In this document: positions 1-64,000 of the stretch, one piece after another
How the letters are laid out: every line of letters begins with the position of its first letter
Position numbering within the stretch: the stretch's first letter is position 1
Assembly: GCA_001179505.1 (NCBI GenBank)
Contig: CDMY01000193.1
Coordinates: 1-64,000 of the forward strand
Origin: Vitrella brassicaformis CCMP3155
Lineage: Eukaryota; Protista; Chromerida
DNA: 64,000 nucleotides
Direction: 5' to 3'
The notes under the pieces: model-generated
What the model saw: the letters and a program-made list of their open reading frames with translations, nothing else
Told to the model about the DNA's origin: nothing
Databases searched by the model: none
Made by a program: the position numbers and the translations under genes

Positions 1-522
1 CGTGATTTTCTTTTCTTGAGCACATGCCGTGATGGTTCGTCTTGAGAGGGGGTGTCAGGATTGCCAGCTTGGCAAGACGAACCACTGCGAGCTTGTGAGC
101 TAGGGTATATTGCTGTGTAACGGGTGGAGAGAGAAGAAGACAAGGAAAGACAAGGAAAGCATTCTGAGGAGACACGATCTTATCAGCCATCACCGAAGTG
201 AGATCTGTGTTGACCACCCTTCATGATGCCATACATGGACAGAAACAACTTCCACTGACTGGTCAGTCCATCGGTCTTACTAAAGTAAAAACACTCTTAC
301 TGGGACTTACCGCCCAGCAGATCCTCTATTCAGCTAACTACAGGAAAGGTCCTCACCGGCCTTTTCGCACACCATTGACCCTGGATTGGTCTCTGGCGTC
401 TTCGAGGCACCTGAGTATCTTCTGCAGCAGGTGGCGCGACTCGAGCGAGTCACGGAAACCAGATATCAACACCTCCATTTCCACGGAGCCAGAGATGGAC
501 GAGCTCTTCACCCCCCGGGCTA

Positions 523-593
523 ACACCGTTAGTATAGCGGTAGAATAAGCGGTTCCCATCCGCTTGGCCCGGGTTCAACTCCCGGACGGTGTA
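523..593 (+). tRNA. tRNA-Gly-CCC: tRNA-Gly (anticodon CCC)
   Basis: Hand-folded 71-nt cloverleaf: acceptor ACACCGT/ACGGTGT, D arm GTAT-AGCGGTA-GAAT, anticodon stem AGCGG/CCGCT with loop TT-CCC-AT (anticodon 555-557), T arm CCGGG-TTCAACT-CCCGG, discriminator A; T5 tract 28 nt downstream. Confidence 0.93.
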
Positions 594-621
594 TGTATGA
601 GTAGATCGCCTTTGCAGCCGG

Positions 622-626
622 TTTTT
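622..626 (+). terminator. Pol III terminator (T5) for tRNA-Gly-CCC; mirrored at 852-856 on the minus strand
   Basis: TTTTT 28 nt after the tRNA 3' end in both arms. Confidence 0.7.
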
Positions 627-884
627 GACCACCGCACCGTTTGCCGTCCCTCCTGCCGCCAGGGCGGCGGATGGTGGCGATGAAATCAAACAGAAGACAG
701 GAATAGGCTGCGAGGTCATGTCACGGTCATACATACACCGTCCGGGAGTGACCGTGACATGACCTCGCAGCCTATTCCTGTCTTCTGTTTGATTTCATCG
801 CCACCATCCGCCGCCCTGGCGGCAGGAGGGACGGCAAACGGTGCGGTGGTCAAAAACCGGCTGCAAAGGCGATCTACTCATACA

Positions 885-955
885 TACACCGTCCGGGAGT
901 CGAACCCGGGCCAAATGAATGGAAATCATTTATTCTACCGCTATACTAACGGTGT
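885..955 (-). tRNA. tRNA-Gly-TCC: tRNA-Gly (anticodon TCC)
   Basis: Reverse complement reads ACACCGT TA GTAT AGCGGTA GAAT A AATGA TT-TCC-AT TCATT TGGC CCGGG TTCGACT CCCGG ACGGTGT A, a full 71-nt cloverleaf with B box GGTTCGACTCC. Confidence 0.93.
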
Positions 956-1108
956 GAAGTTGCATGTTTCGGGCAGGTGATGACATTGAGGGTTGTGAGG
1001 TCTCTTCACAGATTCACCGATAGACGTTTGACGACAGGTCTGTCTATGCATGAATGTGTGTATGTAATGTATATATCTACAGATCGAGTCTTCCCGCCAA
1101 ATCACTGG

Positions 1109-3884
1109 CTACGCACACGGGACCGTCCTCTGTGAGTCATCATCTCTCACAGTCACACCACTGCTGCCGGCCCCATCCTCGCCATTATCCTCATCACCCG
1201 CATCGCCCATCGGCTGGTCCGCCACACCGCCACTACCGTCCCCACCATCTGCTGCCGCACCGGGCCCGTCGTCAATCACCTCCACATCTGGACACACAGA
1301 CACACAGAGAGCCAGATGGGAAGAGCCTCGTGTGTGTGTCGCTTGTTTGCCGAGACTGACTGACCTCTGTAGTGGTAGGCCGACGAACGTGGCGACGCCG
1401 GCACCGTCCGGGCGGGCGACGCGGGCTCTGTGGCATCCTCATCGCCGCCACCCGCCCCTCTGATGTCCCTCTCTGCCCCATCGCCCCCCTCCATCATCTG
1501 GTCGTTCGGCGGCGCACTCTCAGCAGCAACAGCAGCATATGGATGGGCCGGCACCGGGCTGAGATCACCACCGCTCCTTGCCCGGCGTGTTCCACTGCCG
1601 TTGCTGTCTGCCGGGGGTGAGTTGGAGTGTATCATGGCGAGAAGGTCACGGTCCTGTGATTGCGAGTCGGTGGGGGTGATGGCTGGCGGGCGCGGAGCGT
1701 CGCTGCCAGACGGAGCGGCCTCGTTTGAAGACGCAGCAGCAGCTGCTGCTGCTTTTGCGGGCTTCTCTTTCCTGAACCATCGCAGCGCAATGCAGAGGAG
1801 CACCATTGCCGCCATGCCACGTGCGTCGGTGGTGTGCATGCTTGGGCCGCTTGCCTGAGTAGGTCATGGAACTGCAGCGAGGGGTCGGTGCACGGGGCTT
1901 GTGGGTCATTTCGGTATTCCCACGGGTCTTCCCACGGGTCATATCTGGCCTGGTCGGGCAGCGCCACCTTGCCCACGGGCCGCACCTCACACGGCCCCAT
2001 GAACTCCACCAGCTCGTGCACCTCCTCGTACGATGAATGCATCGCCCACATGACGTGCTGAACACACACACACGAACAAAGAAAGAAACAAACGCACACA
2101 TCTGGCCTGGCTTCTCTAGTCGACCTCGCTGTCTGTCTGCCTGTGCCCTGTGTGAGGTGTACCCATGTAGAGTTTCCATCTGGGCCTGTCTGGAGGATCG
2201 GCTGGTGCTGGTTTGTGTCCATGGAGGAGAGGCATGTCCTGGTGTACCAGCGAGTCGAGGCCACGATCCACACAGAAGCACGGTCACCGGACTGCCTGAT
2301 GGCGGCCTTGGACTCGCTCGGATGCTTGCCCACCACGATCCGCGGGACGTCCCGGTCAGTTCCCTGGTGGATGAGATGGGCGGAGAAAAAGACAGGAAGG
2401 AAGCAGGTAGTGTAGACAGGTCATCCGTCAATAGCGACACCGATGTGCACGGGGGGGTGGGTGGGCTCCTACCTACCGTGACGTGTTTCAGACGCAGGTG
2501 TGGGTTTGCGATCTTAAGATCGTTGAAGAATTGCCGACTTCGCACGCCAAGCTCGCTACCGCCATTGCTTTGCAGCCACTTGTCCAGCCGCTCTATGAGC
2601 TCCTCGCTGCCCAGCCACCCCTGCAGATTCAATAGCAACCATCGAGAGAGGCTTTGGCCTGCGGTGAGTCCATCCGTCAGTCCATCCGGTCTTGCGTACC
2701 GAAATGAAGGAGATGTAGTCGTCCTTGTAGATGCTGAAGAGTGCCTCTAGCTGACGCTTGCTCTCATCCTGTGTGCCAGTCAGATCAGCAACGCAGGCAG
2801 GACAGCGAGGGGTGCAGTGGCCGCTGGTGGGCTGCATGTTTGTGTGTGGGTGTGTCACGCCTTCCTTGCCTTGGTGATGAACTTGGCGCACTGGCGGTCT
2901 GCAAACGTGACGTCTACATACATGATATCCACCTGTGGCCACACACACATCCACGCCAGCCATGCCACCGCCGACGGCCGTGTGCACGTGAGTGATTCGT
3001 CATTGTTTGTGGGTGGCTGGCTGACCTTCTCCCTCGCCTCTTGAAGGACTGGGTGCGACAGCAGCCCAGCGTAGAAGCGGAAGTCGCCCGTGTGCATGTG
3101 ATATCGCCCGCCCGCTAATCGCAGCACCACCCTGTAGCACACGACACAGCACAGCACAGAGCACAGCACAGCACACGCATCCGGCAAAGAAAACCGCAAG
3201 GATGCCGCCGCTTCGCTTGCTTGGTGTGCTGTGCGTCCCTGCCTGCCTGCCTACATTGCTGATCCAGCCATGTGGTTGGCATCGATGAAACACATCTGAG
3301 TGACACACACGACACCCACACAGGCAGAGCTCGAGCAGGTACGCCTGGCTTTGTTCCGAGTGCCGCGGCTGACCTCAACGATCCCAGCGATTGGATCCTG
3401 GATTTCCGTCCACACTACGTGCTCTTCCACACTCACGATCTCCTGACACACACAGATGAGATGCGTCCACGCTTCACACCGCTGACGACAAACAAACAGG
3501 CCGCCTCGTCGTTTCTTGCTTGCTCACCACTCTATCCTTGGGCACAGCCAGAAGGTCCTCGTGGGTGATGAAGTCGAACGTCTTTTTTGTGCAGTATATC
3601 TTGCCATCCTGCCGCTCACAGAATGCACGATTCAGCCCTCTATAGTGATCTGCATACGCGACACAACACAACAAAAGACAGACATACGCAGATTAAAGAG
3701 TATGCACCGCACCGCATCCGCCCATCACATCCTGCATCTCTGTGTCCGTCCGTCCGTCCGTCCGTCTGTCTGTACCAGAATGGAAGTGTGTCAGGATGAA
3801 TGAGGGTACGCCGAAGGTGTCATCCACCCGTACGAATCTGTCGACGAAGATGAGTGTGTTGGGAAACGTGGCATTCGTGCACAT
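1109..3884 (-). CDS. SNM1/PSO2/Artemis-family metallo-beta-lactamase (beta-CASP) DNA-repair nuclease, multi-exon; 3' end uncertain (a last exon may lie near 1018-1045)
   Basis: Spliced motifs IFVDRF, ILTHFH-SDHYRGL (HxHxDH across an intron), FIDANHMAGSAM, HMHTGDFRF, MYVDVTF, HSSYEEVHELVEF; low-complexity C-terminal tail. Confidence 0.88.
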
Positions 3885-3924
3885 GACGCCAGTTTGTGAG
3901 GAGTTTGTCCAGCTTCAATTTTGG

Positions 3925-3942
3925 AGCTCGCCAGAAGCTCGC
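3925..3942 (+). promoter_or_regulatory. Candidate bidirectional-promoter element AGCTCGC-N4-AGCTCGC
   Basis: Direct repeat with 11-bp period in the 222-bp spacer between the divergent SNM1-like and GH3 genes; the same arrangement recurs at 60059-60076. Confidence 0.4.
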
Positions 3943-4106
3943 ACGAAACAACAAGCGCTGACGCAATTAATGGAACATACAAAATGAGCGCAAAAGATGT
4001 GGCAGCCACGCCGCAGACTACACCCCTAGCTGCCGTGCGGTGTCAGCGCTGACAGTCTGTGACTGAATCCTCCCTGTGCGCGGGCCGCGGTCGGCGGCGC
4101 TCTCTC

Positions 4107-7100
4107 ATGATGCCCCGTCGTCGCCTATGGCTGCCATTTGCTCTTTCGCTGCTCCCAGCTGTGGCGCACATTGCGCAAGCAGACCTGCCACCATGTGCCG
4201 GTGAGCGAGGGAAAGCCCTTCAGGAAAATCGCCCGCTCAAGACTGTTGGTTGGTGTGTGGGTGGTGTCGTGTCGGGTGCAGCGAACGTGAGAGGGTGCGA
4301 AGCTGCGGACCTTAAGGAAAACGGAAATGGCACTGAAGGCGCCGCAAACGCCACCGCTATGCAGGGCAGATGGCCAACCAAGCCAGCCTGCACAGATGAC
4401 GACCTTTCTAGACCGCTCTGTGCTGCGTCCGTGTGTGTGTTTGCCTGCAGTGTACGAGGGCACTCCATCGGAGGAGCGGGCGCCAGGAGAGGAAGGACAA
4501 GAGGGGGACGAAGAAATGATGGACATCCAAAGAGGTCAGCAAGCGACACCCACTCACTTCATCCTGCATACCGCTCTCTCTTATGCCCAACCCACTCCAC
4601 AGCGAGGGAGGTATGGGGGAGCGACCCGATCGTGGGGGAGTTTCCACGCCTCACAAATGAAACCATAGAGGCCCTGATCGCCTCCATCGTCGCCAAGATG
4701 ACACTCGAGCAGAAGGTCGGTCAGATGGTCCAAGGCGAAGCTCCCATCAATGTCAACGCCACACACGTCAAGACCTACGCACTCGGCTCCGTCCTCTCGG
4801 GCGGGATGCTCCGATTCGCCGGCAGCACCGACCCTCACACATGGCTGGACCACACACAGGCCTACTTTGACGAGGCTGTGGAGGTCGACGGGCACAAGGT
4901 CCGAGTGCTGTGGGCGATTGACGCTGTGCACGGCCACAACAAGATGCCCGGCGCGACCATCTTCCCACACAACATCGGGCTCGGCGCCACGAGGGATCCC
5001 GCCTTAGTGGAGAAAGTGGGCAAGGTGACGGCACACGAGGTGGCCTTGACAGGAATCGACTGGAACTTCGCGCCATGCCTCGCTGTTCCACAGAACGAAA
5101 GGTGAAGTCAAATCAGACGCACGTCGCACCCATCCCACCCGACACGTGTCATTTTTCCGTCGTAAGATGGGGGAGGACGTACGAGGGCTACTCCGAAGAC
5201 CCCAAGGTAGTCGAAACACTGGGTGCGGCCTACGTACGCGGCCTGCAGGGCGAGCCAGGCAACAGCACCTTCCTGGATCTGGAGCACGTGATCGGGACAG
5301 CCAAACACTTCATCGGCGACGGTGGGACGGGCAGCGGCGCCGACCGAGGCAACACCAAGGTCACCGAGGAGACCCTCAGGGACATCCACGGCCGTGGCTA
5401 TCTGTCGACGCTCAAGCAGGCCGTCCAGACGGTCATGACGTCCTACTCCCGGTGGAACAACGTGGATATGCACAACCACAAGTATCTCATCACCGACGTC
5501 CTCAAGGTGCGGGGCGGTGCGGTGCGTGTCACATCACATATATGTGTCACTCAAATGTGTCACACGCCGCCCCCGGCCGTGTGTGTTGTGTTGTGTTGTG
5601 TTGTGGTGGACTGGACAGGGAGTGTTGGGCTTTGACGGCATCGTTGTGTCCGATTGGTACGGCATGGACGACGTGCCGGGATGCGACAGGCGATCATGTG
5701 CACCATCCATCAACGCGGGTCGGGTCCGTCCGTCTTAGACACACATGCAAAGCACACCGTGACGCCTGTCCATCTGTGGGTGGGTGTCTGTGCATCAATC
5801 AATCAGGCATTGACATCATGATGGTCCCGGACTACGACCACTGGCGCCCATTCATTCGCAATACCATCCGCCAGGTCGAAATCGGCCTCATACCACAAGA
5901 GCGAATCGACGATGCCGTCACCCGCATCCTGCGGGTCAAGGCGAGAATGGGCCTGATCGAGCCCAAGCAAGGCACCTACGAGGGCGTCTACGTGCGGCCC
6001 TCCCCCTCTAAGCGCACAGAGGAGCTCAGACGGCAGGGCCTGCAGCTGTCCTCACCCGAGCACAGAGAGGTGGCCAGGGAGGCGGTCCAGAAGTCGCTCG
6101 TCCTTCTCAAGAACAACAAAGCGGCCAGGACCGGCCGGCGGCCCCTCCCTCTTGCCAAGGACAGCGTGGTGCTGGTTGCTGGTAGAGCCGCCGACTCCAT
6201 CCCCTTGCAGGCGGGGGGCTGGACCTTCATGTGGCAAGGCGACATGGGGAAAGACAACAGCTTCTTTAAGCCGGGGCAGTCCATCCTAGACGGGCTTGAA
6301 GGCCACGCTTTAGACGGGGGTGGGAAGGTCATATATGACAGCAACGGCACGGAAACACACGGCGACATCGACGTGGCGATCGTCGTCATGAGCGAGCAGG
6401 TACGCACTCACCACGTCGGGTAGCTGTGCTGTTGGGCTATGATATGATGGATGTTTGTTGTGCTGTTGGGCTCAGCCGTATGCCGAGATGTTGGGTGACC
6501 GTCCTTTCCCCAGCCCGCTCGCATTCAATGCCACGGAGGACGGCCAAGTGGACCACGAGGTACTGCATCGCGTCAAGGCCAGCCACCCCGACGTGCCCCT
6601 GGTCGCCATCCTGCTCTCCGGCCGGGCTCTTTACATCAACAATGAGATCAACGCGGCCGACGCATTCGTGGCGGCATGGCTGATCGGCACGGAGGGTCAG
6701 GGTGTTGCGGACGTGCTTTATGAGAACGGGCCGGACTTCCACGGCCGGCTGCCGTACACATGGCCGTCACATCCGTGTCAGGTGCCGGTGGGAGCCGAGC
6801 AGCCATCAGCCTTCCCACTGGGCTACGGGCTGAGTTATGAGGATGAGGTGCATGTGGAGCCTCTGCCTGAAGACGCACCTTCGTCATGCGGTGCGTGACG
6901 CAAGGGAGGGAGGGAGGGAGGGAGGGAGGAAGGGAGGAAGGGAGGCGCCGCTCTCATGCGCCGTTTCTGTGCAATTCAGATGCCTTCGGTGATTTTGAGA
7001 TGGTTGGGAGCAGCCAGTGTGTGGTGGAGATGCCCGACATGACGCCCGACGCCCTGCTGCGTGTGACGGAGGACGTGACGATCAGCATGGAGGCGTGTGC

Positions 7101-10100
7101 CACCCTCTGCCAGCGGTCCGGCAGCTGCCAGGCCTTCGACTACCTACCCACAGCGCGCAAGTGCCGCCGTCACTTCTTCGCCCTGCAGTCGACCATGACG
7201 GCTGACGGGCTCGTCGTGGGCCTGGCGGCAGACACTGAGGAAGACACAGAGAGGCCCCCTGCTGGCGCCGAGGCACGGTGCTGGAGACGCATTGGTGAGG
7301 CAGAAGCGACGGCTGTGTGTCATGCGTGTTCGTGTGCAGTGCATGGTTTACTTTACATGTTGTGTGTGCGTGTGTGCAGAATCATCGGTTGAAGACGACA
7401 TCTGTGTGTCTCTGGGCGGCCGGCTGGCGCCCGACGCCAGCGCCCTGTGCTGCCCCGCCCACTGCACGGCATGTGGACACGAAGCCTGCTCGCTCCTCGA
7501 GCAGCTCTCACAAGATACCACCCTCACCACGTTCCCAAGCTCGGGCAACCTCTGCTGCTTCGAGGCTCTTCTTGAGAGCGGCAAGCTGCACCGCTGCGCC
7601 TGGGACAACTTCATCTTCCCGCCATGTGTGGCAGAGCCGCCGATAGAGGGCTTCGAGCTCCGTTATCTCGGCGGTTGTGAGGGCGACCCAGAGCCATCGT
7701 CAGGCAGTAGCAGCGACAGGAGGCTCGATACGTCCCTGGCACCCCACCGTCGTGAGCTCAGCCACCGTCAGACGGAAAAGGAGAAGCCTATTTCCATCAC
7801 GCTGCAAGTCACCGACACGATCACCCGGGCCCCGAGAGTGGTTGAGGCGGCCGACGTGAGTGCGTGTGCCGACAAGTGCCGGAAGAGGTCGTGGTGTGCT
7901 GCTTTCGACTTCAGCCAGGACGCCACACACGATGCGTGCAGGCTCTTTGCTGAGTCGCCATCGGAGGCGTCGCAGCACATCCGCGACCGCCAGAGATGCT
8001 ATACGAGGAGCGGTACACACGCCCACACACACGCCCACCGGAGCGTCACGGCATATGGACGGACGGATTGCATGTGCGTGTGTGTCAGAGCCCAGTGGTG
8101 CGATGCAGGCATGTTTTGAGAGCGACGGCAGGTTCCACCTGGTTGACGGGAGGGGCGCGGTCTGCCTTACCCCTCTAGGGGGCGATGCGGTGCTCGAGGC
8201 CACCGTCTACTCGGCCAACCAGACCAGCTCAGCCCCATACGCATTCCCAGACAAACCATGCCAGCCTGGCGCCGAACTCCCCTGTGTCGCAGGTCGGCAG
8301 ACAGACACAACATCTCCTTCCATCTGATGTGATGTCACTCGTCTGTGTGTGTGTTGTGTGGAGTGTGCAGACGGTGTGGTGGACACGTTTGCCTTTGTGG
8401 GCGTGGCCACGTGTGAGACCCGCACAAACGCTTCAGAGGCGGGCGAGGTGAAAGCGGCAGAGGCACCCGACATCGACGCTTGCCGGTGGCTGTGTGAGGA
8501 GTCGGAGACCTGCACGGGCTTCCAATACGACTACGATGAGGGTGACGGCAGCTGCTGGCTGCTGCAGCGGGCCCCGATCAAAAAGGGCAACGACACACCC
8601 ACGAGCCGATGCTACCGCAAGAAAGGTAGGGTCCCTACAGGCACCGCACACACCGACAGGCAGTCAGGCAGGCAGGCAGGCAGTCAGGCGGACAGGACAG
8701 TGCGCATCGCATCAGCTCCACCCACCCACCTCATGTACGGACATGTGTGTGGGATGTGAATGTGTGTGTTTTGTCAGACATGGACGCCGTGTTGGAGGAG
8801 TGTGTGAGCATTGGTGGCATCCCATCGTCCTTCTCAGCAGTCGTCGATGGCGATGTCGAGGACAAGCCGTCACTGCGGTCGTGCTGCCCCGCCAGCTGTG
8901 GCGTGTGCGGCGGGGCAGACTGCCTGAAGAGGGACGGCGGGTTGGACAACTGCTGCGACCAGGCTGTGAGGGAGCACCACCCTTTATGCATTCAGAAAGG
9001 CTCACCGCCGTGCCAGGCAGGTGAGGTGCGGTACGTCACCAAACATTCAACACACTCACCATGACGTCTCGCTTAACTCACGCTCAGGCTTTGCACCTGA
9101 GTCGTTCGAGCTGGCTGGTGTGGGTGGCTGCCGCACCGCTGGCCATGGCGAGACCAACGACATTCAGGGACCTACCACTATTGACGAGTGCGCGGCGTTG
9201 TGTGAGGCCGACGAGAAGTGCGAGGGGTTCGATTTGGAGGTGTGGAGCAAGGAGGCCGAGGCCAGGGAGTGGCTCAAGGCACGTAGAGAGAAAGCAGCGA
9301 AGGAGGGAGAGCAGGACGGTGATGCAGAAAGCCAAGGCGAGGCATACGCGGACACGGGCAGCTCTGCTGGTGATGACAAGGAAGCCGTCGAGGCGGCCTT
9401 CCTGCGGAAGCAGCGAGATCAGAAGACAACAACTGCCCAGGAGGAGAGCCGGCTGGCAGACGAGGGAGAACGGCGCGAGCCGCGGCCTGACAGTGCTGAG
9501 GTGAGGATCATAGGCTGCCGGTTGTTCCACGCCCCCATCATCGGCGGCGCCGGAGACGGAGACAACATGCACAGATGCTTCGCCAAGAAAGGACCACAAC
9601 ACGGCGGTGAGTGAGTGACACGACACACAGGGCCATCCCTACGATCTCTCTGTTGTCTTGGTTCAGAAGCAGTGAAAGCAGAAACAAACGAGCATCCCGA
9701 TGGCAAACTTAAAGCCTTCGCGTCCGCAGCATCCAAAATGGAAGAAGCCCCCGACCTCGCCGAGCCCAGGGCGACTGACACCGACGACGAATCGGACTCA
9801 GACTATGATGCCGCCCAAGGCAGCATGGAAGCCGTCGATGCACTGGTGTTTGTTGGGACGGGGGAGTGCCTCATGAGCCACCCATCGCCCGGCGCCCTAG
9901 CCGACAGCAACCGGCTGGAGAGGCCTGCCTCACGGCTGTCGGTTGAGGGCTTGCGTGCGTGTGCAGAGGCGTGCTGGGGGGATGGGGGGTGCAAGGGGGT
10001 GCAGTTTCGGCGGCAGGCGGAGAGGCGGGGGGCGTGCACGCTCTTCGCGGACTACCCAATCCGGTGAGGGGGATGGGTGGTGGGAGGGAGGGCATACGTC

Positions 10101-12168
10101 ACGTGAGCCCTTCTGTGTGTGTTGGTCATGTCATGTGTGTCACGCCTGCCTGTCATATGTGTGCGGTGGGGTGCTGTGGGGTAGGGTTGCTGCGGATGCC
10201 ATGACAATGTGCTTCTTCAAGCCACCGCTCCCCCACCACGACGTGCAGGCCGCACAGATCTCACCAGGAGGTCCTTCGTCGCCATCGTGTTTCCTCGACA
10301 CATACGAACTGACATCCACGACAATCGCCGAACGCAGCCCAGCCGAGTCACCCGAAGCGTGCCAGGTACCTGCGGTGCATCTCAATCATCTCACACACAA
10401 GACAAGACAGACACAGAGAGACGTCTACACGTGACTGACGGGCCTTTGCGTCGCATTTATCTATCTGCATGCCTGTCTGTGATGCATGTGAGTGCAGGTG
10501 GAGTGCCAGGCCACTCCCCAGTGTGCGGCCTTTACCTTTGCCAACGGGTCGTGCCTCCTCAAGGCATCCTTCGCCCCACAGTTCCACCACGAGACAGCGA
10601 CAAACGACACATCAGCAGCAGCAGACGGCCGCAATGCCACCTCCGGCCCCCGCAGCTGTGGGCCACACAGAGCCATACAGACAGACAGACAGACAGACAG
10701 ACAGGGGACAGAAATGCGTGTGTGTGTGTGTGTGTGCAGGCGGCTGGGAATACCACCGGTCGCCCATCAGGCGCGACGACGCAATAGAGGCCGCCCTTGA
10801 CGAGCTTATGCAGACGCTTGACCTCGACAGCAAGCTGGGGCAGCTGATCTTCCTCAACACCAAGCGTGCCACGGTGGATGTGGCCCGGGCGCTGCGCCCC
10901 GGCGCGATACAGATGCCCCGCAACCTGACGGTGCATGAGGCGCTGGAGGCCAACGATGAGCTGTACATGGCCACGTTGGAGGGAGGTGGCGAGCATGCCA
11001 TCCCTCCGCTGCTGGTGACGAATGGCATGCACGGCAACGCCATGGTGAGGAACACCACCATCTTCCCGCACAACATCGGTCTGGGTGCGGCCAACGACGA
11101 GGGCTTGATGGCGCGCATCGGTGCCGCCACCGCCATTGAGATGGCTGTCGTCGGCCTCGATTGGACGGAGGCGCCTGTGGTGGCCGTCACCAGGGATTAC
11201 AGATGGGGCAGAGTGTACGAGAGCTTTGGGTGCGTGAGACCTCACACCGAACCGACACAACGGACATGCACGCAACACAACCACTCCTGTGTCTCTACGT
11301 GAGCAGGGAGGATCCCGAGAGAGTGGCCAGGCTCACTGCCGCCTATCTTCGAGGGCTGCAGGGCAACCCGAACAAGACCGACGAGTACCTGGGTGTGTCC
11401 AAGGTGCTCGCCAACTGCAAGCACTTCCTTGGCGACGGTGAGGCGGCCGAGGGTCGGACCAAAGGCAACTTCCCGAGAAGCGAGATGGACCTCGCCAGGA
11501 CCCATGCCCCACCCTACTACGCATGCATCGACAACGGCGTCCAGATCATCATGCCCTCTTACACAGGCGTCCTTGGCAAATCCGTCCACGGTGAGTGAGA
11601 CACAGAAGGAAACAGATGGACCGACCTGTGTAGTATGTAAGTGTCTGAGTGAGTGCATCCTGACTGACAGGGTCTCGATACCTGTTGACTGAGGTGCTCC
11701 GCGAAAAGTTGGGTTTTGACGGCATGGTGATTAGCGATTACGACGCGTGGAGGAATGTGGAGGTGCCGGTCGACGGCTGCACCCTCGACAACTGTCCCAA
11801 CGTCATCTCGGCGGGCGTCGACCAGCTGCTCGTCGGACAAGGCAGCTATAACGCGTAAGAACACGCGAAAGCTGGGAGGGAATCGAATCCCGCATATGGA
11901 TTACTTACCCACACACCCGCTGGCTGTGTCTGTGTCTGTGTCTGTGTTGGTCATCAGGACTCTCACCAACATGAAGACCGCCCTGCAGCAAAACACTTTG
12001 TCAATCAGGGCCGTCAACCGCGCCGTGCGTCGCATCCTTCGTGTCAAGATGCGGCTGGGGCTCATGGGCCCCTATGCCGCAAAGGCGGCACGGCAGCGGC
12101 CGTCCGAGCGGCCCCTCGCCGGCAGGGCTGACCTGGTGCTGTCGTCCGAGCACCGCGGGCTGGCAAGG

Positions 12169-12204
<36 letters not shown>

Positions 12205-13056
12205 ACGCGGGGTGCCCTGCCGCTGCCCAAGCGCGACAACCATCGTGTGCTGGTGGCTGGTGGGTCCGCCCACACGAAGCGCAATCAGGTCGGGTCGTGG
12301 ACCCTCGATTGGCAGAGCGCCACGCTGAGCAACGAGTATGACCTCAGCCACACCACCAGCGTCTACGAGGGGCTCCGGCGTATGAGCAGGCAGAATGGGT
12401 GGGGCAAGGCGAACCTGCGGCTGAATGGGACGGTCCATGAGGGCGAGCACTTTGACAGTGTGGTGGTGGTGGTGGGCGAGCAGCCATACACTGAGACTGA
12501 AGGAGACCTTCATGCGCCGGGACAGGACACATGGGAGAGCCTGGACTTGGCAGCCAGGTGAGACGAGACGAGACGCGCACTTACTTCATACCATCAACAT
12601 ACCAGATGCACGTGTGTGTCTGGCATGGCCCGCAGGTACCCTGAGGACATGGCGATGGCGCGGAGGATTCGGTCGAGGCTGCCCGAGGCCCGCATGACAG
12701 TGGTGCTCTTGACCGGGCGTCCCGTGTATGTGACGCCCCTGCTCAACACGGCCGACGCCTTTGTGGTGGCCTGGCTGCCGGGGGGCGAGGGAGGAAATGG
12801 GGTGGCCGACATGCTCTACAGGGCGAACAAGAGCTATGACTTCAGCGGCCGGCTGCCGGTGTCGTGGCCAATGCACCCCTGCCACGCCAGCCACACACAC
12901 AGAACGGCAGTGGGCGGCAACTCTGCGGCGATGATGTTCCCCCGCGGCTTTGGGCTGTCGTACAGCGGCATGGCGAGGGGAGGGGCGAGTGCCGCACAAG
13001 TTGGGCAGCTGGAGGAGATGGCGGATGGCCCTCTGGACCGGTGTAGTGTTGTGTAG
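4107..13056 (+). CDS. Secreted tandem GH3 beta-glucosidase/exo-beta-glucanase: GH3 - about six PAN/Apple-like and two CCPxxC Cys-rich modules - second GH3
   Basis: Signal peptide (LWLPFALSLLPAVAHIAQA). GH3 no.1: IDAVHG, FPHNIGLGATRD, WGRTYEGYSEDP, AKHFIGDG, VVSDW, SEQPYAE. GH3 no.2: FPHNIGLGAAND, WGRVYESF, CKHFLGDG, VISDY, GEQPYTETEGD. The intervening exons splice in frame with no stop found. Confidence 0.85.
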
Positions 13057-13771
13057 ACCAATCAGGTCGGTCGATCAGCCAGCCTGCCCCGATCGTATCG
13101 TGTGTTGATAGATATGTAGATATCCACTCATTTAATGGCAGGCACCCTGTGCGTCTTTTGTTTGTCGCCTCCATCCACTGAATGGGATGGAGGGATGGCA
13201 ACGTGTGTGTCTGCCTGGCTAGCTGGTGAATGAATTAGGTGTATGGTATGGCATGTGCCGGCATTTTTCTTTCCTTGATTCATGCATCGAGCTAACGATG
13301 AGCGTCGGTCGATGTGCATGAGACAGACAGACAGACAGACAATTCGGGGGTGCATATGGTGCAGGGGTCTGTCTGCGTGGCTTTTTTCTGCACGGATGCC
13401 CGAATGTGACCGTGCACGTTGATGAGTGATGTGACTGTGTATGTGAGACAGGCATAATGTTGGTTGCCGCCATATTTGTATGTCCGACGTGACGAGCACG
13501 CTGTTCATAACACACACATGCCGTCTCATGGTCCGCTGAGGGCTGTTGACAATCAAAGTCCATAGATCTTCAACGTCATCTTCAGCCTACACCCGAGGCC
13601 CCATATTGCCCCAAGGATCACGCGATGGATCGAATGGCCAGAAGCTTCGGCTGCCATCTTCGGGAGTCCCTATCAGCCACCCTTAGGATGGATCCCCCCC
13701 TCCTTGGGCCACTTTCTGGGACCTGAATTTACGAAAAAATCGAAGCTCGCTTACCTTCTATCGTCGCATAG

Positions 13772-16700
13772 ATGTGGTTGTTATATTTATTTGGCTGTTT
13801 GTTGGGTCTGTGTGCGGCCCAGGATCTGTTCATCGACGAGAATAACAAAGAGGAGAGCCCATCGCCGACAAACAAAGGTGAGCACCGCCCCCGACAGCCC
13901 GTTCTGTGGGTGGAGGGATGCACCACACACATGGGGACACACCGATGGATCTGTTGTGTGTGTCGGATGTGTGTCATTCCGCAGATGTGTCCGGTTACTG
14001 CTTTGTCTTCCGTCGGCTGCCCTGTCCAGCTTCCCAGCGGCCCGTGTGTGCGGCCGACGGCCTGCGCGCATTCACTGTGGCCAACCGGTGTCAGTTCGAG
14101 AAAATGCGCTGCGATAACACAAAGCTCAGACTCATCGGGGAGGATACATGCGAGAAGAGTAAGAAACGCCGGCCTTGGGATGGATCTATCTCTATGCTCA
14201 CGTCACGTGGTGGGGATTGTGTGTTGTCTGTCCATCGATCCATCCATCCATCCACTCAGTGGCGGCTGTTGAGGTGTCGGCGAGTTATGGGACCGGGGAC
14301 TTATGTGACCAGGCGTGCCTGACGGAGTATGCGCCCGTGTGCGGCAGTGACGGCACCACCTACAGCAACGAGTGCTTCCTGGAGATCGCCAGGTGTCGAC
14401 AGCCCTCACTCACGATTCTGCACCAAGGGGAGTGCCAGCCAGGTGAACTGGAATCATCTCCATCTACTCTCCATCCCGTTTCATTGGCTGATGTGTGTTT
14501 CTGTGGTTGTGGTTGTGGTTGTGTGTGTGCAGAGGACAGCGAGGAGGAGGACACGTCTGCAGTCGAGGCTCCCCCCGCTGGCCCCGACGCCATCAAGTAC
14601 CGACAAGCCAGCATCGACGGTGAGTGACTAACACCGCCTCGCGCGAGAAACTGACAGAAGTACGTTTATGTGTGGGTGTCTGTCTGTTTGTGTGGCGTAT
14701 GTCATGTGATGCAGAGGAGGAGCAGACGACGCCCCCGCCCGAGGAGTCAGGCGATGACGAGGAGACCGTCGCACCGGGCGAGGAAGCGGAAGACATGCAA
14801 GACGAAATTGGTATGTGTGCATATATACAACACCAAACACCCGTGCCTGAAGCGCCAAGGGCATCGTTTCCTCTCTCTTGTATGTCTCAGAGGAGGTCGC
14901 GGGTCCGCCGGATGAGGAAGCAGCCGACGAGGCACCAGGTCCGCTTGAAGATCACTCTGCACGGAGCCGGCAGTTGTCACAATTTTTGTGTGGTGTTGTT
15001 CACAGCTGCCCCCGAGCCCAAAGGGTGCAAGGAGTGCGACATGACATACCAGCCTGGTACGTAAGGAGGGGAAGGCTGGCAGCACAACACAAGTTCATTG
15101 TGGTCCCTCCCTCCCTCCCCTGTTCATTTGTATGTGTGTGTTCAGTGTGCGGCAGCGACGGTGTGTCGTACGTCAACAAGTGTCTGTTCGAGAGGGCCGT
15201 GTGCGAACTGGCCTCACCCGACGTCATCATGACCTACACTGAGGGACCTTGCCCCAGGGGTGCCGGTATATGCATCAGCCAAGCCACACACTCTTGTCAT
15301 GTCTCCTCCCTCCCTCCCCGATGTATTTATCCATCAGGCGGCTTGAAGCGGCCTCTGTTTCCTGACGCTTCTGACGAGGTGGCGGTCGACTGCGAGAAGC
15401 TCCAGGATGTGGTGTGCCCCAGGGTCCTGGAGCCCGTGTGCGGCTCTGACGGCGTGACGTACCCCAACAGCTGCATTGCCAAGATGGCGAAGTGTAGCAA
15501 ACCCGAGCTGGAATGGCAACCAGGAGAGTGTGACGATGGTGGGTTTGGGGCGGCAAATGGAGGGAGGGAGGACAAGGGCCACATGGCGTGTTCCTCATGA
15601 CTCGTGTGTTGTCTGTTGTCTGTTTGTCAGGTGTCCGTGAGTTGCAGGGGGACTGCAAGACGCCATGCTACGCCCAGAAGATCCCCGTCTGCGGCAGGCA
15701 AGCCAGCCACACCCACTACAGACATGGAAGCCAACCACTCTCTGTGCACGTCACTCTCTCCCTGCCTGTCTGTCTGTCACTGCAGTGACGGCGTGACGTA
15801 TGACAACATTTGTCACTTCGCCAACGCGTACTGCGACAACGACAGCCTCACCTACACCAAGGGCAAGTGCGCCAGCCGTGTCCTCCGGATCCTGCAGGCG
15901 CCCTTTCGGCGCTTCCAGGACTGGTGGGAGGGCAACAGATGGGGCGGGGGCACCGCCACCACTCGAACCAACCGACCCAACGCCACTGCCGACTTCTGCA
16001 ACCCCGACCTGAGCCCAGAGCTCATTTCGGAGATGTGCCCACCGGCCTTCCTAGCGCAGCCCGTGTGCGGGTCCAATGGCGTGACGTACGACGATTGGTG
16101 CCGGTTCAAGGTGGCCCAGTGCAAGGAGCCGGCCATGAGGCTGGCTGCGATGGAGGCCTGCGACGGTAAGTAAGATGTTGATGGATGGCAATGGCAATGG
16201 CAGCAGAGCAATGAAGGAGAGTTCATGAGATCCATTCACTTGTTTATTTGTTTATTTGTTTGTTTGTTTGTTTTGTCGTGCAGACAACGGGGATGATGTG
16301 ATTGCTGGCGCGCCCCCTCCCAGCAATGTCGGGCCTCGACGCTTGCAAAAAGGTAATTAAGCCAGCCGTGAGAACCGAACCGAACCGACACACACGCATG
16401 CAATGCACACCACACCGTGCGGGTCTCTTCTGGTCGTGCCTGCCCTTCCCTGCCTATCATCTCATCTCATCAGAGGATGGTAAGGTCGAGCGCATCAAGC
16501 TCCGCCGCCCGCGTGAGGGCGCCGGCAAGCCCTGGCTGGACTGGCGCGTCAACCGCACCGAGATCATGGACAGGATCTGTGAGCGTGCCGGGGAGGTGCT
16601 GACCAAGCGGTGCCCGGCTTTCCTGCTGGAGCGAGGGCCGGTGTGCGGCGACAACGGTGAGGTGTACGAGTCGTGGTGCCACTTCAGGGCGGCGCAGTGC

Positions 16701-19571
16701 AACGACACGGAACTCAGAGGGGTCAAAGTCACGCCGTGTGACCAACAGGAAGACGGTGAGCAAGGCAAGCGACACAGACAGAGAAGGGGAGCAGAGCAGA
16801 GACGTGTGTGTTATGTTATGGCGTGTGTGAGATGGATGCTGCAGAGGAGAAGGCAGAGGGAGGTGAGGGTGAGGGTCGTCAGCTGCAGAGTGGGCTTGGG
16901 CGGCTCGGTGAGCTGGATTGCGGGTGCCGCATCGAGGCCTACGGCCGCCAGCCGGTGTGCGGCAGCAACGGCATCACCTACCGCAACATGTGTGCCTTCA
17001 CCAGGGCCAAGTGCAGGAACAGCAAAATACGCGTCACCGCCCGCAACCGATGCGGATTCACATCTGTCCAGTTCCTCTCACACAACGTCTCGGAGCCAAT
17101 CCCACCTCCGCAAACCGAGGTCGCCCCTGAGGAGGCACCAGACGCCGCCCTGCCTCGCCAACTCCAAAGTGGCGACGTCAGTCGAGAGCAGCTGCAGCAA
17201 AGTAGGCACACACAGAGAAACTGCGCCTTGTGTGGCTGGCTGGCATTGGTGTGCGTGCGTGTTGTGTGCAGGTCTGGGTTTTTCCCAGCGTGTGACGGGC
17301 GACGTGTGCAAGTGTGACGTGGCGGCGTACGGCAAGGACCCCATCTGTGGTGGCAACCAGATCACCTACGTCAACGAGTGCGCCTTCCAGCGGGCCAGAT
17401 GCCTGATGCCCAAGCTCCGCAAACTCACCAGGGGCCCCTGCGGCACAACCGTCAAATTCTTCGGTACGTGCGGTGGCTGGGCAGGGCAGGGCAGGCACAC
17501 AGAAGAAACAAGTTTCCGTGAGGCGGGCATTCGTTCATTTAGGAGGCTTCCGCGGTCTGTCTGAGGCCAACGCCACGGTTGCCATAGATTTCGACAAGGA
17601 CTGCATGCGGCCATGCGCATTCGAAATCGACCCCGTCTGCGGCAGCGACGGGGTCAGCGACACGACCACACACACATTCACTTCAGACACCAGACAGACA
17701 GACAAAAGCTCACACTGCAGTCAGTGACCACCCACCTCTCCTTGATTATATATATTCATGTGGTTGGTGTGGTGTGTTAATACAGCTGACGTACCCTAAC
17801 GAGGAGTGCTTCCAGAACTGGGGTTTGTGCCGCGACAAGTCGCTCACCTTCACCGACGGCTCATGCGAGGGGAGTGAGGGTGGGGACCGGCGAATGCTTC
17901 AGAAGAAGGGTAAGGACGAGACGGGCCAGGAGAAGACCGCTGCCGACTTCAACTTCGCTGGCGACGACTTCACCTTCCTCGTAGACGGTGCGCACTCTCA
18001 TCATGACACACAGACACGTGTGTGGTTATTTATCGGACGGCTCGATGGCTGGATGTGATGGTTCACTCAGACCGGGATCTCGGTGAGGGTCAGGCAGCGG
18101 CGTGCAGCATGATCTGCCCCACTAAGGAGCAGCCAGTCTGCGGCAAACACAGAGTCAGTAACGTAAATAACGGAGGAAGGACGGGGGGAAGCCAGAGACC
18201 ACACCACACCACACCACAGCACATGACAGTCCGTCCAGCTCACCATTTCATTCATTCTGGTGTGTACGTGTGTAGAACGGTCTGCTGGTGACCTTCCGCA
18301 ATGTGTGTTACTTTGAGTTCCGCCGGTGCATGTCCAACGACGCATGGGCGGTGCAGAGCTTCGGCAAGTGCCCCGACACCAAGACAGCGGCGCCAGACGA
18401 ATCCAATGACGTCATCATCCCTCCGGGGCTCGGTGCGTCGGCTCAGCCGGCATCCACACCACACACAGACCAGACACACACAGAACAGAGGGACTGCGGT
18501 CTTCTTGTGGATGTTTGTTTGTGTGTTGTGTGTGTTGTGTGGGCTGTGTGTGCAGGTACTGAGGAGGATGTCAACTACGGACAGGCCATCAAGTGTCACT
18601 TTGCGTGCCCCACAGAAATCCTCCCTCTCTGCGGAAACGATGGAGTGAGTCCCTCCCTCCCTCCATCGTGTGTCTGTCTGTATGTCAACCGGTTTGTTTG
18701 TCCCCTCGTCTGATGTGCAGAATACGTACGAGAATCTCTGCATGTTTGAGGCGGCCCGCTGCAACGACACCACAGGCAACCTCAAGCTCTTCAGCATCGG
18801 CCCATGCACCGAGGCACGACTCGCCCAAATCTCCGGGGGCGCCGGACAACAACTCGCACAAGGAAATATAGAAGCCACGGACGATGGTACCCCCTCCCCC
18901 AACACACCTCACACATATGTCTCTTCGCCTGTCTGTTCTAATGCCTGCAGGCAACTCCACTCGTGCGTTGCAAGAAGCGTCCTGCATGTGCAACGTGGCA
19001 TCATTCGGCAAGAATCCCATCTGCGCCAGCAACGGCATCACCTACCTCAACGAGTGCCACTTCGAGCGCGCCCGGTGCCGCTACGCAAAGATACGAAAGG
19101 TCGCCCACGGCCCCTGCTCCCTCAACCAGCTCAGATTCTTCGGCGTCAACCGAACACAGCAACAACAGCAGCAGCAGCAGCAGGCCGCCATGGTGCAGGG
19201 GGGCAAGACAGAGATGCAGCAGCAGCCCAGAGGACTCAAACAGGACGGTCGGTGGGCGGCCGCACACACCCACACACATGGATGGATGGATGGATGTGTG
19301 TGTGTGTGTGTGTGTCAGGTGGTAGAGGGCTGCAGGGTGCTGAGATTGATTGCAACGAGCCTCCCGAGGATTGCCTCGCCATATGGGACCCAGTCTGCGG
19401 CACCGACGGGGTGAGACCGACCGGCCTCTGGCTGTGTGTGTGTGTGTGTGATTTGTGTGATTGTGTGTGCAGAAGACGTATGACAACGCGTGCCGCCTGC
19501 GGCTGTACAAGTGCATGGTCAGCCCCGAGCTGGCCAAGGCCCACGACGGCGAGTGCACCTCCGGCGTGTAG
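13772..19571 (+). CDS. Secreted multi-Kazal serine-protease-inhibitor-like protein (~14 Kazal domains)
   Basis: Signal peptide MWLLYLFGCLLGLCAA; repeated C-x7-PVCGSDG-TY-N-C-x6-C-C units such as CLTEYAPVCGSDGTTYSNEC, CPRVLEPVCGSDGVTYPNSC and CLAIWDPVCGTDG-KTYDNAC; stop TAG at 19569-19571. Confidence 0.9.
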
Positions 19572-21488
19572 TAGTGGGATCGATCCCCCCGATTAGTGTG
19601 GTTAATCTAATTATCATATTTATAACGAACGAACACAACACACCCACGCCGCACCGCGCCGCACAGAGGGGAGGATGCATTGATTGCATGGCGTCAGTGT
19701 GGTGTCCGTGTCCTTTTTGTAGTATATTTCTGAACAAAGCGAGGCGGGCAATTGAATTGTAGCAGTGCGGTGCATGACTGTGTGCACGTGTGGGTGTGTC
19801 CAGGTGTGGGGCGTCTGCAGAGAGCGACAGGGATGTTTTTCAACGCCAGCAACGGGCCACCGACCGATCTGATCACCACACGCCCCCCACCCACAACGAA
19901 CGAACAGAAACCCACCCCGCTACGTGAATGAGATGCCGCTGTTCGTTCGTCTCTCTGTGCGTGTGTGTGTCCATGCCATGTGTGTGTGCAGTCCTCTTCT
20001 TTTTCTCTTCGTGTCACATGTGCTTGTGTGTGTGTGCAGGGGGAATTTGTTGTGGGGGTCGCCATATCAATCAGACAACGGACGGACACAGACAGAGAGA
20101 CACAGACGCGCAAATGCCTGATGGATTTCCATCTGAATGCAATGCTCCACCGCCAGCCACCCTCGTGTGTAGCTCGAATGGCGTAGACTGCGCATTCACG
20201 CATGCAATCCAATCCGTCTCGGTCCGTCCACACCTCACGACACACACGAAACGAGCAAGCACACACACACAACACACCCCACAGAGACGTGTAAGGTAAG
20301 GGACATCCAGGCTTCCGTCCGTGCACGCCACGCAGGCACACAAGGATGGGAGGGGGGGAGGGAGGCATCCCATCCATCGGATAGATAGAGCGAGGAAGTA
20401 CGTAATGTGCGAAGGAAGTTAGGTAGGGGCCCTGAGTGAGTGGCTGGGGAGGGAGCAAATGCGTGTGTAAATGGGACAACGACGCGTACACAGACATACA
20501 TACACAGACAGACAGACAGTGATATAGAACGAACAAGCTTTGATGGTAGGCAGGTAGGCGGGATGGGGTGGGGTGGGTTGGGTGTGTGATCATGACATGA
20601 GCGGGCCTCTCCTCTCTCCTCCCTCCTTCTCAGCCAGCCAGCCAAATATACAGTGTGGCGCATGGATGTTATGTATGTGTGGCGGTGTGAGTGAGGGAGG
20701 GACCCCTCGGCTGCAGGTAGGTGATCCGATCCGTCTCGCTAGCCTGTTGATGGTCAGTCAACTCGCTGGCTGGCTCACCCACCGTCCAGACCAGACCAGA
20801 CCAGCCAGATCACCATCAACAACCGAGAGGCCACCGACAGACAGACAGCCCAGAGAGAGTAAAATCCAGACACAACAGAGAGAGAGAGAGAGAGAATCAA
20901 ATGCTCGTTTCCACTCCACGTATGCCGTATCTATCTGCGTGTGTGTGTGATGTGATGTGATGTGATGTGACACATACGATAGAGCTGTGCCGTGCCGTCT
21001 GGACAGCTAGCTGAGGTGGAGGTATCTATCGATCGTATCACCCCCTCACTCACTCAGTCACCCAACTCACCCCACCCACCGGTGAATGACTGACTCAGTT
21101 ACCACACAGCCAGTCATTTGCCAGAGAGTAGGAAGGTATCTATATCAGGCGGGCGCGGCGCGGCGCATGTGGCAAAAAGGTTTGATGGTTTGATGGCTCT
21201 CTCTCTCTGTGCACCCAAGCCAACCCACCGTACGGCCAGGCCAGCTATGTCGCTAGGCAGGATGGGATGGATAGGCAGAATAGAGAGAGTGAGTAGAGTG
21301 GGTGGGTGTCGCACCAGATGGGACATATAGATAGCGCCGCCAACACACACACATAGACACACACGTACTCTTGAAACACCTCATTCTTCGTTCCTTACAC
21401 AGACAGACAGACAGACAGAAACCCCGCCCAGCAGCAGCAGCAGCATGGAGACGGTAAGTAGATATCAATGCATCCCCCCTTCCGTCCC

Positions 21489-24400
21489 TCACTGCTCCCC
21501 CTCGTGTGATGTGGTGGTCACGCCATCAGCACCGTCAGCAGCAGCAGCAGCATCAGCTGCTGCCTCACCCTCCTGCCGCTCATCAAACGCCGCATCGCCA
21601 TTCACCGGATCGACCTCGCCCCCACCTGACAGGCCTGGGCCCTTGCTCTCCCCCTCAGTCGCCTCCGTCTGGGCTCCCACAGGCTGCTTGGCCGGCGACA
21701 CGACCGGTGTTGTCTGCTGCTCATGCGCGTCGACAGCTGTGGTGGTGTCCACGACTTGCTCGCTGCTGTCACCATCTTGTTGAAGGACTGGCTCGGTCGA
21801 GCCGTCCGCTGCAGGTGCAGCTTCCTCCGCTGCCTCATTTGGACCACCCGAGCCGTCCACCACCACTACTGCCCCCTCCTGCGTGTTGCTGGCGTCACTA
21901 CTGCCGTTGTCCTGCTGGTCGGCAGTTTCCTCGATGCGTGGCTCCTCGTTGTTTGGGGCTGCGGCAGACGAGTCCTCCTGTGTGCCTGCGGGGGCCTCGT
22001 TGTGGTCAGTCTGTCCGTTGCCGTGTTGGTGGTCGTTGACCTCCTCGGGGCCGTGGGCGTTCATCTCCAGGACTGTACCGTCCGACGTCGAGGGGAGGCC
22101 AGTGGAGGTGGAAGCCTCCTGTGCGGGGGCGGGGGCGTCCTCGCCCTCTATGGCCTCCAAATAATCGTCTGCAACCTCACCTGCCGGTGGCAATGATAGC
22201 ATAGCACAGCAACCAGCCGACAGACAGCAAAATGTGGATATGAAATGGAACATTCTGACGTTTTCCGTCGTGTGTCTGCATACCTGCCGTCTCCGCAGCC
22301 TCGCGCTCATCAGCAACGATCTGCAGACAACCGGGGGAAAGGGACATTCATGCACCGATGCCTGTCTGCCTGCCTGGCCTGCCTGCTCACCGCATCGTCA
22401 GCCACAGAGGCCGCCGTCTCGGCCATGACGTGGGCCTCGTGAGTGGCGGCAATAACGTCGTCGGCCACCTCACTGGCGGTCTCGGCAGCCTCACGCTCGT
22501 CAGCCAGGATCTGAATGGCAGGATCACATGTGGCAAAGGGCCCGACAGACCCTGTCTGCTCTGCGCGCCTTGCTCGCCCTCCTTATCTCTCACTGACCGC
22601 ATCGTCGGCCACCTCGGACGCTGTTTCCGCCATGACGTGGGCCTCGTGAGTGGCAGCAAGGAAGTCGTCCATGACCTCCCCGGCCGCCTCCGCAGCCTCA
22701 TGCTCGTCAGCAACCATCTGACATGACAGGAAGGAGCATGGAGGTTTTCCCCCCTGAGTGGTGCTTTGCTGGCCTACCGCATCGTCAGCCACAGACGCCG
22801 CCACCTCCGCCATGACGTGGGCCTCGTGTGTCGCAGCAATAACGTCGTCCGCCACCTCACTGGCGGTCTCAGCAGCCTCACGCTCGTCAGCCAGGATCTG
22901 AATGTCAGGAAACCCTGGCTATGAGCCCTCCTCTCTCCTCTCTCACTCACCGCATCGTCTGCCACTTCACTGGCAGTTTCCGCCATGACATGGGCTTCGT
23001 GTGTCGCCGCCACGAAGTCGTCGGCCACCTCACTGGCGGTCTCGGCAGCCTCACGCTCGTCAGCCAGGATCTGAATGGCAGGATCACATGTGGCAAAGGA
23101 CACGACAGACACCCTGTCTGCTCTGCGCGCCTTCCTTGCCCCCCTTCCTCTCACTGACCGCATCGTCGGCGACCTCGGACGCTGTTTCCGCCATGACGTG
23201 GGCCTCGTGAGTGGCGGCCACGACGTCGTCCACCACCTCACCTGTGAGAGAACCAAGGGAGGGACACACATGTGATGTGCAAAGTCTCTCTCCCCCGCAG
23301 GCATGGCGTGGCTGTCTGTGTCGTTCTCACTGGCGGTCTCGGCGGCACGTCGATCGGTCTCCTCGAGGTCTAGCTCGGCATCGGCCACCTCCTCCGCCGT
23401 CTCGGCCGCCAGCTGACTCATGCCCTCAGCCGCATCCTCCGCTACAGACGCCGCTACCTCCGCAGCGTTGCGCGCCTCGACCGCATCCATGACGTCAGAC
23501 ACGAGCTTGGCCGCCACGTCCTCCAGGCCGTCTCCCTCTTGCACCTGTGGCTCCGTGGATGACGGCTCAGCTGGAGACTCAGCCGCGGCTGGGGCCTCTT
23601 CCTCTCTGTCTTCTTTGGGCTCCTCCTCTGTTGGCTCCTCAGGTGCGCCCTCGCCCTCGCCCTCCTCTTGCTGCTCTTGCTGTGGCTGTGGCTGCTCTTG
23701 CTGCTCCTCGGTGGTGGGCTCTTCGGGCTGCTGTGGCTGCTCGGCAGGGATGGCCTGCTCCGGTGGCTCGACGACGGTTGCGGTTGCGGCTGGGGCTGCT
23801 GCTGCGGCTGCTGCTGCTGCCAGAGGCGCCTCCTCTTCCTCTTTCTTGTGGTCCTGCTTCTCTTCCGTCTCCTCTGCGGCCTTGGGCTGCTCTCCTTCCT
23901 TCTCCTCAGCCTCATACCTGGACGAACGGACCAAAAGCCAAATGAATGACCGAGTGAAGCTGGGTAGCTATGTGACAGACGGTATGGGGGGGTTTGGGGG
24001 GGTTGTAACGTAACGTACCAGACGTCAGTTTCCTGCTCGTCGGCCCGTGCTGCTGCCTCCTCGGTGGGCAACTGTGGCATGGTCGGTGCGGTGACGCCGT
24101 TCTGCGACTGGGCGGTGCTGCCCTCGGGCGACTGCGCATCTTCAAACTCACCCTCCTCGCCACGAGCGGGGGGCTCCTGAGATATATATGAGACGCAGAC
24201 AGACAGATACACACAACCAACACACGAGGCATGTGTGTATGTGGGTGGATGGATGGGCAGGAAGGCAATCGATAGTGAATCAATCGCTGGCTCCCTCCTC
24301 TCACCTCTGCAGGCGGCACGACGTTGAGGTCGGGGATCGCCCGCTCCCCTTGACCCTCTCCCTCTCCCTCCCCTTCTCCCACGATCTCCTCTTCGTCCTC

Positions 24401-27400
24401 CTCCTCTGCCTCCTCCTCGTCCTCTTCCTCCTCCTCGCCGACATCCCGGATGAGCCCCCTGGCCTTGTCCTCGATGCTCTTGACCCACCGCTCCTGCAGC
24501 TCCGGTGTGGGCGCCGTGGCCGCCGCCGACACCGCCCACAGCAGGTTGGACTCAGCCAGTGTGTTCCACATCATCAGATTCAGCTCGTCAATCGAGTGTG
24601 TCATGCCGTGGTCTGACACACACATAGGCAGTCAGTCAGACACACACAGATCAGATGGCATGGCATGGAGAGTTTCTCGTGGTTGGTGCGAGAGTGGAGT
24701 GAGCCAGCGTACCCTCAGCGAACTTCTGAGAGTTGGCGAGCGGGTCATCGCCCTGTTCAGGGAGGGGAGGGAGGGAGGGAAGACACATACATTGATGGTG
24801 TGTGTGGTGTTCGCCCGTGTGTTTTGATCGGTGGCTTACTTTGCAGAATTCCATGGTGGTGCTGGTCTCTGGACTGTGTTTGCCGCACTCGATGGTGAAC
24901 ATCATGACCACATTGCGCTCCTGCGGCCCGACCTCCTCCTCCTCACCCTCTCCAACACCCTTCTCGCCATCTGACCAAGCAACATAGCACAGCACAGCAC
25001 AGGTGGGGACTCATCTGCAGGGCGTCTTGGTTGTTGTGTGTGGTCCAATCAGGCGTCTGTCTCACCGACCTTCCAGGGCGTCAGCCGATCCCTTGTCGGC
25101 CTCCCCCTTGGCCCCTGCCTTGACCGGACGGTATTCCATCAAATTGTCACGGCTGCCCCCTCCCCGGCCGCGACGCTGTCGCCCCTCGCGCCTCCCTCGA
25201 CCTTTGCCGCCCCTCTCCTTGGAACCACCAGCACCTGCAGGGGCCGGTGGTGGCGCACCTGCTGCTGCAGCACTGGCGCTGCCCGCAGCAGCAGCTGCTG
25301 CCACTGCGGTGGCTGCAGCGGCCCCAGCCTTCGGTTTGGCCGACCAGATGGTGATTGTCCGTCCCTTGGCGCCACCACCACCTCCGCCCAGCTGTTGCTG
25401 CTGCTGGGCCTGTGGCTGTGGCTGTGGCTGTGGCTGTGGCTGTGGCTGCTGTTGTTGCTGCTGTGTAGTGGTGGTGACGGTGGCGCTGCTGTCCTGCTTG
25501 CTGACTTCGCCCTTCTTGCTGCTCCTGCGGCGGCCGCGGCGGCCGCTCTTACCCGTCGCCGCATTCGCATTGGCGGCCGTTGGTGGCTGGCCCTCAGTGG
25601 GACCATCCTGCTGCTGGCCGGCGGCGGCTGCAGCTGCAGCTGCAGGTGGCTCGGCGTTGGCAGAGAGAGCGACGGCCTCGGTGGCGGCTTGAAGGTCGGC
25701 GGGGGTGGGTGCGCGGGAGGAGTTGGGGGAGCTGTCGTCATCGTACGCGTGCCACGCCTGCAGTCCAGTCAGTCCAGGACAGACAGACAGACACAGACAT
25801 TGACGTAATGTCGTGGCGTCTCATGTGGGTGCAGTGCAGTGCATGGGCTGGATCGGATCGGATCAGTGTGCCTGCCGAATGAAAATCTCTATCGCATTGC
25901 ACGCACCTTAGGGCTCTTGAAGGATGGCGTGACCTTCTTCTCGGCCGTTGCGGCGCCAGGCAGCCGCACCTGGCTGCCGTTCAGCTGCCCCACACCACCT
26001 GCAGCAGCAGCCGGGCCACTGGCCGATGACGATGCACCAGCAGCAGCGGCTGCTGCGGGCTGTCCCTGCTGCTGCTGCTGTCTTGTCGTTTGGTGCTCTT
26101 TTGATGGCTCGTATCGCTGGACGCCTCGGCCACGGCGGTCGGTTTCCTTGGCCCGGCCGCCCTTGGGCTCACGGCCACCACGGCTAGGAGGAGCTGAGCA
26201 GGCAAGGACAGGACGGACACACACATGGATGGGATGACAGACAAGAATGTGTTTGTGTTTCCTTCTCTCTCTCTGCTTAGAGAGCTCACCTTCTTTGGGC
26301 TTCGGAGCAGCTTGCTGCTGCTGCTGCTGCTGCTGTGACACGACAATTTCCTCTGCAGGCCTGCTTGCACTCTCAATGACGTCCCGGTCCCTGCCACGGC
26401 CCCTCCCTCCTCTGCCGCGACCTCCTCGCCCACCACCACCGCCCACTGGATAATGCCCACCATCATCCTGCCCGTCGTCGTAGTCATGAACTCGCTGCTG
26501 CTGCTGCTGCTGGTGACGATCGCCCCCTCCACCAGCAGCCGTGGCCAGCCCTCGGCCACGACCGCCGCTGCCACCACCTCGCCCGCCTCTTCCGTAGTCA
26601 TGATCAACGCGGCCTCCGCCCCGCTGCCCGCCTGCACCGCGTCTGTTGCCCAACCCCCCTCTGCCCATCATGTGCTCTGGGTAGTCGTGATACGTGTCGT
26701 ACTGGTTGGGCGGGGGGTTGGGCGGCACTGGAGGGGCCGGGAAGGGGTGGAATGATGGCGAAGACGGCTGCTGCTTGGCCATGCCATGGCTTGGTCCGGT
26801 GCGACGGTGGTCGCTTCCCGACTGGCGCACGCCGATGTCCATGAGCTGCTGCTGCACGTTGGGCGGATGTCGGGTGTCGCTGCGGGGAGGGGCGTTGGCG
26901 CGATTCAGAATGCGCGGGCCGCCCTGGTCCTGCTGGTCGTAGGTGTCGTAGAACGGACGGCCTCCTCGGTGGCCACCGGGGCCGCCGTATGACGAATCTG
27001 AACGTGAGCCAGACACACACCAACCCACAAACAACAGCATGGCATGCAAGACGGACCCACTGACTGTCTCTGTCTGTCGCGTCTGCCTCAAGGTTTTGTC
27101 TCTCCCCTCCCCTACCCATGGTTCTGTTTCGGTTGCGGGCGCGTGCAGCGGCGTTGGTCTCCCACTCGGCCTCGAGGTCGGTCTGGAACTTTGCACCCGG
27201 CATGTCGGGCGGGGCCCGATGCTGCGGCGCTGATGGAGGGTTCGGTGGCGCCACGGGCGGCGCGGGACGGCCGCCACGGTACGGCTGTCGGTCCCCGCCC
27301 GAGTCCCAGCGGCTGTCGTTGCGCTGGTTGTAGTAGTTGTCGGGGTTGGTGGCGTAGGCGGGTCGGATGATGGTGGGAGGAGGGTGGGGGGAGGGAGTCG

Positions 27401-28370
27401 GGCCGGTGGGCGACCGTTCGTACGCCGGCTGGATGATCTGGGGTGGGGGAAACGTCTGCTGCTGACGCATGCCGCCTCCACCACCACCAGCACAAGCACC
27501 AGCAGCACCCCGTCCACCTCCGCGAGGACTATCGCGCCGCCACGAGTCGTGTTGTTGGTCTGTCTGCTGGGACCAGCCACTTCTGTCTGTGTCGCGTCCG
27601 CCGCCTCCTCCTCCTCTCATGTGGCTGGGCGGTGGGGGTGGCGGGACGTTCGGGGGTGGGAAGGGGGGAGGGTGGTCCGGGGGCGATGAGGGAATGTGCT
27701 CGCGGCCGCCGGCACGGACCGCAGGAGGGATGTACCGGGGCTGCTCGGGACGCTTCGGGCGGTCGTCGCGGTCAAGACGCTGCACACATACACACGTACG
27801 AGACAGACGGGGGACAGCCAGTTGTCTATGTGTCTGTCTTTTCTGCCTGTCTGTCTGTGTTGCTGCCCTGCCTGTGTGGTATGGTGTTGTGTTGTGTTGT
27901 GTTGTTTGTACGTCGTGTGCGTTATTCTGTCTGCCCTGTGCGGCGTTCATCATTTGGTCGGCGTACATGCCCCGGCTGTTGACGTGCACATTGCGGTCCG
28001 ACCCCTGCCCGTAGTCCGGCGATGGGGAGGGCCGGTCCTCGTACCGATCCTGACGGTATGAGGGGCCTCCACGGTCCTCGCGGTCATAGTCCCGACTGTC
28101 GCGACCATACCGGGTGGCACTGCCAGTGGCCGTATGTCTGTCCTCCTGCAGCAGACACACACAGAGAGGACGCCACACCACACCACACAGCATGCAGGTG
28201 CAGTGAGTGCATGTGCAGGTGATGAGTGCGCGTGTGGTCTGGTGTGGTGCAGTGCATGCCTGTTTGGGACGGCGCCAGTCGTCATCTTGGCGTCGCCAGT
28301 CGTCATTGCGGTCGTTGCGACGCCAGTCGTCCTGCTGGTGGCCGTACCCACCCCCTCGGTAGCGGGACAT
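21489..28370 (-). CDS. Very large low-complexity protein: RG/RGG-, Pro- and Gln-rich N-terminal half, small central helical domain, acidic C-terminal half with 40-aa repeats
   Basis: Starts MSRYRGGGYGHQQDDWRR. Phase-compatible GT-AG junctions link the segments (FKSPK|AWHAYDD near 25772; ALE|DGEK across 24973-25069). Ends TSHEGEQ*. No family recognised. Confidence 0.6.
22284..23241 (-). repeat. Tandem exon-intron array: four 120-bp phase-0 exons plus 83-bp and 37-bp flanking half-units
   Basis: Exons 22391-22510, 22598-22717, 22778-22897 and 22951-23070 each encode ILADEREAAETASEVADDxxAATHEAHVMAETASEVADDA-like units; introns 22511-22597 and 23071-23158 are near-identical. Confidence 0.9.
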
Positions 28371-28814
28371 GGCTGCTATTACTGATGGATGACTCCCTTC
28401 CACGAGACAGCGCCGCTCAGCCCCGGCGATCGATTTCCCTCTACCGTCGCACTGTCTTCCGCACACCAGACGGGCGATGGATGCCCTCACACACCGATGG
28501 AACACTCAGCCACGCAGCGCAGCCACGACAAACGACAGTGGTGCCGGTGGCAAGAGCTACGCGAGGGACGTCAGAAGGCCGCAGAGACCGCCTCACTGAG
28601 GCGAGATGGGAGCTGGTGTTGGTGCGTGAGCCGCCGGGCAGGGAAGGGATGCCGTCTGGTCACTGGAAAAAGTCAGCTCGCTCACCACAGATCTTAAAAC
28701 AGCACACCGCTCACAAAGCAACGCCGCATCGCATGCGCAACGCAGAGGAAAGGGCTGCGAGCTAAGCTGCGAGCCTCAGGCACGGGGGAAGGTCCTGGAG
28801 GCGTCTGGTTGAGG

Positions 28815-29554
28815 ATGAGTGTGTTGAGAGCGGTGACGTTTGTGTTTCTTGGCGTGTGTGGGATCTGCGTATCTCTGTACGCCATCCACGTGGAGGAGAT
28901 GGCCAAGGTGCCGGGCTACGTCGCCTCATGCGACTTTGGCAAGTTTGCCTCATGCTCACGGGTACCTACCCTGCGCACAGTCCAAAGCCGCCAAAAGCAA
29001 TGGATGGCCGGATGCTGCATGCTGCATGTGAATGCAATGTGTTTGTTGTGTGCAGGTCTTGTCGAGCGAGTATTCTCACTTCTTGCGGTGGGCCGGTGCG
29101 GTGCCGCGGAACCACCCACTCGACGTGTCAAACGCCGTGCTCGGTGGGAACGGAACGCATTGCAAAGTCAGGGCCAGCCATGGGAGATCTCGATTGGTGC
29201 CTGTGTGTGTGTGTCAGGTGTGATGTTTTACGTGCTGATAGTTCTGTTTCCGTTGATCCCGGGTCGTGGCAAGAGGCTGGGCTACCTGCTCATGTGCACA
29301 CTCTCGCTGGTGGGTGAGGCTGGTGGTGGTGAGCCTGGCCGTGTTTCCGCGCCACTCGTGTGTGTGTGTGTATATGACTGACTGGCTGTGTGTGTGTGTG
29401 TGTGTTTAGGCCTTCAGCGTCTTCCTGGCGTACATCCTCTATTTCATCCTTGTCGATTTCTGCGCCGTCTGCGTGTCCACATACGTCGTAAGCACACAAA
29501 GGCAGACAGACAGGCAAACAGACACCCAAACGGGGAAACACAGGCCAAAGCCAT

Positions 29555-29590
<36 letters not shown>

Positions 29591-29692
29591 GTGGTATGTG
29601 CGCGGCAGTTGAATACTCTGATATTCCTGGCGGTGCTGCGCGAGTATCGAAGCCCGCCGACAGCACCCAAAGCGAAGAAGAAGGCAACGTGA
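28815..29692 (+). CDS. VKOR: Vitamin K epoxide reductase family protein (VKORC1-like), 5 exons
   Basis: TM1 with SLYA..VE, loop cysteines CDFGKFASCSRV, redox motif FCAVCVSTYV, C-terminal dilysine KKKAT*. Confidence 0.9.
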
Positions 29693-29758
29693 GTGATTGA
29701 TGGCGGGGCACGACCAGACCAGCTGCATGGGCGAATTCAGGAGGGAGAGCGGGGCGGG

Positions 29759-30058
29759 NNNNNNNNNNNNNNNNNNNNNNNNNNNNNNNNNNNNNNNNNN
29801 NNNNNNNNNNNNNNNNNNNNNNNNNNNNNNNNNNNNNNNNNNNNNNNNNNNNNNNNNNNNNNNNNNNNNNNNNNNNNNNNNNNNNNNNNNNNNNNNNNNN
29901 NNNNNNNNNNNNNNNNNNNNNNNNNNNNNNNNNNNNNNNNNNNNNNNNNNNNNNNNNNNNNNNNNNNNNNNNNNNNNNNNNNNNNNNNNNNNNNNNNNNN
30001 NNNNNNNNNNNNNNNNNNNNNNNNNNNNNNNNNNNNNNNNNNNNNNNNNNNNNNNNNN
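29759..30058. other. Assembly gap (300 N)
   Basis: Run of N. Confidence 1.
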
Positions 30059-30642
30059 TTCAGTTGTTTGCGGGGTGTTGTTTGTCCGTCGATTCGAGCC
30101 GATTTGTCTGTGTAGCATAGCATGCTTGTGTAGGTGTGGCTGGCGAGCTGAGGGACTGACTCTTTTTCGTGTGCATACTCTGTCTGTATGTGTCGATGTC
30201 TGTGATCATGAATTTAATACATGAATGAATGAGTCGGTGCCGTGTCAGTCATCCACTTCGCGCCATTCCTCCTGTCAATCTCTCCCATGAATGGACACGC
30301 AGACACACACACACACACACGACAGGAGACAGACAGACCGATTTGCCCAGCCCCAGCCAGTGAGGCTCTCTCTCTACAATGGGCGCAAAAATCGACGATC
30401 GCCGGTCGCCCCTCGTGGCACGGCACAACACATGCACCAACACCATGCGAACAGCAGAGACAGGGCAACCGCATCTGCAGGCGAGGACAGAAATACCCGA
30501 TAGACACAGGCCCCTCGGTTCTCTGATCCACCAGCAGAACCACACAAACATACTGAGTGAACATCTACGAGAAGAATGCAAGCAAGGTGATTCAGTTCAT
30601 TTGCTTTGCTCACCATCAGTCAACGGCCTGTGTGTGGTCTGT

Positions 30643-31596
30643 CTAGCGTCGGAAATTCTTCCGTGGACACCGATGGCCCCTCCTCCGCACCCTCAGCCTT
30701 GGATACCTCTTCCTGGCGCACTTGAACTCACACATGCTCTTGAAAGTCAGGCCGACGCTGCTGCATATTGTCTCGGGCTTGTGGTCCTCCGGGAGACACC
30801 CCACCCCGACCCCTGCAAGCTGCGACGCCAAAAGCCCCGGGGGAAGCCCGACGCCTTCTTCGTTGCCTGGGCTGGGACGCGGGCTGGGAGCTTGCTCTCC
30901 AGCGGCCGGCTGTAGCAGGGTAAGCCCCGCCTCCTGATTGTCAGAGTCGGGTACCGACACTGTGCACACACACACAGAGAGAGAAGCGGCGGGAGGATGG
31001 GGGGAGACACGTCGCGTCACACAATGGTGGTCTGTGCTCACTTGTGCGCGGCGGAAGGCGCACAGGTTTTGGTAGCTCAGCCCCATACTGCTTCAGATGG
31101 GCAGCGGCGGGTAGGCCGCGGGGTTGCACGTGCACTCAACACGGCCCAGCAGCCGTATTGTGGCCTTCATGTCGGCAACCGACTCCTTTTTGATGCCTTC
31201 TTCGCATGTATCCTCCCCGATGAGTCTGAGCTTTGTGTTATCGCAGCGCATTTTCTCGAATTGGCACCGGTTGGCCACAGTGAATGCGCGCAGGCCGTCG
31301 GCCGCACACACGGGCCGCTGGGAAGCTGGGCAGGGCAGCCGACGGAAGACAAAGCAGTAACCGGACACATCTGCGGGATGACACACGGCCGACACACACA
31401 ACAGATCCATCGGTGTGTGTCCCTATGTGTGTGGTGCATCCCTCCACCCACAGATGGCGTGTCGGGGGCGATGCTCACCTTTGTTTGTCGGCGATGGGCT
31501 CTCCTCTTTGTTATTCTCGTCGATGAACAGATCCTGGGCCAAACACAGACCCAACAAACAACCAAATAGACACAATAAGCACGACTTTCCTCTCAT
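30643..31596 (-). CDS. Short secreted 3-Kazal paralogue; apparent 1-nt frameshift near 30800 (possible pseudogene or assembly error)
   Basis: MRGKSCLLCLFGCLLGLCLAQDLFIDENNKEE; Kazal 1 nearly identical to the 13772 gene; Kazal 2 CTCNPAAYPPLPICSSMGLSYQNLC; Kazal 3 CLPEDHKPETICSSVGLTFKSMCEFKC lies in a different frame. Confidence 0.75.
31196..31570 (-). repeat. Recent inverted duplicate of about 13790-14157 (signal-peptide exon, intron 1, Kazal 1)
   Basis: Exons nearly identical and intron 1 aligns along its full length; similarity stops right after GAGGATACATGCGA (EDTCE). Confidence 0.88.
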
Positions 31597-31780
31597 CCGG
31601 AAAAGGTCGATCCGTCCGGGGCCTGAGCCAGCCGTTGGGGGCAGTGCCTTCCCTTCGCCCCCTCTCCCTCTACTAGCTTCGTGGTGTAGGCGGCGAACTT
31701 CTCGGCGAATTCCTTGGTGTACTTGGCGCAGTCGGCACTAGCTGCACACAATCAGCGTGACCGCCTGCCTCCCAGCATCG

Positions 31781-33816
31781 ATGGTCCCTTCCTCCGGCTT
31801 GGCTGTGTGGGCCGTGTGTTTGGTGAGCTGTGTGGTGTCTGCGGCGTCGTCTCCTGTGGCTGCGGGATTGACAGCCGAGGGCGATGACAAGACCTGGACC
31901 GTCGCCCACAACAAATATCGCTGTCTGCACGGCGGGCCTTATCTGACGTGGAACCAGTGGGTGGCCGACTCAGGTGAACACTTTTCTCTGCATGGTGTTT
32001 CAATCTGCGGATCGTTTGGCTTGTCCTTCCGCCTTCGTCCCTCTCGCGCCTGCGTGCAGCACAAGAATGGTCCAACAAGCTGAAGTCGGGAGAAGAGTCC
32101 GGACATTCTAAGTCATACAATCTTGGACCACCTCAGGGGCCGGCAGGTGGGTAGACGACACAGCAGTGTGTGTGTCCATCGGGCAGGCAGACACGCCTGC
32201 ACTGTCTCAATCTTCCCCTTGCCTGCTGCGCCTGTCTCATTTCCGTGTAGGGGAGAACCTGGCATGGGGCCACCGCGATCAGGAGCACGCCACATCTGCC
32301 TGGTATTAGGTCGCCGTGACGATTGCTGCTAGGCGGCATGCAAGTGTGCACTTTGCGTGAGGATTTATGGACATATAGGTACAACGAGTACGACCTGTGG
32401 ATCGAGACGTCGCAGGACAGCTTCAGCTCTGGCACCGGGTGGGTGGGTGGGTGGGTGGGCGATCCACTCGGATGCTCTCTGCCAGGAAATGGTCACGTGT
32501 GCACTGCACGTTCTATATTGTTTGTGTCTTTCTTTGTCCCTCCTTTTGTTCTAGCCACTTCACTGGTAGGTGAGGTCGCTTATCCCGACGTTGATTGAGA
32601 CACATCACCAGGAGATGTCGATTTTCTGTCGTCTGTCTCTCTCGCCGTGGCAGCGATGGTGTGGAAGGGTGTGCGGCAGCTGGGGTGCGGCACAGCCGAA
32701 AGAACATACACCTGCAGATACAAAGCCAGGGACAAGATGGTAAGGTACCGAGGCGCACTACCGCAGCCGCATAGATGTTCTTGTCTGTCTCATGGACTCT
32801 GCGTGTCCTCTCCCTGCCTGCAGGGCAAGGACACGCCAAATATGGGCGGGGGTTACACCACCCAGGTGCCGAAACGAGGCAGCAGATCGGAAAAGGAGTG
32901 CGAAGAGGAAGCCGAGTACATCTGGTGTAAGTCTACCTGCATGCACCAAGGCCGCGTGAAGCATCTCTTGCACCGTCTCTCACTCTCTCTCTACCTTTGT
33001 TGTCTGTCTGTCTGTCTGTCTGTCCGGCGTATCAGATCTTGTGAAGAACTACACAGCTGAGCTGAAAGAGTACTGCGGCTCGGCTCAGGTACCTTAGCAG
33101 AGACACACTTACTTCTCCGCCACAGAGACACTGCGCGCCTGCATGTTCTGTCTTGGATGGACAGAGCGCCTACATCGCCGCTGCCCAAATGTGGCTGACG
33201 ATGAAGACTGACTGACTGACATGCATCAGCTTTATCCATCCCTGCCTGCCTCAATGGCCATGTTTTTCGCCTGTCTTTCTCATAGGTACGACGAGTACGC
33301 TGCTCAGAACATCACCGCACCTGACAACCCCGCGGACCAGCCCATCATCGCCAGAGACTGGGAGCGCTTCACAAACGCTCTCGACATCTCACAGGGAGAT
33401 CGGGTGGGCACCGCACTCTGACTGACACAACACTCACTCGTGGAGAGAGCCTCGAGTGGTGTCCTGCCCAGCCATTGCTTCTATCGTGTGTGTCCGTGTG
33501 TCGTCTGATTGATGGGATGGATGCCTGCAGGCACGACTGCTGGCGATCATGGACAGGAGCGAGGATGGCGAGATCAGCAACGAGGAATTCATGTTTGTTG
33601 CCGACGGTCGGTCTGCGGAGACTACGATGTGCTCAAGGATGGATGTCTCTGTCCATGTGTGCAGATGGTGTGGGGGCTTGGAAGAACAATCGTCTTTGCA
33701 GCTTCGGCACAGGCGTTGACGACACTGACCTGTACAGCGACAGCGTGAGACGCGCGCCGCTTGGGCTGCTCTCTGCCACGATTGCTCTCTTCAGTGTGGG
33801 GGTGTGGGTGAGCTAG
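31781..33816 (+). CDS. Secreted CAP/SCP (PR-1-like) domain protein with an EF-hand-like motif and putative GPI-anchor signal
   Basis: Signal peptide; HNKYRCLHG, SAQEWS, GENLAWG, AW-YNE, GHFTAMVWK, LGCG, YTCRY; DRSEDGEISNEE loop; hydrophobic C-terminus SDSVRRAPLGLLSATIALFSVGVWVS*. Confidence 0.82.
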
Positions 33817-34259
33817 ACTGACCGATGGATGCGATTTATAAGCTGCATGGACTGGATGCCTGGACTGGATGCCTGGTCTCATTTGGCAACTTGATCTTCA
33901 CGCCCAGCGCTAGCCTCTAGCGAGTGCCATGTCATGTCATGTCATGCTGCGAATGAGTGAGCGTGACAAGAGCAGCGAGTTGTAGCTATGGTTGCCGTAG
34001 GTTGACTGATTGACAGAGAGCGGACAAATACGTGATTGAGCGGTTGCGATGAATGAGAGTCCACATCACACGTCGATCGACACACCGACACACTATCAAT
34101 CACATCAATCACATCAGATCGATACCCTATCCACACACGCGGTGTGCACTCCTTCCCACGCCACTCCACGCGACTCGACGCGACATCAAATGCAGCCAGC
34201 CAGCCACTGTGAGAGAGAGTGAGTGAATGAATTAGTCAGTCAGTCAGTCAGTCAGTGAG

Positions 34260-35946
34260 TCAGTACACGCAGGCGCTTGGCCGCTCTTCACACATCCTGT
34301 ACAGCTCTTCCTCCTCCCTCTGCGCCACCTGCCCCTCAGTGAGACACTCAAACAGCCCCACCCCCTCCGCCCACCCGTCCCCCCAACACACGTACTCGTC
34401 TCTGTCCAGCACACGCCCCCCCAGCATCCTCCCCTTGGCACCCTCGATGGCCTTGAACTTGCCAAACGCCCAGCAGACGGCCTGGGAGGGGCCTTCAAGG
34501 ATATACCCAGCAACACACGAAAACTCCACCCGCTCCCCCCAGCCGGTGAGAAAGACGGTGCCGTTGGTCTTGCTCTCCCTGCCCACCGTGACACGGCCGA
34601 ATGGCGGCACCGTGGCCTGGCAGTCGACTGAGCACGGACACCGCCAGTCTACCTCAGAATGATCGGTGATGTCGTCAAATCGGCGCAGGGGCACTTCTGC
34701 GTCTTCGGGGCTCGTGAGGTCAGGTGAGGGCAGGTTGAGCGAGGGGAACTTGAAGGCCCCGTACTTGGTGAAGAGGCCGAAGTGGTCCTCCGAATACGAC
34801 CCCCCGTTCATCTCGTACTTGATGTCCTCATCAAACGCCTCGAACAGATACATGCTCGTCTTGACGTTTGGACGCAGGGGAGTGCCGCGGGCCACCGATG
34901 CATCAGACCGCCTCACCATCTGCTCGAGGTACGCCTGCGCCACAGGGAGGGTGGCGTCCTTGGCGGCGCCCGTGGGCCAGCCGGTTTCGCCGATAATGAG
35001 ATCCACCGACCAGTTGCCGAGGCGGTGCAGATAGACTTGCAGGTCGAATAGCTCATCGAAGTGATGGAAGTAGAGGCACTCGGGCAGGCCGGTGGCAGGG
35101 TCGGTGCGGAAGTAGGCCGTGCAGTTGACGGCCCCGTTGCCCCACGCGTAGGTGCGGGCATCTTCTGGTTGGCCGTATACGGCATAGCTGAGCGGGTAGT
35201 ACTTGCGGTCAGCAAACCTGAGTGAGCGAGCGAGAGGACAGGCGAAATGAGATGAGCACATGACATCATTGACACGGCCGCTCTGTTGTGCCCTGCCCTC
35301 CCTCCCTCACTCAGCTCTCAGCTCACCATGGGTAGATGTTGAAGCACCACTTTGACTCCTCCCTCTGGATGATGTCCAGGATGGGCCTGAGGGTCGTGTT
35401 GTAGTAGGTGTCCCAGATCGTGTTGTCCAGTATCGACGCACTAAATGGCACCGTCGGCTTGGCCGGCAGCCGGTAGCGCCCCCGCCCTCTCCTGGCAGAC
35501 CTCTCCCCTGTGTCACGCAGAGCCTCAGCCACATTCCTGAACGCTGGCGCGAGGAAGGGCCCGTTGAGCTCTGCGTGATATGGCAGCAGCGGCTCGTTGC
35601 CAACCGCCACATACTCTATCAGTTCGCCATAGGGCTCCAGCGACTTGACCATCTCGTATGCAGATCCCCGCTCGCCCCGCCGACCATACGCGAAGGCCTC
35701 CAGCTTGTCGTTCTCATTCGACACGAGCATGCGGACGTTGCAGCCGAAGACCACGACCACGGTGTCGAGGCGGACGAAGTCGATTTCGAAGAATTTGATC
35801 TTACGAATGCCCGCCAACCGGAGCACCTCCATGGCCTGCCAGAGGGAGAGCGGGTTGGACGTGAAGCTGTCGCTGAAGTTGATGCCCACCCAGGCAAGGC
35901 ATGTCATCGGGATGAGGACGAGAAGCAGAAGGGATTGAAGAAACAT
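34260..35946 (-). CDS. Secreted GH17 beta-1,3-glucanase with C-terminal Sushi/CCP-like module; single intron
   Basis: Signal peptide; VGINF; catalytic VAVGNEP and IIGETGWP; YLFEAFDE..SEDHFGLF; GERVEFSCVAGYILEGPSQAVC. Confidence 0.9.
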
Positions 35947-36350
35947 GGCCGATGCCAAAAGAGCTGCTGAGATCCTAGTAGAACTTACATCTGTTCTGGA
36001 AATACGGCCTATATGGCAAGATGCGAAGATCTGTGTTAGAGCTCATGGATTGTTTTATGCCGGCCACTGGCCAACCCTTCACCCATCTGTTCGGGACATG
36101 GCGTTTCCCATCGAATGGGACAAGGAGAGGACAGGAGAGCAAAGGAGGCAGTCTTGTGGATCCCCTGAGCCTCATCGTCAACTGGTCGTCAACCTGTTGT
36201 TAGCATATACCCTGCCAGTCAACTCGGTTGTTGTTCGCCGGCATCCTCTGTTGTCGAGGGCGGCTGGAGGTCATCCCCCATCAGTCTGTGCTGCGGTGCC
36301 ACAGGGAGGGCTTGGGCCTTGCTGATTGATCCATCGTTGTCATTGAGACC

Positions 36351-37018
36351 ATGAGCGGCTTTGCGCGGAGGCGGTCAGTCACCACACACACTGCCCAAAT
36401 CAGACAGACCGCCACGCACTCATGTGTGTGCATGTGTGTGTTAGACTACTGCTCAACCAGATCAACTTTTTCCGGACGCGCTTCCAGCCATCATTTGGGG
36501 GTCGCATGGCCGTGAGCGAGAAGGAGAGGGAGGCCGAGATGCAAACCAGACACACGCTGCTGCAGAAAAGTGAGTGTCCAGAGGGAGATGGGTGGCTGGT
36601 GGATGGCTGATGGAATGGATGGGTGGTGCGCTTGTCGTGTGGGTGTTGTGTTGTGTGTGACATGGTTGATGCAGGCAAGCAGCGTGGCTTCTTGGAGCTG
36701 GATCGTTTGTTGGGTTCGTTTGCGGATTCGTTCATCTGGACGTTGTCAGAGCATCAGCTGACGCAGTTCGAGTCGCTGCTGGCCATGGAGAACCCACAAC
36801 TCTTCTCATACATCTCGGGTGGGTGGCATGCCTGGGCCAACAAAGAGACAGACGGGAAAAGGGAGAGAGACAGACACTGTGTGTGTGTGTGTGTGTGTCA
36901 TGCGTCAACTATATCAGGTCAGCAGCCCGTGCCAGCCGAGCTGCGCTCGAACGAGGTGATGCAGCTGATGCTCTCATACGTCAACGCCAACCACCCCTCA
37001 GGCAGGAGATACGTATAA
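36351..37018 (+). CDS. SDHAF2: Succinate dehydrogenase assembly factor 2 (Sdh5/SdhE family), 4 exons
   Basis: Spliced LLQKSKQRGFLELDRLLGSFAD (RGxxExD family motif), LLAMENPQLFSYISG, VPAELRSNEV; Arg-rich presequence-like N-terminus. Start codon inferred. Confidence 0.85.
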
Positions 37019-38943
37019 TGGCCGGCCATGATGTGTGGATGACCGAGCGACATCCATCGGCCCCATCAGATGGGTGTGCAGCCGCTGCACACGTGCATAT
37101 TGCTACCCATCTACCTACCTACGGGAAGGGGAAGGGGTGAAGGGAGGGAGCGGGGGATGGACAGGCCGGGCGAGTCGGTGCCTGGCATGACATGGCGTGA
37201 CAGACATGGTGTGGCTGGCATGAGTGGGCGACTACGCGCGTATTCGGCCGACTGACCTGACCTTTATTTATCATTTTTCTGTGGATCTTGTCTTGTTGTA
37301 CTGACTCATCCATCCATCGTGTGTGTATTGTATTGTTTTGTGTGCCCCCTGACTGAGTATACCTGCCGTCTCACTCACTGGGCCTGCATGCTCGCTCTTT
37401 TTGCCGTAGCTATATCGCTAGCTGCCATGGGTGAGAATGGCTGGCTGACCGGCTCTCGTCTCTCCGTCCACCTGTCTGTCTGTCAGTCTGTCTCTGTGTG
37501 TGTGCGTGTGTGTGTGTGTGGACAGATTGGGGGAGGGACGGAGAGAGGGAGAAGGGCATTTTGCTGCATGGCATGGTGCGCGTGTCTATGTGGTGAGTAT
37601 GTGCGCATGCCGATGGCATCGATCGGACGACAGACAGACAGATGGGGCAATCAATGGATGGATGGACGGGCTCTCACAAAGTGACTTTGCCAGCCCTTTC
37701 TTTCTCCGTGGTGTGGCCGTGTGTGTGGTGGCTTTACATCCATCCATCCATCCATATCAGCATGCCCCCTTCCCTTCGTGTGTGTAGAATTAAAGAAACA
37801 GCGATCGGTCGCAATTCTGTCTTTCCATGCCATGCGTGTGTGCGCCCGTCGTCTGTCGATCGTATCCATCCATCCATCGTGTGCGCAGCGCACTGTGTGT
37901 GCGCTCCTGGGAGCAGCAGACAGAACAGACAGCAGCCTGGTGTGCATATGTCGTCCATCCATATCTCTGTCTGCGTGCATTTGCGTGTGTGAGACAGCTA
38001 CAGTGCATCCCTACTGTAGCCATATCGTAGTAAGTGTATGTGTGGGTGCCTTTTGCTGGCTGGCTGCATGGCCGTTTGAATTCGACCGTACGTGCTGCGG
38101 ACGGACCGGATGGCGACACCCGCACGCACACACGGAAGAGATGCAGGGAGCATCACCGATCGATCGGATCCATGTGTGCGTGTGCGTGCTCGCGCGTTCA
38201 TCCGCTGGTCGGTCACTCTGTCAGTCAGAGATAGAGGGGGGTGGATATGATGGGTGGATGGCATTGACATGAGAACGCTTTTGTCCGTTCCCCTGTCCCC
38301 TGGGCGTGGCTGATGTATGTATGTGTGTGTGTGTGTGTGTCTTCTGTGCTGTGTGTGCGCGTTATCCGTGAGTGCATCTGATCTGTACAGTCCCTGTCTG
38401 CTTCATGGAGGATGGACAATCGCGTTGATGGACGCATGCACACGTCAAGACACTCACTCGTCAGCGCTAACGATCCGACGATCATCAATTGACACGCTCT
38501 AATTGAGCCTCCAGGTTATGATGAACTGCCAGCTTCAGAAATGGGTGCGACTGATGGTGTGTTGGAGTCCATCGGAACCGCCCGTTGAAAGCAGAGAGAC
38601 GGCAGAACAAAGAGAGAGAAATCGATGTCCACAGACGTGTCCACGACTCAAACCACACCGACCACATCGACCAATCACCACAACAAACAACCTCGCTCAC
38701 GCCATTCCTTCTGTCTATCTCTCTCGCCGCCTTTCACCTCTTCCTGCGCGGCCCTGTGCTGACGTATGCACTCGGGGTGGGATTGTACTGAAGGAAAGGT
38801 CAGGAAGGGGAGCACATCACACACCAAAAGAGCACACATCACATACATCGACGGCCAACGCACTCACTGCTGATGTGCCTGACTCCCGTGTTAGATAGAA
38901 CCTGATGCGAGTAGTAGTATTTGCCCGTCTTCTTGCTGTAATC

Positions 38944-40473
38944 TCAACCGGTGCGACGATACCAGGCCATATACCTGAGTGGGCAGCAAAAGAAGCCAAG
39001 CCGGCCATCCTCTCTTCTCGCCTCACTGCCTGTCTGTCTGTCTGCCGCCGTGGCGTACGTGTCTCGTAGGTTACTCACCGTTCATACCACTCGGCGTACT
39101 GCTGGTCCCATGTCTTCATCTGAGTGGGCGGCGGGGGCGCCTCATAGCCGAACCCCTGCCACCCCTGCAGCGCCACAAACTGCCTCGGCGGCTCGGGCGG
39201 CTGGGCACTCACAACGGCATAGTGCTGCTGGACGGCTGGGGCGGCCGCCACAATCTGCGGCCGGGCCTGCTGCTGCACCACCTGGGCCCCGTGAGCAGCT
39301 GTCGACACGAGCACCGGCTGAACCTTCACCTTGGGGGCTGGCTGAGACACAACCTGCACGGCCTGCACCTTGGGAGCCGGCTGCACCACCTTGACGGGCG
39401 GCGGCCGCTTGACGTGGTGGACTTGTGTGGTGGTCGTCGTGTACACCTTGGGCTGCACCTGCACCGGAGCCGGCCTCGTCTCACCCACAACGACGTACTG
39501 AGTGGCGCCGGCTGCGGCCGGGGGGCGGGGGCTGCGTGGGTGGCGGCGCTTGACACCACAACGAATTCCTCCTTCTGCGGCACCGTCTGCTCGTGCTGGT
39601 CCTCCTGCACAATGAGGTACTTGGGCTTCTTGGGCGGGGCCGCCTTCTTGACAATGACCTGCGTCTGCTGCTGCGGCTGCGGGGCAGCGGCCTGCAGCAC
39701 CACCTGCGATGAGTCGACGTAGTAGTCGTGCCCATGAGAGGCGACGGTATGGATGGCGGGGGCTGGTGCTGCGGCTGGGGCCAGGGAGGGGTCCTCTACA
39801 AACACCACCGGCCGCCCACTGCCGGTTTGAGCACCGCCTGATTCAGGGAGGGGGAGCAGGGTCATGGATCGATGAGAGACACGAGACATGATGCCTTTTG
39901 TGCCTGCATGTCTTACCGTAGCTCTGGTGGGCGTATGTCTGCTGCTGATAGGTGGTCGAGTAGGCCGCGTGCATCTGGGCGGCGTGAAGGTCGGTCTCCG
40001 CACGGTCGTCCCGGTGCTTCTTCTTTTTCTTGCCGCCGGTCTTTCTCTTCTTTCGGTGCACGAGTATGATGCACGTGATGCAGACGATGACGAGCAGGAC
40101 CAGGGCGATGATGCCGCATATGACAAAGATGCCGATGAGCTGCCGCTCCTGCTCCTTCTTGCGCCGCTCGGCATTGTCGTCGTGCCACTTGTCCCACACA
40201 GACTGTCAGACCGGTACGGACAGAGAAAGAACGACATGCAGACGAACATTCCTCGGTGGCACTCGTGTGCTTCTGTGTGTGCCGGACCTTGTCGTCATCG
40301 TCGTCATCGTCCAGGGACCTCAGATATGGCTCGCTGCTCTCCCTGACGTCGACTGCATCTCGCTTCTTCTCGTGGTGTCCGAGTTCTGCTGCCAGGTCCA
40401 GCGGTGGGGGCGCTTGCCCACGCGCAGCAGCGAGAAGGGAAACGGCTGCAAGAGTCCAGAGAGAGGAGGCCAT
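38944..40473 (-). CDS. Type I membrane protein with long V/Q/P-rich cytoplasmic tail; apparent 1-nt frameshift near 39520
   Basis: Signal peptide MASSLWTLAAVSLLAAARG; TM LIGIFVICGIIALVLLVIVCITCIILV followed by HRKKRK; tail VQVQPKVYTTTTTQVHHVKRPPPVKVVQP; last exon gives WDQQYAEWYERYMAWYRRTG*. Confidence 0.65.
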
Positions 40474-40763
40474 GGTGGGGACAATTCGTGTTTTGGGGTT
40501 GGATGTGCCGTAAAACTGACAGAGAGAAGAAAGGGAAGGGAAGGGCAGCAAATGACAACAGCGGATGACGCATGAGCGATATTCAGCTCGTCTGCGCGCA
40601 TGGCGGAGCAGGAGGTGAGGAAGCGACGCTCACCCACCATTGGGCGCGATGGCGCTTGACAGTCGTGATCTCTGCCGTTGTGGTGGCGTGCAGCCAATCA
40701 ACTGGCTCCATTTCGTCTCCATCTCGACCGACCGCAGGACCCTGCATCTCTACGTGAGCGAAA

Positions 40764-43038
40764 ATGGCACGAATAGGCACGGGCGGCCAGCCTGTGAGGC
40801 ATCGACACTGTTCTGCTATCTCCTGGGTGCCTTTGTTGTCAGTTCAACTATGAGCAGAATCTGAAAAGCATCAGCGAACTCCGGAGTTCGTGTAAAGACT
40901 TCCGAGTGGTCAAATTGAGTGGGTGGAGTCGCCTCCTCCTTACGGAAAGATTCCCTGACACCTGTGTGTGTTTGGTGGTGGTGGTGTCAGATGCGACGAA
41001 TCTCGAGAGCTTCCGACAGTGGCTAGTCGAGGATCTGTACCAGTCAGGTCGGTCGGTGGGTGGGTGGGTACCGTCATCATCGGCCACGTTGACGGTTGGT
41101 GCGTTTTCTGTGTCGGTTGGGTGTGGTGTCACACACACAGGCGATGTTCTGCCGGAGGCGCAGGTGACGGCTCACTTGGACAAGAACGAATTCGGCGACG
41201 CCGGGGCCGCCGCAGCCATGGTTAGTCACCAACCAACTACTCTGTGTGTGTGTGTGTGTCACATGGTGTTGTGTTGTGGTGGGTGCAGGCTGCCTTGACG
41301 GCCCCTCCCTGCCACCTCTCTAATCTTGACCTCACCCACAACAACATCAGCAAAGATGGTACACACACACACCACACACACCCCCAAGGACGGACAAATG
41401 AACGAGTGTGGCTGCACTTTGGTGTACATGGCTGGCTGGGTGCGTGCAGGCGTAAGTGCGATAGCTGAGGCCCTGCAGAGCACGGCGGCGTGTCGGAGGG
41501 GACTCGTAACGCTCGACCTCTCGAACAACCAGATCGACAGTGAGTCTTGAAGGGATGGGGCGAGGCGAGGCGAGGCAATCGTCTGTGTGTGTTTGTGTGA
41601 CGGCTGCTTCCATGCCATCATGTGTGTGTCTGTGTGTCCAGCGGTTGGCGCCATGCAGCTGCTCCGATCTATCTTGAACAGCTGCGGCATGTGGGCACAC
41701 ACACCACACCACACCACACCCCACCAGATGCCCAGGTGCATCCCCCCCGTCCCGTCTCTCTCCCCTCTTGGCTGTGGTCTGTCTGTCAGGGTCGGGGATC
41801 CCTCGCATGCTTCGTGTGTGTCAGTGACATTCCACGGCAATCCGCTGATCAACATCGATGAGGTGCGGCAGTGGATCGCCGGGATGACGCACGCGGGCTT
41901 TGTCATCTACGACATGCCGGCGCTCATAGACGAGTTTGTGTCATTCACAGTCGAGGCACCAAAACTTAGAGCGAGAGGTGAGGGAGAGAGGCACATGGAC
42001 ATGGATGTATGGATGGATGGATGGATCTGCGCGTGTCTGCCACCCCCCAAATGGTCCGCTCCGTCCTTTCTGTGTTGTGGGTATCATCAATGAATGACTC
42101 GATTAGACCCAGTCATGACGGTGATGGCTGACGCCTACTGCCCAGTCAAGGCCGAGAAGGCACGGCTGGCGTCGCTGCCGCCAGACCGCAGAGAGGTGCC
42201 GCCAGACCGCAGAGAGGCGCAATCGCATGCCGGGGCCCCCGTACCCCAGCACGGACACAATGGTCACACACACACACACACACACACACAGAGAGAGAGA
42301 GCGCCCAACACTGAATTGACGAGTGTGTGTGTGTGTGTGTGTGTGGATGTGTGTGTGTTAAGGCGGAGGACGTTCAGGTAGCCGGGGGAGGCTGTCGAGT
42401 CCCAGTGCCAGTGGGGAGGTGACCACCTTCAGCCTCACCGACAGCAGCGGTGCCAAGGTCGCCTGCCCCTTCATTGACCTCAGCGAGGCCTCCCTCACCC
42501 TCGCCAAACTCACAGAGGAATACCACAAGCTGCAACTGGCGTAAGTAAGCGAAACCGCAGCGCGACTGACTTGCCTGATCGACCGCAAAACACATCTGGG
42601 TGTAACTTGTGTGTGGTTGTGTGTTTGCAGTTTGGCTCAGCAGCAGGATACCCTGGTCGAGAAGGAGAAGGAGCGCACCGCCCTGCTGCAGTGCATGTGC
42701 TGCCGGGCACAGTGAGTGCAGTATACTGGACAGAGGGAGGGAGGGAGCTATGAGCACACACACACACACATGGGTGTGGTGCATGGTTTTTGCTTTGGAA
42801 TGCATTGCATGCAGGAAGAGCGCTCTCATGCTGTACCCCTGCGGACACCCGTAAGCAAAGGCGCAGACAAACACACACGCACACACAGACGAGGGAGGGG
42901 GCCCGTGTGTGTGCTGTGTGTGCATATGGTTGGTGCAGTATATGCACCGCGTGTCTGGACAAGGCGAACAGTTCCGACCACAAGTGCCCCTTCTGCAGGA
43001 AGTCCATTCTCAAAGAGATCACATTCTACGTGGGCTGA
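40764..43038 (+). CDS. LRR (RNI-like) plus C-terminal RING finger protein, putative E3 ligase
   Basis: LRRs HLDKNEFGDAGA, LSNLDLTHNNISKDG, LVTLDLSNNQIDS; RING CMCC..LYPCGH..ICTACLD..KCPFCRKSI. Start codon inferred. Confidence 0.8.
42176..42217 (+). repeat. 21-bp coding tandem duplication (PPDRREV/PPDRREA)
   Basis: TGCCGCCAGACCGCAGAGAGG twice in tandem. Confidence 0.9.
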
Positions 43039-43710
43039 CTGCATCATATATGCACACCGAGTGAGTGGCCGAGTGGGTGGGGTGCAGTGGGTGCCGTGGC
43101 TGGCCCAGATGGATAGCAGATCTGATGATTGTACAGCCTTCATGGAGATGAGTGTGTGTGTGTGGATGCTTCACACACGCACAACGGACAGAACGGCGGG
43201 CGTACTTTTTTCTTTGACCAAGCTGATTGATTGAACCGCTTGTTGATGGTACTAGTCTGTCTGCGGCATTCATTCATTGTAACGTTGACCAAGCCCAACA
43301 CATGATGCAATCCTGTCCAAATCTGCACACACAGGGTCCCTGTTCCTCGACGCACTTGCGCTGACGAAAGGCGCGACGCGTGCCGTCAGTGGCTCGGTGA
43401 TGTTGACAAAGGCAGACGGGGGAGACAGAGACAGATAGGTGTTATGACATTGGGGTCGGTTTTCGGTCATGTCTCTCCGACGAGATGGGTCTCGGGTGTG
43501 ATGCTTTCCTGACGGCGATCATCACAGGTGTGATCTATCTGATCTGCACTCGGAGGAGCGTTCATCTTCGCTTGCGGAGGAAGGATGTTCTGACTGTTGA
43601 ATGGAGAAGAAAGAGGGCAGCCCCCACCACAAGATTGCGACATCTGGCCGAGTCAAGTTCAAGTTGAAGTTGAAGCCTTTCCTACTGCAGATTTGAGCTG
43701 AGTTTCAGCG

Positions 43711-45701
43711 ATGATGGCCCAGCGTGAGCATCGGAGGGCGGGTGAGCGGCGACAGAGGCAGGAGAGCGTCCTGCGGCAGGGAGAGTCACGGACCCGGCTG
43801 CGAGTGCCAATTGAGGAACAGGGCCGACAGGTGGCCCAGCTGCAACAGGGTGGCCGGCAGGGGAAGGCCGAGCTGCCTGCTCGTGGGCCGATACGGGAGG
43901 GGCAGACTGTGGGGCCAGGTTCGTGCCCGACGAGACGGTGGACGCCGCCCCGTTCCTCGACGGAACGATTGCAGGAGGGCTCTCCGTCTCTGTCAACCGA
44001 CGCGCGCAGTATCAGGGCACCTCCCAACGCAATGGCGCCTACCTGTTCTCCGAATACACTCAAGTAGGCCAAGTCATCAAACATCTACGAATGGGTGGAT
44101 GTCGCCATTCATCGCTCTCTTTGTGTGTATCGGTCGGTCATCAGGTGCGCGGCGGTGTGGGCCATGGGCGTCTGACAGGGCGAGACAACGACGTCAGAGG
44201 GGTCTATGGAGACGGTCACATCACGGGCCATTCATATCAGTACACGGCCAGCTACCGTTATGAGGTGAGTGTTCACTCCTCATATGCAGTCACCCATGCA
44301 CATCCATTGCTCTCTCTGCTCCCTCTCACCTTTCAGCCCACAGCCTACGACGCCTACGGTGGTGCCCCTCTCAGCACTCGGCTGCCACACCGATACGATG
44401 GACAGCTTCCCACGTACTCACAGCACCAGACCAACCACGCCCTCAGCTGGGACGAAGTGGGCGGCCAGCCGGGCGGCGAGCCGGAGAGCCACTACGCCTC
44501 TCGTCCCGCATACCGCGCTCCCAACAATATCAGCAAGACAGTGTCCCGAGGCATTCAGTGCAGCATCGTGACCACACAGACGCCACTCGGGCCCCGGAAC
44601 AAGACGCGTGGTGCCTCGCGACACCACCACCACCAGCAGCAGCAGCAGCAGCAGAGGCCCGTCGACTATGCAGGCCTGCAGGTGGAAGCGATGGCTAGTT
44701 CGGTGGGCCGCCATCCGCCACCACCGCAAAACCACGACACCTACAATCGCCAGGACAACGGATCAGGTGGCGGCTTGTTCGGCGGGATGTTCTCGGGCTT
44801 GGGATCGTTGCTTGGTGGGGATCGGGCCGCTGGAGGTGAGGAGGGGTCTGGTGGGATGAGACACACATGGCCCTTCTCTATCGCTCACCGGCACATCGTC
44901 GACACGCCTGCCTGCCTGTCTGTCTGTCTGTCTGTGTCAGCGGTACGAGAGGAGACACAAGAGCTCCCACTGAATCGCCGCACCAATCGCCGACAGAACG
45001 ACGATGACCGCTACACCTATGGTGCCCAGGTGAGCCTCACCGTCACACTCAGCCACACACTTCGGTCGTGTTCAGCAGGGTCACGCATATATAGTGTCTG
45101 TCTGTTCTTTCGTCAGGGTGGGTCGGACGAGTTCCGCTACTGGCAATTTCCCCGAGTCGACAGGCAGCAGGACATTGAGGCCTACGCGAGGGAGCTGGAC
45201 AATTGGAAGGGCTTCTGGGAAATGGAGCTCCAGGAGCGCTCGGAGATCCAGGAGCGGCTTCGCTTCCGACTCGAGGAGCGGGCGGCGGAGCGGGAGAAGA
45301 GAATGGAGCGCCTCCACCGACAACAGCAGCAGAGCATGGAGCGTGAGTGGCGTAGACTGGAGGCCGAGAAGGACGAAATGCGCCGCAAAGAACAGGAACT
45401 CGAGGAGAAACAGAAGCAGATCGACCAGCAGCTGCAGCAGCTGCAACACCAGATACAGCAGCTTCTCAACATAGACAACGAGACGGCAGACAACCAGCAG
45501 CAGAGGAGCACCTCTGACACCGTCCCCTCGACCTCAACTGAAGGAGGACAGGAGGCACCCAGAGTGGCTGAAGGAGACGCCACTGGCGAGCGGGAGCGGG
45601 CCCGCCAGATGCTGCAGGAGCTCGAGAGCAGCCTCCACTTCAAGAACCTCACTGTGCCATCCGCCCCGTGTGGTGGGCGCCCGCGCCCACACGAGGTGTA
45701 G
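43711..45701 (+). CDS. Unknown protein: Gly/Gln/Tyr-rich disordered region and C-terminal charged coiled coil; 5' end uncertain (frame change near 43912)
   Basis: 592-codon open frame running through four GT-AG introns; E/R/Q heptad-like segment ELQERSEIQERLRFRLEERAAEREKRMERL. Confidence 0.55.
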
Positions 45702-46447
45702 GCTCGCCCCTGTGCACGGCCGCTCGAGAAGAAGTGTGTGTTCATGAGCCAAACCACATGATTGGCCGGCTGGCCGTCTGAGTGCCCTGCCCGTTGTGTT
45801 TCTTTGGACGGTTGTAGACACATAGAGCGCTCGGACAATTACATAAGTCTATGCCTTCTGGGAAGCATTGCAAATGGCACTTTCATGCACTGCATGGCGC
45901 GTACCCCTCTCTCAGCACATACGCACGGCGTTGGATGTCTTGCCCTTCCCAATTTCGTCACTGCAACGACCACACATACAGACACACACAGGGACACTTA
46001 GTCAGAGAGGCACACACACGTAGAGAGAAAGCCGTCGTCTGCCTGCTTGGCTCACACACATTGAACCACCCGCCCACCCACCGACCCGCCCATGCCGCCG
46101 ATGACAGCAGGCGCAATCGAACCAGCAGGGACCCCGCCAGACGGCCGAAGAGGTCGAGGGTATTGCCAGGTGTGCACTGGATGGTGGCATGTTTGGTAGG
46201 CTGCGCACAGACTAACGATGAGACACGTATGTGTGTGTATGCTATGCCTTGAAGCCATTGATTGGCATTCGTCCATGTCTGTCGACACAGCACAAGTAAG
46301 TCCATCCACCATACATACGGTCGGTATGTATTGACAAGACAGCCAGAGAAACACATGGACACACAAACCGTCTGTCTGTCTTTCTGTCTGTCTGTCAGGA
46401 GCCCCACCCCCCACCGACCCACTGGCCACTGGTAGGTACTACATATA

Positions 46448-49428
46448 CTAGACTCGAGCCAGCAGGTGCTCAGCCGGGTGTTTCCTCCACCCCCCGAACA
46501 GCCCGTCTCCTCTCCCCGCCGCCTCAGCAGCCGTGTTCCTGGCCTTGCCGTAGACGCCCGGCATGAGGGGCTCCAGCGACCCCTCCGAGGGGTCCAGTGT
46601 GGACCGCAGCCCCATGGCCGCCTCGGGGTAGATGGGGTGCTGCAGCACCTCCCGCACCTCAGACGAGTAGGCTGACAGCGCCCCTTTCTGGAGGGCGCGG
46701 CGGTAGGCGGCCATGGCGCACGAGGCGCGAACGTGGGCGACCAGGTAGACCGAAAAGATGCCCGCATAGTTGTGCCTACAGAGGAGGGAGACGACAGGAG
46801 CGTCAGGGTGTCTGTCGGTCGGTCGGTCGGTCGGTCTGTCGGTGTGGGTGGCTGCTTACTTTGCGAATGAGGCGAAGTACTGCTGCAGTCGGCCAGTCAC
46901 GGGCATGTTGTGTGGCAGCTCAACGTTTGGGAGGGTCTTCTCAAGCACCGACCTGATCGACTCGACCAGCTCACGAGGCGTGCACCTGAACGAACGAATC
47001 AAGGCCGGACAGACGCATGCGCGTGGGCTTACTTACTGACGGCCACACGTACGTACATACTTGTTTGGTTCGAGGTCTGGTCCGTGCAGGTGGTCATCGA
47101 CGAGTGAGAGCTGGAGGAGCTGCAGCAGGTCCAGCGCATTGAACCCCGCCGACTTGGCCAACACTGAGGGCGCACACATCCTCGACAGCGCGCTGGGCTC
47201 CCGGAACAGGTACCTTCACATACACACACACACACACACATACACATGTAAGGAAGGACAAAAGAGAGGTCCAAGCAGCCCGTCGACACTCTCTCCCTCT
47301 GTGTGTGTGTGGCCGTCGTACTCACTCACTCATGGAAGACAGCCGAGGTCTCGGTGATGTCTATGGGGAGACAGGAAGGCAGCCGATAGTTCCAAAACCC
47401 ACCCGAGCCGCCGCCATCCACCTATATGGATGGATAACCATACACACACACCCAGGGAATGGAATGAGTGCGTCCAGGCGGGGCGGGGCGGGGCGGTGTT
47501 CCCTGTCTTGTCTGCCTACCCACCCCGCCCACCTTGAGCTGCTTGTCTGTCGCCTCGTGTGTGTGTGGTGTGAGCGGCTTTGCCTGCCGGATGGTGCGCC
47601 TGTTCCGGAGGTAGTGGATGAAGTGCATCGCATGGCCCAGCTCATGGCACACAGCCGTTATCTACACAAGCCAGGCGGCAGGCAGGCAGGCCGGCCACGT
47701 TTACTCCCGTCTTTGCGCATGCCTGTGTCACTGGTCTGTCTCTTCCTTCCCGGCTGACCGAGTGCAGAGGCACTGGAGCGGAGGGGTTGAGGGCCACGGG
47801 GCAGGACACGTGTATGTGGCCGTCAGCCAGCATCTCAGTCGACACATTGCCAAACCCTGATATCATTGCCGACCACTGACCGAACAGACCGATCGGGTTC
47901 TTCGGCAGGCAGGCCGTCATGTAGAGGAAGGCGATGACTTGAGCGCGGTGTGCGTTCCTCTGGTGGTCTTGTCGGTCATAGACCTTGATGAGCTGGTAGT
48001 GCGACGGCCAGCCGTAGTTGGAAAGGTCCGTGGGAACGGCCTCGAAGTGGAAGCCGTGGATGTCTGACAGCATCTCGAGGATCTCGGGCGCGAGCAGCCC
48101 TATCCTCAGCTCCTGCATAGGATCATGCCCCTTCTGCCAATGCACTGCCTGCACGCACACACACACGCACACGCGCACCCCCTCTCTCCGTCTGCCTCAT
48201 TGCTGGTCTGCTCATGTGTGTACATTGAGGGCGTGGTGCTGGAAATCCACATAGTCGACGTTCCCCTGGCCGCTGGCCGGCTGCTTCCCCGTTGTCCGGT
48301 CGGAGATCGCGGCCGACTTGCCGGCGTTCTTGACGAGGGCCTGGATGTGCGGCTGGAGGGCCGACAGCACATCGCCGTAAAGCTTCCGAAGGCTCTCGCG
48401 TGTTTCGACCGTCCTGCACAAAGGGCGCGGCCCACACACACAGAGAGACGCACGCACACACCGCATCAGCCTTCAGGTATTGAGATGCGGGGGATGCAGG
48501 CAAGCACCCGGGCTTGGCTTGTGTGGATGGGTATCGTATACCTCTTCTGTATCTGCATGTCGCCCCAGCACGTGAAGCCCAGCTGATTAGCGATCTCGTG
48601 CCGCACACGCAGCAGCTCCAGCATCGCGCTGGCGACCTTGTCATCGTCCCACCCTTCCGCGTACGCATCGAATGCCTTCTGTCGGCGTTGTCGATCGGCC
48701 ACCGTGGCCAGCACATGCTCTATCGTGCGCTGCCCCACAGGCACTCTCACCACATCCTTCTTGACGGCCAGCTGCTGGATCGAGTCCTTGAAGGACGACG
48801 GCAGCATGGCCCCCGCAGGCACATCGACATACTTCTGCCGCCCCATCATTGCTATGGCATACGTGAAGGTCCCCTCACCCCGCACCATCTTGTATGTCAG
48901 CAGCGTCGCGTTGTGGTCGCCCACTTTGTCGGCCAGGGCCACCTCCATCTCGATGCACGGTGCCGCAGCGACCCTCCTCTGGATGTCCGCTGCTGTGGCG
49001 CCTGTGGTCTCCTTGAGGGACGTCATCAGCTGCTTGTAGCAGCGCCGCATAAGGTCCATCCGCACGATCTCGCTGCGAAGCACGCCGAGTACCGCCAGCT
49101 TGGGCGCCTTCGGCAGAAGAGTGAAGAATGCCCGCGTGAAGCCCAGCGTCTCCAGGGAAGACAACAGCGCCTCGTTGACTGATGACTGGTCGCTCTCGGC
49201 GGGTGCCTTCTCGGTCTGCCGCCATGCCGTCTTGCGAACACTCCTAAGAGCCTTTAGAGCCACAAGCGATGGGAGTTCGTTGCGGTTGATGAGTTGATCT
49301 GGCAGCCGAAAGGCCCGCTGGTTGGCGATGAGGCCATCCAGATGAGTCCCTCGCTGGACGAAAGAGCGGAGCGTCGCTGCAGTCCTCACCACTGCACTAT
49401 GAACAAACGCGCGGAAAAACTCCAGCAT
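46448..49428 (-). CDS. Peptidase family M3 (oligopeptidase/MIP-like) metallopeptidase, probably mitochondrial
   Basis: LLRVRHEIANQLGFTCW (M3-typical), CHELGHAMH zinc motif, downstream DITETSAVFHE candidate third ligand; basic amphipathic N-terminus. Confidence 0.8.
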
Positions 49429-49565
49429 CTGAAGCTCTTCCCCCTCTCTTCGGCAGCTCTCTTCCCTTGCGAGCCTGAAATTGTTGCCAGCTCACGCTGG
49501 CAAGGGGAGAGAAAAGCGCAAGCGGGAGTCTTCTCCACCTTGGTGGGGACGAGAGCGAAGATCTG

Positions 49566-52482
49566 ATGAGTTCATTCACTCCATCCTCAGCTGTGATGCA
49601 GTTCGCCCTTCAGTCCTTCACGCCGCCGCCAGCCGCCGACCTCGACTGCCTCGTGGAGCGCTTCGAACGCTTGAAGACGATACGGCATCCCTTCTTAGCG
49701 GCATACGTCGCAATTGTCGTGGAGCGCGGCCGCCGCCTACTCATCGTGTCTGAGAGATGGACCCACACAATCATCAGTGGCAAAGGAGCCGGCGTGGATG
49801 CGGAAAGGGCACGGCAGTGGATTGGTCAGCTGGCGGATGCGCTGGAGTTCCTCAACCGAGAAGGAATCGCCCACGGGCATCTGCGGCCAGAATGCGTCTT
49901 CATCGACAGCAAGGGCAATGTGAGGCTCGGCGACTACGGCCTCTCCTTCCTCTTCCCCTCCCTGCCGGCCATCCCGGCCCCTCCCCACCTCGCCCCCGAG
50001 AGGTCTCTCACCCACCCGTCGGCCGGCCCCTGCAGCCAGACCGACGTCTGGGCCGTCGGCGTCCTGCTGATGGAGCTCGTCTGTGGACGGTGGCAGCCCC
50101 CCGCAACACCCCTCCCCCCTCACGTCGTGTCGGCCATATCGCTGCACGTCCTTCAGAGACTCGCCAGCATCGCTTTTGCCGTCCACGCCAAGAGCAGCAG
50201 CAAGGCGGCGGCACAAGGCAGGAGCAGACATACAGGGGGCAGCCGGCTCACCGCGACAACCACAGGGTCATCGTCAGCATCCGATGACACGATGATGGAG
50301 GGCCTGTCGGTGGTGTCCCTGCCGTCATCCCAGGGCCGGAGTCGGTCACTGGGGTCGCCTCGGGGCGAGTCGATGTCGCCGGTGAAGGCCTATGCGAGAG
50401 GGAAGGTAGGGGCGTTTGAGGGGGAAGTCATGCCAGCGATCGGTGACCTCCTGCCAGAAGGTGTGACGGCAGCGGATGTGCGTGCGGTGGAGCGGAGCTT
50501 GCTCGTCTGGCTGGCCGGCAGGGACGATGGACACACGGGGGACGAATCGGGTGGCAGTGGTGGAATGGGAGGTGGTGGTTCAAGTGTGGAGTCACTTCCG
50601 CTGCATCCGGCGCTGGCTGATGGGTCAAGCAACCTGCGGCATTTCCTGTCATGCTGCCTCTGCCTTCACCCACTCCACCGCCCAGCACCCCGCGACCTCA
50701 CGTAAGACCACCGACACACACCGAGGTTGCATTGCATTCATCGCCGACACTCGTGGATGGCACTGCACTGTGTGCTGTGCAGTTCCCACGGCTTTCTCAC
50801 AAGTCCGTCGTATCCCCTGCCCAAGTGGGTGCCGGCCCCCCGCCCCCTCAGCGCTCGGCTGGCCCCTCTGAAAGTCGATGACGTGCTCAGCGGCAGAGCG
50901 GCAGACGACCTGACAGAAGATACGCAGGAGGAGGAGACGGACATCTCGTCGCTGTACTACTGGTGGCGGCTGGCTGGGGGCGACCTGTCCGATGCACTGC
51001 AGGACGTCCACGCCGTCCACCCCGCCCCGCCACTCTTCACCCTCCCTCTAGTCGAGAAATGCACCGTAGACAGCCAGTGCTACGAGGCGACTCCCTTCGT
51101 CCCGCGCGCCATCGACATGGCACACATGGCCCCCGCCACTGTGTGCCATGAGGGTGGGAGGGATGACGGGAGTGCTGGTGGTGCCGGTGGTGCTGGCGAC
51201 GTGTTTGGTGTGTGGCGTGCCGGTGTGTGTGGGCGGCTGAGGGGCCGGCTGGGGGAGGGGTGGACAAACTCGGGGTGGAAGGCAAACAGGACTGAGGCCA
51301 TCGGTGAGCGATCGCTCTGAAATGGAAAGAGCTGCGTCTGTGTGTGCCGCTTTGTGTGTGCATTCATTGCGCGTATGTGCTTGCCTTGCCTAGGGGTAGA
51401 TTTGAGTGGCCTTGTGTCTGCCTTAGAGGAAGCAGACAGGTTTCCCCTGGAGCACGCAGACAAGGTGGGAGGGGGGAAATGACGCAAACAGAAAGGTCTC
51501 ATGGAATGTCTATTGTTACGAGTGCGTCTGTGCTTCACCCTGCCTGCAGGTGTGTCCCTCGCCGGCCGCGAGTCACTCCCACTTCCTCTACCAGCGACTC
51601 AGGTACACACACACACACACACACACAAACTCAGCCAAACACACACACACCCGATGCGATCCCTGCAACGTTCTCTCTCTTCAGGTACCGTTTGTTCCGC
51701 GACTTGCTGCGCCGTCTGCCACGCACGCGGCCACAGCTGATCCGCGAGGCCACACACGACATACCCACACTACTCAGACCGCAGGTCAGAGGCAGCCACC
51801 CACACGTACACCCAGACACACAAACATGCACACACACATGGATTCTTCCCTGTGGTGCATGCAGGTGTGGGCGGCTCTGTTGGGTCTGCCCCCCGGCGCG
51901 GGTTGCCAAACGGCTCTGGCGTGTGAAGAAGTGTACCTGGATCGGCTGAGCACCATGCCGCTGCCGAAGGAGCTGCCCTCGGTGGACTTCGACATAGCCA
52001 AATGCCATGGAGTGCATATGAGGGAGGGCAGCCAAAGCCATCAATCATGGGGGGCGGGGCACCTCACCTTCATTCATTCGCATGTCTGTGTGTGTGTCTG
52101 GTGCCTGTGTGTGTCCACTCACTCAGTATCGCCCCTTGTTGGCGACAGCTGAGGGTCGGTCGAGGGTGGAGCGGCTGCTCAAGGGGTGCTTCCAAGAGAG
52201 CCCACAGCTGGCCTACCTGCGGTGAGTGAGATACGGCGGGCTCCATGCATTTGTGTCCACTGTTTTGTGTTGTCTTGTGTTGGATGGCCTGCCTGCAGTG
52301 GTTTGGAGAGCGTCGCGTCGCCTCTGGTGGTGCTGTTCTACCACGAGCAGCACATCGCATTCGCATGTCTGCGGGCCATACTCAGGAACTTCCTGGAAGT
52401 GATCCAATGGATGGATGGATGCATGAGCACACCACCGTCCATAACTTCTCTCTGTGCGTCTGTCTGTCTATGCATTCTCTCG

Positions 52483-52513
<31 letters not shown>

Positions 52514-52901
52514 CAGAATTTCTTCCTGAAGGATCAGTGTGCCCATCTGCGTGGGTATCTGTACCTGTTCAACTCCCTGCTGTTCTTCCTCGACCCACAG
52601 CTGGCCCTACACCTCCAGACCATCGGTAGGTATCTATCTGCGGCATTCACACAACGCCTTCGATGCGTCCATCCATCCATCCATCTATGCATGTGGCCAA
52701 TGTGTGTGTGTGTGTGTGTGTGTGCAGGTCTGCACCCCGACCTGTACAGTCTGTCGTGGTTTCTGACTCTGTTCTCACACCTCCTGCCGCTCAAGCAACT
52801 GCTGCCCCTATGGGACACGCTGTTCGTGCAGGTGGGTCGGCCTGAATGACGATAGACAAGGCAGCACACGCACTGCACATGGACTGGACGCCTTTGAGTG
52901 C

Positions 52902-52933
<32 letters not shown>

Positions 52934-54446
52934 TTGTGTGCGTGCAGCCCCCCTCCCTCACCGTGTTCATAGCCGCCACTCTCCTGCACACACTCAGGAC
53001 ACACCTACTCGGTAGGTACACAAATGACCCATATATCCCCCCATCTGTCTGTCCATCCTCCACACTTCAATGTGTCATTCCCTTCCCGTCTGTCGTGCAG
53101 CCATCGATGACGTGTCGTGTGCTCTGTCGTTGCTGTCGTCAAGCCCCTCGCTCATCGACATCGCCGACATCGCCGCCACCGCCCTGCGGCTGCACAACTC
53201 CACACCTGTCAGCCTCTCGGTGCTCCTCACACCCAAGAAGGCACAGACCCCAAACAATGCACTGGCACCAGCACCAGCAGCAGCGACAGAGGGTGACGGA
53301 GCCCTCCTTGCGAAGAAGGAGGAGCAGGCCGCTGCGGCCCATGAAGGTGAGATACACGCGGCGATTGCTGCAGGTGTTGGATCGTCTGTGTCTGTGTGTG
53401 TCAGGTGTGTCGTTCTTCATTGGTGATGAAGAGACGTCGTCCAACTCGGCCAGTGGCAGCGACGGCGAGTCGTTCGGCTCGCCGCGCAGCCTCAGCCGGT
53501 CGCCGTCGGCTGCCGTCTCGGCAAAGACACGACCAAGGCGTGGGCGCACACAAAGAAGAAGGTGAGACAAGCAACATGGTGGCCAAGACGACCTGCGGGT
53601 GTCTGTCTGTCTGTCTGTCTGTCTGCTTTCCTGCAGTCCCTCTGATCCGGCGGACTTCTACGAAGATGAGAACACGCATAGGTCAGAGGGGACATGAACA
53701 GACGACACACCTCCCCACACACACACATTCTTCCTCCGGCGCATCTGTCGATGTGTGCAGTTCGCAGCCCGTCGAGCGGTGGTGGGAGGACGATGCCTTC
53801 GACCCGATGATGGCATCCGCTGCACCGCGGACCGTCGCCCCCTTCCGCTCGCCCACAGACCTGCCTGTGGACTTCTCGCGACCCAGCGTGGCACGGCTGT
53901 CCATCGACGACCTGGTGGATGTCGCCAACCAGCAGCAGGATGGCCACGAGGCTGATACGAAGGGCGGCAAGGGCAGGAAGGGCGGTCGGGTGATAGTGCT
54001 GGATGCGCGGCCGAAACGGATGTTTGCCAAAGGCCACTTCAACGGGTCAGTGAGTGGGATGGGTGGCTGGGGGGTGGCTGATACATACCAACACTGCCAT
54101 GACATGACATGACACGTCTGAGTGAGTTGCATTTGCGGCTTTGTTTCTCCGTCAGGTCTCACTCTGTGCCAGTGCCCCGCCATTTGCCGCTGACAGACAT
54201 CTTCCCGCCCACCTCCGACGGCCACCCACACCCCCTTCTCACGCCGCCCAACTCCCCCCCGTGGCTCAACAACAAGCAGCAGACGGAGCCCATGGTGCTG
54301 GACTTGGTGGTGATAGTGGGCGACCGGCGTGAGAGCGGTAGGGGGCTGGCAGAGCGGCTGTTCCAGTGGGGCGTGAGGCACGTCACGGCACTCACCGGCG
54401 GGATGGACGCTGTCTCGGTTGACGCGCCGCTATACGTCATCCGGTC

Positions 54447-54450
<4 letters not shown>
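49566..54450 (+). CDS. TBCK: TBC1-domain-containing kinase orthologue (pseudokinase - TBC - rhodanese)
   Basis: Degenerate kinase (HGHLRPECV, RLGDYG, DVWAVG); LYYWWRLAGGDL; NFFLKD, DPQLALHL, PDLYSLSWFLTLFSH, LWDTL; rhodanese VLDARP..FAKGHF..S and LTGGM. Confidence 0.92.
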
Positions 54451-54478
<28 letters not shown>

Positions 54479-54705
54479 CAGCAGCTGATCGATGTGTTCT
54501 TGTGATGGACATGGATGGATGGATGGATCAACACATTGCGTGGCTCATCATTGTTTAGCATTGCAATCGATGGGCCAGAGCAGACTGCGTAAAATGTATG
54601 AGTTTACGACGACCGTTGTGTACAAAACGGGGGGTGGACAAACAGCAGCAGAGATTGCGCAGCGATGCGCCTCTTGAGGTGAGGGTGAGGGCGCAGGCAG
54701 CCACC

Positions 54706-57700
54706 ATGGCTGAGTCAGATCCCCCTCACCCACAAAGCGGCGTGACGCCGTGTTGTCGACGTCTGGTGCCGCCTTGCCAGCAGAATCATGCTGCTGGTTC
54801 GCCGCCAGTCCTCCCCCAGGCGTGGGGATGGCAAAGGCGAAGGCGGAGAGGGCGGCTTTGGAGACTGTCCATCATGGTGCTTCTGATCATCATGTGGGGG
54901 GACATCGGCTGTGCGCCGCCTGCTGCCGAACAGGAGGTAGGGAAACTCGCACACAGAGCGGCTTCCGCGACGCCATCCGGCTCAAAGGATGCAGCCCACT
55001 TCGACTACATAGTGGTACAATGCGGCACAAAACGAACAGACAGACACACATCAGACGAGTCCTCTCTCTGACACACAGGTGGGTGGCGGTGCAGCTGGTA
55101 TCCCCCTGGCCTTCACGTTGGCTGAGGGCGGGAAGACTGACGTGCTGCTCATCGAGAGGGGCGGCAGGCGGGAGGACCATCCAGACACACTGACTCCCGC
55201 CGGATGGGGGGTGGCGCTGCGCAAGCCAGACGTCGCACAGCACATCCGGACACTAGATAATGTGGCTACGCATGTTTCCAATGTGCTCTCGGGCGGGACA
55301 GCATTGAATGCGGGCATCCAGATAAAGGAGCTAGCGGACTATTATCAATACCTGGAGAGGTTCGGGGCCTCGTTCGACATGCAGCTCGTCAACGAGGTGA
55401 GAGAGTGAGAGGCCCAAGAGGCATTCAACCGTCCAATCACTGTGGAGTATGCGTGTGTGTGCAGTCGTACTCCTGGATCTTTGACCAGACCTCTCAACCA
55501 ATGGGATGGAACGAGCCGTGGACCTCGGCAGTCCAGCACGCACAGGAGACTGTCGGCTTCACCCCACACCACGACGCATGCGAGCACCTCACCTACGGCA
55601 CCTTCACCACATTCTCACTCTTCGAGGATGGGTTGTCGCCCTACCGCAAGCGACTCGCTGCGGACGTGCTGCTCAACGGGACCCTCGCTGACCCGCCCGG
55701 TGTGCCCAGTGGGCTGGAGGTCATGCTGCGCAAGACCGTCACACGCATCCTCTTTGACACGAGCGGCGAGCTGCCTCGTGCCACCTGTGTGGAGTTCGTC
55801 GACTCGCCAGAGGTGCTGGAGCCCATCGACTCTTTTGCCAACGCGGGACTGTCAAAGAAAGGAGGAAACCCGAGTGGCGCGTCAAAAAGGCAAGATGGAG
55901 ACGTGGGAAGGGCGTGTATCAGGCCTGGCGGCGAGGTCTTCCTGTCAGCCGGTGCCATATTCACCCCCCACCTCCTGATGAACAGTGGCGTGGGACCCAA
56001 GGAGGTAGTCAGCAGAGTGATGGCTAACAAGGGTGGGGAGGTGGTGAAAGACATCCCCGAGTTGGGTCAGAATCTGCACGAGCGGATATGGACTGCCGTG
56101 ATGGTGTTCCTCGACCACGACATTCCTGCCGACGGGCACAACGCCACACTCGGCACCACCAGCGGCTTCCAAATCGCCGGGGCACATTGTCCCAGTGACT
56201 TTGGGTGAGTGAGTGAGTGAGAAATGCGGCACTGCCAAGCGAAATGACCTCATTGTGATTGTCTTCCTTCTTGTGTTGTGTTGTATGGCTACATACAGCA
56301 TGGGCGATGTGAGTTTGGATTGCACCTACGTCAACAGCGAGGAAGGGTCGGGCGTCAGCGCCGTAGACCTGTCCATCGTCGTACGGGTATTCTTCCCACC
56401 AGCCCTCCGCAAGGCACCGTAAGCACCACACATTAACCCACCGCATGTGTGGCGATTTGCTTGCCTGCGGGCGGCCATCCATCGATGCGTTCGTTCAGTG
56501 AGACGGACTTCCTTGTGGCAGTGATTGAGGAGTGCCTCGACAACAAAGACAGCATCCTGTGTGCACCGCTCAAACCCATGTTTGATTGCTTCAGGTGGGT
56601 GTGGACACACTCACAAAAACTGACTGCACCAACTAAGGGTGAAACGCAATGCATTGCACTGCTGCTGCTGCTGGCTGTGGCCTTTGTTTTTGATGCCTGC
56701 AGAAGGGTGGCAGGGTTCATGACCTTCCCTCCGGTGCCCAAGTCGCGGGGCAACATCACCGTCAACGAGAATGGCGAGCCCATCATCTACGGCAACTACT
56801 TCAGCGACAAGGACGGAGTCGACCTTCACTCGGCCGTCGTGGGCCTCACACACACCATACGCGTGAGTGGGGCTTCTGGGCGGAAGGCCACAACACACAC
56901 ACCATGGCATGTACCGCACCCATGCAATACTGTATGACGGTGTTTTGACTGGTGTGTTGGTGCAGATGCTGGGCACAGGCCACTTGGACGGCGTCATTCA
57001 GAAGCGAGGGCCCCTCTCGTGTCCGGCTCACATGCTCAACCAGGTGCTCGAGATGATCCTCGTCGCATCACGGCCCCTCACGGGCCTCCCCATCACCGAC
57101 GAGACCCTCCCCTCCCTGGCCGCCTTCCTGGAAGCCATCACGCAGAGAGGCTCCCGAGACAACCACCGCGTCGTAGGGACCCCCCAAGAGGTCCAGGATC
57201 TCCTATTCGCCCGCTACCTGCATCGGAAGCGGGATGCCGTCATGGGGATGCGGGCATTGTCTGAAGATGAGCTGGGGGTCGGCCGTGAGGAGGCCGCTGA
57301 GTGGCTGGGGGAGAGGTCCAGCGTCGCCAGATGGCTGAGGCAACGACTCCAGGAGGCCAAGGAGCCACCACACCCTGCCGCAGCGGTACGCAAGCGAAAC
57401 GCAGGCGGAGTAGTGATGCACGCCTCCTGTTCGTCTGCCTGCAGGAGGGTGTGCGGCTGCAAAAGGCGGCGTGCGAGTCGGACCCCCATGGCGACGTGTG
57501 TGTGAAGGGGCAGCTTGAAGCAGCACGGCAGTTTGCTGTGGTGCCTCCGCTGCCAAGAGGTCAGCCAGTCAATTGACTGCACCACAGGCAACACAGCAGA
57601 CAAGACATGTATCCGGATTGGTGTGCGTGCGTTCAGACGCGACGGATGTGAGGCAGCTGGAGGAGTTTGTCAAGGGACATGGCACAGGGATTTGGCATTG

Positions 57701-58039
57701 GGTGGGTTCGGCGTCGATGGGCACTGTGGTGGACAGTGAATTCCGTGTCAAGGGCATCGATTCCCTCTCCATATGCGACGCCTCGGTCCTACCACAGGCA
57801 CGCTGGCTACACAAAACACCTCACACCTCACACCTCACACCTCACACCTCACACAGGGCTGGCGACGTGTGAGTACACACACATGTCTCTCCTTCCTCCG
57901 TTGCCATCCATGATCGACATCAATGTCTGTCTGTCTGTCTGTCCGTCTGCAGGTGACGCGCATGAACGTGCAGGCGTGCATTCTCATGCTTGGCCGATAC
58001 GCGGGCGTGCTCCACAAAAGGAGGAACAAACAGGACTAA
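54706..58039 (+). CDS. GMC oxidoreductase (FAD-dependent), secreted or N-terminally anchored
   Basis: FDYIVV-GGGAAG, VLLIERG, LGGGT-like VLSGGTALNAG, VFLSAGAIFTPHLLMNSGVGP, LGQNLHE, IWHWVGSASMG, VVDSEFRVKGIDSLSICDASVLP; good initiation context GCCACCATGG. Confidence 0.9.
57816..57854. repeat. Intronic 7-bp tandem repeat (ACACCTC)n, about 5.5 copies
   Basis: Read directly from the sequence. Confidence 0.85.
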
Positions 58040-58707
58040 GTGATGAACACCCGTCAATATCCTTTCTAGCTGGATCAGTCAGCTATTCTTCGCCACGGAG
58101 GTCTGTCTGTATGCGTGTAAATGTGTGGGTGGTGTGTGCAGCTAGGCTAGGCGTGTGTGTGTGCACTGCAGGCCGAGGGAATACCTAACCGACTTACTTA
58201 CTTCCTGTCGTGTGCTGTGCTGCATTGATTGCATGCCATTGCCATGCACCGACATTTAGTCACTGTGTAATGCTGCGAGCGTGTGTTTGTAGTTGCTGAG
58301 GGGTGGATGAGGTGAGGCAGGCAGGCAGGCAGGAATTTTGTGTCTTCGTTCGTTGTACATGCGCGATGGGATGCCGTGAACTGGACGGATGAGTGATTTC
58401 TGTGAGTCAGTCGTAGTATTTGTCTTGTCCCCCACCACAGACTGACTGTCTAGTATACTCACTACCTTCTTTATGCCCCGCCACCAAATCAACGCATACC
58501 ATGTCTGTCTATATGCCATCCCATAACCCGTCGGTCGACACTTGATTCGCAAGCCACTGGTGCGTGTGTCGTGCTTCGGCACGGGCACACCCATACACAT
58601 CACATCGATATCTGTACATGGCCATCCCACCCGCGTCCCTCATCATCTCAGCGAACGGCCCGGCCGCCACACAAGCGTGCACGTCCACCATAGCTGCCCC
58701 AGTCGGC

Positions 58708-59981
58708 TCAGTACTCCTGCGTCCTGATGGGGAGCTTTTGTGCCTTGGCCTCTTCGAAGATCTCGGCGGCCCGGATGAGCTGCTTCTGCACCCTCTCGTC
58801 TCGAATGTCCAGAATCTCATCCTCAAAGTAACCCTGACACACACACACACAGAGAGAGAGAAGCCAGATATGTGCCCTACACCCACTGCAGGATTGACGA
58901 CCGGCTGTGTGTGTGTGTCGTCCTCTCCCTCCCTCACCTGGTCAGCCTCGTTGTCGAATATTTTCACCAGTTTGACGTCGAAGATGAACTGCCCGTCGGG
59001 CTGCATCTGGGAGAGCAGCCGCTCGTAGCGGTACCGCTGCATGAAGTTGAATGGCGCCGGCATGAACGCCCGCTCGTCGGTGGCGAAGTAAGACAGAATG
59101 GGGTTGTTGGCAGGCACTATCACGCGACGACGGCCACCAGCCTGAGACAACGAACGAAGTCAAACACGACCAGACCACATACATACATCGTGTGTGCGTC
59201 TGTATCCCTCCCTCCCTCCCTCCCTGCGTGTCTGTGTGTGTGGCGTGGATTACCCTACCCTCATGGTATGAATGGCTTCCTCCAGCCCTCTGATTGTCCT
59301 CCCATTGCCATGGTGCATCAACATTTCCCCCCTGCCATACTTGCCCTTGAGCTCCGCCTGAGAAGAAAAGTACTGCACGGGGGCGCTCTCCCTGTCGGTC
59401 TTCATGTAGCCCTCCACAAAGGCCGACACGAACTGACCCCAACGCGGCGTCGGCCCAGTGCCCTGCTCAAAGTCGCTGAAGATGACGCCTGACTTGGTGA
59501 TGAATCCGTTCTTGGGCGCAGGGGGCGGCTGCTTGCTGGGCTCGAAGGGCTTAAACACGGCGTCAAAGAACCCCTCTGGTAGAGCCTCGCTGGGCCGCGG
59601 GAAAGACAGCGCCGCACCAGCCGCCGCGACAGCAGGCATAGCGACCAGAGAGGAGAGGAAGGCTCGCCGCGGTGTGGTAGCAGACGGGACATCTGCATCA
59701 GCATCACTCAGCCGCATGCCCACCGAAGCGGATCTTGGTCGCACTTTGGTAGGGGACGGAGCAGCGTAGAGGGCAGCAGGGGGACGAAAGGCTGAGGCGA
59801 ACTCCAGCAGCGGGAGGCATAAGACCGATGCGATGAGCCATGAGGGCCTCCTGCTGATACGATGATTGGATCTCCAGTTGTGTTGAGGCTGTGCACTCTC
59901 CAGCTGTGAGGACGGCATGCCCGTGCTGTCCTGGGAGGTCCACCTCTGCTCTGTTGGACTGCTCCTGCTGTTGGTCTGCAT
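58708..59981 (-). CDS. Thylakoid-lumen FKBP-type peptidyl-prolyl isomerase (FKBP19-like); start at 59981 or 59918
   Basis: Signal peptide ending EFASA|F, transit peptide, twin-Arg PRRAFL..hydrophobic..SEA; FKBP core GTGPTP, IRGLEEAIHTMRVGGRRRVIVP, FIFDVKLVKI. Confidence 0.85.
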
Positions 59982-60058
59982 CGAGATCCCAGGTCCGTGG
60001 GCCCTCACGGCTCGAACGAACGAACGAAACCCAGCCTCCTTGGAAACCTCTTGCACTG

Positions 60059-60076
60059 AGCTCGCACCAAGCTCGC
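60059..60076 (+). promoter_or_regulatory. Candidate bidirectional-promoter element AGCTCGC-N4-AGCTCGC
   Basis: Direct repeat with 11-bp period in the spacer between the divergent FKBP and HPR genes. Confidence 0.4.
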
Positions 60077-60198
60077 GCCCAGAAGGGAGGAAGAAGGGAA
60101 GCATCGGGTGTTTGACGTGCTCGTAGGAGCTGAACGGGTCAATTCAGTCACCCGATCTGCGTTTTCACTGATTCTTTGGCTCATCTATCGGGAACAAG

Positions 60199-62655
60199 AT
60201 GTCCGGCAGAGCATCCCGCAACACGCCGCCATTAGGCAGCATCTTTCCCGCACAGCCGGCCTCGTCTGCCCACCCCACGTCATCCCAGAAGCTGCGGCCC
60301 GCGCCGCCGTCGAAGGCGAGCAAGATGTCCACTGTGCTGTTCAATCCCCAAGCCACAGCATGGCATCAGAGGCAGGCCATGTGGCGGCCGCTCGCCAAAC
60401 AAGCCACTCAGAAAGGTACGTGCGCCCCGTATGCGTGCAGAACGGAGATCACATTGATGATCCATCATTTGGTTTGCGTGAATGCAGCCACGGATTTGAC
60501 GAGCATGCCACCCCCGAGCAACATGGATGCGGATCAGCTGGGTCAGTGGGCCAACGTGGCGGCGCGGGAGGGGGTCCACAATGAGGTCTTCTGGAACATC
60601 ATGACCACCAGGGCCAAACAGGTACGCCCCTGCCCTGCCCATGTACGTCACTGATGAACGGCTGTGTTCTGGTTGTGTCCTGTCAGCTGACGTCGTCGAT
60701 GGAGAGCACTGAAATCGCCTTGTTTCTGAATGCCATAGCGCGGGTCCGTCGGACGGACAAGGAGCTGTTCCAAATGCTGGCGCCTGTCATCCGCAAGAAA
60801 ATGATCTACTTCAGCAGCATCTACCTCGCCATGGTCCTCGCGGCATACGCCAAAGCAGGTAGACCATTGATTGCCCCAGAGGAATGTGTGTGCCATGAAT
60901 GGATGGCTCTGGGTGTGGTGTGCAGGCGTATACGATGTGAGTCTGATGTCGGCGTACGTGCGTGAGATCCAGGCGCGGCTGCAGGAGTTCCAGACGCCAG
61001 TGGAGCTGTCGATGCTCATCAATGCGCTCGCCAAGCTCCATGTATACGACAAAGACCTGTTCGACAGACTCGCCGCACAGGTGGGTTGGGTACACAGATG
61101 GATGCCTCACACACGGGCCGCCGACACGCACCGTGGGTCAGTCAGTTGATGGACTGACTGACTGGTGTGTCATGTCACCTCCCTCGTCGGTCTCAGGTGC
61201 TGTTTCGCATGAAGGAGGAGTCCTTCCACATCCGAGAGCTGTCGGTCATTGCTGGCGCCTTTGCACGCGTCAACCACCTACACCCCGCACTTTTCGACGC
61301 CATCGCAGGCACGTCCATCCGACCACTCCACTAAACGACCACCTGTGTGTGTGTGTGTGTGTGTGTGTTGTGTGGGATCCACCAGAGCGTGCTCGCATCA
61401 CAATAGCCGAGGCGTATCCCTTGGAACTGGCCCGCATGATCCACGCCTATGCCAAGGTCGGCCGCAACGCCCCCGACCTGTTCGAGGTGTGCATCCACTA
61501 CGCCGCCGAGAAGCTGCTGTTCATGTCGCCGAGCGAGCTGGCCACCACGGCCTTCGCCTTCGGTCAGATCCGTGAGGTCATCAGCGAGGAGCAGCTGCCC
61601 ATCCTGCAGCTCATCTTTGACAAAGTGCGGCAGAGCTCCGTCACATCCATCGCCCTCTTCCACCCCAAGGACATCTCCAGCTTCCTCATGACCTACGCCA
61701 GGTGGCGACTGCCCTTCGAACACGGCGAGCTCATCACGGTCATCGACAGGGTGTTCGCACTCAAGGGTCGCTTCCAGCAGTGCGTGCCCGACCTGGTCTC
61801 GGTGCTCTGGTCCATCTCGCTGCTCGTGCGACACACATGGGAGGAGGGGGACAGCTCCAGCGGCGCATCGGTGGTCAGAGCCTGTCAGTATTTGCTGGTG
61901 AGCAACCTGGACGTGTTGACGGCGGCGATGGCCAAGAACCAGCTCAACATGACTGCCATTGTCAGGATCGTCGACTCTTTCGCCGCTGTCAGGTACGCCA
62001 CGCCGGCAGGCCACCCTGGAGACAGACGGCTTCATTCTCTCGTTCGCTCACTCACTGCATATATTGTCGTCGTGGTGTCAGGTCGTGCAATCGCGAGCTG
62101 CTGGATGCTGTCCACGGCAGCTTCGTTCGTCGCTATGAGGAGCTGGACCCATTCGCCGCGTCGCTGCTATTCGACAACTTCACTCTACTAGGTACCAACA
62201 CGCACACACACATTCATCCCGTCTGCATATATTGCACTCGTCGCCTTCTCTGTGGGGGTGTCTGATCAATCCACTCCCTTGGTGCAGGTTACAATCCCGA
62301 GGAGGACTTCATGCTGCTGCTGAGCGACAAGATGGCAGAGGGCAAGGACAGGGAGCCCGGCACACGACCTGCCGCACTCGACCCGACATACGGACAGGAT
62401 GAAGAAGAAGACAACGGCCGGACAAACGACGACAGAGAAGACGACGAGCCGGGACAAGACGACACAAGTGGCAACAATGACGCCGCATCGACAGCAGCAG
62501 CGGCACCCCCTTCCCCCTCCCCGCAGCCCCCCCAGCCGGCTCAGCTGAATGGACAGATGTTGCGGACTGCCGGTGAGCGGGGGCTGAGGGAGCCTGAGGA
62601 CGGGACAGTGGGTAGTGCGAGAGTGGGCCGGGTGACAGTGCACTCAAATGGATGA
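60199..62655 (+). CDS. Heptatricopeptide-repeat (HPR, 37-aa) helical-repeat protein, likely organellar RNA-binding
   Basis: About 10-11 repeats with 37-aa period, e.g. MESTEIALFLNAIARVRRTDKELFQMLAPVIRKKMIY, FSSIYLAMVLAAYAKAGVYDVSLMSAYVREIQARLQE, AYPLELARMIHAYAKVGRNAPDLFEVCIHYAAEKLLF. 3' end approximate. Confidence 0.8.
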
Positions 62656-62953
62656 CGAGGAGACCAAGTCACTATGTCCGTGTATCCATGCGTGTGTGTA
62701 TATCAACAAGGCCAAACTGCTCTTCACAGCCACACACGCACAAACCACGACTGACACGTAAATGGCATATATGGCTGACCATACATCGGACAGACAAACA
62801 CACTATGACACGACTCGCTTGGCCGCCGTCGGCCAACAGAAACACGCGCAGCACCGCACCCAAACGCACAACCGACCAAGCCAGCCAGCCAGCCAGCCAG
62901 ACAGACAGACAGACAGACAGCAGACAGACAGACGGGCACGGACTCGAAGTACG

Positions 62954-63372
62954 TCAGCAGCGCAGCAGCCGTGTGCAGTAGTAGGTCCTGTCATCGCAGT
63001 TCCCCCAGCAATGAGAGCAATGCTCCTTACTCGCCAGGCACTCCTCCTGCGTCTCGCACTGTATGCCCATGGTTTGGCTATCAGCCCAATGATTCCAGCA
63101 CGATAGACGGCGACGGCTGCCGGCACCATTTCTCTGCTCGGGACATCCGAGAAGTCGATCGTGTCGGATAGAGAAGCCGCATCGCCCTCTATCTGCATGT
63201 GGTGCCGAGCCTCTACCTCCTCCTCAGATGGGATCGGGAGGATGGTGGGCCTCCCATTCATGTGAGCGCCGTTTCCCCATCCGGGCGGCGCGCTCATGAC
63301 CTGGCACCTCACGTCGACGGGCAGACACAGGGCCAGGACGGGCACCAGCAACGCGGACCGGCGGGCCACCAT
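62954..63372 (-). CDS. Small secreted pre-pro-peptide with 8-cysteine mature domain (not shown in the ORF track)
   Basis: Signal peptide MVARRSALLVPVLALCLPVDVRC; an 83-nt GT-AG intron (63134-63216) or a 1-nt frameshift joins it to NGAGSRRRLSCWNHWADSQTMGIQCETQEECLASKEHCSHCWGNCDDRTYYCTRLLRC*. Confidence 0.7.
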
Positions 63373-64000
63373 GATGCTGTTGCTGCGATGAAGGAGCGCG
63401 GGAGGCGAGCGGCAGGCGACTGCGGGGGCAGATCGCGACTGGCTCCCCCTTGGTCGCTGCTGCTTGGAGCCGCTCCGACTACAGGAAAGTTTCGACGAGT
63501 GCCGACGAGGAGTGCAGCCAGGCCGATGCACGCATGTGCTCGAAGACACGAGAGTGCGCATAAACATTCGAGCGCACACTTGCTCTCCGTGACCTCTCGC
63601 CGGACCCTCGATCAAATCATGTAAATGTAAAAGCAAAAGGAGCTCTTGATGCTTCATTTATACATTCTTCATGATGGCCGTGTACACGAAGAATCATGTA
63701 CACGAATGTATGCAAAAAGACTCTTTCCCACCTGCTGGCCGGTACGGTCACCGACGTCAACTCATCACACACACGGCCACCACGGCCAAATCAGCATGAA
63801 AGCACCATCGACTTGCAATCCCGGAGTTTGTTGACTCTGTGTTCGCACGCGGGAGCCGCCATGTGTGCATCCGGGTGGGGGGCAATGCGACGCTGATTCG
63901 GCAACAGCATGAAACTCCTCTCATGCCATGCATGTCAGTCATCGCACACACACATATCACTCACTCTGTCAGTCAGTCCACATGTCTGCATGTCAGACCT

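Follow-up and report, generated by a model that had tools for sequence, protein, structure and literature searches.

Two nuclear tRNA-Gly genes of Vitrella brassicaformis CCMP3155, one with the anticodon CCC and the other with UCC, converge within a palindrome of 433 bp whose arms differ inside the tRNAs alone. The reading that I prefer is that an old convergent pair of isoacceptors received a recent templated inverted insertion by a template switch; it is put forward tentatively, with a probability of roughly 45%. The window, which here denotes the whole stretch of DNA that was analysed, covers scaffold C193 from its start to 64 kb; the assembly comprises 72,700,666 bp and 1064 scaffolds. The features that carry the argument are collected in Table 1.

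Table 1. Features of the tRNA-Gly palindrome, with positions counted from the first letter of the window.
Feature	Position	Strand	Remarks
tRNA-Gly(CCC) gene	523-593	+	ARAGORN; RF00005, 54.8 bits; 71 nt, without encoded CCA
Trailer of the CCC gene, 136 nt	594-729	+	matches reverse-complemented 749-884 at 136/136 positions; this locus only
T5 run at which RNA polymerase III likely terminates on the CCC gene	622-626	+	at +29 to +33
Central spacer, 19 nt	730-748		TACA, then the tRNA 3' end in reverse complement (its first 15 nt); exact copy of 881-899
Inverted trailer copy T'	749-884	-	perfect copy of 594-729; carries the UCC terminator
T5 run, terminator of the UCC gene	852-856 (A5 on + strand)	-	at +29 to +33
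23-nt block	878-900		identical to 727-749; 578-600 is its reverse complement
tRNA-Gly(UCC) gene	885-955	-	ARAGORN; RF00005, 59 bits; 71 nt

ARAGORN returned exactly two tRNA genes for the 64-kb window, Gly(ccc) and Gly(tcc), and both matched the Rfam family RF00005 over their full length (71/71) and above its gathering score of 29 bits. In the RF00005 alignment all pairs of tRNA-Gly(CCC) were standard except the D-stem pair 12-23, and the sole non-standard pair of tRNA-Gly(UCC) was found at the same D-stem position. The anticodon stem and the T loop read AGCGG/CCGCT and TTCAACT in the CCC gene, and AATGA/TCATT and TTCGACT in the UCC gene. The B boxes of the pair, read from the same alignment, were GGTTCAACTCC / GGTTCGACTCC, together with the A-box-like TAGTATAGCGG. 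Both trailers begin with TGTA, and neither gene encodes CCA. Judged from their sequences, both are intact nuclear type 2 Pol III tRNA-Gly genes with a cloverleaf and an NCC anticodon.

Further NCC tRNAs were searched for by BLAST with the tRNA body, with a T-arm pattern and with general NCC patterns. The trailer and the tRNA body matched the 72.7-Mb assembly at the Gly locus alone, and beyond the Gly pair the T-arm pattern retrieved only two tRNA-Asp genes from the assembly. The other NCC tRNAs found were a Gly(UCC) on C467, a tRNA-dense contig that was taken for the plastid genome, and two dispersed nuclear Gly(GCC) genes. The CCC and UCC genes are single-copy; to the question raised by the sequence-only reading, whether GGA and GGG have other decoders, the assembly offered no further nuclear gene. 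Most of the nuclear tRNA genes that were sampled are dispersed and were found once, with Asp(GTC), Tyr(GTA) and Gly(GCC) occurring at two loci each. Exact-protein look-ups with two open reading frames that cross the arms gave no record, and pattern scans of metagenomes for relatives gave no match.

A repeat search delimited the palindrome as an inverted repeat with arms of 207 nt each (523-729 and 749-955), 96% complementary and separated by 19 nt. Arm-to-arm alignment showed that the acceptor stem, D arm, variable loop and T stem are all identical between the two Gly genes, and that outside the anticodon arm the palindrome arms differ at 1 of 190 positions. Everything that had been noticed from the letters alone was thereby confirmed, including identical acceptor and D arms, T arms one loop base apart, and an identical trailer of 136 bp, which was said to run about 100 bp past the T5 run and in fact continues for 103 bp beyond it with every one of its bases matching. 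The 19-nt spacer had also been recognised as a copy of 881-899; this copy is exact, and the identity widens to 23 nt (727-749 = 878-900) before it stops one base short of the T-loop mismatch. At the other end of the arms the similarity goes no further than tRNA nucleotide 1, and 20 nt of sequence upstream of it show no relationship.

Chance cannot account for this palindrome, since the region folded as single-stranded DNA reaches -276 kcal/mol, far below the -74 +/- 4 kcal/mol of shuffled sequences (z = -46), and since all other long inverted repeats of the window are simple sequence. No Rfam family scored above threshold in the trailer at 594-729. Sub-threshold matches to isrG and to miRNA families were obtained there and were rejected, as they only reflect the long hairpin. 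Self-complementarity of the spacer, which served as a test of ancient palindromy, scored 18 against 12.8 +/- 3 for shuffled sequences, which is not significant (z ~1.7).

The divergence of the two genes is concentrated in the anticodon arm. They differ at 8 of 71 positions, seven of them within the 17-nt anticodon arm and one in the T loop (A57 in the CCC gene, G57 in the UCC gene). The seven comprise three stem pairs that are altered on both sides, and so compensated, and C34 versus T34 in the anticodon; the alignment thus bears out the earlier description of arms that differ at 7 of 17 positions, with three compensated stem pairs and CCC against TCC. All eight differences are transitions, and in seven of them a G or C in the CCC gene faces an A or T in the UCC gene. 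Were eight differences to fall at random, at least seven would land in the 17-nt arm with a hypergeometric P of ~1e-4. An arm from an unrelated donor would show transitions only with a probability of ~(1/3)^7, if the three alternative bases are equally likely at each differing position.

No donor for either anticodon arm was found in the assembly when both 17-mers were searched with up to two mismatches. There were 18 matches outside the Gly locus, a tRNA was present in 0 of the 16 loci inspected, and the matches of the UCC arm elsewhere were ATTCC-like simple sequence. Because the changes are transitions only and the genome offers no donor, the arms are read as an old divergence in place and not as a swapped module. 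The paired transitions would fit a stepwise compensation in place, from G-C through G-U to A-U, that followed a C34/U34 shift. If the arms are old, then the 136 identical and presumably neutral bases of the trailers call for either a recent event or ongoing homogenisation.

Other tRNA pairs of the genome provided a baseline. The two Gly(GCC) genes, both at positions 1485-1556 of their respective loci (L094 on C246 and L095 on C338), have bodies that are 100% identical and flanks that are unrelated except for TCCATAA (7 nt) upstream and CTT (3 nt) downstream. It follows that similarity starting at nucleotide 1 is normal for tRNA paralogues in Vitrella, and that body identity gives no date for a duplication. 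The sequence-only reading had stressed that the similarity of the Gly pair begins exactly at nucleotide 1; this is true of the pair but unremarkable, as the Gly(GCC) and Ser pairs behave alike. The Ser pair, tRNA-Ser(CGA)/(AGA), lies on C98 (locus L039) at 1022-1102 (-) and 1571-1652 (+), head-to-head and 468 nt apart, and is 85% identical with similarity within the tRNA body only. Here, too, three anticodon-stem pairs are altered on both sides, and the six stem differences are all transitions. In the Ala(UGC)/(CGC) pair the anticodon stems are identical. With the anticodon arm left out, 1/54 positions differ in the Gly pair, versus ~5/64 in the Ser pair and 6/56 in the Ala pair, and the identity of other isoacceptor pairs ranges from 54% to 91%. 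As a side observation, Ser(CGA)/(AGA) constitutes a second adjacent inverted isoacceptor pair in the Vitrella genome.

Under the preferred reading of an old pair and a recent insertion, one Gly gene would have undergone a local inverted duplication in an older step, and a C34/U34 shift of the anticodon would have turned the two copies into sister isoacceptors. Three anticodon-stem pairs would have been re-tuned by paired transitions via G-U intermediates, with purifying selection freezing the remaining tRNA body and the 5' flanks diverging fully. The ancestor would have consisted of tRNA1, a spacer of ~140 nt (594-733 of the window) and the inverted tRNA2, which corresponds to positions 1-733 of the window joined to 885-end. 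During replication or break repair, the growing strand may have passed through tRNA1 and the spacer and 15-16 nt into the inverted tRNA2. With 1 nt of microhomology, it would then have jumped to the complementary strand at the end of the spacer and copied back along the spacer. The switched strand would then have entered the 3' end of tRNA1 and rejoined the original template through the 23-nt block that is common to both tRNAs. The outcome would be a net insertion of 151 nt, by which the spacer would have become perfectly palindromic and the UCC gene would have acquired a trailer and a T5 terminator identical to those of the CCC gene. The 19-nt centre would be the footprint of the event, i.e. 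the last ancestral stretch copied before the polymerase jumped, and the insertion would be young, because the trailers show zero differences.

I simulated this event on strings, and the hypothetical ancestor with one out-and-back switch gave the present window base for base, the return point being free to fall anywhere in the 23-nt homology. One switch would account for the perfect trailers, for the 19-nt centre and for the end of the identity one base before the T-loop mismatch. The match is qualified by the ancestor being constructed, and any sequence of the form 'X plus inverted copy' decomposes likewise. The model also asks for terminal inverted repeats of 7 nt in the ancestral spacer (TGTATGA...TCATACA), with a chance of ~6e-5 (4^-7); this demand is partly excused because several trailers in the Vitrella genome begin with TGT, and that of Ile(AAT) opens with TGTATGT. 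Furthermore, the uniformity of the Gly bodies (1/54) leans towards homogenisation, with numbers that are too small for significance. The fold-back or template switch that had been proposed from the sequence survives in part: a switch does seem to be recorded at the palindrome centre, but copying of the inter-tRNA spacer alone fits more simply than copying of the whole unit.

The main competitor, which is unlikely but still credible, is an old palindrome held identical by recurrent arm-to-arm gene conversion that proceeds from the centre, with the 19 nt as a separate templated patch. Tracts that overwrite one of the single-copy anticodon arms would be removed by selection, and heteroduplex extension would be blocked by the clustered mismatches in these arms. 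The trailers agree at 136/136 positions although the 5' flanks are unrelated, and outside the anticodon arm the Gly bodies are more uniform than those of the Ser or Ala pairs, both of which would suit conversion. Each gene is moreover the sole nuclear copy of its anticodon, so that selection against its loss is to be expected, at least for UCC. However, conversion needs at least two kinds of event, i.e. ongoing conversion and a patch at the centre, where the template switch needs one, and the 26 identical nt that lie 5' of the anticodon arm demand separate tracts, or just constraint. The locus itself contains no direct evidence of conversion. In yeast and bacteria a palindrome that is long, near-perfect and short-spaced is as a rule unstable, and given this instability the long-lived palindrome that conversion requires is not expected. 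It is improbable that tRNA and trailer were recently duplicated together, as one unit, by a fold-back or a template switch; in this case one anticodon arm would have been remodelled or patched afterwards, by 7 substitutions or a short conversion patch, to create a new isoacceptor. Such a duplication would suit arms that differ at only 1/190 positions beyond the anticodon arm, and in eukaryotes duplicated tRNA genes are known to change isoacceptor by mutation of the anticodon (PMC3923123). Yet its boundary must fall exactly on tRNA nucleotide 1, three switches are needed for the 19-nt centre, and 7 changes (three of them paired) must have been fixed while 136 neutral bases gained none. A patch, in turn, finds no donor in the genome, a foreign arm is not expected to give all transitions, and this pattern also arose in the Ser pair, which has no common flanks. 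The same three points speak against the swapped or spared anticodon arm of the sequence-only reading, and its visible mechanism of isoacceptor switching reduces to, at most, the preserved product of an older anticodon shift.

An assembly artefact was also considered, in which there is one real trailer and the inverted copy was made by scaffolding, gap closing or chimeric reads. The assembly was built from short reads with velvet at k=75, followed by SSPACE, GapFiller and IMAGE (PMC4501334). The locus lies 523 bp from the start of the scaffold and beside a dispersed repeat, the perfect arms of 152 nt are longer than k=75, and the 23-nt direct repeat around the second trailer could be a gap-closure scar. 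Against this, the palindrome stops short of the contig end and its flanks are unmirrored, the left one being the end of the dispersed repeat plus 151 nt of unique DNA, and the structured differences between the arms yield two valid tRNAs. The k-mers of the 748|749 junction could hardly be invented by a de Bruijn graph, so that corrected reads presumably carry them, and no repeat in the proposed ancestor reaches k=75, which leaves nothing to confuse velvet. The probability of an artefact is accordingly put low. Two inverted copies of a tRNA-headed, SINE-like retroposon or of a dicistronic tRNA-Gly-snoRNA unit would agree with a similarity that begins at tRNA nucleotide 1 and includes the 3' body, and tRNA-Gly-snoRNA dicistrons exist in plants; both are highly improbable here. 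An RNA-mediated SINE-like unit had been envisaged from the sequence and is rejected for this assembly: the trailer occurs at the Gly locus only, one locus in 72.7 Mb, and a Pol III transcript would stop at the T5 run at +29, which leaves the last 103 nt of the shared block outside it. There is neither a target-site duplication (direct repeats at 523/955) nor a tail, whether A-rich or of simple repeats. A dicistron of the plant type was likewise rejected, as only 28 nt precede the T5 run and Rfam, run in E-value mode, gave no snoRNA match in 594-884.

The preferred template switch has close counterparts in the literature. Four-point template switches, some of which make perfect hairpins, are documented (PMC5453318; PMC8794818); they resemble the Gly locus in that a stretch is replaced or extended in one event by the reverse complement of its neighbour to give a perfect hairpin, with departure by minimal microhomology and return by homology. 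The Gly locus is unlike these cases in that its return homology stems from two convergent tRNA genes and its ancestral state is an inferred one. The events described by Loytynoja and Goldman in 2017 and by Monttinen and Loytynoja in 2022 are reportedly shorter than the 136-152 nt that would have been copied here.

For the older step, the anticodon shifts of Rogers and Griffiths-Jones 2014 (PMC3923123) offer a likeness, as they and the Gly pair alike involve neighbouring paralogues with a near-identical body and C versus U at base 34. Unlike those shifts, the Gly pair has three altered anticodon-stem pairs as well. Anticodon-dependent tuning of the anticodon stem-loop, the 'extended anticodon', is said to have been described by Yarus in 1982. 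The differences of the Gly and Ser isoacceptors are concentrated in the anticodon stem, as that idea would have it; unlike them, the Ala(UGC)/(CGC) stems are identical, so it is no rule in Vitrella. Primate Y-chromosome palindromes and plastid inverted repeats, which are homogenised by arm-to-arm gene conversion, share with the Gly palindrome their near-identical inverted arms and short unique spacer. However, they span kilobases whereas the Gly palindrome spans hundreds of bases, and nothing at the Gly locus demonstrates conversion.

Most likely, the Gly locus is a tidy case of known processes and not a new mechanism for changing anticodons. One locus would then record both the birth of an isoacceptor, by local inverted duplication and compensatory retuning of the stem, and a large template-switch insertion that was guided by the homology of convergent tRNA genes. 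If the structure is real, a near-perfect palindrome of 433 bp with a 19-nt centre is tolerated between two probably essential nuclear genes, which is relevant to palindrome instability and to the evolution of tRNA gene sets in apicomplexan relatives.

A more far-reaching and rather doubtful proposition is that the palindrome is a standing device, in which recurrent hairpin-mediated conversion co-evolves the bodies, trailers and terminators and selection keeps the two anticodon-arm modules separate. In a speculative variant, the insertion was kept because it supplied the UCC gene with a missing Pol III terminator. This rationale stays speculation because a nearby run of at least four T is usual for the nuclear tRNA genes without being universal: 20 of the 28 examined had one no more than 60 nt downstream. 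If the standing device or the terminator variant were true, inverted pairing would be a route for managing sister isoacceptors with few tRNA copies. The inverted Ser(CGA)/(AGA) pair would then represent, under the standing-device reading, a second and non-palindromic stage of the same route.

Some minor observations concern the surroundings of this and other tRNA genes. Positions 1-371 of the window belong to a dispersed repeat, of which they form the end; among 179 candidates at least 40 copies were scored, 91-100% identical and many of them at scaffold ends; scaffold C193 starts at window position 1 because of this repeat. Among seven copies the similarity halts exactly at 371. The stretch 53-371 opens with TG and closes with CA and is preceded by the purine run GAGAGGGGG at 44-52. 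By these features, an LTR retrotransposon seems to end here with its polypurine tract and 3' LTR, 151 bp upstream of tRNA-Gly(CCC). Targeting of tRNA genes by this repeat was considered and rejected, as 0 of 8 other copies had a tRNA within 1.5 kb. At the start of scaffold C432 (locus L040, positions 1-176) lies a different dispersed repeat, present in at least 40 copies that are 97-99% identical; it ends ~535 bp upstream of a tRNA-Thr(CGT) at 706-779. At least four nuclear tRNA loci (on C193, C432, C884 and C98) lie within ~1.1 kb of a scaffold end, versus ~1.4 expected. That repeats cluster near tRNA genes is a weak hint, confounded by the tendency of assemblies to break at repeats. The tRNA-dense contigs C467 (tRNA matches at 635-70698), C14, C166, C991, C1054 and C847 appear to be plastid or leftover bacterial sequence in the nuclear assembly, and on C166 an Ile(GAT)-Ala(TGC) arrangement looks like the spacer of an rRNA operon.

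Follow-up and report, generated by a model that had tools for sequence, protein, structure and literature searches.

Several secreted precursors of diatoms (the silaffin Sil1p, silacidins, cingulins and frustulins) are fenced by RXL tripeptides, and Sin1 has an RXL domain (PMC4557024, PMC5525289). RXL at the unit boundaries of these chains marks the endoproteolytic release of several units by a putative RXL endopeptidase (PMC4557024, PMC5525289). A 15-Kazal polyprotein, LEKTI (SPINK5), is cut by furin in its linkers, and its single- and multi-domain pieces have different targets (PMC3949577). In the lineage sister to that of Vitrella, plasmepsin V (PMV) and ASP5 cut RxL; the PEXEL element, RxLxE/Q/D, is proximal to the N-terminus, just behind the signal peptide, and ASP5 can act at a distance from the N-terminus and at more than one site in a protein (PMC6212819). 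The apicomplexan inhibitor TgPI-1 has four Kazal domains and is described as acting in multi-domain form.

The Vitrella brassicaformis protein described here is closest in layout to the diatom RXL-fenced precursors and furin-cut LEKTI, and nearer to the diatom proteins (PMC4557024) than to an export element. Like the diatom precursors, it has a signal peptide and RXL tripeptides between the units of one secreted chain, and the fragments bounded by these tripeptides hold whole domains. The units released in diatoms, which are stramenopiles, are short and unfolded and associate with biosilica, whereas those of Vitrella are folded, disulfide-rich Kazal domains from an alveolate. Gln is favoured after the Leu, unlike in diatom RXL, and cleavage of the Vitrella chain is predicted. 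With LEKTI it shares the form of a large secreted multi-Kazal precursor, but LEKTI is cut at basic sites, the Vitrella linkers carry RxL instead, and the sequence relation is limited to the Kazal fold. TgPI-1 and its relatives belong to the same wider lineage and are likewise secreted multi-domain Kazal proteins with non-classical domains of short C1-C2 spacing (PMC12147184). However, TgPI-1 has four domains, and the apicomplexan multi-Kazal arrays that we retrieved (Selenidium, Cryptosporidium, Besnoitia) lack an enrichment of RxL in their linkers, arrays of apicomplexans with ASP5 or PMV included.

A transcribed gene for a secreted 14-domain Kazal protein

The gene lies in the window, the whole 64,000-nucleotide stretch of DNA that was analysed, and comprises 24 exons and 23 introns (Table 1). 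It is transcribed, as spliced RNA contigs from three runs cover the locus. These contigs show 15 of the 23 introns as GT/GC-AG joints; the others are fixed by contig arithmetic together with the gene model's identity to P0151, a 1235-aa ORF derived independently from transcripts. The product is CEL93806.1 / A0A0G4EEJ0 and the transcript ORF is A0A7S1JSF3. The protein from the genome annotation, P0001 (1212 aa), lacks a 69-nt exon that both the RNA contigs and P0151 contain. The full product of 1235 aa begins with a signal peptide, as read from the translation, and a pattern search finds 14 six-Cys units in it. A search for orthologues outside Vitrella found none.

A Kazal domain is defined by six cysteines, a PVCG-x-DG-x-TY-x-N-x-C core and a Pfam match above cut-off. 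Seven of the eight exon translations tested against PF00050/PF07648 exceed the gathering cut-offs (E 1e-8 to 6e-13), and K1 is slightly under (20.4 vs 22.8 bits). Judged by these sequence features, the protein belongs to the Kazal-type serine protease inhibitor family, and inhibitory activity is predicted. The P1 residues (C2+2) of the eight classical domains are T, M, R, A, F, T, T and A, in agreement with the T, M, R, A and F read in the preliminary description.

Table 1. Coordinates in the window of the gene, its Kazal domains and the RxL motifs of its linkers
Feature	Position	Strand	Basis and remarks
Whole gene	13772..19572	+	ATG 13772, stop 19570-19572; spliced RNA contigs, gene model, identity to P0151 and P0001
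Signal peptide, aa 1-17	13772..13822	+	hydrophobic core then small residues; direct reading of translation
Kazal K1	13999-14151	+	six-Cys pattern; Pfam Kazal_1/Kazal_2 searched
Kazal K2	14304-14435	+	six-Cys pattern; Pfam Kazal_1/Kazal_2
Kazal K3, intron-split	15026-15252	+	six-Cys pattern; Pfam Kazal_1/Kazal_2
RPL, linker K3-K4	15349..15357	+	spliced CDS; absent from the preliminary list
Kazal K4	15391-15531	+	six-Cys pattern; Pfam Kazal_1/Kazal_2
RELQ, linker K4-K5	15636..15647	+	spliced CDS; C1 of K5 6 residues on; exon start 15631 confirmed by RNA joint
Kazal K5, split by GC-AG intron 15698-15785	15654..15870	+	RNA joints, model
RVL (15877) overlapping RILQ (15886), linker K5-K6	15877..15897	+	spliced CDS
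Kazal K6	15997..16161	+	six-Cys pattern, Pfam
69-nt exon with RRLQ (16337-16348), linker K6-K7	16284..16352	+	RNA contigs, P0151; missing in P0001
RRLQ, linker K6-K7	16337-16348	+	spliced CDS, 69-nt exon
Kazal K7	16578..16739	+	six-Cys pattern, Pfam
RQLQ, linker K7-K8	16877..16888	+	spliced CDS; AF2 pLDDT 50-57 here
Kazal K8, non-classical CxC type	16919..17053	+	six-Cys pattern, Pfam; AF2 core pLDDT 89-95
RQLQ, linker K8-K9	17156..17167	+	spliced CDS, AF2
Kazal K9	17307..17441	+	six-Cys pattern, Pfam
RGLSE, linker K9-K10	17551..17565	+	spliced CDS; matches RxLxE
Kazal K10, split by intron 17653-17785	17602..17866	+	RNA joints, six-Cys pattern
RMLQ, linker K10-K11	17891..17902	+	spliced CDS
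RDLGE, linker K10-K11	18073..18087	+	spliced CDS; matches RxLxE
Kazal K11	18103-18371	+	six-Cys pattern
Kazal K12	18594-18807	+	six-Cys pattern
RALQ(E), linker K12-K13	18962..18973	+	spliced CDS
Kazal K13	18983..19117	+	six-Cys pattern, Pfam
RGLKQ, linker K13-K14	19229..19243	+	spliced CDS; matches RxLxQ; exon extent from contig arithmetic
RGLQ, linker K13-K14	19324..19335	+	spliced CDS; C1 of K14 9 residues on
Kazal K14, split by intron 19411-19472	19351..19556	+	contig arithmetic, P0151 identity

An RxL motif under selection in the linkers

All 11 motifs listed in the preliminary description are exonic and in frame in the spliced CDS, and a check against the RNA contigs found none to be intronic or frame-shifted. 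The list was incomplete, however, since it overlooked the RPL at 15349 and the RVL at 15877, which overlaps RIL. At least one RxL site occurs in 10 of the 13 inter-domain linkers, which are 10 of the last 11 (K3-K4 to K13-K14). RxL is missing from the first two (K1-K2 and the acidic, 86-aa K2-K3), and K11-K12 is the sole late linker without it. In linker K10-K11, RMLQ and RDLGE enclose a spacer of 33 aa.

Among the 554 linker residues, RxL occurs 13 times against an expectation of 1.85, and RxLQ 8 times against 0.15, counts that none of 20,000 shuffles reached. RxLx[EQD] is also enriched (4 vs 0.5 expected, p=0.0015). Dibasic [KR][KR] pairs are at chance (6 vs 5.4, p=0.46), and therefore the furin-/kexin-type signal by which LEKTI is cut is absent from these linkers, where R..R likewise gives 4 vs 2.0 expected (p=0.13). 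The motif codons vary synonymously, with five codons for Arg, four for Leu and two for Gln, so that a cause at the level of DNA or splice signals is unlikely. Several motifs start 2-11 nt past an acceptor, and others lie mid-exon or at exon ends.

The linkers had been described as otherwise unrelated, and indeed, once the motifs are masked, their pairwise local alignment scores equal those of shuffled sequences. RxL(Q) is the sole conserved feature of the 10 linkers that have it. The density of linker RxL, about 2 per 100 aa, compares with a median of 0.27 per 100 aa (~8-fold lower) in 201 other multi-Kazal proteins. Taken together, the enrichment, the synonymous codon variation, the dissimilarity of the masked linkers and the low density elsewhere show that the motif is under protein-level selection and is particular to this protein among the multi-Kazal proteins compared.

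The motif sites divide the chain into whole-domain units. In an AF2 model the Kazal core is confident (pLDDT 89-95), and the two RQLQ sites that flank it have pLDDT 50-64 and no secondary structure, the low linker values being partly due to an alignment that does not cover the linkers. On this model the RQLQ sites would be accessible.

A possible cleaved precursor and its alternatives

We suggest, with a probability of about 0.5, that the linker RxL motifs are processing sites, cut after the Leu, that free nine single-domain inhibitors and a few larger pieces. In this scenario, the signal peptide would bring the 14-Kazal chain into the ER, and within the secretory pathway an endopeptidase specific for RxL would cleave past the Leu. 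Cutting at all sites would leave K1-K3 together as an N-terminal piece of three domains and K11-K12 as a pair, would set K4-K10, K13 and K14 free as nine single-domain inhibitors, and would also release short spacers (3, 8 and 33 aa). The P1 residues differ among the classical domains, so the freed inhibitors may be aimed at different serine proteases. Gln would be the N-terminus of eight fragments. Gln at an N-terminus is able to cyclise, and the resulting pyroglutamate can shield a secreted peptide; such a cap may form on the Gln-first fragments, and this protection would explain the preference for Q at P1'. The prime candidate for the protease, with about half of the weight, would be a clade-D (plasmepsin V/ASP5-like) aspartyl protease, and an alternative is an RXL endopeptidase of the type inferred for diatoms.

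The preliminary description had proposed a PEXEL/TEXEL-like cleaved polyprotein. Its polyprotein layout is upheld by an expressed chain with a signal peptide, RxL in most linkers, segments predicted to be unstructured and whole-domain units, whereas membership in PEXEL or TEXEL is not. The likeness to PEXEL/plasmepsin V of Plasmodium and TEXEL/ASP5 of Toxoplasma is in the R-x-L core, its reading in the ER/Golgi lumen of a close relative, and the cut past Leu, which here is predicted. PEXEL, however, consists of one RxLxE/Q/D near the N-terminus and TEXEL of a constrained RRLxx, whereas the Vitrella protein has 13 dispersed sites, mainly RxLQ. Only RGLSE, RDLGE, RALQE and RGLKQ match the PEXEL pentamer and nine linker sites do not; only RRLQK (16337) fits RRLxx, the P2 residues of the other 12 being P, E, V, I, Q, Q, G, M, D, A, G and G. 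The motif therefore departs from the specificities known for PMV and ASP5 as they stand, and is neither a PEXEL nor a TEXEL in the strict sense. That it would nonetheless license the protein for export or trafficking, and not release units from it, is hardly credible. This reading has in its favour the shared core, the five consensus matches (four RxLxE/Q/D and one RRL) and an RRL (aa 45-47) 28 residues behind the signal peptide, where no other RxL lies within 30 aa, though this one is inside K1. Against it, the linker sites are many, spread from aa 293 to 1177 where PEXEL is only N-terminus-proximal (PMC6212819), most of them fail both consensuses, and Vitrella is free-living and, unlike the organisms with PEXEL or TEXEL, has no host cell as an export target.

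It is possible, if rather unlikely, that the motif functions without cleavage, in binding, secretory sorting, wall or matrix cross-linking or the spacing of domains, and that the chain acts intact like agrin- or ovoinhibitor-type arrays. Many multi-Kazal proteins function uncut, and most of those retrieved here are uncut arrays without such motifs; moreover, it is selection on the motif that is demonstrated, whereas cutting is predicted, and the Q in fourth position at 8 of 13 sites is outside every known RxL protease code. Yet we know of no RxLQ motif for binding or sorting in lumenal or secreted proteins, which counts against an intact chain, as does an arrangement typical of precursor processing (one site per linker, whole domains bounded, and paired sites around the 33- and 8-aa spacers). 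In two related settings, moreover, cleavage at RxL is proven (PMC4557024, PMC6212819). Cutting of the linkers at another bond by a serine protease, after Arg (trypsin-like) or after Gln (Glu/Gln-specific S1B, V8-like), is improbable; it might be extracellular and due to the inhibitors' own target proteases, freeing inhibitor units on demand. The Arg is invariant, and G, A or S follows five of the eight RxLQ, like the LQ-cutting sites of chymotrypsin-fold proteases. But the Leu two residues on is equally invariant, K.L is absent from the linkers (0 vs 1.1 expected), R.[IVM] is not enriched (1 vs 3.0) and Q is missing at five linker sites, which indicates a reader of R-x-L and not a plain P1-Arg or P1-Gln reader. 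That the pattern is due to chance, or is left over, now without function, from the tandem duplication of an exon module made up of linker and domain, is very improbable. Duplicated exon modules would show the phase-1 introns seen here (18 of 23) and motifs just past acceptors, and K8, K9 and K13 form a subfamily with RxLQ before each. Against this, shuffles never attain the observed counts, motifs with differing codons also occur mid-exon and at exon ends, the masked linkers retain no similarity and the domains have drifted to 23-60% identity. An unselected tetrapeptide should have decayed as well, and we conclude that the motif was kept by selection and is no relic of recent duplication.

Wider setting and predicted products

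The RxL code of plasmepsin V and ASP5, both of them drug targets, is commonly explained as an adaptation to protein export into host cells. If a free-living relative fences folded inhibitor domains with RxL, the code would gain a pre-parasitic job in precursor maturation, and perhaps a tie to the RXL processing seen in diatoms. Very tentatively, and we hold it to be unlikely, RxL followed by Gln could be a general secretory maturation code of chromerids, read by a free-living ancestor of plasmepsin V/ASP5, that turns a precursor into many units, here pyroglutamate-capped Kazal inhibitors; on this view an old polyprotein-processing system, possibly common to the diatom RXL system, would have come first, and parasites would later have put it to a narrower use as PEXEL and TEXEL.

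If cut as proposed, the Vitrella protein would be the first multi-Kazal polyprotein with a non-basic linker code. It is a good test substrate, being expressed and having 13 candidate sites per chain. The predicted products, domains of 51-111 residues (58-111 if RVL/RIL is taken as one site), would be stable and disulfide-rich and should be readily seen by mass spectrometry.

Arg-x-Leu motifs in the linkers of the Kazal chain

The linkers of the secreted protein with 14 Kazal domains (K1 to K14 from N to C terminus) are rich in Arg-x-Leu (RxL), in eight cases followed by Gln (RxLQ). The preliminary description listed 11 such motifs and proposed that the protein is a polyprotein cleaved in a PEXEL- or TEXEL-like manner. 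In the spliced gene model every one of these motifs is exonic, in frame and at the position first assigned to it, and the linker observation proved stronger than originally stated. The protein has 17 RxL, 13 in linkers (including two not previously listed, RPL and RVL) and four inside domains, and all eight RxLQ are in linkers. Of the 11 linkers that follow one another between K3-K4 and K13-K14 inclusive (each named by its flanking domains), ten have at least one RxL, the sole exception being K11-K12.

Patterns in the 554 linker residues of the Kazal protein, with expectations from 20,000 shuffles
Pattern	Observed	Expected	Outcome
RxL	13	1.85	reached in 0/20,000 shuffles
RxLQ	8	0.15	reached in 0/20,000 shuffles
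RxLx[EQD]	4	0.5	p=0.0015
[KR][KR]	6	5.4	at chance
RxxR	4	2.0	at chance
KxL	0	1.1	not enriched
Rx[IVM]	1	3.0	not enriched

At P1' of the candidate sites Gln is strongly preferred, which is new. Cuts computed after every linker Leu would leave a K1-K3 piece of 278 aa, single-domain units of 51-111 aa (K4, K5, K6, K7, K8, K9, K10, K13 and K14), K11-K12 as one piece, and spacers of 3, 8 and 33 aa. None of the computed cuts falls inside a Kazal domain, and eight products would begin with Gln. We also predicted the structure (AF2) of the 118-residue exon-14 product, which comprises RQLQ, K8 and a second RQLQ, from a 36-row alignment. The predicted Kazal core has a pLDDT of 89-95; both flanks, with both RQLQ, have a pLDDT of 50-64 and are without secondary structure. 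This weakly suggests that the linkers may be flexible and exposed, weakly because the flanks lie outside the alignment.

Gene model and Kazal domains

All 23 introns of the gene are short (62-133 nt). Contigs from four public RNA runs were placed on 13700-19690, and spliced contigs were found in three of the four. Fifteen introns are visible as joints in these contigs, 14 of them GT-AG and one GC-AG. The other eight, including intron 14939-15005, were positioned via the reading frame and the Kazal consensus, two of them also via contig arithmetic; their basis is frame logic and agreement with a transcript-derived entry, A0A7S1JSF3 (P0151). Introns within 13878-19472 have a C+A-rich first half and a G+T-rich second half (for instance, 0.69 versus 0.13 in 18433-18555 and 0.60 versus 0.14 in 19248-19318).

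In an exhaustive protein search the Kazal protein matched itself in two entries, CEL93806.1 / A0A0G4EEJ0 from Vitrella brassicaformis CCMP3155 (P0001; 1212 aa) and A0A7S1JSF3, an ORF derived from an MMETSP transcript (1235 aa). The latter equals our spliced model with the donor at 15266, and the only difference between the two is that P0001 lacks the 23 residues of a 69-nt exon. This phase-1/phase-1 exon bears RRLQ and is present in spliced contigs of three runs as well as in A0A7S1JSF3. Its absence from CEL93806.1 may reflect either an annotation error or a cassette exon, whose inclusion or skipping would change the number of candidate sites by one.

Features of the Kazal gene and its surroundings
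Feature	Position	Strand	Remarks
tRNA genes	523-593 and 885-955	+ and -	Rfam RF00005; 54.8 and 59 bits
Kazal gene	13772-19572	+	ATG 13772, stop 19570-19572; 24 exons, 23 introns
RRL	14011-14019		between C1 and C2 of K1
RPL	15349		linker
RVLE	15421-15432		inside K4
RELQ	15636		linker
GC-AG intron	15698-15785	+	inside K5; joints in spliced contigs of three runs
RVL	15877		linker; overlaps RIL
RILQ	15886		linker
69-nt exon	16284-16352		bears RRLQ
RRLQ	16337		linker
RQLQ	16877 and 17156		linkers
RGLSE	17551		linker
RMLQ	17891		linker
RDLGE	18073		linker
RALQ	18962		linker
(CAG/CAA)n tract	19157-19183		linker K13-K14
RGLKQ	19229		linker
RGLQ	19324		linker

A hydrophobic signal peptide is predicted at aa 1-17 (judged by eye), and the chain has 14 six-cysteine Kazal domains. 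Seven of the eight exon translations scanned pass the Pfam Kazal cut-offs; K1, the weakest domain of the chain, scores slightly below. In eight domains the C2-C3 spacing is classical, and their P1 residues are T, M, R, A, F, T, T and A; K8, K9 and K13 belong to the non-classical CxC subtype.

Two of the features within domains resemble the linker motif. The RVLE of K4 is its reactive-site loop, with Arg at P1, and is not to be counted as a processing site. The RRL within K1 closes a 30-residue stretch after the signal peptide. In diatom Sin1 the RXL domain is also 30 aa long and ends in RRL, the same geometry, but the Vitrella RRL lies inside a Kazal domain. A run of nine Gln is encoded by the (CAG/CAA)n tract.

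Alternative origins of the motif

The motif could be a by-product of splicing, as Leu-Gln encoded by CTGCAG resembles the acceptors of this gene and several RxL motifs lie 2-11 nt downstream of an acceptor. However, the codons of the eight RxLQ vary (Leu is TTG, CTG, CTC or CTT, Gln is CAG or CAA, and Arg is encoded in five different ways), and some of the motifs lie mid-exon or at exon ends. We therefore reject a splice-signal artefact; the variation in codons and exon positions indicates that the constraint acts on the protein. Phase 1 in 18 of the 23 introns is consistent with growth of the array through duplication of exon modules. The motif as a relic of such duplication is rejected on the basis of pairwise local alignments of motif-masked linkers, which score no better than shuffled linkers (mean 16.3 versus 16.1 ± 0.5; maximum 27 versus 27.9 ± 3.4), and of the 23-60% pairwise identity among the domains. 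Judged from these comparisons, the RxL motif is the sole surviving part of the linkers.

Processing at furin or kexin sites is rejected because basic patterns in the linkers occur at chance level. Nor is RxL a general property of Kazal arrays, as judged from 201 further proteins, each with four or more Kazal domains, collected from two database searches. Their linkers have a median of 0.27 RxL per 100 residues versus about 2 in the Vitrella protein, and each of these proteins has at most one RxLQ. Linker RxL is at chance in arrays of the apicomplexans Selenidium, Cryptosporidium and Besnoitia and in those of oomycetes. A Kazal protein from the green alga Edaphochlamys debaryana (P0207; 1042 aa) has seven RxL outside regex-defined Kazal domains versus 0.9 expected; three of these are an identical RCLAD, and thus they probably belong to an unrecognised repeat rather than to linkers. 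The exhaustive protein search found no orthologue outside Vitrella, the next matches being generic Kazal arrays of animals, oomycetes and gregarines.

Candidate processing and related systems

The sequence is best read as that of a cleaved polyprotein, and we put the probability of cleavage at linker RxL at about 0.5. We suspect that the Kazal chain is a pro-inhibitor matured in the secretory pathway, where an endopeptidase would recognise R-x-L in the linkers and cut after Leu. We infer that the N-terminal Gln of the released inhibitors could cyclise to pyroglutamate, which would protect them from aminopeptidases. In an apicomplexan relative, the obvious candidate protease would be a clade-D aspartyl protease of the plasmepsin V (PMV)/ASP5 type, and roughly half of the weight given to cleavage goes to such an enzyme.

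The original proposal is partly supported, but the protein does not merit its PEXEL/TEXEL label. PEXEL is commonly RxLxE/Q/D, is found near the N terminus only and is cleaved in the ER by PMV, whereas TEXEL (RRLxx) is cut by Golgi ASP5 and may be far from the N terminus (PMC6212819). Only four of the 13 linker sites fit PEXEL and one fits TEXEL, and the Vitrella sites are dispersed over 900 residues in an organism without a host cell. Thus, the Kazal protein is not a strict PEXEL/TEXEL protein, although it may work like a PMV/ASP5 substrate. The link to an export-motif protease is a hypothesis worth testing.

The closest layout is that of diatom precursors such as Sil1p, silacidins, cingulins and frustulins, in which RXL ends each repeat and the units are thought to be freed by an unidentified endopeptidase (PMC4557024, PMC5525289). 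In its cargo LEKTI comes closest: from this 15-Kazal polyprotein furin releases one- and multi-domain inhibitors (PMC3949577), but basic sites in the Vitrella protein are at chance level. Toxoplasma TgPI-1, a secreted four-domain Kazal inhibitor, is described as acting whole (PMC12147184).

Our literature search found no relevant publication on RxL, PEXEL-like processing or plasmepsin V in chromerids; a paper on Babesia aspartyl proteases takes Vitrella sequences into its tree and does not state their clades. No aspartyl protease or additional Kazal gene was found within the 64-kb window. Near its start is a tail-to-tail pair of tRNA genes.
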